DNA of 64,000 bases from Setoptus koraiensis. Taxonomy: Eukaryota; Animalia; Arthropoda. The first letter of the stretch is position 1; the number at the start of each line of letters is the position of its first letter. A program made the position numbers and the translations under genes. The DNA lies in the NCBI GenBank assembly GCA_048013815.1, contig CM106585.1, forward strand, positions 13,144,001 to 13,208,000, given 5' to 3'. A model generated the notes under the pieces. It was not told the origin of the DNA, did not search any database, and saw nothing but the letters and a program-made list of their open reading frames with translations. Below are positions 1-64,000 of this stretch, in pieces.

Positions 1-2419
1 GCGAGCGACCGATCGGCCAGGTAAGAGCCGGGCAATAGGCGGCTGAAGGCCGCCGAGAGCTGGCCAGATTTGAATACGTAAGCACCGCGTCGGGCTCTCG
101 ACGCGGGCGCCACACGTGCCCACCGGCCGATTCCTTGCGGTCAGTCGGGCTATTCAGCCTTTGTTTCGGGCTCCCGTTTTGCGGCTCGCTCCCGTTTGCG
201 GCTAGCGCGCATCGTTTCGAGCAGCAATCCGGCCGGCCAAATGTATATCTGATTGAGCCGATTGGCGGGCATGGCCACGGGCGATCCGCTTCGTGATCCG
301 CCGGCATCGCTGGCTCACCTGTGCGCCCGGCGCCCATTCCCGCCGCAACAACATGTTGACCGGCGCCAGCTTCAAATGAGCAGCTGCGCATACTAAACTG
401 CCATTATGATAGCCTCATTTCGCTCACACAGCCAAGCTAACGGTCTCGCGCAGAATATAAATTTCAAAAACTTTTCCGTCGCTATTTGTTTTCGAGAATA
501 CTTGTTGTGAGCATACTTTTCGAGAGATAATTTTGCCTCATTTTCATTCGTGCCGGCCATCTTGGGTGCACGCCACCGCCGCGTCCACGTCGGCGATATA
601 GGACTCTGGCAGAGCTCTTGGGGGCCCGTCGGGGGGTAAGATTAATGGCCGGCCCTGTGGTGTTTGTGTGCGCGGTGCGCGTTGGCCGAAATGGCCGCTC
701 ATTCAAATCGCTAACAACTCAACGCCGCGCCGCACCACAGCCCCCCAAATCTCATCTAAATCTGACGACTATCCATTTTAAATTTAAATTTATTACCAGC
801 CACTAACGAGCTTATTATGCTCAAAAATCAAATCACTGAGCTGGCGGCCGGCGGCCGGTGACTGGCGACGAGCGCGACTGGCAAATTCAAATTGAACCCA
901 GCGCCCAGCTCCAGGCCAAATATCTGGCAAATATCTGACTGTATGATCTAGCGTAACATAATGGCATAAAAGAAGATAAGAAGTGCTGCCGTCTCGCCAA
1001 GACGCGGCGAGCCACCCAATAAATTAGGGCCAACGTATTGGCAGATAATTCAGTTTGAGGCCCCGTGATCACGATGTCCTTGTATTATCGTATGTGCTGG
1101 CGTGACGCACACCTAAAGAATTTCCAGCAGAGATTAGAGTGGATGTGACGGTTATCCGGGCCTTGTCAGTGGCTCCCATCGACATGGCGGCTTAAATTGG
1201 CACTGACGTTTGCTGGCGGGGGCCCGCTCTCAAGGTACCGAACTTGTGCAGCAAAAAAGCGGGGCCACCGGAAAAAGCGGACAATGTCTCGGCTGTCGCG
1301 GCGCCGAGCAGCGGATTGATTTGATTTTGCACGCTTACACCGGCGATCCCATTAGAATCATTCAATCATCGGCCCGTCGTCGGCCAGCCGCTACTCGGGG
1401 CCCCGATCGACGGGCCTGTCGGCGGGCTGAGTGGCGACAGGCACTCCAAACCATAAGTTTGTCGCTGTTGGCCGGCCGGTGTTGTCGTTGGAGTAGCGAT
1501 TGGTAGCGACAAGCGACAAGCCGCTCCAACGGAGCGCCCCACTAAGACGGGCAGCAAATGCAAATGGGCGCCGCTAGTGCTCGCGCCCTTTCTAGATCAG
1601 ATATGATCATCATCAGCATATATCTTAATTAGTAGCTAGTTAACTCATGTCTATAATGGTGTTTACTGTGTCGCTTATTTATCCGGCGGCACGGCGCGCG
1701 GGGCGCATTTCGCCCTGTCGCCGGTGTGTCTGGCTGCGCCCGCTAGGCAGAGATGATTATGCTAATAATAATTTATCCGGAAGTTTCTTCAGAAACTGCC
1801 ACTGCAACGCTGTGTGTTCTGCTAATAATAGAGCGCGCAATAGGCACAACACATGCAATGGCTCGTGCTGCTCACTGAGGCATACGCAGTGGCTCCGCCA
1901 GACCAACTGCACTTTTGGCCTCATTTGGGGCCCCATTGTGCCGGCCCCAGCATGCACAAGTGCGAGAGAGGCGGCCGAATAGGAGCGGTGTGTGAGCAGT
2001 CCCGTGGGCGCCGTCCGACGGGACCATCCGCTGGACGGGCCCAGACGTGGAGCATATCTACAAGTCGTCGTCGTCGTCGTCAGTGGTGTGGCCAGTCGCA
2101 CTGGCCCCATCGACCGACGACTGGTGACTGTTGCCAGCAACCAACACAACCACCGCCAGCGAAGATCATTTGCATAATGTAGGCAAGGTACAAATTGTGC
2201 AACGTCACAACAACTACTGATCACTGAACTGCTGATATCTATCTAACTTATTCAATCCAACTAACTCGCTGGCCAACTAAATGCCAACTGCAATAGCTAC
2301 AGATAGATCCAGACCAACACAACAACGTGCCGGCCTGGCTCAGCCGAAAATGCGCACAACTTTTACTGTCTAGATCTCTTTATCTCGACACCAAGTGATA
2401 AACAAGTGCAATGTCGCAC

Positions 2420-2766
2420 ACTCACGCTGTGTGTCACGCCCGGCGTGTTGCTCCAACGGAAATAGATGCGACAGAGGCACCCACCTTTGAGCGGGCCTCT
2501 TTTCCCTCAAGCGGGCCTATAGATGCCCTTTTAAGGTTGAGCTCGCATGGCCTGTTCGAGCTTGCCAATTTGAGCCTACAAAGTCAGAAAATTTTACACT
2601 GTATGACTGTCTGAGCTGCTTTTCCAACGTTGGCAAGGCACGCAATCGGTTTTTCGGGTTAACTGCATTTGCATTGAAAATTGTGGAACGCCTTCGAGAC
2701 CCGCAATTAAAAAACATTATGTCTGCGTTGTGTGTCGCCTACATGCCAGACATTCCCCATGGTCAG
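2420..2766 (-). pseudogene. Frameshifted Transib/RAG1-like transposase remnant
   Basis: The minus strand reads LTMGNVWHVGDTQRRH (2766 down). A CFxCG appears after removing 2 nt from a T-run (2716-2700). It continues NPKNRLRALPTL..EKQLRQSY..WQART (2567-2553)..HL*ARLREK..VP..G. This resembles remembered Transib LTMIDGKV..CYICG..LSTLHA..ECLLHISY..WQAR..IQxRFKEE..VP..NDG. By-eye match only. Confidence 0.4.
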
Positions 2767-2799
2767 CTCTATTATTTAGTTGGTTTTTTGTCTGTTTTT

Positions 2800-2837
2800 T
2801 CTGTTTTTCTGGCGTGTGCACACGCCAGAAAAACAGA
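2800..2837. repeat. Perfect 38-bp palindrome with no loop inside the TIR element
   Basis: tctgtttttctggcgtgtg|cacacgccagaaaaacaga. Confidence 0.9.
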
Positions 2838-2955
2838 CAAATAACCGTCGTGTCTCGTCGGCCAGTTGGCGCACAATACGACTAGCAGACAAAATAAAGA
2901 CGACTAGTATCGTGTACAGACACGAAAGAGGGCGCAACTGTACCTGCGCGAGCTT

Positions 2956-3075
2956 GTCGAAATTAGCGTTTTTTTCAGTCGAAATGAGCGTTTTTTCCGT
3001 TTTTCCAGTCGAAATAAGCGCTTTTTCGGTTTTTCCAGTCGGAATAAGCGTTTTTTCGGTTTTTGCCAGTCGAAA
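2956..3075. repeat. ~30-bp tandem repeat (about 3.5 copies) inside the TIR element
   Basis: Unit is approximately cagtcgaaataagcgttttttcggtttttc. Confidence 0.85.
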
Positions 3076-5506
3076 TTGGTTATCTGCGGTAATTCGGAGC
3101 AGTTTTTGGTTATTCGGAACACAAAAGTTATCAATTCGAAATTCATCGACAGTCAAGATTTGATGTGGATTTTTTTTTCTGTCTGACAGAAAGAGACGAA
3201 ATTCGGTAGACTTCGAATGAATCATTCGAATTGGCTGCGCTCAAGGAGGAAGTTTCTGGGTTTTGTCACCATTAGAAAATTTTCTGTTCGGAGCCGATTC
3301 TATCATCGTTAATGATCAGCTCACTAGAGAGCGACTTTGCGATTCGGCCCATCACCGAAATGATTCAATTCAAGATTCGGCGATTTCGACTGATTGTGTT
3401 TGTATCACTCTATTCACTGTTTAGTTTCACTATTTGTAGGTGGCCACAAATACAACGCTGGAGGACAATGGACAGTGTTCAATATTTTCGGGTTACCAGT
3501 GGCATTTTCGGAATAATTGGAGTTTCCGTTAGCACAAATGATGTCATATCGGAGATGTGAATTTTTGGCCGGCCATTCATCATGGAAATGTTGATACCGA
3601 AATGACTGACAACATCATAACGAAAGATGGTGTCATCTGGCGCTTGATCGCGCTGCGTTTCAACGCACTTCGGCCGCCGAAGTTCGGCGCACTGGTTTCG
3701 GGTGATGCAACTAATTTTTCTGTTGGCTTATGCAACTGGTTTTGCACCGGAAATGCCGGTATATGTCGTATGTTATGACATATAGTGAGAACATATGATA
3801 AGACCAACATGCAATGTGAATGAGACCGAAAGCGGGTGGGCACGGAAAAAGGCCTGGTGATTTGTGGCAATTTTAAGCGCAAAATGCGTTCAAAAATGGT
3901 GCCAGCGAAAAGTGAAAAAATGACCAACGGGCCGCTAACGGTTCGAGTGGGCCCATGTGACTCGAGAAGCGAGCATGGATATAGATGTCGCGATATAGAT
4001 GGCGACGGGCAAAATTGATTATAGTTTAGCACTTGGTGTGTCTCGCACGGGCGACGTTTCTGTCATCGATAGCGCCGATGGCCAGCGAGCGCCCAGGCCA
4101 GCAATAAGTAATAACGTTATGACGTTTAAAATAATCATTTATATCCCCTGTCCATTTGTTTGCCGTGGCGCCCGTGTGCCAGCTCGCCACTTCAATTCTA
4201 ACGGTTCGTGTCTTGGACGTCTCTATTATGGGCCACTGTCGGCCTCGCTATCGTTGGCGCCATCACAATTGGGGCGCCAGTGGCACCTATCATCGCCGTT
4301 ATGAGCCATATAATCTGGGCGCATTGAAGCACAGGTGTAAGCGCCCGTTTTGGCGTAGGTGGATCCCCATTGGCCGCTGGCTGGCTGGCTGGCTGGTCAG
4401 CGGCGAATCGTGCGACCCGCCGAAACAACGCCGGCCAGCGGCCAGAAAGGGGCCACGTAGGGCCCCTTTTAAAGTAATAAATGGTCAGCGGTGGGTTGTT
4501 GTTTTTCGTCTTAGGTCATTCACAATGGGGGCAGGCCGCTATTGGGCGCTGTACGCTGGTCATTGGGGCAATCTCATCGACAATTGCAAGTTATATAACC
4601 AAGACACTAGACAACTCTAATCTGCCACGTCCCTAACGGTGGGGCCCCTAACGACGCTAACGCGCTCGCGCTTGCCAGCCAGCCAGCCGGCCCGTTTGTG
4701 CGTCTGGCCGGCGTGTCCTTGACTAGAGATAAAGGCAAGCCTGTCTGGCGTGTGGCCCCTATCGCACGTTTCGTTTCAACAACAGCGACAACGGCAACAA
4801 CATTTCGCGGCAGCAGCGTCGTGCTCACAATGCTCACGTCGGCCGGGGCCCCATTGTTATGACTTGCTGGCTGGCTCACTGGCTGGCTTGCTTGCCGGCG
4901 AACAGTGGGCCTCAGAGCAGTTGGCCAGTTGCGCGAGCCATAACAACAATTTGGTCGTAACAATCTTTTGTCTGCAACCATTCCTATATCAACTCGCTTG
5001 TTGGCTAATCTAGCGCTTCGCCAGCAACAGTATCAGCTGAGCCGTTGGCGGTTGGTGCTCGATGGAAGTGATCAACAATAATCATTGCATCAATGACTAT
5101 AAAGATCCAGCCAGTCAGCCAGCCAGTCAGCCAGCCAGCCAGCGAGAGAGACCCATCGAGCTTGCAAGTGGCCTCGGTGGGCAACGGCGCCGGCCAGAGC
5201 TCGCTCGACCGTCCAAATGAGCGCCACCGCCCGATATCTGCGGGCCGGTATCCCGGGCTCTGGCGCACAATCTGCAGTGCAGATATCGGGCAGCAGTGTT
5301 GTTGCCCAATTGCGCCAACAACTGACTTGTAAGAGAGCGCCAGGCAACAATGAGGCCTCAACCTTCGGAGTTGCAAGTTAGGAGGGGCGCGCGGACGTGC
5401 GAATGGGCCCGTCTCAGATGCCGGCCCGCCAAGATACCAGGATACCGAAACACCGAAACACCGAAACACCGAAGTACCGAAACACCGAAACACCGAATAT
5501 TTTGGG

Positions 5507-5561
5507 CCATTTATCCATTTATCTGGTCAACCGAGTATTGACCAGATAAATGGATAAATGG
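5507..5561. repeat. Perfect 24-bp inverted repeat with a 7-nt loop
   Basis: ccatttatccatttatctggtcaa-ccgagta-ttgaccagataaatggataaatgg. It extends with one bulge to about 5498-5569. Confidence 0.95.
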
Positions 5562-8420
5562 GCAAAATAAAGCGAGCTTGCTTTTTGTTGTTGTGTCGTC
5601 GTCGTCGTTATTGACCAGATAGCGCGCACACAAGGCGAATTGCAGCAGACCATTTGCAACATTCGCGTGATACCGCCGCCAACTCATTAATGACAACATA
5701 GAGCCTGGCCTGTAATTATCTCTCGAGCCATCGCGCCCAAACTCAGCTCGCCAATGCTACTAAATTGCCGCTGATCGCAAAGTTTCTTTTAATTAATTAA
5801 AGAGGTCAACTTGCGCTGCAGATACTAAAGTCTCGCGAGCGACTCAGTGAACCGGCCGGCCGGCCGGGTATTTTCTCGATAAAGTCGTGCCATCTCTTTT
5901 GATTGGATGTCGGTCGGTGTGTGTGTGTGTGTGATTCTTGGTCGCACTTGAAGCGAAAGCGGCCCACTTCAATTTGTCCCATTTTAATTCCTACTGCCGG
6001 CACTAATTTCGCCGCCGATATCTATGTCTATTTGTTTGCACTCAAACAAATGGACAAACTGGGCGCTCGTTGAACCGAATCGCCGCGCAATTGAACGCCG
6101 TCGCTACGGGATACTTTTCGCCGCGATACTTTGGGCGCTATTTTCGGGATAATTCATGAGCCTCGGGTTTGGGATTACCGAGAATATTTCGGGCATAATT
6201 ATGAGTGGTTGAGGGCGCTGCGGGCGCGTCCCTGACCTCGGCGCGCGCGGGCACACGCGGCCAAACGCGGCCCACAAATGACAATGAACCGGCCAGCGCC
6301 GACAGTATATGTAATGGCTCAATGTCAACCAGGCACAACCTGCCAATTTGGGCCCCAATACCAACGGATCATTAATAGATGCGGCAATAATCGGTTGTTG
6401 TAGCCGGTGCGCGTGTTGGCCCGCTACTTTGTCGACGCGTCCGCCGAGCCGCACGCCCCCGCCCCCGCGCACGAGCGCCGCTCATTAGCCGCAACAAGGC
6501 GGCCGCGCGGTTTTGTTTGTGCTTGCTCATTAATCGGCCATTATTTCGGACACTGGCCGCGCGCCGGCCACTAACAGTCGAGCGGAGACATGTCGTCGGC
6601 TTGCCATCGACAGGCCGGCCAATGGATAATCTGGCTCATCTCTCGCGCACAGGTGAGTTGCGCCTGGCGAGAGGCCTGCCAACTATGATTTGTTGTTGTT
6701 CGTGTGCGGAATTCACCTGTGCGCCCCCCCCCCACACACACACTGGCCATTGTCAGACGGCTGTCGAGTGCACAAGTGACAATCGCCTGAGTGTGTGTAG
6801 TGGTGCGTCGGTTTGCCTGACGACGTTATTAACTGACGACACGTACACCAGGTGCATTGGCATGCATATTTGTTACGCGCACACACACACACACACGCAC
6901 ACTGCACGCGCATCCGATGTCCGATTGGCGAGTCCGTGGCACTGGCAAGCGAGTCAGTGGCCAAATGGAGCGGGTTACGATTGGGCAATGTGCACCAATT
7001 GCGTCATGCAAACAATGCATCGGTGCAGAGAGAAACGCGCACACGCGCGCCACCGAGTTGATGCAAAATCTCATTAAGTCCGCCACTGGCGACCGCCACT
7101 ATCACTACTTCCACTGGAGCCGCCAATTCTTTTGTCTGTACACACGGTTACGTAACGTTGCGTACCGTTACGTACCGTTACGTACCGTTATGTCTGAATG
7201 TGCCGCTGCGCCACATACCGACCGACCGGCGCTGGCCGGCCCGCCGCTCGCGGCGCCTCTCAGTTTCGCCATTTGTCATGAAACCGGCGCGAATGCCGCA
7301 ATGGGCGACTGATTAACACACACTAGCTCGCCGTTGTTGTTGTTGTTGTCGTTGTCGTTGTTGTTGTTGTCGTTGTTGTTGTCGTCGTTCTCGCTGCCGT
7401 TGCTGTTGTTGTTGCTGCTGTTGCTGGCTGTGTAGTTGTTGTCGCTGGCGTCGTTTTTGCGCCTCGTCTCACTTTTTGCCTCAGCGCTCCTTCCTCTGTG
7501 CCCCCCGCTCTCGCTCGCCCTCTCAAAGGCTTAACGTGTTGATGGGGCCACGGGCAGCCATAAAGATGGCCGCGCGTGGCTGTGTGCCGGCGGTGTCCGC
7601 CGGACTTTCCCCGGCGCCTCTATCTTTGTCTCTATCTCTGCAGCGCGCTTTTGCTCGCGTTTGCTCGTGTTTGTGCGCCCCTATATACCATGCTCCGTGC
7701 ACAGCGCTATGCACAATACTGTGCACAATGGCCCCCCAACAGCCGACGAGCGAAATCATTAATCTTATCCCTTTGTCTCATGTTGCCAGCTCGCTCTGTC
7801 CGGCGCCCTTGCCCGCGCTCCGAGTGACTGAGTGAGCAGGGCGCACACAAGGGCGCCAACAAGGCGCGCGCCACTAGCATATTGGCACACGCACACGCAC
7901 GCCAACAGCAATAAACCACCAGCCATCTACTTCAGCGGCCGCAGCGCCAAACTACCGCCTCCAATTTACCTGCCGGCCGCAGCGCCAACTACAGCCACAC
8001 GGGCCGCAACAACCGCGCCAACGACGGCCGCCGCGGCCGGTCACCTGGCTGTTGCCCGCCAGTATCATGGCAACAGCAGCGAAACGGGGCCAACAACAGC
8101 CAACGACGGCCAACAGCGGCCACAACCACCCACTTGGCGCCCACCGATGGGGCGCCCGAGACAATTACCATTAGACAACAACAACTGCACACAAGTCGCT
8201 TGTTAGGCGGCTCGACGCAGCGCTGGCGCCAGTGCGGGGCCCATCAATTGGGCCCGCACTCACACCGGCGGCCAGTTGGCCGCGTCTCGGGCCAACCGAC
8301 GGCTTCTCTCTGAGGGGAAGCGCTCCTTTGAGGGGCGAATATCGCCCCTTTGTTTGTGTGCAGCGGTGGCATTAGCATTATAGCACCTTACCGCTAATTG
8401 CGAGTGTCAACCCCATCTGT

Positions 8421-8530
8421 TGGCCAGAAATCACTTGTATCGCGATTCGCATACACACTCGATCACGGATACGCAATTGATCGCAACAGCCAATCACTGG
8501 CGAGCCGCCTAATAAGCGACGGTGGCGACA
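8421..8530 (+). pseudogene. Possible hAT C-terminal dimerisation-domain remnant
   Basis: WPEITCIAIRIHT..RN*S..NKRR resembles WPELxxxAIRIL..ERNWS..TKRRNRL. TGA is one change from TGG. A 5-aa deletion is required. Confidence 0.4.
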
Positions 8531-10400
8531 CTATCGCTTATACTCCCAGCAGACGGGGCCCCCGCAAAGCAAGATTGTGTCAATTTGCATGAAACAAATA
8601 CTAATCCCATCAGTTTGTCGCCAGTCTGGCGTCGACGTTAATGTCCCGCAGGCCACTAAAAAACAGCGCCGCCAAGACCAATTGTGGTGCGTTTTTGCCA
8701 AGGGGCCCAATCAACTGCGCCGCTTGTGATGCGGCCCGGCCCGATCCGCGAGCGCCAAGACCCGATCCGCGAGCGCCTAGACCCGATCCGCGAGTGGTCC
8801 GCAACGATCGCAACGAACAGATCGTCTGCGCCAGATGAGCTCGGCGCAACGCGCGCGCAAACAATGTTTCCGAAAAGAACCGAAAGAGGCCAGACAATTT
8901 GCAGATAGCGACGCATAACCGAGCATCAGATCACCGCTAAAATGGCCGGCATGACACCAGTTCAGTGAGAGCCCCACCGAAAGCCAAGTGGCAGTGATTC
9001 ATTAGCGCAACCAACCAATTTTCGCATCACAATGCCCTGAATGCGGGCAACCCGACGCATTCACACAATGCGAGCCATTGTTTTGCCCTGTGCAAGATCG
9101 CCAAAAGCCAAGATTGGCGCGGAAATTTATGGAAAAATCTATTATTATTTAAGCTGCATTTAGCTGCAGATTAGATGTGCGTTGTTTGAAAAAATGATTT
9201 TATCATTTTACAATTCGACGCGACAGCGATAGGCGGCGCCGGCCAGCACAACAAACTGACACTTGCTCTGGGAGGCTGTCGCGACGATTGCTGGCCGGTG
9301 TCGGTGGGCGCCCGTTGCGCCGAGCCAAAATTAATGAGCGAAAATGTTTGCGTTCGCGTTTGAGTCGAACTGGCAAAACTGGCGAAAATCGAGCTAGTTG
9401 TTGCACGCATCGCAATGTGTGAAGTCATCCCGAGGGGGCCAGCGACAAAACCATTAAACAACTATTATGTAACAGACACGAGCGACTGGCGCTGTCGCTG
9501 TTGTCGCTGTCGTCGTTGTTGTTGTTGTTGTTGTTGCTGTTGTTGTCGTTGCTGATGCTGTTGTTGTCGTTGTCGTTGCTGTTGTTGTTGTTGCTGCTGC
9601 GTCAGTTGCGGTAAATGGGATAAATTTTTGTGCTGACTTGTAGTTGTCGGCAGTGCACGCATCACGGGCACGCCGAGCTCAAGCAAACGCACCAGCAAAC
9701 AAACAAGCAAACGACTAACAAACCAACGGACACTTCGATGCCGTCGAGCTCGCGCCGGCAAGCTCGCGCTGTCAAGTTGATACTGCCAAGTTCATAGACG
9801 TGGCCCGATTGAATGGTTGTGCGTGCATTGTCTGATAACTGTTACTAGACAGGTAGTTACTAGAGCTATATTATAGGCTATCGTATGGATGTGAGCGCGG
9901 CATGTCGGTGAACAAGATTGAGATGATACATATACGCGCCCGGCGATACGGGCACAATATGAATTATTTAATGGTTAATCATCAATAATCATTACCTCTT
10001 TTACCTGCCACGAGCACTGCCGCCTATCGCTGGCGCAACCAGCTTTTTCTTTGTATTTCTTTATTTATATGTCCACAAATATCTGGCTCGGCGGGCACGC
10101 ACAACAACACCAGCATCCCGCTGTCCTGTCCGACAGAGACAGCGCCTCTACTGGGCAGAGCTCTACTCGAAGCTCTGCCCAAAGCTCCATCGCGAGCTGA
10201 AAGAAGACTGATGGTGTTACTTTTATCAAAATCTGGCCCGCTTATTAGCCTGGCGCCGGCAGGCGGCAAAAGATGGCGCCACTTGTGCTCTACACTCCAT
10301 CATCGCACAGTCTGCCCATGGCCCATCGGCGGCCATGGCGCACATAGCGACTTTCGCGACTTGCCATTACACCCAGTACAGTCACAAGTCACTGTACACT

Positions 10401-10550
10401 GGCCACTGCACACTGGTCACTACACACTGGTCACTACACACTGGTCACTACTAACTGGTCACTACACACTGGTCACTATGGTGAAAATGTATGGTGAAAA
10501 TGTATGGTGAAAATATATGGTGAACATGTATGGCGAACATGTATGCTGAA
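10401..10550. repeat. Two abutting minisatellites (about 14-bp cactggtcactaca and about 13-bp atggtgaaaatgt)
   Basis: Directly visible tandem copies. Confidence 0.85.
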
Positions 10551-11499
10551 TACGGTGAATAGCGGCCATCAATTGGAATGGGCAGTGTGACCGTTAGAGT
10601 GCAACGAGACCGAATGACAATCGATGCTGGGCTCCGAGTTAATAACGAGCCCGCTGACCGGCTTAATGACTGGCCAGCGGGGCCCGATTTGCGGCGATTG
10701 TCGTGGCCCCATTGGGGGACAGTCGCATGCGTTCAACTAAATCGGCGTGGGCGACACTCGCCGAAATCTCGTCCATTTTTAACTGTGCGCGAATTTGGAA
10801 CGCGAATAACATAAATAGCCAGCCAGAGATAGAGGCAATATCGGATGATGGCGGTGTGTGCAAGTGGCAACAAAATACATTTGCATTTGCATCAATTGAT
10901 GCCGGTCGCATCAACGTGATTGAGTGTGTGTGTGTGCGTTGTGTGCCCGCCTGTCATCAATAGATAGTAAATGATGGCAAGCTGCTTGATGATAAATTGA
11001 AAGTGCCGTTGCTTGAAAGGAAACAGACAAAGGGCCCCATTCTTTGCCATTGGTTGGGCCGTGGGCGAGCCAGCGGCTAGTCGTAGGCGAGCGTCGGCGA
11101 GCGTCGCAGATGCCGAGATACCGAGCCCATCTATTTATTTGTCTGGCTTTATGATGCAATGAGTGCCCGCCGACAACCACTGCCCACGACTACCAATGAA
11201 ACTAACTGGCGACTAGTGGGCGACAGCACAAATGCCAGCCATCGCCAGCCAGAAATCGCCAAATCCGATTCGCAATCCAAATCGATTGGGGCGCCCCCCA
11301 TCCAGCAGCGCCCATACCTAATGCAACATCTATTAGACTATCAGATTTGCCTGGCTTCATCTCTGGCCTGCTCATCGCTTTGCTCTCTAAATGAATAGAT
11401 GATGAATCAAGATACAATCTACTAATGATGCTGCACACGCACCACAACAACTCTTTGCACCATTCTTGCGTCATTGTGCATCGCGATGGGCGCACCATT

Positions 11500-11580
11500 G
11501 TATGCGCCCGTCGTGTTGCACCATTGTGTGCGCCCGTCGTGTTGCACCATTGTAGGCGCCCATCGTGTTGCACCATGGTC
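11500..11580. repeat. ~26-bp tandem repeat gttgcaccattgtgtgcgcccgtcgt, about 3 copies
   Basis: Directly visible. Confidence 0.85.
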
Positions 11581-11735
11581 GCCTTTATTCTTGGCAGTGC
11601 CTTGGCACACATATACCGACTCAGTATTACTGCCAGTGCATACTGGCATATATACATACTGCCAATATAATACTGGCTCAATATAGTCACAAATATCGCT
11701 GCTATACGCTTGCCAGTGCAAAGTCACATGGAGCC

Positions 11736-11782
11736 ATTGTCGCTATAGACCTTGCGGGCCATACAAGGTCTATAGCGACAAT
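11736..11782. repeat. Perfect 19-bp inverted repeat with a 9-nt loop
   Basis: attgtcgctatagaccttg-cgggccata-caaggtctatagcgacaat. Confidence 0.95.
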
Positions 11783-12630
11783 CGCGACTCGCGACTCAGC
11801 TCAAATCGGCCGACTCAAGCTATCGAGCGGGCCCTGAAGCCACAGACGGAGATAGTTTGCTTGTAGGGTGCTTGTGTGGTTTGTGTGGTGCGCATGGGGC
11901 CGACAATGCCGCGCCGGGCGGCTGCCGTTGCCGGCCGATCGGGTATAAATAAAAATGTTGGCATAAAATCAAAATTTAAAATCATACATGAGATGATCGC
12001 GATCAACGTAATGGCCACGCGCGGTCATTTACATGTTGGGCCGGCCATAAGTCCGTAACTCGCTGTAGCTATCGCGCCCCACCAATCTAAACTCGTTCCG
12101 TTCGAGTGTCGCTGGCGATCTCGTGCAGCGCACAAATGGATGGATCCATCTCGGGCCGGCCGGATCCATCTAGATCGAGGCGGATCTAGATCGAATCGAT
12201 ATAAATCGAGATATTTAGATAGCGGGCAGACGACGAGACGACGCTCGCAGCGACAGTGACAACAAACGACCGCGACACCAGATATAACGATAGTCCGATA
12301 CTTGATGGATAGTCGATGAATGGCACACATTTCGCATTTCGCCACATATCGGCCTGTCGCCGAGTCGCCGTGTCTGCGCGCCGCTCGCTGGGCGCCACTC
12401 TGGCTACATTCTGGCCATATCGGCAATTGCGACTCGGCCGGCACTGGCGCAAATGAGAAAATGGGGCCGCAGTTGGCAAATGAGAAAATGAGGCCGCAGT
12501 TGGCAAAGAGAATTTATCACTGTTGGGGCGCGCGGGCAAAAAATGGCCATTAACTGGGCGTCCCGACGACATGCGGCCAGCAGAGAAATGACGGCCGGCC
12601 CGAGTCGGGTTTTCTCGCGAGGACTCGCGG

Positions 12631-12710
12631 ACTCGCCAAGAGTCGCCAAGAGTCGCCAAGAGTCGCCAAGAGTCGCCAAGAGTCGCCGAGAGTCGCCAAG
12701 AGTCGCCGAG
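12631..12710. repeat. 10-bp minisatellite agtcgccaag x8
   Basis: Directly visible. Confidence 0.95.
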
Positions 12711-15700
12711 AATCGCGACTCAGCGCGAATTGTGATATTTTGTGATATTGTGTGATACAGACTTAAAAGTCACTTGAACTTGCCGGGCGCGAGCGCGGCA
12801 AGCGAGTCGCCAAAGATACGCGGCACATAACTGAGCGGATCATAATAGCTCACTTGAGTTATCTCTGCGGCAGTGCGCCGTTGATAGTGGATTGCTTTTG
12901 CGTAATCACACGACGCCAGCCAGCCAGCCCGTCGGTGCGGCCCGAGCGACATAGCGGCGCTTTGTGCGGCGCTCGATAGGGGCGCTAGTCGATGGCGCAG
13001 TGGATAGAGGCGCAAGGTGTGCGGCCTTGGCGAGACACCAGCAGCGGGTGTATTAATGTTGTTGTTGGTGGCGTCGGTACAAGATAGCGGGAGTCAGTGA
13101 GACGTGAATAATAAAATGATCATGATCAACCATTTAGATAATAGAATCCCTCTGTGCGCTTCGGTCGCTATACACCCCGTGTAACAGTGTGCGCGTTTGC
13201 AATCTCTCGGCCGGCCCCTGACGCTATCTCTGGCGCGCTGCTCCGGCGAAGAATTGTCAAGTCTCGAGTGACGGCCCGCTTCGACAATATCGATCACAAG
13301 TCGCGATTCGGGGACCAGCTTGCTGTGCCTTGTCCTCTGTCGAACAGAGAATGACGGCCAGAGCGCGAGGTGCGAGCCGAGATTTCTCGCCTTCTCTCGC
13401 TCTTGCTCGCCTTTGCTTGCCTTTTCTCTTTTCACAACTTTGCCCGCTGATGACTATATTTCGAGCCAGTCAATATCTGGCCCCCGTTCGCTGGCTGCAC
13501 ACACTTTTTTCGTTGTGTGTCTCGACGCAATAACACAGTGTCGACACACAAATATAATAATAAAAAAAAAAAACGAAACGAAACGAAAAGAAAAGAAAAG
13601 AAAAAGATAGCGAAATGTCGACAGCGTAGGCTAAAGCAAATACAGCGCAAATATTGTGTCCGTGGCCGCCACTACGCGGCGCGTATATTTCACAAATGCG
13701 CAATATATGAAATAAAATCAATATTACATTATGTATAAATGGATGCATTTTTTTTGTATGACAATCGCCTACATGCCCCTTATATATATTTGCCATACAC
13801 GGCACGCGTTTGGGGCCAGCGACACTCGCGCTTTGCAACACAACGCTTGGCAAGCCAAACAGAACGGATAGCGGCCAATATTATAATTATATATCTATAC
13901 ATACATATATTCAAATCTCCGACGAGTGCTACTCGGCAAATATTATCACACGCGCTTGCTTGCCCCTTTTGGGCCAGCCATTTGTTTGCTGCACAAACAA
14001 CAACTTGTCAGACGACACATCATTGATATCGTTGGTCGCCATTCATGCCGCTCACATCGTCGCCGGGGCCCCATTCATGCCGCTCGCGTCAATGCCGGGG
14101 TTCCATTCAGAGCCGCTGCCTGCTTTATCTGGATCAAATCACAGGTGAGTCACAGGCTCGCGCCTCACACTGCCACCTATAAAGATGCGGCCGCTCGGGC
14201 GCGCGCCGGGCCGGGCCGGGCCGGTTTGTGAGTGCGCCTGTGACCCCTTTCATCGCGCCACTTGACACGCACACATATTGCGCACGTATTATACATGGCT
14301 TGTTGTTTGTCGGGCCAATCAGCCGCACACTTCAGGCTTAAGTGCCCAAGTGTGCGGCTGTACGGGCGACTATACGGGCCGTAGGGGTATACTTCGGGTC
14401 GAGTCACGAGCGGCATAGGCGGACTATGCGAATCACGGGATAGACAGGCGATAATAGCGATCAATCGGTAATTAATTGGATCATCGATTCATTCAAACAC
14501 AAATCAATTAATCAAATTCATTATGAATTATTCACCTGGTCAGCGAGCCGGCAAATGATGCCGTCGGTATATTTATCCGGTTCATTATCCGGTGACCTTT
14601 TGGCTTGCATTTCAACAGAATCTTCGGGGTTCGCTCGGCTGTGTCCTTGGCCCACTTTTCTCGTTCTTGCTCTTGTCGCACTCACATATATTAATATGCG
14701 AATATTTATCAAGCTAACGAGCACCTAGCCAGCGAGACATGTTCGTTAATTTCTGGCTGTGTGCTCCGAATGCTGCCAGCTCAAACGGGGCTCAGCTCAG
14801 CGTGACCATTGATGACTTTGATGCGCGCCTTATTGGGCCAACAATATTCATATTTATCTGGCTTTCGTCTCTGGCAATATACATATATATATATTATCCG
14901 GCTGGCTGTTTATGCGCACGAGTCATGGTGGCAGCAATGTTATAGTCGCAATGTTGTAGTCGCTTCACTGGCTGGCCGGATTTATTTCACTTAGGACAAT
15001 TTCCTCGCTGTTGCGTCTTGGCGTCGGGCCGGCCCGACTCGAGCGCGACCAATGCAAATGCGACCATGTCGGCCCACTAATGGATAATCTTGTCCGCCAG
15101 AGCGAGCCGGCAAGCGAGCGGGACCATTATTTTTGCAAATGATTAACTGCCAACGCAAATGAGTGGACGCTTCTTTTTGGTTTGCTTTTGCCAGCGAAAG
15201 GGGCCGCTTCTTGTGCGCCTCGGTCGGCTCGGTCGGCCCGGTCGCCATAGTCAGTATAGGCCGCTAGTAAGTGGTCCGTGGCAGTGGTTACTTTCCTCTT
15301 GAATTAGAATTAGAGGCTGGCCGGCCGGCTGGCTGGCTGGCTGGACAGCCAGCAAAAAGCTGGCATAAGAGCCGCGGATAATAAATTATTTTGCCTGACA
15401 CACACTGGCATCCGCCTGCTTATTATTCCTCCCCCGCATGTCGCGTCGTGCCCGACGGGCCGCATCGCCGGGCCGGCCGGGCTAGAATCCACCTGAGCTG
15501 CACACATTGGTCTCTGTCCCGCCTTTGCGTTTAGTCGCCTGTCAAGCTAAACGTACGGGCTCTCGAAGCGGCCGCGGCCGCGCCCGCCAGAATCAACCGG
15601 GCGCCTGACAAGCCTTTCGGGGACGAGCTTTTTGGGCCAATTTCACACAAAATTGTGTCGGCCAAGAGTTGTCTGGCCGGCCCGAAAAGCCGCCTAAGAC

Positions 15701-16415
15701 GAGCGCCCCAATAGTGTCAGTGACGAGGCCAAGCGTCGGTCTCACATGACCTACATCATGCGGCCAATCGAGCAAATTGGCAGGCCAGTTTATCCGCGGT
15801 CACACTTGTCGTGTGCGCCGGTCACTCCGGTCACTCTGGTCACTCCGGTCACTCTGGTCACGCCCTTCGGGCGGCATTTGCGGGTCGGCCAATCAAAGCC
15901 CGGACCGCGTGCGGCCCGGCACGAGCTCCTCTTGGCCCATTTGTCAATTTGTTGGCCGCGGCGAGCAATAGCGCGCCGCTAATGGGCGCCTCATCGACAA
16001 CACTAAACAATTAGCAGAGCAACTATACTATAATTATCAATTGTTTGCTGATTAAATTTGTTTGCTCGTGGCGGGCCCGCAGCGAGCTCGTGTGTCTATT
16101 GTGTGACATGAGCGAGCGGCTAAATTATCGCAAAATTTATTGTGCCTAAACACACGACGTTTGGGGCCCACTAAATTGCGATTAGGCCGCCGCGGAGCCG
16201 CAAAATCGCTCTGCAGCAATCGCATTATGCCGGCAAATGCAAACAAGTTGATGTGTGCAAATGGGCACCATTAACATATTATTATAACTTGTTATTATAG
16301 CGATTGAAATTTTTCCAATCCAACGAGTGCATGCCACTGAGATAATTAACGATCGCCGGGCGCTGATTGCGCCAGCCGGCAATTGCGCTCGCCAATCCAA
16401 TCAGCGATATATATA

Positions 16416-16435
16416 TATATATTACGTAATATATA
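16416..16435. promoter_or_regulatory. PAR-bZIP (PDP1/Vrille-type) consensus ATTACGTAAT within a 20-bp palindrome
   Basis: tatatattacgtaatatata. It is one of at least 14 RTTAYGTAAY matches in the window. Function is untested. Confidence 0.35.
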
Positions 16436-19400
16436 AGCCGCTTCATATAATCATTTTGTGTACACTGTAGCGGCTCCATTGGGGCCCCGGACTGTGCAGC
16501 ATCTATTGCGGCAGCAATTCAATCTAATCCAATCAATATCACTTTTGTAATTACAACATAATGATGATGATCGCTATCATTCGCTACAGAGGCCCACAAG
16601 CCCGGCATGACACCAGTTGGCTCGCAACGGCGCCCAGGGGGAGCTGCCGGCCGCGGCCGGATCGTTGTGAGGCGATCGTGCAATTGACGCCGACTGGGAT
16701 ATGTCGAGCCGCAAACAACGACAATCGTATAACTGTTATTTGGCGCCTCATTTCAGCCAAGTGGCCGCTCCAAACAACGAGCGCCCAGTGAGACAACGGA
16801 CACCCAATGAAACCTGGAATTGATGGAATTTTGCTCCAGTTGCGCCACGTTCGCACACAAGTCCGTTGCGCCTCTCGACGGGCCGGTTAGCCCGGCGAAA
16901 TGCGACCGAATGTTGGCCGAGCGTAACGTGAACGGGCTGGCCGCCCAGTTGACCGACTATTTCAGCGACCGTTTCGCCGACTGTTTCACGGTTGTTGTAT
17001 CCAGCCTCGATGGACTCAAAATCGGCAGCGCCGCTAATTAGTGTGTCGATAACAGCAATGTTTTATCTCTCAATTGTTGTCGTGTCGCCGGCGTCGATCA
17101 TCGACGTTTCGTCTGATCCGACGCAACATTTGACGCAACATTTGACGCAACATTTGATGCAACATTTAGCGCGATTCGTGATGCAACGTTGCAGCGCCAC
17201 TGTAACGGAGGGGCGGCGCGCTGACAGCCCGTCGGTGGGCCCGCAAGCAAGCAACGTCTTGTTGTGCTGTAACTATATACTCAAACTAGCGATCGCGAGT
17301 GGCGCTGTTGTGAGGTGCACGAGGCTGCTGAGAGGGGCCTCACGCGAGCCCAACAGCGCAGCAAATGAGATGCAGCAACGAACAAGCGAATGATGCGACG
17401 AGGGGCGCCACTGCGGCCCAACGATATGCCATGCGAGCATGTCAAGCGATTCATATTTACAACTAATCCGTCTCGAAACACTGCCAACGCGGCCTCACCT
17501 TATTGTGACACACAGTACAAATGACACACAGCGCAAAATAACATCGCAAGCAACATTTGGCAAGCTTAATCTGCTGTTTGGGGCCAATGTGCGTCGCGGC
17601 GCCCCCAAAACTTGCCGCTGACAATGCTGGCTGATGCTGGCTCGCACTAGCTGACTAGCTAGACGAAATGCGCCGCTAGACGTGCTCGGTGCTCGGTGCT
17701 CGGTGCACGCTGCATCCCAATGCATATTACTGCATCTGCATATATTGGCTGCACTACTATATGCATACTGCTGCACATCATATTATCCGCACATCATATT
17801 ATCCGCACATCGTATTATCCGCACATCGTATTATCCGTATATTATGTCATGTCTGTGCGCGAGTATATCACCGTATATGCGCGTATATATGTGCGCCTAT
17901 GCGCCCGTGTTTGCCCGCTGTGCCCTCACGTGACAAACATCCACGTCTGACGGCTCCACTGGGGCCCCACTGGCGGCGCCCAGCGACGATAAAATGACGA
18001 CTTTGTTTGATTTCTGTGCAGCGTCTGTGCAGATTTGAAATTAATTTCAAGTTTGTATTGATTTTGATTTTGGCAGCCCCCCCAATTTTGCTCACAATGC
18101 GCACAAAATTGGCGGGCCGGCTTTTGTTGCCAGTTTGGGCTTTTGGCGCGAGTTTGGGCCGACACGAGAGCCTGTGAGAGCTCGTGAGCTGGCCGCGTCA
18201 CGCTGACACGAAACTCATTTGAATAGAAAATGCAGCCTGCAACCGACGACAATCCGCGCGCCGTGCCATACCGATTGGCCCGGCCGCTGCGTTTTGGCGC
18301 CAAATGTGTCTGTATAATTTGTGGCGTCTGTTATGGTTTGGTCGTCGTCGTCGTCGTCGTCGCGTTCATTCACTGCGCCGCTTCAATCTGTCCGTCTTAT
18401 CTGTCACTCTCAATGTCTATCTATCAAGCAAGGTCGCCACTCTAATTCATCACTGTCAGCCAATGTCATCTCTCTCGGCCGTTGCTGTTGCCGTTGTTGT
18501 TGTTGCCGTTGTCGTTGTCGCTGTTGTTGTTGCCGTTGTCGTTGTCGCTGTCGTTACGTAATCAGCTATGATCCGGCGATCATTCACTCCCTTGCGTGAG
18601 CCGCTGGAATGTTTCATTTGTCTGTCTGTCCGTCCGTCCGTCCGTGTAGCCAGAGTGTGTAGCCAGAGTGTGTAGCCAGAGTGTGTAGTCGGTGTGTGTA
18701 GTCGGTGTGCGCTAGGCGGCGGGCGCTAGGCGGCGCGCAGCCAGTGTTTTAGTTCGTGCAGCCGGCCGCACAACTGGCCACAAACTAGCGAAATACACGT
18801 GCAGCTTGTTGATAACATCTCATTGCGTCATCGTATAGCCAGTGATGAGATGCTCGTCTTGTCGTCTGGCTGTCTGGCGGCGGCGCGAGTTTATATTAAC
18901 TTGCCAGACTCGCCAGACTCGCCAGACTTGCCAGACTCGCCAGACCCGCCGAACCCGATAGACGCGCCGGCGACGGGCAGCGGCGCGGGGCCCGCGAGAT
19001 AAATGGCAATGTGTCGGCGTCACTTGACTGTCTCCAGTTGTCGTGCCGGAGACTCGCCGCCGAAGAGACGCGCACACAGCGAGCGAGCGGCCGAGATGAG
19101 TTGTTTGTCGAGGGGCTCCCTCTACACCCGGCCCGCTCGCTTACGGAACCAGATGATTGCTTTGTTGCAATTTGTGCGCACACACAATGGTACTCTGGCA
19201 GTTTAGTAGTGTACTTTGACACATAGAGGGCCCGGCAATTTGCATATCGTGCTCTCTGTTTGCTATTCGTCGTGTTGCGTTGTCCGTCAAGCCGTTCTTT
19301 TCAGCCACTCGCAGTGTGTGTGTGTGTGTGTGTGTGTCTGTGTGTGTGTGTGTCTGTGTGTGCGTGTGTGTGTGTGTTCTGCACGTGCAAACTCGTATGA

Positions 19401-19915
19401 GATGTGAGTGCGTGCTGGCTGGGCGGCGCGACAACTGCAGTCATACGTCTACAGACAGATACGGATATATGTGCAGTTATACATTACATGGTGTGTCAGA
19501 TAGAGGGCGGGCCCATCTATCTCAGTCGAGCCGGTGGGCGCCTGAGCGATGGCCGTCGGATCGCCGCCGGATCGTCGTCGGATTGCCGTCGGATCGCATG
19601 CGGGTGACATGCGGATCGCACAGTGAAATACGGTCAGCTCGCACAGACAATGTATCACTCTGTCATGTATCACTCCGAGGCTCAGAGTCTGAGCATTAAT
19701 GCATCGATAGATGGCACACAAATGGTCGCCGGCCTCGCGTTTGAGGCCCATCAAACGAACACTTGATAGCGCCCAAACAGCAACGACAATTGGCTTCACG
19801 CCTCTGCCTCTCAATGATATATAATTAGCTGGGTGTCCGCGTGCTCACCGCGTGCACCGTTAGCGGCCAGTTGCGCAATTGTGCGCACTTGTCGTTGGCG
19901 TTGTTGCTGCTGCTA

Positions 19916-19928
19916 CAACAACAACAGC

Positions 19929-20013
<85 letters not shown>

Positions 20014-20053
20014 GCAACAACAGCAACAGCAACAACGACAGCAACAGCAACAG
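19916..20053 (+). repeat. (CAA)n microsatellite with CAG/CGA variants, about 46 units
   Basis: Directly visible; the longest near-pure triplet tract in the window. Confidence 0.97.
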
Positions 20054-20496
20054 CGGCGGCGGTACAAGCTAGGCGGCGAGTCGCAAGGTGAACCAGTGAA
20101 GGCTTGTCGGTCGCCATGGCGACCCCCTGGCGGCGGGCCCGCTCGTAACGGGCACACGCAACAACTACCGCGCGCGCGACATCTTACGCAAAGCCGCACA
20201 AACGATGCTCGCCACAGTCTTGCCACTGCCCTGGCCAAGGGGCCCCATTGGCCCCATCGGCCCACGATGCACTTGCCAGAGACCGCATTTGCTGCCCTTG
20301 GCGCTATCTGCCGACCCCCGACGCCCCTAATGGCGCCGCTACACGCAACACAAAGCAACACAATGCACCGCCAGGCGGCCGTTGCACTGGCGTCGAGCAC
20401 GTAGCACTATTATGTAATATTCACCATGAATATTATATAATAATATTTCATGAACATCTCTGTCGATTCTGCCTCACAACTTGTCAGATAAACCTC

Positions 20497-20594
20497 TGCA
20501 AGTTACACTGTGCAAGTTACGCTGTGCAAGTTACGCTGTGCAAGTTACATTGTGCAAGTTACGCTGTGCAAGTTACACTGTGCAAGTTACACTG
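20497..20594. repeat. 14-bp minisatellite tgcaagttacRctg x7
   Basis: Directly visible. Confidence 0.95.
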
Positions 20595-21010
20595 TGCAAT
20601 ATAACTTGTGGGGGCCCCGCGCACAGGCGACATCCAATAGAAGCGGATTATCGCAACAATAATATTGTTCAAGTTGCAATTATAAAGAGCTGGCAGCCGG
20701 GCATCAATCGACGCAACTCGCATACTAATCAACCGGACCCACGCACATTGTTCCCATTTCGATCTCAAGCTTGCCAAAGAATTAAACAATGCGACGACGC
20801 TTCCGTCCGCGCGCCCTTGTCCGCCCGCGCACCCTTGTGCAGCGATGGCTAGCACGAGAAATGTCCCCCAAGTATATCTACATGCTATAGACGGGGCACG
20901 TCAATGCAACCCGTGCAGGCGACTTCATCGAGCCGCTGGATACAAGCTGCATATGGGCTGAATGAAACGTCAACCAATCTTGTTCGGCCGAGCCATCGTC
21001 GGCGGCGACC

Positions 21011-21195
21011 AATCAGCACATGACAGAAATAGCCCGCGAATAGACCCCGATATCCACAAATATTCGTTTCTTGTGTCGGTCAACCATAATCCAGTCGATA
21101 TCACGATCATTTGGCTTTGCGTTATTTTGATTGGGGCCAACGAAATCGATATCAGAGTGACCGCTTTTCAGCGAGCTGCAAGCGAAAAAATTCAA
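21011..21195 (-). pseudogene. LINE (RTE/CR1-like) apurinic endonuclease C-terminal remnant
   Basis: IDWIMVDRHKKRIFVDIGVYSRAIS is followed by tct g-t cat gtg ctg att, which reads SDHVLI if one A is restored. It aligns without gaps up to the A with the APE motif IDHILIDRxxxxxILDVRVYRGA..SDH. It lies in an AT-richer island. Confidence 0.5.
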
Positions 21196-22085
21196 CGCAA
21201 TGTCAATGACACTATGGGTGACACTATTTTTTCGGTCATTCGCAGCATCTCATTTCGGACACAACAATCAAGCGACGTTGATTGTTGATAAAATGTAAAA
21301 TGATGGTAAAATGGAATTTCTAATTCTGGTTTTTATTTGAAAATGTCGAAGGAGATTGAAGAGCGCGGAAATTGGGGCAAATTGTTGCAGGCTGCATGCG
21401 AAAGAAGCTTTCTGGCATCAGTAAATTGCTGGCCGAAAATTGTTATACAAAGAGGGTTAACTTGTGTTTAATGTTTAATTTTCGGCCCAATACGGCCGAA
21501 AATCTGCGTTTTTGGCCGTATTGGGCAACAAATTTCGTAACAAGTATCGTACGGCAGCCGGCAAAGTTTCGGGGCTCCGTCTAGACTAATTTTGACTCAT
21601 ACACTGTTACTTATGAGTCTGTTCTCGGGCGATGTTTGCCCCTGTCGTGAGTTAGTCACTGTTCCGGCTAATAATGCATCAATTCTGGCGTATCGATCCA
21701 TATCGCGATTCCCTGATTTTCTCCGATTTCCTGGATTATGGCAGATCTGGGGATATTTCGCCCTTCAAATGTGTCGCTGTAGCTGTGAAGCATTCAGTCG
21801 CTGAACTTAAGCGCAAAACTTGTCGCTAGCTGCCCTTCGCAAATCTCATCTCATCCCCGAGTCTCAAAATTAAATGTGAAAAGTATAAATATTTGAATAA
21901 GAACGATAATGATGCTGCTGTGTTTCGATATCATAATAGATTAGCAAGTTGCAAGGTGGCCAGCAACAAGAATAGACAGAAATAGATGATAGTTGACTCG
22001 CACTTAAGACCACAGTCAGTCAGATAAAATGGGCCGGCAAGGTAATACAAAAACTAGGTAATACAAAATAAACTTGCGCCAGTCT

Positions 22086-22185
22086 CAGCATGCTCAGCAT
22101 TGTTTGTTGCGAGAAGCTCTATAATGGCAAGTGCGAAAAAACTTGAGCCGATTATCCTATTTCTGGGAAGCTGTCAGTTTTAGCA
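22086..22185 (-). pseudogene. hAT C-terminal dimerisation-domain remnant
   Basis: KTDSFPEIG*SAQVFSHLPL*SFSQQTMLSML aligns without gaps to FPxLxKLAQxLLxLPxSxASxERSFSxL. The two stops (TAA, TAG) and Q/T are each one base from K, S, E and R. Confidence 0.55.
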
Positions 22186-23491
22186 TGAAAATCTCGAATT
22201 GAGATATTTATGATTTGCAATGAGCATGCAATATCGGATTGAGTTTTCATGGGCTTCAACTGGCGTTTTGCGCAAATGTGCCAAGTCAGCCAGACTCTGG
22301 CTGCCAGAGTGACTCTCGGGATGGCTCAATCGTTATCGTTTGGGTCATTTAAATATATGCTTTCGCGCTTTGGCGTGCCCGAAATAGAATGCATTGCAAC
22401 TCGCATTATTTGCAACTTGCTCCACACACACACGCACGCACACTCACACACGCACACGCACGTCAGCGTGGCGAGCTCATCTTGGGCGCGTCCCGATCGG
22501 CCGGCCCGTTGGGGCCCGTGGGGGCCCATGGGGCCGGGGAGGCCATTGGTGGCGCAGTGAGCAGCTACATCGAGCTGCCAACAATCCGACAGCGGCACCG
22601 TCGTCTCAGCTGCTGATGATGTTGTTGATGTTGTTGATGTTGTTGCTGCTGTTGTTTCTGTTGGTGCCGTTGTTGCTGTTGTTGCTGCTGCTGTTGCCGT
22701 TGTTGCTGTTGTTGTTGTTGTGGCAGAGCGGCGAGCCCTATAGCCCCTTCATACATATTTAATTGTTTGCAAGCCAACATTTAAATTCGTTCCAAGTTCG
22801 AGCACACGACTGGCGCCAACAACAACAACTTGCATCCCAACAACTCATGCATCTTGTCGGAGGGCGCACGCGCAAGGAGGGGCCACAATGGGTTTGACCC
22901 GCGGCCAAATAATCACATTCTGGTTGCGCTGCCTTTCGGGGCCCCATTCGTTGGTGCTTGTGCGGCCCCCTTTCGGCTTGTGCGGCCCATTCGGCTGACA
23001 TGGCCCATTCGGCCGCGCGCGGCCCATTCGGCGTATATGGCCCGTGCTCGGCCGCGCGCGGCCATAAACGGTGCGGACTTGGGGCCCCATTGTCAGTTTG
23101 GGGCGTGTGTCGTGTGTGTGGCAGCGGCAGCAGCAGCAGTGTGTTATAACAGTGTTATGCAATTGTTGTGCTCGTGTGCCCACCGACTGACTGGGGCCCC
23201 GCGAGCGCGGGCTTGTGCAAAAACAATGCGCGCATTGGCGGGCACAAATAAAGCATTAGCCGGGCCAACAATGGCCAGCGACATGGACATTATACCGTCG
23301 CGCACCATATTAATATTTGCCGGCCATGCCTAATATGTCAGCTAATTTGTCCACTGTTACCTGGCCGCTGTCCGCCGTTGGCCGCTGTCCGCTGTTGGCC
23401 GCCGGCCGCTGGCCGGGCCGGCCAAACAATGGGCACCAAAAGAAAGGCGGCGACAAGTAGCGACTGCTAACACTGCTAATTCCACCAATGC

Positions 23492-23522
<31 letters not shown>

Positions 23523-26500
23523 GAAGACGCCGAAGAGCGCAAGTTACGCAACTCAAGCGCCTCACTAGGCCTATTGTGCCCATTCTCTCATGCAATTTCC
23601 GGCCCGCTCGCCGCCCGTTCCGACAGGTGTCACGCCTCTCGCGTTCGACACAATCCGTAGTGGGCTGCAGTGGGCGCCACAAAGCGGCACCGATGATGCC
23701 GACCGGCCCGGCGGAATTGTTGTTGCATGCAACAACAAACCGGCCAATTGGCGATGCCAGCAGCCAAATAAACACACACACGCACGCCGTAGCTGGTGCG
23801 GCACGGCGAGCAAATTAACGGTGAGTGACCTCGCCGGTGCGCACCGTGCCAACCGACGGCGGCCACTCTGGCCACTCGGTGACACAATTTCAGCAAATTA
23901 CATTATATAATTAGCAAACTGTGTGTGTTTGCCACTTATTGTTGTTGCCACTTGTTTACGGGCCGGCCCGCGTCTTGCCCGCGCTTGCCGCGGGCCGCCC
24001 ACGCACCACTTACGGTTGTCGCCCGTGACCGACAATTGCGCTCACATTGAGCCGACACACACAAATTTGCCGGCCCGACACACGCAACTCGCCGGCCCGG
24101 CGCGATGCCGGTGATAGCCCGTGACTGTGTCATTTACAATCATTATTTGTCATCATGTCATTGCGGCCAATTAGAGTGCTCGCTGCGCAACGCGCACTGT
24201 CTTGGCGTTTGTCATCGCTGGCTGCGTCGCGGGCGAGTCCGCTTATTAGTCGCCCCCCGAACGTAAGCGAACCCCAACTTCGTAGCCCAGGGGAGTGCCG
24301 CCGCGCCGGCCGTGTATCCCGACTGGAGACCCGAGACCCATTGTGTGTGTGACATAATGAAACGGCCAAACAAGTTGCCGTCGTCAACAAGAAGACGAGG
24401 CGGCGTCTAACGAGCAATTTGCCCGGCGCTGGAGCCCCATGATTGGCTTCAAGCGAAACGCAAAAAACGCATCGCAACTTTGGCATCCAGAATACTTTTG
24501 ATTAGGAAAAAAACCATAATTGTCAATAACGGATCCCCATTCGGGGTGACACTTGTATTGGCATTGTGTTTGGCATTCGTTTGTGTGTGTTGGGGGCTTT
24601 TTCGGCGCGCTCGAACTCGGCTCGAACGCGGCCGCGGCTCGAGGGAGCAGGACTTTTGGCGACGGCACCAGAAGGCACGCACTGTTCAGCTAACCAGCCG
24701 CTGGTTGACATACCGGCCGCTAGGCCGCGCTGCTTCGTTTCAATTAAAAAGGCGTCGCTGGCGCCGAGATGGGCCTGGCCGGCCCGCTGGCCCGCTTGCT
24801 GGTAATGGCTTGTGTCGATGATGACGTTGTTGTTGCTGCTGTTGTTGCCGTTGTTGTTGTTGTTTGTAATTGCGAGCGGGCCAAACTGGCGGCCCATGTA
24901 ATCAAATGTTCGCCAGTTATTAGTTATATGTTTGGCCGGTGGGCTGGCTGGCCCCCTTTCGCTATCTGGATATCTCATGATCGGCGGCGGCGGCGGCGAT
25001 CAGCTCGCCGAGATAAGATAGAATAGATAAATGAAATATAGTAAGTGATCCTAAGTGATGTTGGGCCATAAGTTGCTGGCCCGTTGGCGCGCCCCGCGCG
25101 GCCCACCGACCAAACCAATTGGATTGGGTGGCCAAGTGTGAGCAAAGCGGCGAAATAAATTACGCTTGTATCGCGCATAGCGATCCCTCTCAGCCCCCCC
25201 CCTCCAGCCCGGCCCCAGAATATATCGATATATCTGGAAATAGAAACAAAGTCAACAGATAATCGACATATAATTCTATGATGCCCATCGCAAATATCCC
25301 CGCCAGACTGGAGCGGATAGTTGGCCGCTGGTCGGCCGGGCCGGGCCGGCTCGGCTCAGCGTAGATTGCGACTGCCGATTGCGAGCGCGGCCGATTGAGT
25401 GATGCGAGTGAGCACACACACACACACACACACACACACAGCCATTAGTGAATTAAGTTAAATGAACGACGATCACGACGCCGAGTACAAGTGGCGCCAC
25501 AAAGGAGCACCACACACGGATTCGGGCACAAGCGGCCCAAACTAATCATTACGTAATCAAGAGAAGAAAAATGGGGCCTCCTCCGGCTGGGGGCTGGCAG
25601 CGGGCCGAGGGGCCCGAGAAGCGAGCGCGAGAAGCGAGCGCAAGAGGCGAGCGCGAGAAGCGAGCCCGAGAAGCGAGCGCGCCTAAGAACGCGAACGAGA
25701 GGATACAAACAACACATAGACAAACAAGAAAAAGAGCGGGGGCGAAAGTAAACTTCCGATGAAGACTGTGGGGCCTCGCTGGCAAGCTAACGATCGTCGG
25801 CGGCTCATCACGGCTGGTGCAAAGGGGACGCGCACACACACACACACACACAGTGATTAAAATGGACACACACAAACTCCTCATGTTGTTACGCTCAATT
25901 GGACCAGAGTATCCGATGTGTATTGGCAATCAGCGATATTTATTTGTGCCCCCGCTAATGCGAGCCGCTGCCGTTGTCGTTGTCGTTGTTGTTGTCGTTG
26001 TCGTCGTCGTTGTTGCTGCTGCCGTTGTCGTTGTTGCTGTCGTTGTTGCTGTCGTTGTTGTCGTTGTCGTCGTCGTCGTCGAGAGGCGCTGCGAGGCACG
26101 TCTTTCATACATGTTGTCCGTGCCCGGCATGCATTGCATAAACTTATGCACTTGTGAGTCGCGAACGCCTCTAGGTCAAGAGTTTGGCGACTCGCTGTCG
26201 TCTGTCGTTGTGGCAGGCATTGGTTACTAACATGATGTTGGTCACGTGACAGATACGTAGATCGTGCCAATGCGACTGTCGTCACAAGTGCGCGGTGCCC
26301 CCTCTCGCCCCAATAAAGGCCAGCCAGAATAAACATAAACACGTGTGTGCGTATGATACATGAGATGAAGAGAGAGCGCCCGGGCCGCGCAGTCAGACGC
26401 GGGCCCCAGCTCCAAATTCAGTCAAATCGCGGGGCCCCAGCTCCAAATTCAGTCAAATCGTTTCGGCCGACGGTGCGCGATTGCCGAGAAACGGCAAGCG

Positions 26501-28216
26501 CGTGTGGGCGTCAATTTAAGCCTCTTGACTGGACAACTTATCATCGATGAGCCGACTGGACAACTTATCATCGATGAGCCGCCCACTGGCCAGTCACTCG
26601 AGACTCGCCAACACGCCAACACGCTAACGCGGATTGGCTGCCATTGGGGCCCGGCCAGCCGCCCATGCACGCGCATTGAGTGGGGCCCGTCTAAATAATC
26701 TCTTTTTTCAGGCCTTGATTATGTAATCGGCAACAATTGACGCATTATTATTGCGCGCCCAACTGATTGCTCGCTGCGTCGGTGTGTGTGTGTGTGTGTC
26801 CATTGATCATGGTGTCATCCGATCAAATAAGCAAAATATCGGCCCAAATAAAGCCAGCACAATATTATACTCACACTGTGTAATGTATATAGTGGGTGTA
26901 GTATTGAGTGGCGCCAAGAGAGGACGGGCCAAACGGATAAATGGCCGCTGCCCAAACGGACAGATCGCCGCTGCCCGAACGGACAGATCGCCGCTGCCCA
27001 GACGGGACGCAATGACGGGCCGGCGAACGGATCATTCAAGTCGGACGGCGATGTAAAACGATAATGTTGCTGGCCGAGTTAACGACTGCGCCATAAATGC
27101 GATTTTGGCAAACAACCATGGGCGCGCCAGATCGACAGATACGTATTACGTAACGACGTTTCTGCTTGTCTGGCTATTTGGCATTTTTCGTCTTTCCGGC
27201 GGCCGACTTAAACTGTTGTTGTTGCTGTTGCTGTTGTTGTTGTGCCGATTTATGCCATGCTTTATGGTTGGAAAAATTGTCGATATTACGAGGAAGAATC
27301 TAGCGCGCAAGCAGCTTAACAATCTATATTTATTCTTTCTATTTATTCTTTGTTTTGCTCGCTCAATTTTTGCCATTTGCGCGCGCGGCAATTTCTCTCT
27401 CCCTCTCGCTCCCTCTCGCTCCCTCTTGAGCCGCTTGCACACTTCTGGCGCTGGCACTGGCTCGCTTTTTGCGCCGCGCCAAACGTTGAATGTCGGCCAA
27501 GATGGCGCCCCTCAATCATAGGCACGAGGCTTGCTTGAAAAACGGCATTCAAGCCAGATCAGGCCAGATATTGTGTGCGCGGCGCGGGCGGATTTAGCCG
27601 CACAATATCGCGGGCAATAGCGGCCAGCGGCCGGGCAGCTAAGCTGGCAAATAAACAACGACGTTACTTTTGGTGAAGCGCCCGCTTTGGGACGCGCCAG
27701 AGAGCGGCCAAAGCGGTGAAGCTGAAGCGCGCGGGCACATTAACGGAATAGGAATGGCCAGATTAGCGACCGTTTGACAACAGCGAACGGGCCCCGGCTG
27801 GCTGGCTGGCTGGCCGGTGTTGGCGACAAACCGTTGGCTCGGAATCGCCTCTTGCGGATATGTTTTCGGCTTGCCCGGTCACTTGGTCAGCGACTGGCAA
27901 TGCCCGACTAATGCGACCGCCGGCCGGACTGAAAAACGGGCAAGCGCACAAGCGCACAAGCGCACACACGGGCAAGCGGCGAGCGGACGGACGGATGGAC
28001 GGGCGAACGGGCGAACGTAGGCGCGTTTCGGGCGGGCACACGTTTGTTTGGGGCCCGGCGAAAAGTCAAGTTGGTCACTTGTTCGCGATGGCGCATCAAT
28101 TGTGACTAGAAGTGGCACTGCCCAGAGCGAATCAGTGCCCCCTCATCCATCAGTGCTGGTCACCGTTATTGTTGCCGCTCGAATTGGGGCTCCCAGTGGC
28201 TCGATGTTCGGGATGC

Positions 28217-28955
28217 CAGTGGGCGAACATTCACAAACAATCCGGCAAAAAGCACACAAACAGACGAGATCGACACCGACAACAAGACCACTCGTTGCCA
28301 CCATTTTCTGGCCAGCGCCTAGTTCAACTTATTCACGCTCGAGGCGCTGCGGTGTCTTGATAAATTATTTCGTCGGATCGTGCCACGATCCGACTTTTTG
28401 GGAAATCTCGTTCGCTGCAAAAAGTCTCGCGCAAACTGCAAGAATTTTCCAATTGTTTTTGCCAAATTATCCAAAAGTTTATTTTGGCCCAAAGTCGTGG
28501 CAGCACCGACAATAACGAGCCAACAATAACTCTGGCGAATTGGTGTGAATTGGCCAGCTCGCTCTAGAGCCGGCGAGCGCTGACAGCGCCGACCAAGGCG
28601 AGGCCACACAATGGGGCCCATTTGGTCCCATTTGGTCCCATTCAGCGAGAAGCCGGAGAGGGCGAGAGAATGGGAGCGAGTGGGAACGGGCTCGTGACTC
28701 GGTCAAGTTTGCGCTCACGATGCACAGAGATTTATGTGGGGCCGGCAGGTTTACCTAGTGGCTGGCGCTTAGCGAGTTGGTTGCTTAAAAAAGGATTCCT
28801 TCGAGCAGAACAGATTCTCTAATGATTGAATGGGGGCGCACCAATCATTGAGAGCGCGACTCGTGATCCGGTCGCGGCCTTTCGGGCGCCCCAAAGTGCC
28901 CCCGAACGCGCGCTGAAAGCGAACGCTGTTGTTCAACGAGAGCTGTAGGCTTTTG
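28217..28955 (+). pseudogene. Decayed mariner-family (DD34D) transposase
   Basis: Motifs appear in mariner order with frameshifts: QW (28217), QKAHKQTRS..VATIFW (28309), GVLINYF (28351), H/DN (28508), TLANWCEL, DSADQ (about YSPDL, 28582), (HL)FGP, LKKDSFEQNRFSND (28785-28826) and LFNES. There is an insertion at about 28640-28780. No TIRs were found. Confidence 0.5.
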
Positions 28956-31900
28956 GCTGCACATTTGTGCGGCGCTAAATTACTACAAAATTTGGCAGTG
29001 GCGCACAAGCTTGAAATGGGGCGCCCGCTTGCCAGGGCACACAAAGCTTGTGAGCGGCCACTTTGGGGAAAACAAATAATCGCGCACGAGCGGGCCAAAT
29101 TCGATTGTTAACGGCGGGCCCCGAAGAATAATGGACATTTCATGGGCCGACTGCGGGCCCATGAAACGTTGGCTCGCGACTTTCGAACGCCGACTGGCTG
29201 GCGAACTGGCTGGCGAAGCGGCGTCGAGCGGGCCCCACCGGCTTCGCGCTGGCTTCGAAGCGGCGAAGAGGCCGCTCAGCCGAAATGGCTCTGATGACAT
29301 TAGTTGGATTTAAATTTGTCGTTGGGCGCCGTTTTTGCGAAAGTCAACTACAAGTTAATAGCGTGACTGGGCCGCTCACATCCTCTCGGCGGCTGTGGCG
29401 TGTTTTATTTCCAATTGGCTCGCCCGCTTCGTCGGCGAGTCGCAGTTCGAGAGCGAGCTCCTATTGGGGCCCACTTTGGCGTGCCTGGCGCGACTGGCGA
29501 CTGGCGCCAGGCAAAAGGCAGAGTCGCCTGGTGTGTGTCCACACCAGAAAAGCAAACGTCTTGGCGCTGCTGTCGCGAGTGGGCAAGTCGAGCCAGAATT
29601 AAAAGGGCCCCACAACTCGGAGCTGGCCAGGCGTGTAGGTGTGCGTGTGTAGGTGTCCTATTCTAATTCAATCAACTTAGTAGGCACACCTACGCTAGGC
29701 GGCAGCACACAGCGGGCCGAGTGAAGCGGCGAGAGCAGCCACCAACAATATTTCTCATGTATTTATGCTGCCGTTGCTGCCGTTGTTGCGTAATATGCTG
29801 ATAAAGCCGCCAAAACGGCTGAATTGGCAAGACGATTTGGCGAGGCGCGCTCGCCGGCATTTCGGTTAGCCGGTGACTGGAGCGAGTGCCGGCATTAGTA
29901 GTTATCGTTATAACGAGATCAACAAAGCGCCCCAGCGCCCCAGCGACACACTCCGATTGGCACTGGTGGCGAGAGTAAACAAACGGAGCCAGCTACTCAT
30001 TTGCAACAGAATATGCCCGGCTCGTTCTTTATTCTTTTCATTCGTTGCCCTTTCTTCGCCCCCTGTCGGCGCTCTCGGCCGGCTCTCACCTGGTGCGTGC
30101 GTGCGTGCGTGTGTGTGTGTGTGTTTGCGGCACCTCTAGCTATGGCCTCTAGATATATAGGCACACACGCACACGCACGCCGACGCGCGCGCGCTCACAA
30201 ATCGCTCGCGTCGCCTCGTTTCCTGTTTGTGTTGCCGGCGCAAATGATCTTACAATGCGCCCCCCCCCTCGCCCCTCAACATACAGCCTCAACATACAGC
30301 AGCAGAGTACAGCAAGGGCGGCATATAGGCAGCGTGTGCCGCCGCGGATAATAGTCATGTGCAGTCAATTTAATGGTGGCAACGGTTGCGTCATTGTTGT
30401 TGCTCGCCGGCCAGCGACACCTAGCCGCTTGTCTCATCTGGTTGTGCTGATAGACAAATAGAGGCGCACGCACACGCGACAGTCGGGGCCCCAATGAAGC
30501 CCCACCGAGCGTCGGCTATTGTTCGACTGTGCAGGGGGCGGCACAATTTAAATAAATGCGCTGCGCGCAACGACAGCCAGCGCCTCACCGATAACCGGCG
30601 CAACAACGCCGGCACAATAACGGCACAACGACCGCACAAGTCGCCTTCCGTTCATTAATTGGCTTATCTCGATACTGTGCCGGCGCGCAATTGTGTCCGC
30701 GTGGGCCCTTATCTCGATACTAACCGGCGCGCACAGGTTAGTTGGCCGCGCACCGGAGACAGGTGCAATATGGCCGCCGCGGCGTATATGACACCGGCAT
30801 ATATGACACCGGCCTATGTGGCACCGGCGTATGGGGCACCGGCGTATGGGGCGCCGGCGTATGGGGCACCGGAATACCCGAATATCGGTGTATCTGGCAA
30901 CGTACGTATAAGTACGTGTGTGTGTGCGGCTCACATTTTAATAAAACATAAATAGCTACTTACTGGCGTGATGCGGCGCTGGCAGCGCCGCCGCCGCCGC
31001 CGATAAACTAACGATAAACTAACGATAAAGTAACGGGATTATTGCGCGCCAGCCAGATTGCCAATTTGTTGTTTGTTGGAATATGCGTTTGGCTGGCTTT
31101 GGATTATGTTGCAGATGGCGTTGGTGGCAACTGGAAAACATAACTCGCTCGCGCGCACACTTGCCACGGGCAATGGGGCCCCCGGCCGAGGCAGCCGCGA
31201 GCCGATGGCCGACAGTGGGTGCCGGCGACAGCTACACGGGCTACGTGGTGGCGCCGGCTAGACAGCGCCACTGGCCGTTAATAAGATAAAATAGTTTGCG
31301 ACCGCTGGCAATATGTTTGCGCTCGCTTACAGATAATGCCTGATTGTTTGGTCAAGGTGACTGTGCCAGCTCGACAGTCACAATCAGCCACACAAACACC
31401 GGTCGACATTGGATTGTTTGGGGCCCATTGTTTGTGTGCACTCGCTGCGGCTCCAACTGGGGCTCCGGCTCTGACTGGGGCTCTGGCGTTAAGCGCGCGC
31501 ACTAAATAGTGCCGGTTAATGGTGGCGCAAATTTAATCGAGACAGCCAGAGATACTGCCGCTAAATACCGCCAGAGGTACCGCCGAAGCGGGCCGGCCAA
31601 GAGGAAACGGCAACAACGACAGCAACAACGACAGCAACAACAACAGCGACAACAACAGCGACAACATCAGCACAACAGCAACAATAGCGACAACTCGCGC
31701 ACACAGGTGGAGCTGCACTAATCCAGTTTAATTCAATTACATAATATAAATAAACTTGGCTTGTTATTTTTCCCCCTCGCCCCTCGCCCCCGCCCTCTCT
31801 CTCTCTCCCTCTCTGGCGCTCGACGACGCGCTCCCTCTCTGGCGCCCGGCCCGTCGGGCCGCGCTCGACGAAGCGCTCCCATCTGGCAGCGGCGCGCCGG

Positions 31901-32442
31901 CACTCAGCCCGGCGCGCACAACATTAGCCGGCCAACATTAATTTGTGCGCCCGCTTTGTATTATTGATTGTTGCTGTTGCCGGCAGTGTCTCTCAAGTTT
32001 AAGTAGTTGATATATAGAGTTAATTAGGATCTCACTCTGTCTCTGTCTATTAATTCCGTGCATCCGGCGGGGCCAATATTAATGCAACGAGGGCGACAGT
32101 GCGCGTTTATATGTGCGCGTATACAAAATAAAATCGCGCCCGTGTGCTGACTGGCTTTTTATCCGCTACACAAACCAGGCCGAAACGGGGGCCAAAACGG
32201 GCCCCGAAACGGGCCCCGAAACAAACCCAGAAACACAAACAAACGGCTGAACAAATGCGCAAATTAACAAACATGCGCCAGCACAAATAAACAAACGACG
32301 GGCTTGTTTTTTGCCCATTTCGGCTTGGCGAGACACCGCGCCGCGCCGCCCCGCACCGTCTTGCCAGTGCCCTGGGTGCAATCAAGGTGCGCAACGCAAT
32401 AGTTTGCTTACTCATTGATTATTAAGTGAAGGTGATAATAGA

Positions 32443-32448
32443 TTTATT
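32443..32448 (-). promoter_or_regulatory. Candidate polyadenylation signal AATAAA of the receptor 3' UTR
   Basis: tttatt on the plus strand, about 680 nt downstream of the stop codon. It is the first canonical hexamer I found there. No transcript evidence. Confidence 0.25.
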
Positions 32449-33031
32449 TGTGTTGTTTGTTACATTTGGGCGCGCACACCCACACAAATAGGGTACAATA
32501 TGTTGCTTGCTTGTGTAATTGTTGTTGGCGTCTCCCGTCGTTAATTAGTGGTGGCGCCGACGCTTCCGCTTCGCTCCAAATGCGCGCCGCTCCATACATA
32601 CACATGACCATATACATGTGACAGATAACACGGGACAGGATAATTGTGTGTGTGTGTGTGTGTTATAAATATGCTACGCCTACGCAATTCCGCTCACCTG
32701 TCGGTCGGCGGCGGGCGCGCGGCTCTTCAGCGAGGCTTGCCCAAATACCCGGATGGGGCCGGATTCGAGCGGCCACTGACATTTGTTAGACAAATTTTGT
32801 TTATCATGGGTGTGCTTGTTACAATTGAGTGTTTTGCTTAATTATCACATACGTATATGTACACAGATATATCCGGCATATATCGTCGTTCAGTGCGTTG
32901 CTGTTGCGTTGCAAGAGAGAGCGCCATTTCGGCCATTTCGGCCAACTCGGCCAATTCGGCCAACAGCGGCCAGCTGCTCAAGTTATTTGAATCAAATAAC
33001 AACAAATACCCTTGCCGCGGCATATCCGACG

Positions 33032-33089
33032 CGGATAATCCGCGCTAGGATTATCCGAGCGATGGGGCCCGCTCGTTTCGGGCCCCATC
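33032..33089 (-). other. Two adjacent perfect stem-loops immediately 3' of the receptor stop codon
   Basis: 33061-33089 is gatggggcccg/cgggccccatc (11 bp, 7-nt loop). 33032-33057 is cggataatcc/ggattatccg (10 bp, 6-nt loop). Confidence 0.75.
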
Positions 33090-33121
33090 AGAGTTTCTCA
33101 GAGTGCCAAAGTGCCACCAAA

Positions 33122-36100
33122 TCACGAGTTGGTCACCAGACCGATCTCCTGAGTGGACCGGTAGGTGCAGTTGTAATGATTGTCGTTGGGCCTGTTCACG
33201 CGCAGACATTTCAGATCCTTGCAACAGCAAAACATCCATTGCAATGTCTTCTTGAAGGCATCGCGAAATTCACTATTGAAGTAGGCATAAATGAGCGGAT
33301 TGAGGGTAGAGTTGAAATACCCAATCCAAAACAGTATTGTCACCATAATGCGGGGCACGATGCCCTCGCAGTGCTTGCCGCAAACGTGCATCGAGGTGTA
33401 CCAGCTGAAGAAGGGCAACCAGCACAATATGAAGGCACCCATGATAATGCCCAGGGTCTTGGCGGCCTTGTGCTCGCGCTTCATTTTGCTGATGCTCCGC
33501 TTGGTGGGCGTAGACTGACCGCTCTCGCAATCGTCGTTGTTGTGCTGTTGTTGCTGATGTTGTTGCTGCTGTTGTTGTTGGTGTTGTTGGTGCTGTTGTT
33601 GATGCAAATTGGCTTGGTGTTGTTGATTGTTGTTGTTGTCGTTGCCAACAATCAGCGGGCTGCACTGTTGCTGCGTGACCGCGTCGCCGCCGCCGCCCGT
33701 ATTGTTGTTGGTTCCGGACACCATTTCCATGTTGGCCGCACCGGGTGCCGGGTTGCCGGTTGTTGTGCCCGTCGACAGCTCGTGCTGGCTGCGGCTCAGC
33801 CCGACCGCGCAGCCCGTCGGCGTGCTGGGTCCCGTGTAGGCGTTTTGGCTCAATAGGAGGGCTGTTTGGCTTGCTTGGCTGGTGGCGCCAACGGTGTTGC
33901 CGCTTGTGGCGGCCGATGTCGCCGTTGAGGCATCGGAGGTGTGCCTGGGCAGGGCCGCGTCGCTGGGATTTGCGCCAGCGGGCCGGCCGCTCGCCAAATG
34001 TTGGCCCGGCTGGTGGTAGTGAACGGCGGGCTCCACCTGGCCGCCGCCGCCGATTGTGGTGGCCAGCGAGGGCGTGTTTGAGGGTCGATGGTGCGCGGTT
34101 GGCGCGCCCATTTGCACCGAATTTGCCGCTTGTTGGTTGTTGTTGCGCTGCATTGGCTGCTGCTGCGGGTTGCGGTTGGCCGCGGTCAGCGCGGACTGAG
34201 CGGGCCCGCTGGCCGCGGACAGGTGAGTGGCCGCCGAGACGGACTTTGAGCGGTGCTGCTTGTGTTTGTGCTTATGCTTGTGCTTGTGCTGCTGATGGTG
34301 GTTGCCGTGGTGCGAGTGATGGTTTGGCGCAATCATCTTCTGAGTTTTGTAAATAAACTTTTCCTGTCTTGTGGCCTCAACGTAAATGCGCCAGTAAATG
34401 AACAACATTATGCAACAGGGTATCCAAAACGATATGGACGACGACACAATGGCGTACACCCGATTCACAACAAACTCGCACTCGTACGGGTGCCGCACGC
34501 GGTACTCTAAGTGGTCCGAGGTAGTGTACCAGCCATTAAAGATGGGTATGTAGGACAGCAACGCCGAGCTTATCCACACAATGGTCAGCATTATCACCAC
34601 GGTCTTGGTGGTGATTTTCATGGGATAATCCAGGGGGCGCATAATGGCGTAGAAGCGATCTATCGATATGCAGCATAGATGCAGTATGCTCGCGGTAGAG
34701 AACAGTACGTCGCACGCTGACCAAAAGTCACACACCCACTGATTGAATATCCAGCGGCCCGACAAAATAACGCTTGCGTTAAAAGTCATAGCGAACAGCG
34801 CCACCAAAATGTCAGCGCACGCCAGCGACACCACAAACCAATTTGTGGTGACGCGCAACTTCCTGTGCCGACACACGGACAATATCACCAGCGAGTTACC
34901 GAAAATGTCGCCCACTATTATTGCGGCCACTATGAAAAATGTCAAACAATAGAGCATCTGATCGGTGACATTCATTTGGCCGAACGACAGCTCCACGGGC
35001 TGCCGGTCGTCCGCTTGCGCGCCCTCCGACCGGTTGCCGTTGTCGGCCGCGAAGCTACGGTAGCCCGCCGACGCGTTATCGGCCCGCTGCTCGCCGCCGC
35101 CGCCGGCACTCGTCACTTCCGCCAGACCCGCGGCTAACTCGCCTGGGCCGGCGCCGCCCTGCACGGCCGCCTGGCCCAAGTCACCTGGCGGCGACAGGTA
35201 GCTGATTGTGGGCGCGTTCTGGTTTATGGTGGCCATGACGGCATTGTTGAGGCCCGCGTTGTCGTCGTAATAGAAACCGCTGGACGGCGCTGCCGGCAAC
35301 TGCTGCTGCTGCTGCGGCTGGTCCAGCTGACGGCGGGTCATGGCGGCGCTCGTTGGGCCAGTCGGGGCGGCCAGTCGCAGCCGCTTGAGCGGTTGGCCCG
35401 AGTGGCCGGCGCGCGACTCCGCAACAATATGCTGCCGTAAGTCGTCGTAATGGCCGCTCCATCTGGTTGGTGCGGTTGAGCTGTTGTTGTCGTCGGTGGC
35501 GCCGGCCGTGCCGTTCAGCCGCATTCTTGTCTCCGCTTGGGCCGCCTCGGCGGCGGCCAGTTGTGCGCCGCACCGGAAATGGGGCAGCCATTCAGGCGTC
35601 AGGGGGCCCAGGGCGGCAGGCCGCTTGTGGGTGTTTGGCACAAGCAAGAGATCAAACAAGCACAACAACAGCGCGTATATCAACAGTTTTTGCAGCGCCA
35701 ATCTCTTGCCGGCGTGTCCGCCACTTCCGGTTGTCGTGGACCATCGCCGAATGGTGTCCGGCTGATATCTGGCCGGCGCCCCATTGTTTCTCATCTTCTT
35801 CGCGTGCTTGCCACCGATTGATTGGGGCCCGTCGTTTTTGCGCTTCTCAGTTTTGTTGTTGTCAGTGTGTTGAGCCGGCGGCGCCTTGATAGCAGTTGCT
35901 CGAGCGGACAGCGTTCGCTGGACGGAAGTTGGCCCACTATTCACTGGGGTGCTTGTGGCGATCGCCGTCGTTGCGGTTGTCGGTGGTGGCGACAGTGAAG
36001 TCGTTGAGTGGGTCGACTCGTGCGACTGTGGACTAGATCGTTGTTGTTGTTGTTGTTGTTGTTGCTGTTGTTGCCGCTGTTGTTGTTGTTGTTGCTGCTG

Positions 36101-36708
36101 TTGATGTCGTTGTTGCCAGCCGCACACTTGTTGACCGGATAAATCAGGCGCGGTCTGCTCGTTGCTGCAACTGGCCGTGGATGTAAGCACGTTCTCGAAC
36201 CGGAAGTTGGAGGCCGCTGCCTCGTTGCTTCTCGCTGTTGGTGTCCATTGCGCTGCAGTGGCACGGCGTTTTTGTGATGCTGATGCTGTTGTTGCTGTTG
36301 TTGTTGCTGTTGTTGTTGTTGTTGTTGTTGTTGTTTTTGCTGTTGTTGTTGCTGCTGTTGGAATGTTGTCCGTTATCACTTTGTTACTATCACTCTTGAG
36401 AAGTGTCGTCGACGACGATAGCGGCGGCCAAGACGACGGCGACAGAGAACAACGATTGACAACAAATGGCATTCCGACTATGCCGTCATCTCTAGTTGTT
36501 TGTGAGCCTAGCGGACGACAACAAAAGCTCTGTTTGCCAGCTCTATTCGTTATTATGTGTGTATTGCAGTGTTTTTTCAACTTTTCACCAATTGTCAGTG
36601 GCGCTGTTACATGACGTCGACCGCTGCTGTCACTGCTGCACTCACATTGGCCAGGTGAGATCCGGAGGGGCCAACAACGACAGGTCGTTGTTGTCGTTCG
36701 CCCATTTC

Positions 36709-36741
<33 letters not shown>

Positions 36742-36744
36742 GTT

Positions 36745-36781
<37 letters not shown>

Positions 36782-38803
36782 TTGTTGCTGCTGTCGTTGT
36801 TGTTGCTGTTGTCGTTGTTGTTGTTGCTCGTTGCGGGCCGCACTAACGCCAAACTGGTCGCTCGCTTGCTCGGCGGGCCGGCCGTTGCTCTTCGGACGCC
36901 GGCCCCCGGGATTTGCGCCCCTAGGTGCGGCTGCAACCTCATTGGCCAGCCCTGTGTGCGTTCGTTTGCTGCTCTTTTCTATATGTTTGTATGATGTGTG
37001 TTGTTGTTGTTTTTGCTGGTCGTCGTTCTCTCTGGCGCTGTCAGCATCCGCTGAAAAAGTGCCTCTGGCCCCTTTGTGCGAGGCCAAGAAATTATTGTCG
37101 TTGTGCTTGTTTTCTTTATCCTCTTCGGTCAATTTTACTTCTTTTGTGCTTCTATTAATGCCAGTGCCTGCCGCTTGGCTGTCGTGCTGAGCTTGCTGAG
37201 CTGTTGAATTCTGCAGAAATGATGCAGACTGGTTAGTAGTGTTAGTAGTAGCTTGCTGCTTTGACAAACATTTCTTCCAATTACAACTGTTTGAGCGCCG
37301 GCAATTTAGTCTGAAAGAAACAACATCTAGAGGTCGCTGTCGCGCGCCTCTGCTGCCAGTATCACTATAACTATCTAGACACGTAGTCCATCTGCTAATA
37401 TCTGCTCCTAGCATCAGCCTGTCGATGTCAGTGTTGGCGCAACAATAGTCCAGAGTTAGTTGACCACTACTGTCGTCACCACCAGGTGAGCTTTTCGCTG
37501 GTTCACCTCGTGGCGAAACCAGCAGGCTCAGCAGGGAAACAGACAACGACGGCGTTACATTGCGTAACCAGCAGCACGATGATTGTGCTGCTTGGCGTGT
37601 GAGCTGAGCCGCTGAACTGTTGTTGTTGTTGTTACATAACAATAATAATCTAGTGCTGCTGGCGGATAAAGTGCTAAAGTCGCTGAGCCTCAAGGTGGGC
37701 CCAGAATTGACACAGCCATTGTGGCTAGAGGGCGCTCCTTCGTCTTCATTGAGTCGTCTATGGGAATGGCTCTCTGTTGTTGAAATTGTCGTTGTCGTCG
37801 TTGTTGTTGTGGTTGAATCGGTTTGCTCGAAATTGCTGAGCGGCGCGCCCACGCCTATGCCGTCATGATTATTTTCAACAATCCCTCTAGCGGTATTAAT
37901 ATTAAATTTGTGTTGAGTAGTCAAGCTGTTTTGTGCAATCAGAATATTTTGTGTATGCTCACACGGCCACCTGATGGTCGCCACCGGCGATTCTGACAAG
38001 TTGTGCGTTGTCTGTTGGCTGGGGCCGGGGCCGGCCACAGAGTCGTGCTGTTGGGGCCCCATCGTTGTCTGCCGTTGCTGACAATGACCGCTCACATCGC
38101 CACAACAAAAGCAGCAGCAATTTATCGCCAGCAGCAGCTCATTATCATCACAATTTAACAAGTTGACACATTTCACCTGTCTGTTCATGTTTACGACACT
38201 AACGGGGCCCTGCCGACAGGGGTCGTGGTCGCGACGATGATGAGCGTGACGGTTATGGTGATGTGGCGACCACAATGATGGCGATGATTCACTTGAGCAT
38301 AATACAGTGGCCGCCATAAACTCACTAACTTCCGGTTCCGGCGGCGCCGCTGCCGTTGCGTTGCATTGTCTCTTGTCTGACGGACTGTCGTGCTGCTCAC
38401 ATTGCTGCTGACACGTAACCGACGGTACCGGTAGCGGATTCACGCCGACGCGGCCCGGCGCCCGCTTGTCCGCTGTCGAGCCGGCCCGCTTGTCCGCTGT
38501 CGGGCCGGCCCGCTTAAGCGGCAGGGGCGACTTTGGGTCGGCGACTGGCACAGGTTTAAATGTTGTGGTTGCTTGCGCCAGCCGGAGCATGTGCTCGCGC
38601 GACAATTTGATTCTTTGAGATTTTTGAAATTGAGTATGAGATTGAGATGATCTGTGGTTGTGATCTGACCATGATTGGCTGGCCGCTGTCGATTTATGCC
38701 GGCCAGTGTTGTTGTTGTTGCTGTTGTTGTTGCTGTTGTTTGCGGGGGAACACAACAAAAGTTGCGCCCTGTCAGTGGAGTGGAATTGCGGGCCGGTTAT
38801 CAT
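33122..38803 (-). CDS. Octbeta2R: Beta-adrenergic-like octopamine receptor (class A GPCR), intronless ORF, 1893 aa from the first ATG
   Basis: The frame is open from an upstream TAA (38861-38863) to TGA at 33122-33124. The first ATG is at 38801-38803; the ORF track starts at a TTG. The C-terminal ~610 aa carry all aminergic 7TM motifs: GNSLV (TM1), SLACAD (TM2), CDVLFSTASILHLCCISIDRF (TM3, D3.32 at 34709-34711), WISS (TM4), SSSISFWIP (TM5), [24 protein letters not shown] (TM6) and FWIGYFNSTLNPLIYAYFN (TM7). MTFNASV, TASILHLCCIS and FWIGYFNS are typical of Octbeta receptors. The family call is firm; beta2 versus another beta paralogue and the true start codon are inferred. Confidence 0.9.
33275..34957 (-). 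other. 7TM domain of the octopamine receptor, including a ~300-aa third intracellular loop
   Basis: TM1 starts at about M1300 (34957) and the NPLIYAYFN of TM7 ends at about 33275. ICL3 runs from about 34380 to 33480 and is rich in His, Gln, Asn, Gly and Thr. Confidence 0.9.
35639..35701 (-). other. Extra hydrophobic helix (TM0 or internal signal peptide) in the receptor N-terminus
   Basis: LALQKLLIYALLLCLFDLLLV (aa 1052-1072) is preceded by GKR. An in-frame Met lies 31 aa upstream (M1021, 35792-35794, context aagATGa). The segment between it and TM1 has six N-glycosylation sequons (NGT, NNS, NSS, NAS, NRS, NVT). Confidence 0.6.
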
Positions 38804-39011
38804 TGCGTTGGCTGGCTGTTGGCTGTCAATTGTACACAACAGTCTATGTAACAACGTGATTTATGTCTCATTTATTCACTTAATTTAATTTTAAATTTTC
38901 TGTTGTTGCCGCTGCGATTCATATTTGCGCTGTAATTGTTATGCGTTGTTGCGTGATATGTAACTAGTGTAATGATACAATGCTAAAATTATCATCAATG
39001 TGCAATATGAG

Positions 39012-39052
<41 letters not shown>

Positions 39053-41835
39053 CGAGTTAGCAATGAAATTGCAGTTGCATATGTTGTCTATATGATAAGT
39101 GTATAATTTAATACTTGCTGCTGGCGTCGTTGTACAATTATGCAATTAAGTTACAATAATGCTGTCACTAATGATAATTATTAATTAAATTACAACAAAC
39201 CCTAAATACGTTGATGCCGCTGATATGAAACGCAAACGAGCAAACGATGACATCATCATCAGCATCCAATTCGAACGATTGCAACGACCTAGCCAACTTC
39301 CGGTGGCTTGTTTCCGGTTCAATTGCGGCGGCCACGTCGATGGCGGCTAGTAGCAGACTGGTGATGCGACGGATATGATGTGACAATTGCTTTCGCGAGT
39401 TGTCTTGAGTTGAGTCTCAATGATGATAATTTTTGTGATGTGTGAGTTATGCGGTGAGAGTCTAGATAGATATTTGAGTCTAGTTAACATTTAACATTGA
39501 CAGCGCCACTTGAATGAAATTGTTGAGACAGATTTGCGCGTGCCAGTGGATAAAATTACTGCATAAATTATTATTGTATAGTTTGCTATAACAACACGAC
39601 GACTCTTATCTTGTCTGTGAGCTGACTTGATTAATATTGATTAATTAATTGATTGATTAATTAATAAATGTTGCAGTTGTATTATCTGTTGGGTCGAGTT
39701 TGTTTGAGTTGCGTGCTCTAAATACTCACTAATGGAACAATAATAGTAATAATAATTTACATCACATGCTCGCTAGCTGTCACTGGGTCACTGGGGTATC
39801 TATGGTGCTGGCATGCGGCAACAGGCCACAGTGCAGACCGCGTGTTAGAGCGTATAATTAATAATATCTGCTGTGTATGAATGCTGCCGATATGAATGAA
39901 GTTGCTGCTGTTGCGTAACAATTGTTGCGTTTCCACAATAGTCGTCTACAAATTGGCACGGATGTTTGGAGCGCGCGATCTGATAATTTGTTTGTTTGTT
40001 TACTGCTGCTGCTGGCGATTTGAGCTTCGTTTGGCCCAAGAGTTGACCCCTCTGTCGAGTGTGTGTCTCAGTCAAGTGTGCAGATGGATGAATGATTATA
40101 ACGGATTATCCATGGCGGATGTTGAGCGGTGCGGTCGCTTGTTGCACAATCGCTGTATATTGTTTGTATGGCAAGAGAGAGAGAGATTGATCAAATTAGT
40201 GTTTGTTGTTACGTCATCGGTGGTTAGTCAGTGAGTGTGTGTGTGTGCGTGTGTGTGTGTGTGTGTGCGTGTAGTTGTGGGGGCGGGCAAATTAGTAGGT
40301 GGGCATAAATCGGTGGCGGGGCTTCGATCAATTATATCAATGAGTCGACTGACGAGCACTCGTCGAGCAGTCGCGCTCGACAAAAGGTGAGCTCAAGACG
40401 AGCACACGCAAAGAATGATGATAAAATGGCAACAATTTACAATAAACTGCTCGCTGCAGCCGTCATAATGGCGACGATTACACCGACAACGACAGCAACA
40501 ACAATTGTCAACAATCGGTGTGTGTCATGTCATCTTTTCAACAACCGGCGCGACAGCCGCAACAACCGGCGCAACAGCCACAACAACCGGCGCAACAACA
40601 GCGACAACAGCGACAACAACAGCGACAACAGCGACAACGGCGACAACAACGACAGCGACAACGGCGACGCAACAACCACAACAATGACACAACAAGCGCA
40701 CGAAAACACTATTAGTAAACGACGTGACCAAGCGATTGTGCACAAGCACTTACACATAAACAATTATAGTTGATTAAACATAATATGCTACACGAAAAGC
40801 GACTCACATCTACATATTGAATAGGGCAATTGAATCGGCAAACTTGTTTGCAATTTATTGAATTTATTTCGCGTTTCAGGGTTACACGACGCGCGCGACA
40901 TGGCTCCGATTTACAACAGATTTACAAATGCTCGCTTGAGCCTCGCCAAGGCGCCATTCACCGCCATTCACAAACGCAAGCCTTGCCAAGCCGAGATTCA
41001 CGCAGCCGAGATTCACAATGGCGAGACTGGCAATGGCGAGACTGGCAGTGGCGAGACTTGTGAGTGCGAGTTTTCTGGCTGCAAGATTCATAAATGAGAA
41101 ACGACACACACAAACGAAACACATTCATAAACGAAAGATGCATAAATGAGAAACGAAACATAAATAAACGAAGGAAAGCAGTCGCTGATAGATGGCGCAT
41201 TGACTCTCTTGGCCGATTCACCTGTGCCGGCGTTCATTAGCGGCGCCAAGACAACATTGTGGCAACACAACATTGCGGCATCACAACAACAACGCAAACT
41301 CACGCCGACAGAGGGGCGCAAACATTGACAGATAAACAGAGACTGAGCGTAACATTGTGACAAGTGCAATTTGCAGAGTGCAATGAATTGTCACGCTCCT
41401 GTCTGATTGTGCAATTTTGCAGCGACTCGCCGCTGCAAACCGAAAACAATCGCCGTCCAATGTTTGCCTGTTGGCCGGCCCCACTTCCGGCTACCTGAGT
41501 CGCTCGTTTGTTTGTGTGCGGCGGGCGCGGCGAGCCGCTCGCGAGGCCGCTGTCGCCGAAAGTCACATTTGTCGCTGTTGTCGCCCAAATTCAAGCTCGC
41601 TGTTGGTGTCGCTGTTGTCGCCGAGATGCAAATTTGTCGCTCGTGTCGCCCAAATTCAAGCTCGTCGCCGTTGTCGCCCAAAGCCGGCACAACGATCAAT
41701 CAACGATCAATCAACGATCAACGCCACATGATCACGCTGTGATGGCGCCGTGGCCCCCTCCCGCCGAGCGCCGCATGACCAATTGACCGAGTGCGACGCA
41801 AACGATTGGCGCATCGGCGGGCCGCATTGACAGAT

Positions 41836-41867
41836 GCCATTAACAATCGGTGCCGATTGTTAATGGC
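41836..41867. repeat. Perfect 15-bp inverted repeat with a 2-nt loop
   Basis: gccattaacaatcgg-tg-ccgattgttaatggc. Confidence 0.95.
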
Positions 41868-43180
41868 GTCAATAATCCCATAGTTCCAATATCCCCCGAC
41901 GTGATGTTATTTATATCATCATCATCATTATTATTATGTTGTTTGCCAGGTTAACAAACTGTCTGGCTGCGTCGCAAGCTGTGCTGCTGTCAGACGCGAT
42001 TCCATCACTCTGACGTGGCGTCGTTTCTGGCTGACGCTTGCATCATATTTTGGCAAATTCTCGGCAAATTCTCGGCGAATTCTCGGCAAATTTTCGGATT
42101 CTCCCCTCGCTAGACGCACCGTCGCGCCAGACGTTCCGCCAGACGCGGCGCGGAATCCCGTGCCCGTTTGACGGGCGCGGCAACAACTTGAGACGCTGCC
42201 AACGCAGTGACATAATTACTTGAAATTCAATGCCATCCACTCGTGTGCGCCATTGTGTGCCGCCCTGCGCGCCCCCTCGCCCCTCCGCAATGGATTGAAT
42301 TCGCGCCACTGTAATCAGCATTCATTGCCCGCGGCCGACGGCCTTGCCAGCCGCCCGGCCCTCGTCGCCCGGCTCACATCGCGCGGACGGCCCGCCACTG
42401 TGGACGCGCAGGCAGAGTCACGCCCAGTCAATCCCACGACGAGCTTATCAATGCAGTTCATTATGCAGCAGCGGCAGCATAATGGCGGCACGCCCTCGCG
42501 CGGCTCCGCTGTCGGTGGCGCTGTTGTTGCTGGCGCGGTTGTCGTCGGCGCGCTTGTTGTGCCGCTAATGGGCACAGATACACACACACACAGGGAGGCA
42601 AAGGGAGCGAGACAAACAACAACTTCGACGGCAAGACATGATATATACAAACAAAATAAATCACACAACTTGTGATGGACGCGCTGACGAGCTTGCCATC
42701 GAGCCAGCTCATACATATTCAAGCCTCATAAAATACAACACATTTGGGCAGGGGGGGGGACAAAAGCGGCGCCATTGGTCTGGCTGGCGAGCGGCGGGCG
42801 CAAATTGGCCCGCGTCTATCATTAGCGTCATTGTCACTGTTGGTCTGGTTGGCTTTTTGCCTTCCCCCCTCTGCCACGGTTGTTGGCGAGCTACGGTTGT
42901 TGGCGAGCTACGGTTGTTGGCGAGGTTGTTGGCGAGGTTGTTGGTAGGTTGTTGGTGCCGACGCCCCGATCGCCGCACAACAGCCACACAACAACGAAAG
43001 CGGCGGCGACAACAACGACAACAACAACAAAAACTGTTATTTTCTCGACTCAATGCCGCTCGTGCAATCATATAGGCGACTGCAGCAATGATGCAATGGC
43101 TCGCCAACAACCACTTATGTGCACGACGACTTTGTTCTGCGTTTGTGTGCGGCCGGACCGCGTTGAGAGCGCCACCGGAC

Positions 43181-43218
43181 CGGCGCGGCCCGTTCGGGCA
43201 TCCGAACGGGCCGCGCCG
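43181..43218. repeat. Perfect 17-bp inverted repeat with a 4-nt loop
   Basis: cggcgcggcccgttcgg-gcat-ccgaacgggccgcgccg. Confidence 0.95.
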
Positions 43219-45599
43219 TGGGCCGCACGACGGGCCGCACTATGGGCCCGCGACGGCCAGTCGGCCGGCTAGATAATTTTCGGGATAATTTTTGGGAGGG
43301 CGGGGGGCGACCTAAATTCGGCGTTTCGGCGCTCTGGCGTTTGGCGCTTCGGCCGGCAGAGGGCCGAATTGTGCGCAAGATGTTGTGTGCCGCAAAGCGG
43401 CGTGCCGGTGCCATCGGCTGTCATACACGATTTGTGACAGTTATCGTGCGACAAATCGCAGCGAGATTCAGCAACAACAAAAAAAGATTGCGCAACATGC
43501 CGATAATCGCCGGCGAGCTAGCGCCGCGTGCCGCAATGTCAGTGCATGTCAGTGCGATTTATCAGCTGGCTATCATATCATGAGAGCCAGCGCAATTAGC
43601 GAGTTACGGTGACAGCCGACAACGGCCAACAGCCAATTTGGTGGGCAGTTGAATCGCCAACTAAAGGTAATTATGTATTGGGCGCGCGCATTATGCAAAT
43701 AGCCGGCCGGCGCCACGTGCACAATCGGTGCGCCGCTCGACCGGCTGCGCCGTGTGCCGACGGCGCCACCAACGGCAACAGCGACAACAACAGCGACAAC
43801 AACAGCAACGGCCACGGCGACAACAACAGCAACGGCCACGGCGACAGCAAAAGTGACGTAACCGATACACGACAACGAAACAAAACAATGCAGCAGCAAT
43901 CACTCACGGCGCGTGGTCAGCTGTAGCGTAGTGGCGATAATTGCGTGGGCCGCGCCGAGCCCAGCGTTGCAGTGGTCAGCTGTTGGCGTGACAGCTAGCA
44001 TCTTGAGTGTCGGTGTCGCGTTGCGTAACACGCTGGCCATTGGGCCGGCTGGCGAGACATTAGATTAGATCATCGATCGAGCGCGGTGCCTCGTGCGCTC
44101 GGCACAACGCGCGCGCCAGCTCGGCACACGGCGCGCACAATACGTCAGTGTTGTGTGTCAGCAAAATCACTTTTTTGCTTGCTTGGCTTTGTTTTGTTTG
44201 TGACAGCGGCATTGATCATGTTAACAACGCGCTCAGCGCACAATTACGTAACGGGATACGTAATTGTACGTGGCCGCCGTCGCCTGGCAGCCAGCGAGCG
44301 AGTGAGCAGCGAAAAATTTCGTCGCCGTGGTTGTCGTCGTCGTCGTCGTCGTCGGCTGCAAATACGGACGACACGACAGGCTCAAATCAGCGCAAATCTC
44401 TGCATACACTCGCCGGCGGTGTGATAACACGGATAACAACAATGGCGCCCAATAATGATATTAATATTAATAGCAATGCTAATACGCAACAACAGCGCCA
44501 ACGACAGCGCCAACAACAGCGCCAACAACAGCGACAACAGCGCAACAACAACAACAACAACAACGGCAACAGCCACGACACGACGTCTTTGTTGTTGCGC
44601 AATAGTGGCAACAGTCGGCATTGTGGGCGCCCAGCAGTAAACTTGTCGACACTGTTGTCATAAAATATAATATATATGCACAATGAATGGTTTTATAGCG
44701 TGGCGGCGCCATGAAAATCAAGTACTAATTATCGCCATTTAGCCATGAATTATTCATGCTCTTCCCTGGCCGCTCTCTCTCTTTTTATCCGGCTCTTGCG
44801 GGCTCTCGCGGGCTCTATCCGGCCGCGGCCGGCCGGCGCCCTGGCGGCAACAACCGGCAAACATACCGCCAGCATATACATACCGCCAGCATATACATAC
44901 CGCCAGCATATACATACTATAATGATAATATACGCAATATATGCATGTTTTGCGCCCACATGTCGACACCGGCCCAATACACTTACACTTGCCAGCACAA
45001 TGGCGCGCATATTGGCTTGTGACGTGCCACTCAACTCCATCATATCTCTATTAATACCTGTCTGTGTCGGGCAGGCGGGCGGGCCGGCACAAATCCGCGC
45101 CGCAAACACGCCAGGCGGCTGCATATTACAAATGTTATTATTGTATTATCGCCTGACGCGGGCTAATAATCGCTGCCGGCTGCCGCTGTCGGCTGCTCGC
45201 TGCCTCCATTGCCGCCCGATCCGCGCCCGTCCATCGGCTGTCGATCGGCCCGCCGTCGTCACACAACAAGCTCACCTGAGCCAGCTTGACCCGGCCCAGC
45301 TCACCTGTTTAATGGCACCGCTAATAGCGTGATTTGAGCGTCAGACGGCGCTGGCTCCATTTCCATACACACACACACTGACATAAAAATAAATTCGCCA
45401 AGAGAGTGCCATTCTTTTCTCGCCATTATCCGACACTCTAATCGGCGCATAAGCAATTCGCGGAATTCTTCTTACTCTCACTTATACGGTCCAAGTTGGA
45501 CCGCGCAAGCTACAGATAACTCTCGCCAGCTTGACGCCCACTGTCTGGCCAGCCTCATTCCCGCCGCCGTCATTGCGACCGTCCGACCGGCCCGAGCGC

Positions 45600-45920
45600 C
45601 GCCCTCCCGCCTCCCACCTGCCGCTGCTCAGGCGGGAGCAGCCCTCAACTCCTTTTCAAACACAACTTCTTTCACAAGTTAATTTCAGAGATAAAACTAA
45701 CTGCAACGTAGCTGCCAGCAAGCAAGATATTCGCGAGATGTTCGATCGAAAAATAAACAAGTTTTACGTTTATTCTTGATCGATTCGTCCAAATCGCATC
45801 CGGTTTCAGTTGTTTCATTCAGAGCTTCTGCCGCCTGAAAGGCAGCATGTCGGGCGGCCCCCGCCTCGGAAGCGGGAGGCGGGAGGTGGAAGGCATACCT
45901 GCCCCGACGGCCACGGCGCT
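45600..45920. mobile_element. Older degenerate copy of the same MITE family, directly adjacent
   Basis: The core 45759-45813 matches 46158-46212 at 47/55 positions. It has degenerate cctcccgcctccc and gggaggcgggagg arms and a decayed right-TIR-like acctgccccga near 45897-45907. Confidence 0.75.
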
Positions 45921-45933
45921 CACAGGGCGCCGA

Positions 45934-46404
45934 TAGTGATCGGGGGAGGTTGGGAGGCGACCTCCCCGCTGGGAGGCGGGAGGTCCTCCCCCGGGAGGTG
46001 ACCTCCCCCTCCCGCCTCCCGGCACCTCCCAGTCGACCTCCCGCCTCCCACCTCCCGCCTCCCGCTTTTCAGGCGGGAGGAGCTCGACCTCCCAGAAAAA
46101 AGAAAATACTGTAAAGTAGTTTCTAGGAAGCGAAATTTATGTAATAGAACAATTAATAAGTTTTACATATATTCTTGATGAATTCATCCAAATTACATCC
46201 TGTTTCAGTTGTCTTAACCAAAGTGGGAGGTCGAGCTCCTCCCGCTTTTTAGGCGGGAGGGGGAGGTGGGAGGCGGGAGGTCGACTGGGAGGTGCCGGGA
46301 GGCGGGAGGTGGGAGGCCAACTGGGAGGGGGAGGCGGGAGGCGGGAGGTCCAAGACCATATAGCGGGAGGTGGGAGGCGGGAGGAATACCTCCCCCGATC
46401 ACTA
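45934..46404. mobile_element. Intact non-autonomous hAT-type MITE (471 bp)
   Basis: Perfect 17-bp TIRs TAGTGATCGGGGGAGGT (45934-45950 and 46388-46404). Exact 8-bp TSD GGCGCCGA (45926-45933 and 46405-46412). Long imperfect subterminal inverted arms of GGGAGGC/GGGAGGT heptamers (about 46010-46093 vs 46224-46310) surround an AT-rich ~130-bp core. An 8-bp TSD with TAG-starting TIRs is a hAT signature. Confidence 0.92.
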
Positions 46405-46444
46405 GGCGCCGAACCCCATTCGAATTTGGCGCCCGCCCAATCAC

Positions 46445-46562
46445 CGGGCCCAGTCCGGACTCTCTTCAGCGGGCCCAGTCGGGACTCTCTTCAGCGGGCC
46501 CAGTCGGGACTCTCTTCAGCGGGCCCAGTCGGGACTCTCTTCAACAGGCCCAGTCGAGACTC
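46445..46562. repeat. 25-bp minisatellite cgggcccagtcgggactctcttcag, about 4.7 copies
   Basis: Directly visible; starts about 30 bp after the MITE TSD. Confidence 0.95.
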
Positions 46563-46902
46563 GCCCTGACGGGCCCAAACGCAAGCCGACAGAACGACAA
46601 CGGCCCGACAGCGGCGGATATTTGCCTAGGCGGCCCGTTGTATCTGTCTATAATATCACACTGTCTATAACTGTGTGAATGCATTGCGAAAATGCAGCGG
46701 CAGCAGCCAGAAATAGAAAATAAATATCAAAATGTATGCACTTGATTCGTGTGTGTGTGTGTGTGTGCGTCTAGACGAGACTCTAGCGGCAACCGATACA
46801 ATTGCCGCCGCACCACTAACGACTCCGGGCCCCACTCATATCTCGAGTCTCTGGGGCCCGCCGGGACCCCTTATACGCCTCTATACATGGAGCCCCTTTA
46901 TA

Positions 46903-46998
46903 CACAGAGACCTCTCGTGCACAGAGACCTCTCGTGCACAGAGACCTCTCGTGCACAGAGACCTCTCGTGCACAGAGACCTCTCGTGCACAGAGACCT
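46903..46998. repeat. 17-bp quasi-palindromic minisatellite cacagagacctctcgtg, about 5.6 copies
   Basis: Directly visible; the unit can fold (cac-a-gaga/tctc-gtg). Confidence 0.95.
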
Positions 46999-47182
46999 GT
47001 GTCTCCGGCCGGCGCGCCGACGATCTTGGATTCGGGTCGTCGGGGGCCCCTCAGGGTGTGGCGTCTCTTTTGTGTGTCGTAACGAAATTCGCGCCTTTTT
47101 ATCTGGCGAGACTGGGCAGCGACTAGAGAACTCTCAAATTCACAGCACAACACACACAACTCTCTCGTACGACTCACTGTAG

Positions 47183-47300
47183 CCGCTGTGGCACTGGCAG
47201 AGCAAACTGGCGAACAGGCAGCCAGTTAGCGAGAGCTCAACTTGGGCCCACAGCGAGCTAACAAACTGTCGGATCGGCAGATAAAAAGAGGGGCAGCGAT
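47183..47300 (+). pseudogene. Possible hAT dimerisation-domain remnant
   Basis: PLWHWQSKLANRQPV, then after a frameshift LARAQLGPTAS*..SADKKR. This resembles PLxWW..FPxLxxLARxxLxIPATS..SAG..KKR. Weak. Confidence 0.3.
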
Positions 47301-47905
47301 AGAGTGCGCTGTGCAATTTCAAACGGATTTTGCACATTCTGTACTGTAGTACACTGACTACAGCGTAGTCACTGAAATGGATGGAAGGGGGCCAATGCAC
47401 GCCATATCGATTTTGTCGCTCGTTTCCTTATTGCAATGGCGCGGAAGTTGGCCCCCATTGGCTCGCCAACCATGACAGCCAACTGCAGCGAGCGCCAACT
47501 GCAGCCAAAACAAAGTTTACTTTGAATCGGATATTTCATCATCATCACTAGATAACTAGATCACAAACACAAACACTGGCACGCACACACACAAGATCGT
47601 TTTAAAGTTTGCAGCAGCTCTTTGGCTTCACCAGTTTGGGGCCCCAGACCCGTGCGCCCCAAACAACTCGACGCTGTCTCGTGACGCAACCAACGTTGCC
47701 GCTCCCATCCGCTGACGCTTCAATCTGCCAAGCGATGGCCTGTCAAGCTTGGGGCCGACTGGCGACTGGCCCCAAGCTGCCTGGCGGGGCCAAGCGCGGT
47801 AGGTGTGCTGTGCCTGCGCGGCGAGCAGCGAGCATTGGCACACTGACTGATTTCACAGTGTAGCCACAGTCAACGGATTCAAAACTGGCACGCTACGACA
47901 TGTTT

Positions 47906-47945
47906 CAGTTGGCACAGTCGACACAAATGCCGACTGTGCCAACTG
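47906..47945. repeat. Perfect 15-bp inverted repeat with a 10-nt loop
   Basis: cagttggcacagtcg-acacaaatgc-cgactgtgccaactg. Confidence 0.95.
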
Positions 47946-48520
47946 CAGCATAATGTAGTGCGCGATGTGCGCATCATCAGATCGCCTCAGCGGCCGCTTG
48001 TCTGGCGAGCTGTCTAGACGACAAGCGGGGGGCGACTGTTTTTGCCGTGGAAAGGCAAAAAGTCAACAATATCGGCCCGTGAATCAATGACTGCGGATGA
48101 GACGCACAATTGTGGTGGGCGCCCGCATGCCGTCCATCTCGGCAGTGACTTGGCAGTGACTCGGCAGTCTCAAGGGCGCCAATTTGTGTCTATTTCGGTC
48201 ATTTCTCACAATTGTCGGCTTTGTCCAGTCCAAGGGCATCGCAGCACAGCTACATTTAACAGCACCGTTATTCTGTGCGCTGCGCCGTGCCGCGCCGTGC
48301 TGTGGCTGCGCCGACGGGGCCTCAACACGGCACAATGAACCGGGCCCGACGGGGACCATTTGTATTCGTGCGCGACAAGTGGCCCCTCCCCCTCCCCCCA
48401 TCACCCAAACTCTGTGCTGAGCAAGCAGCGGCCGCGCCAGACAACATTAATTGAGGCCACTATCTGTTGTTGCATTACATTGGGCGCGAATATTGGCGCT
48501 CGACTCGTCGTCTGAGACGG

Positions 48521-48560
48521 GCTCACGTCGGGGCCCGCCGATCGGGGCCCCGACGTGAGC
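48521..48560. repeat. Perfect 16-bp inverted repeat with an 8-nt loop
   Basis: gctcacgtcggggccc-gccgatcg-gggccccgacgtgagc. Confidence 0.95.
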
Positions 48561-51500
48561 ATCGGCTGCGTGGCGCGCGCATTAGCGCAAAACTTTGCGC
48601 ACACATACGAGAGCCGGGAGCAGTGAGGGGAAATAAGAAAAGCAATCGATGCTCGCAATTGATGGATGTTTCTTTGGACAGTGGCGCGTTTCATTCCATT
48701 TCATCTCATCTGGCGCCCTGATCCGATCCCGCTCTGTCCGACTCGATTCCGTGCGACTCGATTCCGTGCGACTCGATTCTGTCCGAACGCATCCGAACGC
48801 AGCCGAACAGATCTGATCCCATCTGATCTGATCCGATCCGATCCCATCAGATCTGATACCATTCGCAAACTCATCTCGCCCGGCCCCGTGTCTCGTCTGG
48901 CCAGATCTCATCTGGCGCCCGGCGCGGCGCGGCTCAGCTCGTCTCGTGCCTGGCTTGCCCTGCTCTCATCTCGTTTCATTTCATCTCGGGCGCTTATCTG
49001 GGGCCCCGCGTCGGGCGCCCATCTCGGTATTTGGGTCCCCGTGGCAGTATTTTCGGGCCAGCCGTCGGCTCGCAAATAGCGAGTCACAATGTTGGGCGCA
49101 CACAATGCAACTCCAACAGTGTCCCCGTTCGTCTATTAGAAAGCCATTGAATGCACTTCGATAGCCCTTGATCCCGGGCGCCCCCGCGCCCCCTTTCACA
49201 CACTCCGGCATGCACACACACTCCGGCATGCACATACTACCAACACAGACGGGCAAGAGGAGGCGCGATTCCATTTCATTTAATCTCGACCGGCGTCGCG
49301 TCGGCCCGACACATCTCATGTGGCGCTCGGCGCGCGTCTGGGCCGGCTGTCTTGCCGCCCCGCGGGTCGCAGCCTCATTCTTTTCTTGTCTGGGCGCCGC
49401 TAGCGACTGGCGGCCACTGCCAGCCACTGCTCCGAGAGACTCCAGTGCGGCGCCAGAGAGGCCCCGATGAGGATCCGCGTCTAGTGAAGTGAATAGCTAA
49501 ACACGAAAACATGGCAAACACCGCCAGCGCATACGCGTCTCATTCCGTTTCGCGGCGCGCTATCTATTGTCATAAAATACATTTTATTCTTGCATCAGCG
49601 GCCAGCGAGAAAGAATTCGCTTCGATGGCCAGCTCGATGGCAACAACTTAACTTGGGCGCCGCTGTTGGCCGTTGTTGCTGCTGCCTCGGCCCCGCTGGT
49701 CGCTCGCTCGTGGCGCCCGCCGCGGCGAGCCCGCGATCGGGGCCGCAAACGCAATATGGCCGCAATACGGCGATCGGCTTGGCTGGGCCGCGCAAACCCG
49801 CTGGCGCGTCGCTGTTCATGACCGTCAGCGTCATGACGGGACACCGCTGGCCCGACAGTGGAAATTTGTCATGAATACCATCTGTGGTGTGTATAGCCGT
49901 AATAATTTGCAGCCACTGATGGCGCCCGTGCGAGCCCGCCCACGAGTCCTACTGGTCGGCTGACGGCGCCCAGAATAACTTGTTATTTTGCCGTCAGGGG
50001 CGGCAACGGCGTCTGGCGGGAGGGGGGGGGGCGAAGCAGCAAAACGACAACAGCGACAGCATGCGTCGCCTAGCGCCCACAAAAAATAGATCAGACACGC
50101 GGCGCAGTTCGCAGCGGGCCCCATATCGCACACAAGATCGGCTTTGCGACAATTCGGCGGGTTCGAGCCGCGCCGAGCTTAGCAACGGAATCGCCACGGA
50201 ACGGCCGACAGCTCTAACAAATTAAAAGTTGTCGCTGTTGTTGTTGTCGCTGTTGTTGTCGCTGTTGTCGTTGTCGTTGTTGCGGCGCTGGTTGTTGTTG
50301 GCGCGGCGCTGGTGGCGCCCCCTCAACGGCCGCCCTAAGCCGGCCCGCGTTCCATTCGGCGAAATAAAGCGGCTAACTGTCTCATCAGGTGTATAGTTAA
50401 TTAGTTAGTTCCAAGCGCGAGCGCACACCATCGTTGCGGCCGCTCTCGGCCGCTCCTGTAAACAACGCCGGCCGGCCGGCCGGCCGGACCGAGGGCCCCT
50501 CGAAGCGGCCGGCTGGCCTGGCTCACGGACGCGCTCGCCCGCCCGCCCGCCCGCCTGTCTAGACAGCGAATTTAATTGATCAAAGCAGGACTTATGATGT
50601 TGCGTAATCTAACAAAAATCGCCAGGGGCAAGCGTACATTGGCATTACGCGCACTGGCTGGCTGCCAGTGGCGTGCGTCTCGAGTGGCCCGGCATGACCG
50701 ACGCCAGCCTTCCATTTTGGCCGCGCCGTCCATTCCGCTGTCAGGGGGCGCTCGCGTTGGGGCCCCAGTTGAGAGTTTCCAGTTGAGAGTGGCCGAGCGG
50801 AGTTCACGCGCCGCGCACAATCTAACACAATCTAGCCGAGCCAGTTGGCAGCGTTTCGCCGGGCGCCGGCCGCTGGCTCAATTGCGTTTCGGCCGCCGGC
50901 CCCATTCACAGAGCCGCCGTTTGTCGTTCGAACAAGCGCCGGCCGAGCCAAGCGCTACACTGGCCAAGCGCTGGCGCGTTCGAGGCCTGCGAGGCCCCTG
51001 CGAGGCCCCTGCGAAATTCGGGGGCCCCATGGCCGGTGGGCAACCGGGCGCTGTGCGTTGTCGCGGCAACACAACCGAGGCTCATCAAATCGGCGCCCCA
51101 AAAGGGGCCACTCTATATATACGCATATGTGTGCATGCGTGTGCGAGCAAGCCGCAGCATCTATAATTCAAATTTGACCCGACGCAGCAGCGGACAGTTT
51201 GTTCTGGTTTTGGCGGTGCCCTCTGGGCCCGGCCGGCGTGCTCAATCATGGTTGGTGTCCCGTTAGTCCGGCCCGGCGTAATGTTGAGCGGCGGCGGCCG
51301 GCGGGTAAGCGAGCGGCCGCTTTACATGACGCGCCGTGCTCACCGTCGAGCGCAAACCGGTCAACTTGATGATGGGCACACAATGGGCTAAACGGGCATC
51401 ATTTTTGCATTATGCAGCCAGTGGACCAATGTAAAGTAATGACCAATGTAAAAGTGGTCACAAGCACAATTACAACTCGCAGCAGCGGCCCAACAACAAT

Positions 51501-53232
51501 GAATGGCCACTGAATGTCAACAATGTATGGCTTTGCATTAATTTGAATTGTAAACATTGGTTCGCCATCTCGGCGGCCCAGCTCGAGCCGGTTGGTCCCA
51601 ATTGGGGCCCGAGCGAGTTGTGCATCCGAATTGGGCAGCCGAATTCGCTCGAACTGGCCCGAATTCGCTCCAACTTGGTAGCCGGATTCGGCCAGCTGGG
51701 CCCAATCATGAGCGCTCTTGTTTGGCGCTGCCTCTGTCAGCTCTAAACAAGAGAAACGGAAGGGGCACAATTGATTAGTCCGATGAGCGGCTCGCCAAAG
51801 CTCTCCGCTGGGCCCAATAGCGGGCCCGACAGAATGGAGCGGCACAGCCGGCGAGTAACGAGAAAAAAGCGCCAGCGAAATCAAATAAATAAAATTAAGA
51901 TGACCGCCGCTACCGAAAATTGACGCTTCATTGTTGATGCCGCGCCGCCCGTGCCAACGCAAACAGAGGCCCACTTATTGGCCTGGGTGCCCTTGTGAGC
52001 CTTTCGACCGCACAAGAGGCCAGGCCGCGCGGGGCCAGCCCGGCAGTGGCCAGCGCAAAACGTGCCCGACGGTCGCCAGTTGGGGCCCGTTTGTGGCAAC
52101 GCGCATAAACGTGAGCCCGGCGACCGAAAGCATCGCCAGCCAATTGGATCTGGCCAGTTAGCCGGCCAGCTAGCCGGCCAGCTAGTCGCCCAGTTAGCCG
52201 CCCAGTTAGCCGGCCAGCTAGCCAGCTCGGACACGTGCATACAAAGAGCTAGATTTATTTTGACCATTATTTGGGGCCCGTGCATGTCCTTGCGCTGCGG
52301 CCAGCGCCAAATGGGGAGCCGCATGAGAGCGGGGCCCGCGTCGCTTCGGCAACGCGGAGGGCCGGCCGCTGGGCGTTTCGGTGGTTCCATGGTTGGCAGA
52401 GCGTAAAATTATTAACGAGTTGCCCCTTTTCTTCTCCTATCTCTATCTCTCTCAATAACTGTCCTTGAATTTTTATACATATAAATATTTATCTACAAAC
52501 ACACACTCGCGCGCTGGATTACGGCTTGGGGCCCCGCAAAATTGGCAGCCCAGTTTCGCCGTTCACTGTGTAATTCACTGCTGCTGTACACATTGGCCAG
52601 CACGCCGGCAGATGTAGCGAAACGGAAGTGCGCCGCACAATAAATATATATCGCCTCATTGTGCAGTGTCTGGCCAATGGCAGCGACAAATGTCTTTTTG
52701 TCGCGCCGGGCCGGGCCGGGGCCGGCATTTGCCACGAGCGCCACGGGCGACATTCATTGCGTTATTTCCGTTTTGTTTTAGCCACTTTGGCAGCAATCGT
52801 TGTCTACAAACCGGGGCTTGTGACGGCACCAACGTTGCCGGCGCCAAACCCCGCGTTGTCTAGCTAGTAGCTAAAGCGGTTGTCACTGTTTATATCGGGC
52901 GCCCGCGCGATAAAAACAGTCAGCCCCCGCCCCAGCCAAGGCGAGACGCTTGCTTTTTCCGGCCCCTGGCGGCGCCGTTCTGCGCCAACCAAGTCACTAT
53001 ACATTGTATAGTATACAAGATACGACAACAAACGTACAAGCTTCGAAAACGTACAAGGCGCGAAAATATACAAAGTATAAAAACATGTAAAGTATATAAA
53101 ATCGGACACGCCGGTGACACTAACTCTCGTTTGCAAATTTCAACTTTTGTCAGTGAAAAGTGTCGATACAATCTTACGCAACAGCCAAACGTGGCAAGCT
53201 GGCCTTATCTCGCCAGCGATATCGATAATGGC

Positions 53233-53430
53233 GATCCTGTGAAATTATTATCTAACAGCAAAAAGGTGTTTCAGTCACTGGCGGCGCTCGCAACGCTTTT
53301 GGCGACAGGGATGGAGCAGTCAGAAGGAAATAAACAACGAGCGTCTGACAGCGCCTCTATCGGTGCTGTCGACACTCAAAGATGGCGAGATTTCGCTCGA
53401 ACAAACGACTGTCTAGGCGTCGCCATTGGA
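53233..53430 (+). pseudogene. hAT dimerisation-domain remnant
   Basis: DPVKLLSNSKKVFQSLAALA..QRASDSA..TQRWR resembles DPLxWWxxNxxxFPxLAxLA..ERxFSSA..TxRRxRL. It lies in an AT-richer island. Confidence 0.45.
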
Positions 53431-54275
53431 ACGCGAAAACAAATCAGCTGACAATCATTGTCTAGACAGCGAGCGGACGCTTCATTTGTTTCGTGATGCG
53501 ACGGCGAGCAAAAACGATCTGGCTAGATGGTCGGTATCTGGCTAGACGGCGGCCAACTGGCAACAGAGGGCGACCGTTTTCAAGTGGCCTTCGGCCATAT
53601 GTCGACATGCGACCAGTGAGCCGGTCGGGCCGGCTTGGCCGCATGCCGACGCTCGCAGCCAATATCTCGATGTCTAATGATATATATGTAATATCTCAAT
53701 GCATAATGATATATATATATCATTACGCAATATCATATATATATCTGGCGATATCTCGATGCGTAATGACATAATATATCAATTGCAAAATGCGCGCCGT
53801 GAGCGAAAAAGCGAGCGCTGTAATTGGAGCGGAAAGTGAGATCGAGATGATCAAGTCCGGATCACGGGCAACAATGGGCGAGCGGTCAAGTGCGCTAGAG
53901 TGGCTATTTTTGTGACCGAGTGGCGCCGATGAAAATATCGACGCGACTGACTCGCGAGCGGACCGGCCCCGCTCGAGTGCTACGGCATCACAATAACGCC
54001 CGTCATTACCACGATACCGAGCCGCAGTGTCGCAATAAGGGGCCGGCGACAGGCCCACGAGGGCCCGCTTTCCAAGCGATAATCTGAACATGCTCGGTAC
54101 CGCTCGGTACCGCTCGGTATCGCTCGGCATCGCGCACACAAATTACATACATGACAACAGTGCAGTATATATCTGTATGTGCAGTATCTGCTGACATGTA
54201 TGCGATTCGTACGGACATAATATACCGCGTGTACGGCCATAATACGGGACGGGCACATCGAGGCGTTTCACAGAG

Positions 54276-54465
54276 GCACACCGCGTTTCGCTGGGGCACA
54301 CCGCGTTTCGCTGGGGCACATAGCGTTTCGCTGGGGCACACCGCGTTTCGCTGGGGCACACCGCGTTTCGCTGGGGCACACCGCGTTTCGCTGGGGCACA
54401 CCGCGTTTCGCTGGGGCACATAGCGTTTCGCTGGGGCACATAGCGTTTCGCTGGGGCGCATAGCG
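54276..54465. repeat. 20-bp minisatellite gcaca(ccg/tag)cgtttcgctggg, 9.5 copies
   Basis: Head-to-tail copies with no spacers and two variants. Confidence 0.97.
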
Positions 54466-57400
54466 ACTTTCGCGCACTGTGTGCCGCAGTGGCGCGCGCT
54501 GCGAGCTCAATCAGCGACTGGCCGGCTGGCACAAACACGACGCCATAGTTGCGCAATGGTGCACATTAGCAAAATGGGACCATATATTAATAGTGGCCGT
54601 CATTATTACGGCAAGTGTGTGCGTGTGTGTGTGCGTGTACGTGTGCGCGACACGAGCTGCTGGCGCCGATAGCGGCCGCGGTGCAATAATCGCGCCGCTG
54701 TACCTGTCCTGTCTACGATTGTTTTCTGTTGCGCAATAAACATGCGATGCCTCGGAGGCGCCCCCGGCCGCCGAGCGATATTTTCATTTTATATTTTATG
54801 CTCGCGAGCGCGACAACAGGGCGCAGACAGGGACGTTTCGCAGCGATAAAGGGGCCGAGCCGGGCCCAGCGAGGGTCTCGAGGGGCTGACAACGTTTGTG
54901 AGAGGAGGCTCAAAAGCGTTTAGGGGCGCACGACAAAGCGAGCGCTCGGACGGCGTCTAGCTCTGTTGTGGCAGCCATGGCCGATGGCGACTTTTGTGCG
55001 CCATTGTGCCGGCGAGTCGCGTTGCGCTGGCGAGTCGCGCCGGCCAAATTTCGCAGCGAGCGGGGCCCCGAACGAGCGAACGCGCCCCGAACGAGCGAAC
55101 GCGCCGGACGCGAAGTAGCCAAGAGGCTCGCCCGGCCGGCTGGCAAAAATGATTCCATTAATGATGAGCAATGACCGGCCCATTGTGCTGGGCGCCCGTG
55201 GCTGTGTCAGGAGTTGGCCGCGCCAGCAGTTGGCCGATGGTGGCGCCTCGGCGTGCAGGCCGCACTTGTTCGCCAATGACAACCGCCTATCGGTGTGCTG
55301 GCGGGCGCCGTTATCTGCCGCTTCGCGCATCCGCTGGCGCGCCCGTCGCCTGGTGGCGTGCCCGCACAGCGCGCCCAGCAAGCGACTGGCGCTGGTTGAA
55401 CGCGGGCTCGCTTGAAATTTCAAACTGCGCCGCCCGGGCGACCGGCCCAGTGGCGCCATTAGCGGCAGCCGCGCGAGCGCGCCAAGCGTCGCTATTAAGC
55501 GCGCTGTTGCGATCCGGCGAGAGAGAGCCCCGTTTATTAAACGTGGCTGGATATTGGCTTATCTGTGTGACGAGCGCTGTTTGCGCCCCTATCGGCTGGC
55601 AGCTTATTCAAAGTTGCGCCAAAGCGCCCGACTTATGCAAACTGAGTGACAACGCCAACGATACAACACACTGAACTGGAATGAGCCATATAATGATACT
55701 CTCCGGCTCAATAATGCCAACCAGCCAGCCAGCGAGGGGATTTGCAAATGATATTGGCTCCTTGGTGCGCGCATTACGTGCAAGTTGCCTCATTGTGACA
55801 GCCAGCCAGCCAGCCAGCGAGCAATAAGCGCACTCAAAAATCGACTGGCACGCACCGCCGCCAGTGTGCCAATGACAACAACAATGGCGACTCGCGAACG
55901 GCCCTATGCGCCACTGCCACTACGCGCCTATGCGACTTGGCCACTACGCGACCAGTGCGACCGGGCGACTGGGCGCATAGGCCCGTTCGCGCTCGATACA
56001 CTCGCCGGCGCGCGCGCCTGACACACGAGTGTATCTATTCGTGTTTGCGCCGCTGAATTAGTAGTGGCAACGTAGTGGCTGCCGCCTAGTGGCGCCGCCA
56101 CCAGTGATAGCGAGCCAATGAGCTCGCTATATGCATGTCACTTCTCGCGGCTCGGCGCGCCTCACTGGCTCGCACTGGGGCCCACTTGGCCCGCTCCGGA
56201 CGCCGCCGACGATTGCCAGCCGACGATTGCCAGCGCGCCGGCGAGTGTATCAACGGAGCTCGTTGGGCGGCCCGATGTCGCGAGCAGCGAGCGGCGAGCG
56301 CGCGCCGTCCGTCGTTGCAAAATTACACGCCAAATTCAGCGCACGAATCGGCGTAGCGGCGCGCCAGTCGCGCCCGACATCATTATACCGCTGGCGACGC
56401 CACTATTAGCACGCCGCCGCCGCTAGTCGCCAGTTGTTATGTAACTACTGGCAACTCGCGGCCCCGCTGCTTGTTATTACTACCATTGTTGTTATTATTA
56501 TGTGAACAAAAAACGTCGTGTTTGGCTCGTGCTCGCGCGCGCTCGTGCTCGTGCTCGCGCTCGCGTGTGTCTCTAGTTGTTGTGCGCAGACAAATAAACT
56601 TTTGTACGTGCGTCCACTTTCCTTGTTGCTCTCTTAATTGCGCGTGTAAGCGCCGGGCCCCAGCCCACAGATAGCGCGCCCTCGCCTACCGCTACCTCGT
56701 CCCGTCCCCCCCCCCGTTAGCGTGTTGTCAGCTATCCGCGCGCAAGCTATACCAGCCATTTGAGCTGTACGCACCAAAAGTAGTTGGGTGCACGAGCGAG
56801 CTGTGCCCCACTGTGCTCAACCACTTTTGGCACACGCTCCGCACAGGGACGTGGGGGCTCGTAGGCGCCAGCGGCAGCGGAATACCCAACTTCGTTGTGC
56901 CAATGCGAACCGGGGGCCCCACACGGGCGCAACGTGCACACTGGCACAGCGCGCACACAACGCTGCGCCAGTGTGCAAATCATTATTGATACTTTTGATT
57001 GATCTAAATTAAAACAAATCGCCCGCGCCCCAATTCAAGTGCGCCCGCCACCATCTGCCGCTGTTGTTGTTGTCGCTGTTGCTGTCGCTGCTGCTGCTGC
57101 TGTCGCTGTTGTTGTTGCTGGCGCTGCTGTTGGCGCTGTTGTCGCCGCCGCCAACCCTCAACGACGCCGACAACAGCAGCGCACAAGTGTGTGTGCGTGG
57201 GCGTAAGTATCGGCGCCACAATGCTGCCGACAGAGCGAGCGATAGATTGGCCAATAACGTGCCGCAACGGCACGCAGCCATATCGTGTGCGGCTCATTAT
57301 TGGATGGCACAGCGTGATGACGACTTTAAACATAAAGTTGCAGCAAAAGTCCAGTTGGCGGGGCTCAATTTCGTGTCGCGTCCAACGCGCCAAATTGAGG

Positions 57401-57650
57401 CCCGCCGCATGGCCACAGATATACAAATGTCGCCCTCAAGTGGGGCCAAATTTGGCCTTTACAGCTAGCGGCGGCGCGGCCAGACGGCGCCAGTGCGATG
57501 CCCCGATTTGCGCCAGGCGCTATTCAGACCGTCGCTAGGTGCCCCCAGCAGCACAATGTCCGCCATTGCGTCACACAACGACTTTAAAGAGCTCACACCT
57601 CCGGCGGGCTCGCGCTAGGGGCTTCAGTTGTTGTTTATCAGGCAGTGGTT

Positions 57651-57949
57651 GTTTGTCGGGCTGTCGCTGTTTGTCGGGCTGTCGCTGTTTGTCGGGCTGT
57701 CGCTGTTTGTCGGAGGCTCCGAGGCGCCCCACAAACAACGACTGACGGTGCCATTTTTCGTGCGACGGGCGTCAACACGCGCTTATGGCTTCCTATTCAA
57801 CGGGCCCCGTCAATTTGTGCCCGCTCCTTCATGTGCGCCCCTGTGCCCGTGCGTCGGGCCTCCATCTGCTCACAGGTCGGTCCTCCATCGGCTCACGGGT
57901 CGGGCCTCCATCGGCTCACGGGTCGGGCCTCCATCGGCTCACGGGTCGG
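57651..57949. repeat. 18-bp (gtttgtcgggctgtcgct, about 3.5 copies) and 23-bp (cgggcctccatcggctcacgggt, 4 copies) minisatellites
   Basis: 57651-57712 and 57855-57949. Confidence 0.9.
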
Positions 57950-59385
57950 CCCCGCGTGAATCGAGCCGCGCGTCCGATCGACACCTTCACTTGCGCGCCG
58001 CCGTCTCGCCAGTCGACCTCTCGCCAGCGGGCGCTGCCGGTGAGCCTACCGGCATTGGCTCGCGTGCGGTCGGTCGTAGGCTCACATGCGGTCGGTCGGT
58101 TGCGCGCGGGCAGTCCGGCCGGCGAGCCGGCGCCAATCAAACGTTGTCGGGCCATGCGACTCCCGAGCAACAGCATAATGATTATGTTGAACACGATCAT
58201 CATTATCACGGTGCGCGTCACTGTCGTGCCCTGATGGATATTCTCGACCGACTCTCGGTCTCGCCGCGGCCCGTCCAACTCTCCGCCCGTCCGTTCATCT
58301 GACCGCCAGTCCGTTTCTCGAACTGTTTCTCTGGCCGCTTGTGGGCCGCTTGCGAGCCCGCTTTTGCGGTGTGACTGGCGCGCCGGCCGAACAACTAGGC
58401 GACTCGTTGCCGCGGCACAGCGGGCCCCGAAGTCCCGCTAATAGCCCGTTCTCCGTGCGCGCAGAGCGCCACCGCAGCCAACAACGCCGACAACAACAAC
58501 GCCACCAGCAACGTGAGCGCACGAATGCGCCCGCCGAGCCAGCCAGCCAGACGAAAATGCTCGCTGGCTGACACTTTAACTGGATGGGGCACGTACCGCA
58601 AGCAACGCAATCAATCTTGTCCCGATCTTCGCTCCCCCGGCTCGGGCCCGTCCCGTGGCCGTGGTGGCGCGGCCCGAGCGCGCAACATGGGCTCGGCGCA
58701 CATTTGATTGGGCCGAGCGAACACTTCAACCGTTGAACTTCAACGCCAATTGCGGGCGAGCCCGTGCGGTGCCATTTGATGCGGCCCGTCGTAGTCGACG
58801 GATCGCGCCCGATGCGAGCAACCCATCCAGCCAGCCAGCCAGCCAGCCACTCAGCGAGCGCTACTAAGCCAGCGATCGATGGACGGACTAACCGCCAATG
58901 AAACTACTAATGTTCGCATAGGCTCGGTTTGTGCCCCATAATATATATATATATACATATTAATAGTAGTTGCGTATAGGCAGCGGGCGCGGGCCGGCGG
59001 CGCGCCGCCAGACCGAGCCCGTGCGCCTCCGCCGAGCGGACATGCATTTTCTCTTGTGTCGCCTCATTGCATCCGATTTAATAGAAAGGTCTAATGCAAT
59101 TGTCGGCCATTAGCGCACGCAAGCCGCGCGCAGATCAATGAAGCCGGCGAGAAATAATGAATGACAAGCCCGCTCGCCGGGCAGCTGGCGCCCGTGCGGC
59201 TTGCTCCGGCCCGCCGGCCCGCCAGCCAGCCGACCGACAAGCGTGCGCGTTTTAGCAAATTTTAGCAACAAATCCAGTCAACTAAAGCTGCCAAGACAGT
59301 CGCACAAAGACAGCGCCAGCAGCGAAATGTTAACAGCAGAATCTCTGTTCTGCACAAAAGCAAAAAAGCGCCATTTCGCCGGAGC

Positions 59386-59425
59386 GCGAATTTGGGGGGC
59401 CAGGGCGAGGGCCCCCCAAATTCGC
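59386..59425. repeat. Perfect 16-bp inverted repeat with an 8-nt loop
   Basis: gcgaatttggggggcc-agggcgag-ggccccccaaattcgc. Confidence 0.95.
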
Positions 59426-60330
59426 TGCGATTTGCCGCTACTTTGGTTGCTTGTTATGCGCTTATGGCGCAATCGGTTCGACGGTTAGACCCCGGCCCGC
59501 TGCCGGGGACGCTAATTGATTTTAGCTGGTTAGCTGGCCGGCGCGCGGGCGCTGCCCGATTTTGCAAAATTCACTGGGTGAACGCGCCAGCGGGTGCGGC
59601 TGCATTCGGCTTATAGGGCGCGATTATATAACCAGGCGCCGCGCCGACTTGTTTGTTGGCTGTCGTCGGGCCGGTGGCAAAAGTCGCAAATGTCGCTAGG
59701 CGCCGCCGGTGCACCAACAGCCAAGCGGGCGAGCGGGCGGCGCCTAGCGACTTTGGCGACCGGCCCGCCATTGGCGGGCCACCAGTCAGTAATCTAATCC
59801 ATGTCACAGATGTCACACATTGCTCTATTTTGCTGTTAACTTTTGTTGTTGAGCGCTCGCGAACCGGCGCCTAGCTGCGTTCGCGCTGCCGCCTGAGCGT
59901 TGCGTCACAACATTCAAAGGGTGCATTAGTCGTCTGTGTCTCCGTTGGTGTCGTTGTTGGCGTCGGTGTCGTCGGTGTCGGCGTTGTCGGCGTTGTCGGC
60001 GTTGTTGTTGTCGTTGTTGTCGCTTTTGCTGTCGCCGTTGTTGCCGTTGAGTGGCGCTCTGCAATGTCACACCGGCGATAGGCGCGCCGTCTTCTCATTA
60101 TTTCTCCACATAATAAATAGATGTTTGCCATGTTTAAACTCGGCATTGTGGGCGCCCATCCAGATACTGACCGTGATTAGCCGTTATCGCGGCGGCGGCG
60201 CTAGCGTCGCGTCAGCGAAATTACGTTGAATTGGAGCGACGTCGGGCGCCGCCGCCGCCGACGGGCTTGCGATGATGCGTGCGTCATCGCAGCCAGCCCG
60301 TCCGCTGTGCCGCGCCATCGGCGCGGAGTT

Positions 60331-60482
60331 GCGACTAGCGACCGCGACTAGCGACCGCGACTAGCGACCGCGACTAGCGACTGCAACGAGCGACCGCGAC
60401 TAGCGACTGCAACGAGCGACCGCGACTAGCGACTGCAACGAGCGACTAGCGACGGCCGACTAGCGACGACCGACTAGCGACG
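60331..60482. repeat. gcgactagcgacc 13-bp array with a 29-bp higher-order variant
   Basis: Directly visible. Confidence 0.9.
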
Positions 60483-61106
60483 GCCGAGAGGTGTCGCCCG
60501 GTCTCGCAGCGTTGTCAACAACAGCTCAGCAGCGACTCAAAAGAGGTCTCGCCAGTAATGGCATTACCTCTCGCTTATCTGCCCCGCTATCTCGCCGCCG
60601 AGCCGTCTGCCGTCGCTGTTGGCGCTGTTGTTGTTGTCGTTGCTGCTGTTGTTGTTGTCGCTGTCGCCGTCGAGCAGTGATTGCTCGGCGTCGCGGCTCG
60701 CAGTGTTCAGTGCACACTTTAATATACTTTCTCCGGCATACTTGTCGCGCTTTATACACTTGTTATGCGCTGTTGTTGTTGCTTGTTCATTTCGTGCTGT
60801 TGTTGTTGCTTGTTCATTCTGAGCTGTTGTTGTTGTTGTTGTTGCTCGCTCATTTTGGCTTGTTTTGCGCTGTTGCGCCGCTGCGTCGCTAATCAAGTTT
60901 GTATCGTTGCTCTCGGCGAGCTCTCATCGAGCCAGATAAAAACTTGACTGCCGCCGCCGCCGCCGCCATCACTTGGCAAGCTGCAAAGTGGGGTACGCGC
61001 GTCGCTGGTTTTGCGGCACAGCGACAACATGGGACAAGAGCAATTAATTTCTACCGTTTCCATTTTATTTTCAGCCATGACGACACGCCGACTCACCGCA
61101 CTTGCC

Positions 61107-61147
<41 letters not shown>

Positions 61148-61656
61148 TGTTGTTGCTGTTGTTGCTGTTGTTGCTGTTGTTGCCGTTGCTGTTGCTGTTG
61201 CGCTCGTCGCTAGTCGCTCGTCGCGGCTCTCAACAGCTGATCACGCAACAACAAACAACAACAAACAACAACAACGACAACAACAATAACAGTTGCATGC
61301 ATTTTAATCACTTGTAGCGACTGCACTGACGCTGTCGCCCTAGCGCCACAGCCAAGGGCCAAACGCGGCCCAGCCGAAGGGCGCTGCTGGCAGCAGCCTG
61401 GCCAAGTCGCGACTCGCCAAAGTCGCTAGGTGCCCGGCGCAGTGTCTATAAGACGGCGCTGGCAACTTCAGTTGGCTCCAACTGCGACTCCAGCTCAAAC
61501 CGAAGCCAACCGCCAGCTAAAAGCCCATAACAAGACGCACAAAGCGAGCATCACGACAGCAGCATCTATGCAAATGATGCATGTTATATAATACCGTGTA
61601 ATAATATTATACGCAGAACACGACAATATTTGGCCTGCTCTCAGCGGTGCGCGCCT

Positions 61657-61735
61657 CGACAGTCTCGGCAGTGCGCGTCCCGACAGTCTCGGCAGTGCGC
61701 GTCCCGACAGTCTCGGCAGTGCGCGTCCCGACAGT
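61657..61735. repeat. 24-bp tandem repeat cgacagtctcggcagtgcgcgtcc, about 3.3 copies
   Basis: Directly visible. Confidence 0.93.
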
Positions 61736-62924
61736 GTGCGGCGCGGCGGCGCGGCCTGGCAAATCGGCCCGGCGAGGCCGCCGCCCAGTCGAGTTGGCAG
61801 CTCGGATGCTGCCAATGTCGCCATGGCAACCCGGCTCGCCAGCCGCAGACAGCGCCGCGGCGCTGCGTGGCGCTGCGATCCGACGCCGATACGACGCCAA
61901 AACGACGGCGATCCGACGCCAAAACGACGGCGATCCGACGGCGATGCCACTGCAGTGTCTGCTAGCCACGACGGGCGCAACGTATATCGGGCACATTATG
62001 TAATTAAAATCAATAGTCAATTAGATGAAATCTCATTAAGTTGCGACGGCGCTGACGACACCGGGCCAGATATTGATATACGGATATTTGTGGCTTATAA
62101 TACATGGAGTGGCGCGCAGTTTGCCGCAGCCCGGCCGCAAAAACTGGCTCGGCAAGCCGACTGAAACAGTAGGCAGCGGCAGCATAAATATAAGCATAAA
62201 TATAAGGATATAAGCACAGATACGAGTTGTGAGCGGAGGATAAGTGCAAATGCGCGGATAAGCGCAAATGCGAGCCTCTGACTGAGAGCCTCCGAGAATA
62301 AATATAAGCATAAATATAAGCGGCCCAGCCTGCCTATTTAAATGGCTGCAGCGGCGTGTATAAATAGCCTGGGCGCTGTATTAGCATTGGTGCTGTTGCG
62401 TATTAACATTATTATTATCATAATAATAATCATCATCATGATAACGATGTATGTAATGTGTCTCTTGTGTGACACTGTCAATGGGTGCCATTATTTTATT
62501 GCCCGGCCGCTGTCGCTGTCGCTGTTGTTGGCATTATCGTGCCATGTATTATTATCATTATTATTATTATTATTATTATTGTTGTGTACCGATAATCGTA
62601 ATAATCTCGTCATATATATGCCATTAGTTAATTACGACAGCGACACTCGGGCTGCCAGCGCTGCCATTCAGGCGCTCATTCATAATATGAATATCACTCG
62701 AATCATATGCGCTTAGGTGGCGCTGTGAGCTTGCCAATTTATACATTGTTTATATGTTGTGTGTCGTATGGCCAATTGGCCATTGTCAAATGGACAATTG
62801 TTGTTGTCCATTGCGGCCTGTAAGCCAACAACGACACCAGACGACAACAACACCAGACAACAACCGACCGCCGCAGTCTGACAGTCACAGTGCCACTGCG
62901 AGCTGCGCAATTTGCACCCGACAC

Positions 62925-62954
62925 TCACAAACTGTGCAATCGCACAGTTTGTGA
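62925..62954. repeat. Perfect 13-bp inverted repeat with a 4-nt loop
   Basis: tcacaaactgtgc-aatc-gcacagtttgtga. Confidence 0.95.
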
Positions 62955-63845
62955 CACACACAAAAGTTTGCTCGCACTGTCGCAAATTGTTACATAGACA
63001 ATTTGCGCACTGTCCCTCTTTTTATGCACGAAATTGGGCCCCACTGCGACCCCAGTTCGCACTTTGGGCATGCATAAGTTGTGCGCGGCATGCGAGTCGG
63101 GCGTCGCGCTGGCCGGTGGCGGTTGCTGCGCTAATTTTTTAATCTGTCTACTTTGTCACAAACTGTGCGAAATGTGTTTCGTAATGAAAGTGCGCCAGCG
63201 TCGATATCGACTCGGCAGTCGACGAAGCCGAGACGTCGATTAAAAGCGCCACGATCTTGCGAGAGCTGGCGGGACAGTTGGTTGTTAAGGCAGCGTTCGC
63301 AGGCAGAAGCGAGGGGCCCGCGCGAATCATCATCCATCATGTTGCTCTCATAGCGCACACAAGCAAACAAACACGGTCTCGCCGACAGAGTGCGCCCAAG
63401 TTACGTATTTGCGCGTAAACTGTGCTGCCTACACACTGTGCAGTGAGCGCGCTGCAGCCACTGGAGGCCGGATAAAAAGGCGAATGAAAAGTTATGTAAT
63501 CGGTGTGTTTGCCAGCTATCACCGCCATCTACAAATAAAACACAAGAGCTCTCGACAAACTGTTTGGCACACAGTGTGTCTTATGGAGTGTCGAGTCGAG
63601 TGAGCGCGACGATCGGGCGCGCACAAACAAACAAACTCGAGCGTTTATTGCTCGCCAGCTAACTAACCGACCGGCCTCGCTGGCTGACGATTGCGCGGCC
63701 GTTGTGCTACGATCGCGGATCGTCGCACAATGGCCGAGCTCGCCCCCGTCGGCCGAGGCTCGGGGGCTCTCGTTGCTCTCGTTGCTCTCGTTGCGCTCGT
63801 TGCGCTCGGGCCTTCGCGCTGCGCCCTCCGCGCCCCTGCCCGAGC

Positions 63846-63925
63846 GCAACGAGAGCGCAAAACAGCGCAAAACAGCGCAAAACAGCGCAAAACGGAGCAA
63901 AACGGAGCAAAACGGAGCAAAACAA
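63846..63925. repeat. 10-bp array gcaaaacagc/gcaaaacgga
   Basis: Directly visible. Confidence 0.9.
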
Positions 63926-64000
63926 GGGGCCCCGCGACGAACAAATGGATGGCATGTCAGTTCGGGGCCCAGGTATGTTGCTGGCGACGAGACGGCATGT

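What the first reader, a model, noticed from the sequence alone, without database searches (positions are those of the whole stretch)
34958..38860. Octopamine receptor with a ~1,300-codon N-terminal extension: possible 8-TM aminergic GPCR with a giant cytoplasmic head
Seen: the receptor frame stays open for about 3.9 kb upstream of TM1. The other minus-strand frames there break into ORFs of at most ~110 aa, and nothing in the non-coding flanks exceeds ~225 aa. The extension holds one clear 21-aa hydrophobic helix (aa 1052-1072), followed by a sequon-rich 227-aa segment. Established: aminergic class A receptors normally have N-termini of tens to a few hundred residues and 7 TMs. Inference: translation from the first ATG would give a ~1,030-aa mostly disordered, probably cytoplasmic domain, then TM0, a glycosylated ectodomain and the 7TM core. 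I know of no such architecture for Octbeta receptors. Basic residues occur on both sides of the helix (GKR before, HKR after), so the orientation is not certain.
Basis: partly seen in the sequence, partly recalled or inferred. Interest (0 to 1): 0.75.

Follow-up and report, generated by a model that had tools for sequence, protein, structure and literature searches.

The report
Mite octopamine receptor with giant head
A gall-mite gene for an adrenaline-type (octopamine) receptor really carries about 1,290 extra codons ahead of its seven-helix core. Related mites keep the same layout: a short conserved start motif, a long floppy spacer, an extra membrane helix and a sugar-decorated outer segment. 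The receptor is therefore probably made with a large inner "head" that no described receptor of this kind has.

Summary
On the minus strand, 1,301 codons upstream of TM1 have no stop, against 43 and 67 stops in the other two frames.

The core is a beta-adrenergic-like octopamine receptor (best PDB match: octopamine b2 receptor, E 6e-144). The genome is an eriophyoid mite, probably Setoptus koraiensis (48.8 Mb, 2 chromosomes).

The extension looks translated:
- Five other eriophyoid loci keep one uninterrupted frame of 963-1,559 codons.
- That frame runs from a conserved 16-residue motif (RIKLSRExMxRLA) to the receptor.
- The motif is kept through synonymous codon changes.
- All but one locus with enough upstream sequence carry a basic flank plus a hydrophobic helix (TM0) and an ectodomain motif (LxxAV[LM]AT).

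Everything between these landmarks is unalignable low-complexity sequence with no relatives among 1.84 billion proteins.

Dipteran Octbeta3R long forms are long because of their third intracellular loop, not their N-terminus. Non-eriophyoid mites lack TM0.

Unresolved: whether TM0 stays as an eighth helix or is cut by signal peptidase, and whether a short isoform starts at Met 35794.

Caveats: two loci have a frame break after the motif, and one lacks the whole module.

The scan noted similar giant extensions on other genes of this genome (GPB5, Robo-like, Kekkon, AChE, PDE3), but not at this locus.

Verdict: new variant of a known kind; interest 0.6.

The parts
33122..38803 (-). Whole intronless CDS from the first ATG (38803) to the stop codon (33122-33124); 1,893 aa
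   Evidence: frame 0 has the best codon-usage score of all six frames in every 300-codon window
38567..38614 (-). Conserved N-terminal motif RIKLSREHMLRLAQAT (aa 64-79)
   Evidence: Alignment A1 of 8 species. An HMM built without the window hits here at E 7e-7, next best 0.45. The 9-mer SQRIKLSRE is shared with L003; 0 of 300 shuffles reach it. 161 of 266 identical-residue codon pairs use different codons. The motif is unique in the window's own genome.
38102..38119 (-). Cysteine string CCCFCC (aa 229-234) in the head; possible palmitoylation site (inference)
   Evidence: clusters of this kind occur only in this window and in Fragariocoptes (CHCCYCCRCCCF, CCRCC)
35696..38566 (-). About 960 aa of fast-evolving low-complexity spacer (S/Q/T/A/R/N-rich, with poly-Q and poly-T tracts)
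   Evidence: No Pfam domain. No relatives in 1.84 billion representatives except poly-Q matches. Not alignable between species. Tandem repeats here nearly all have periods that are multiples of 3.
35792..35794 (-). Internal in-frame ATG (Met 1004), 36 aa before TM0; candidate alternative start that would make TM0 an N-terminal signal peptide
35636..35695 (-). TM0: LQKLLIYALLLCLFDLLLVP, preceded by GKRLALQK; internal signal-anchor or signal sequence
   Evidence: KD 2.19-2.56. Present in every eriophyoid sequence with enough N-terminus except L007, and absent in non-eriophyoid mites. AF2 predicts a helix at pLDDT 62-69.
34958..35635 (-). About 230-aa presumed extracellular segment with 6 sequons
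35210..35251 (-). Conserved ectodomain motif LNNAVMATINQNAP (relatives: LSRAVLATMSTQAP)
   Evidence: Collinear local alignments; AF2 helix at residues 179-191 of the model, pLDDT about 55
33125..34957 (-). 7TM core (TM1-TM7) with an ICL3 of about 310 aa and a C-tail; beta-adrenergic-like octopamine receptor
   Evidence: Pfam 7tm_1 E 1.7e-57; PDB 9m55 'octopamine b2 receptor' E 5.7e-144; AF2 pLDDT 84-94 in the helices

Best explanation
This is the single-exon gene of an eriophyoid-mite beta-adrenergic-like octopamine receptor (Octbeta2R-type).

Its coding sequence starts about 3.9 kb upstream of TM1, at or near ATG 38803. The product is built as follows:
1. A conserved basic amphipathic N-terminal motif.
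2. About 960 residues of rapidly evolving disordered spacer, with a cysteine string.
3. A basic flank plus a hydrophobic helix, TM0.
4. A glycosylated segment of about 230 aa with one conserved helix.
5. The 7TM core.

TM0 acts as an internal start-transfer sequence inserted N-in/C-out. It keeps the large head in the cytosol and delivers the proximal N-tail to the lumen, so that TM1 can take its normal orientation. A head of 350 or more residues could not be translocated by TM1 alone, which would explain why TM0 occurs only where the extension does.

In this species TM0 has no good signal-peptidase site, and a long N-terminal domain generally disfavours cleavage. I therefore commit to an uncleaved eighth helix: an 8-TM receptor with a tethered cytoplasmic head.

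Shown: the frame is conserved, the motif is under protein-level constraint, TM0 and the ectodomain motif are conserved, and the core belongs to the receptor family.

Inferred: topology, non-cleavage, and any role of the head (trafficking, scaffolding or regulation through the motif and palmitoylated cysteines).
For: Open frame and coding signal:
- 0 stops in 1,301 codons against 43 and 67 in the other frames.
- The receptor frame scores best of six frames in every 300-codon window, with codon usage trained on other genes of this genome.
- Tandem repeats inside the ORF have periods 3/6/9/12/15/24, while the flanks have mixed periods.

Conservation across species:
- Five other loci (L001-L005) have one continuous frame of 963-1,559 codons. 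The motif lies 21-82 aa from the start of the frame, and the other frames have 14-78 stops.
- Three 'short' relatives are truncated contigs whose frame stays open to the contig edge.
- The motif alignment covers 8 species. Serine is encoded by TCG here and AGC elsewhere, and arginine by AGA versus CGG. 161 of 266 identical-residue codon pairs differ, and codon position 3 is the most variable.
- An HMM built without the window hits the window ORF at E 7e-7.

TM0:
- KD is 2.0 or more in all eriophyoid sequences that reach that far (L007 excepted), with K/R richer upstream in 9 of 11 and equal in the other two.
- Five species have no Met within 200 aa upstream, so TM0 cannot be an N-terminal signal peptide there.
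- Non-eriophyoid mites lack it.

Receptor core:
- Best PDB match is the octopamine b2 receptor.
- D3.32, the TM5 serines, CWxP and NPxxY are visible in the translation.
Against: - There is no transcript, ribosome or peptide evidence. The Setoptus annotation used no RNA-seq.
- Two of eight loci (L006, L020) have the motif in a different frame from the receptor. In L020 the break coincides with a 4-nt insertion relative to L004. The link between motif and receptor is therefore not strictly kept, or those assemblies contain errors.
- One related locus (L007) has only 55 codons of open frame before TM1 (about 45 aa from its first Met) and none of the three landmarks within 6 kb.
- TM0's hydrophobic core of 14-20 residues (my reading), and the AXA-like sites after it in most relatives, look more like a cleavable signal peptide than a stable TM helix.
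- Six species, this one included, have a Met 11-36 aa before TM0.
- AF2 gives TM0 only moderate confidence and no confident packing.
- Scan notes report the same kind of extension ahead of secreted proteins in this genome. A secreted protein cannot stay anchored, so cleavage may be the general rule.
Confidence: 0.45

Rival explanations
1. The long ORF is translated, but TM0 works as an internal cleavable signal sequence. Signal peptidase cuts after it. The mature receptor is then an ordinary 7-TM protein with a glycosylated N-terminus of about 230 aa. The head plus TM0 is a separate membrane-anchored fragment that is either degraded or has its own role. Apart from the motif, only the readability of the spacer is under selection.
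For: - Most relatives have small residues at -3/-1 just after the hydrophobic core...LSATA|ISP...LSRA|HPQ...SGVA|RPN...AAGRA|HQP (sequences).
- The hydrophobic cores are 14-20 residues, which is signal-peptide-like.
- The spacer is unalignable and varies in length from about 300 to about 960 aa.
- Scan notes describe the same pattern ahead of secreted proteins such as GPB5 and AChE in this genome (not tested here).
Against: - This window's own TM0 is followed by PNTHKRPAALGP, with no acceptable -3/-1 pair that avoids Pro at +1 (my reading).
- Large N-terminal domains generally convert signals into uncleaved anchors (textbook knowledge, not tested).
- The motif and the cysteine string suggest that the head is more than filler.
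Confidence: 0.25
2. The functional receptor starts at Met 1004 (ATG 35794), from an internal promoter. TM0 is then a normal N-terminal signal peptide with a 36-aa n-region. The upstream 1,003 codons belong to a rarer long isoform or to a translated leader, not to the main product.
For: - A Met lies 11-36 aa before TM0 in 6 of 11 sequences.
- GC3 rises from 0.29-0.65 in the head to 0.64-0.84 from about codon 1040 onwards.
- L020 and L006 show that the motif can be uncoupled from the rest of the frame.
- L007 shows that the core can exist without the module.
Against: - Five species have no Met for more than 200 aa before TM0.
- An untranslated leader gives no reason for 350-1,000 open codons in six species, or for protein-level conservation of the motif.
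- Low GC3 is normal for coding sequence in this genome: other GPCR ORFs show 0.29-0.5.
- Enrichment of Met near TM0 is weak. It is 7 of 13 if P0004, whose Met lies at the start of the helix, is also counted, against about 30% expected; my binomial estimate is p about 0.06.
Confidence: 0.2
3. The module (motif, spacer, TM0, ectodomain motif) was once a separate upstream gene for a type II single-pass membrane protein. It fused by read-through to the receptor gene in the eriophyoid ancestor during genome streamlining. The head would then keep that protein's own function.
For: - The topology fits without adjustment: a type II protein ends outside the cell, and a GPCR begins outside.
- The three landmarks are gained or lost together. 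They are absent in L007 and in non-eriophyoid mites.
- Eriophyoid genomes are strongly compacted (PMC11879100 abstract).
Against: - No stand-alone relative of the head was found in 1.84 billion representatives, in the Atlas or elsewhere in the window's own genome.
- No separate motif-bearing gene lies within 6 kb upstream of the L007 locus.
- The motif is too short to be traced in outgroups with the tools available here.
Confidence: 0.1

Closest known systems
Beta-adrenergic-like octopamine receptor Octbeta2R (PDB 9m55/9m57; mite and insect orthologues such as Dermatophagoides pteronyssinus Octbeta2R-like, 512 aa)
   Same: The 7TM core matches at E 5.7e-144. D3.32, the TM5 serine triad, CWxP and NPxxY are present. 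The best named database hits are mite 'Octbeta2R' entries.
   Different: Those receptors have N-termini of about 100-220 aa without any hydrophobic helix (KD 1.5 or less). This one has 1,290 aa before TM1, including TM0. Its DRY motif reads DRF.
Fragariocoptes setiger 'Octopamine receptor beta-2R, partial' (GenBank model, 1,480 aa; P0017 / L001)
   Same: Same architecture: motif RIRLSKRDMINLAKAS near the start, about 700 aa of spacer with cysteine strings, TM0, about 230 aa of ectodomain, then the 7TM core. The genomic frame is open for 1,559 codons.
   Different: The spacer sequence is unrelated. Its TM0 is followed by a good AXA site. The deposited model removes two in-frame stretches as predicted introns; the one I could check (207 nt, in the spacer) has weak splice signals. 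I found no paper discussing the extension.
Dipteran Octbeta3R long isoforms (D. melanogaster OCTB3_DROME 1,256 aa; up to about 1,650 aa in Musca)
   Same: Unusually long Octbeta-type receptors with large disordered regions.
   Different: Their extra length is a 700-800-aa third intracellular loop. Their N-termini are about 100-150 aa, with no TM0 and no motif.
Class A GPCRs with cleavable or pseudo signal peptides (endothelin B, CRF receptors; from my own knowledge, not tested)
   Same: A hydrophobic sequence ahead of a long extracellular N-tail helps translocate that tail.
   Different: In those receptors the signal sits at the very N-terminus. Here 350-1,040 residues precede it.
Eight-helix enzymerhodopsins (rhodopsin-guanylyl cyclase and rhodopsin-phosphodiesterase, which have an extra N-terminal TM0; from my own knowledge)
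   Same: A 7TM sensor with an extra N-terminal helix that places the N-terminus in the cytoplasm.
   Different: They have an unrelated microbial-rhodopsin fold, short N-terminal segments, and C-terminal effector domains. This is an analogy only.
Type II signal-anchor membrane proteins
   Same: Cytosolic N-terminal domain, basic flank, and a single N-in/C-out helix.
   Different: They end after the lumenal domain. Here the lumenal segment continues into a GPCR.

Membership tests
Class A (rhodopsin-like) GPCR | 7tm_1 domain above Pfam's gathering score | tested here: met
   PF00001 E 1.7e-57, 195 bits against a cut-off of 30.5. AF2 gives a confident seven-helix core.
Beta-adrenergic-like octopamine receptor (Octbeta) | Closest characterised relatives are Octbeta receptors rather than other aminergic receptors | tested here: met
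   PDB 9m55 'octopamine b2 receptor' at E 5.7e-144, against beta-2 adrenergic receptor at 2e-62. All named top hits are Octbeta1R/2R/3R.
Beta-adrenergic-like octopamine receptor (Octbeta) | Aminergic pocket and activation motifs: Asp3.32, TM5 Ser triad, D/ERY, CWxP, NPxxY | tested here: met
   Read from the translation: ACDVLFSTASI (D3.32), VSSSISFW (TM5 serines), CWLPFF, NPLIY. DRY is DRF here, a conservative variant.
Beta-adrenergic-like octopamine receptor (Octbeta) | Assignment to the beta-2R rather than beta-1R or beta-3R orthogroup | tested here: inconclusive
   The mite best hits are named beta-2R, but insect 1R, 2R and 3R all score within about 20 bits of each other. No tree was built.
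Beta-adrenergic-like octopamine receptor (Octbeta) | Octopamine binding and Gs/cAMP coupling | not testable with these tools
   Needs a ligand and cAMP assay.
GPCR with N-terminal cleavable signal peptide | Hydrophobic signal within about 40 aa of the initiator Met, and a -3/-1 cleavage site | tested here: not met
   From the first ATG the helix begins at aa 1037. It would be met only if Met 1004 were the start. No acceptable -3/-1 site follows it in this species. No SignalP run was available.
   Indirect evidence only: frame conservation in 6 species, a motif under protein-level constraint, codon-usage score and triplet-period repeats. There are no expression data.
   Charge bias favours N-in: K/R 3 before and 2 after here, 8/4, 6/2 and 5/2 in relatives. 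Retention versus cleavage cannot be decided computationally here.

The most novel reading that the evidence does not exclude
Eriophyoid mites make a true eight-helix aminergic GPCR. A conserved N-terminal motif and a palmitoylatable cysteine string sit on a giant disordered cytoplasmic head. That head is tethered through TM0 to the octopamine receptor and tunes its trafficking or signalling. This would be one instance of a lineage-wide habit of placing long translated leaders in front of signal sequences, which turns N-terminal signals into internal anchors in many membrane and secreted proteins.
Probability: 0.3. Interest if true: 0.75.

Novelty: new variant of a known kind. Interest (0 to 1): 0.6.

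Why it matters
Aminergic GPCRs are among the best-studied membrane proteins, and a 7-TM layout with an extracellular N-terminus is treated as invariant. A conserved lineage in which the receptor is synthesised behind 350-1,040 cytosolic residues and an extra helix would be a natural experiment on several questions:
- How GPCR topology is established.
- How much N-terminal load the insertion machinery tolerates.
- Whether a tethered cytoplasmic head can regulate an aminergic receptor.

Octbeta2R is also the target of amitraz-type acaricides in other mites and ticks (my own knowledge), so its true mature form in a crop-pest lineage has practical interest.

With the other extended genes noted in this genome, it points to a genome-wide peculiarity of translation-start or leader evolution in one of the most streamlined animal genomes.

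Tried and rejected
- **Word search with aa 1-1280.** Nothing found. The candidate list was probably swamped by poly-Q and poly-T words, so this says little.
- **Representative search of aa 1-1003.** Five hits at E 5e-6 to 7e-4, all on the poly-Q/R tract at 603-800. I treat them as low-complexity matches.
- **ESM Atlas.** No usable hit.
- **GC3 break near codon 1040.** I first read this as evidence against coding upstream. I rejected that because other genes of this genome have GC3 of 0.29-0.5, and the codon-usage score still favours the receptor frame.
- **Indel-length (mod 3) test on DNA alignments of the spacer.** This compared L002 with L004 and L004 with L020. Identity was only 55-63%, so the alignments are unreliable and the test is uninformative.
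- **GT-AG intron enumeration for L020 and L006.** About 100 compatible candidates at each locus, so it is not decisive. Homology on both sides of a 4-nt insertion in L020 argues for an indel rather than an intron.
- **Third word search for a closer relative.** It covered proteins of 1,042-3,314 aa. Only P0005 and P0017 appeared, so no dN/dS could be computed for this species' spacer.
- **Dipteran Octbeta3R long forms as precedent.** Rejected: their extra length lies in ICL3.
- **The genome search 'own' with the head as query.** It failed once and I did not repeat it. The motif profile search stood in for it.
- **Paper search for '8-TM GPCR'.** Nothing relevant.
- **AF2 model.** It adds little outside the 7TM core, where pLDDT is below 50.
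Full report
**1. Observation**

The minus strand carries an ORF at 33122..38854. Between 38860 and TM1 (about 34958) the receptor frame has no stop in 1,301 codons. The two other minus-strand frames have 43 and 67 stops. The plus-strand frames have 35-46 stops.

The first in-frame ATG is at 38803, 20 codons after the upstream stop. Pfam sees only 7tm_1, from residue 1302 counted from that ATG.

The extension holds one strong hydrophobic segment, at aa 1037-1056 (nt 35636-35695). It is followed by 233 residues with six N-x-S/T sequons.

**2. What the gene is and where it comes from**

The core matches the solved 'octopamine b2 receptor' (PDB 9m55) at E 5.7e-144, well ahead of vertebrate beta-adrenergic receptors. 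The aminergic pocket and activation motifs are visible in the translation, although DRY reads DRF.

The best named database relatives are mite Octbeta2R entries from Fragariocoptes setiger and Dermatophagoides.

The window's assembly has 48.76 Mb in two contigs, one of 24,533,333 bp. This matches the published Setoptus koraiensis assembly, an eriophyoid with two chromosomes and N50 24.53 Mb (PMC11920263). The species assignment is an inference. That annotation used no RNA-seq. The gene is intronless as read here, in line with the intron-poor genomes of this lineage (PMC11879100).

**3. Is the extension coding?**

Within the window:
- I trained codon usage on other GPCR ORFs of the same genome. 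With stops ignored, the receptor frame scores best of all six frames in every 300-codon window across the extension.
- Tandem repeats inside the ORF have periods of 3, 6, 9, 12, 15 or 24, apart from two weak period-8 rows. The upstream flank shows periods 2, 4, 7, 8, 10, 11, 13, 16 and others.
- GC3 falls from 0.64-0.84 downstream of about codon 1040 to 0.29-0.65 upstream. This is not evidence against coding, because other genes here have GC3 of 0.29-0.5.

Across species, I fetched the DNA around nine related proteins:
- Five loci (L001-L005) show a single stop-to-stop frame of 963-1,559 codons containing the receptor. Over the extension, the other two frames have 14-78 stops.
- Three apparently short relatives (P0001, P0004, P0011) are contig-truncated. 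Their frame stays open to the contig edge, which falls in poly-Q repeats in two of the three.

**4. Three conserved landmarks in an otherwise unalignable extension**

(a) *N-terminal motif.* A 16-residue motif, [RK][IL][KR]L[SN][RK][ER]x[MV]x[RN]L[ASG]xA, lies 21-83 aa from the start of the frame in six species. In two more species it lies in a neighbouring frame.
- An HMM built from the seven other species finds it in the window at E 7e-7 among 1,486 six-frame pieces; the next best is 0.45.
- The shared 9-mer SQRIKLSRE is reached by 0 of 300 shuffles.
- The residues are kept through synonymous changes: Ser is TCG versus AGC, Arg is AGA versus CGG, and Leu is TTG versus CTG or CTC.
- 161 of 266 identical-residue codon pairs use different codons, and codon position 3 varies most.
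- The constraint is therefore on the protein, not on DNA or RNA.
- The motif occurs nowhere else in this genome.

(b) *TM0.* It scores KD 2.0 or more in every eriophyoid sequence that extends that far (L007 excepted, see section 6). K/R is richer on the upstream side in 9 of 11 sequences and equal in the other two. Non-eriophyoid mite orthologues have nothing comparable.

(c) *Ectodomain motif.* LxxAV[LM]AT[MI]xxxAP lies between TM0 and TM1.

The two longest versions, this window and Fragariocoptes, also carry cysteine strings in the head.

Everything else is low-complexity sequence (S/Q/T/A/R/N-rich):
- It has no Pfam domain.
- It has no relatives among 1.84 billion representatives beyond poly-Q matches.
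- It has no Atlas neighbour.
- It shows no alignable similarity between species.

**5. Mechanism**

The head has no N-terminal signal sequence, and TM0 has the charge bias of an N-in/C-out helix. The consistent reading has three parts:
- The head stays in the cytosol.
- TM0 starts translocation of the segment of about 230 aa that carries the sequons.
- TM1 then inserts in its usual orientation.

This also explains why TM0 is found only with the extension. A short N-tail can be translocated by TM1 alone, as in other mites. A leader of 350-1,040 residues cannot (established principle, not tested here).

AF2 on residues 1004-1893, with a 46-sequence alignment, gives three results:
- A confident 7TM core.
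- A helix for TM0 at pLDDT 62-69.
- A weaker helix on the ectodomain motif, with disorder elsewhere.

Whether TM0 remains is open. Most relatives have AXA-like sites after a 14-20-residue hydrophobic core. This window's TM0 is followed by PNTHKRPAALGP, which offers no acceptable site.

Five species have no Met within 200 aa upstream of TM0. In those species TM0 cannot be an N-terminal signal peptide made from an internal AUG. Six species, including this one (Met 1004, ATG 35794), do have such a Met.

I rate the alternatives as follows:
- Uncleaved 8-TM form: 0.45.
- Cleaved precursor: 0.25.
- Internal start as the main product: 0.2.
- The broader claim, that the extension is translated as part of the receptor precursor: about 0.75.

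**6. Caveats**

- L020 and L006 have the motif in a frame different from the receptor frame, with the two open stretches overlapping.
- In L020 the switch coincides with a 4-nt insertion relative to its close relative L004, with homology continuing on both sides. This is either an assembly error or a real uncoupling.
- L007 encodes a closely related core with only 55 codons of open frame before TM1 (about 45 aa from its first Met) and none of the landmarks within 6 kb. It may be a loss, a paralogue or a distant exon.
- No expression data exist.

**7. Comparison with what is known**

Dipteran Octbeta3R proteins of 1,000-1,650 aa are long because of a 700-800-aa ICL3. Their N-termini are about 100-150 aa, without a hydrophobic helix. 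They are not a precedent.

The Fragariocoptes GenBank model (1,480 aa) already contains the same architecture. Two in-frame stretches are removed from it as predicted introns. The one I could locate, 207 nt in the spacer, has weak splice signals.

I found no paper that discusses this architecture.

**8. Context in the genome**

A Pfam scan of the whole genome shows many class A GPCRs inside open frames of 1,100-2,600 aa. Some are LRR-type receptors with real ectodomains. One muscarinic-like receptor has 1,112 stop-free, S/T/N-rich codons before TM1, against 44 and 78 stops in the other frames.

Earlier notes of this scan describe giant N-terminal extensions ahead of internal signal sequences in GPB5, a Robo-like receptor, Kekkon, AChE and PDE3 of this same genome. 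I did not test those. They suggest that the octopamine receptor is one case of a lineage-wide habit. That makes the head less likely to be a receptor-specific invention, and it makes cleavage a serious rival. The gene-specific conserved motif still argues that this head is not mere filler.

**9. Verdict**

This is a new variant of a known receptor kind, conserved across eriophyoid mites and untested experimentally.

The contig is not human.

Noticed in passing
G000:C2:13427831-13431166 (+), read as L008:3332-6667: A muscarinic-acetylcholine-receptor-like GPCR (best PDB hits M3/M4/M5, E about 1e-37) has 1,112 stop-free S/T/N-rich codons before TM1, against 44 and 78 stops in the other frames. 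A basic run plus a weak hydrophobic segment (KSKRRRGRRRAGDFWSLVSCLTLISLQYSF) lies about 100 codons into the frame, but the first Met is at codon 248.
   Followed up: partly
G000, 21 PF00001 matches: About half of the class A GPCR matches in this 48.8-Mb genome lie in open frames of 1,100-2,600 aa. Some (L011, L013, L016) look like LRR-type receptors with 670-2,000-aa ectodomains. Others owe their length to loops or tails.
   Followed up: partly
L007:5977-7560 (Logan SRR23513771): A closely related receptor (P0003, 71% identical to the window in the best local alignment) has only 55 codons of open frame before TM1 (about 45 aa from its first Met). No motif, TM0 or ectodomain motif lies within 6 kb on either strand. 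It may be a loss of the module, a paralogue or a distant upstream exon.
   Followed up: partly
L020:1303-1689 and L006:4406-5215: In two species the N-terminal motif lies in an ORF that overlaps the start of the receptor frame in a different phase. In L020 the switch coincides with a 4-nt insertion relative to L004. Both overlaps also contain perfect CAG|GT(A/G)AGT donor-like sites.
   Followed up: partly
window 32783-33856 (+) and 33745-34356 (+): Antisense ORFs of 357 and 203 aa run opposite the receptor's ICL3 region. They are probably a by-product of CAG/CAA-rich, GC3-rich coding sequence, whose reverse complement is poor in stops.
   Followed up: no
window 24000-50000: The receptor ORF is the only ORF of 200 aa or more in about 26 kb (antisense ORFs aside). 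That is a large gene-poor neighbourhood for a genome with about 8 kb per gene.
   Followed up: no
window 39013-39051; 3' ends of L022, L023, L025: A (CA/GT)n microsatellite lies about 200 bp upstream of the first ATG. Three other species' contigs break in (CA)n repeats just downstream of the orthologous gene.
   Followed up: no
window about 34640 (-), aa 1386-1388: The DRY motif at the end of TM3 reads DRF here. The other eriophyoid orthologues listed have DRY.
   Followed up: no
L001:7234-7440: The GenBank Fragariocoptes model removes a 207-nt in-frame 'intron' that encodes the cysteine string CHCCYCCRCCCF. Its acceptor context (GAAAACGAAAG|tg) is poor, so the intron may be a gene-prediction artefact.
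   Followed up: partly
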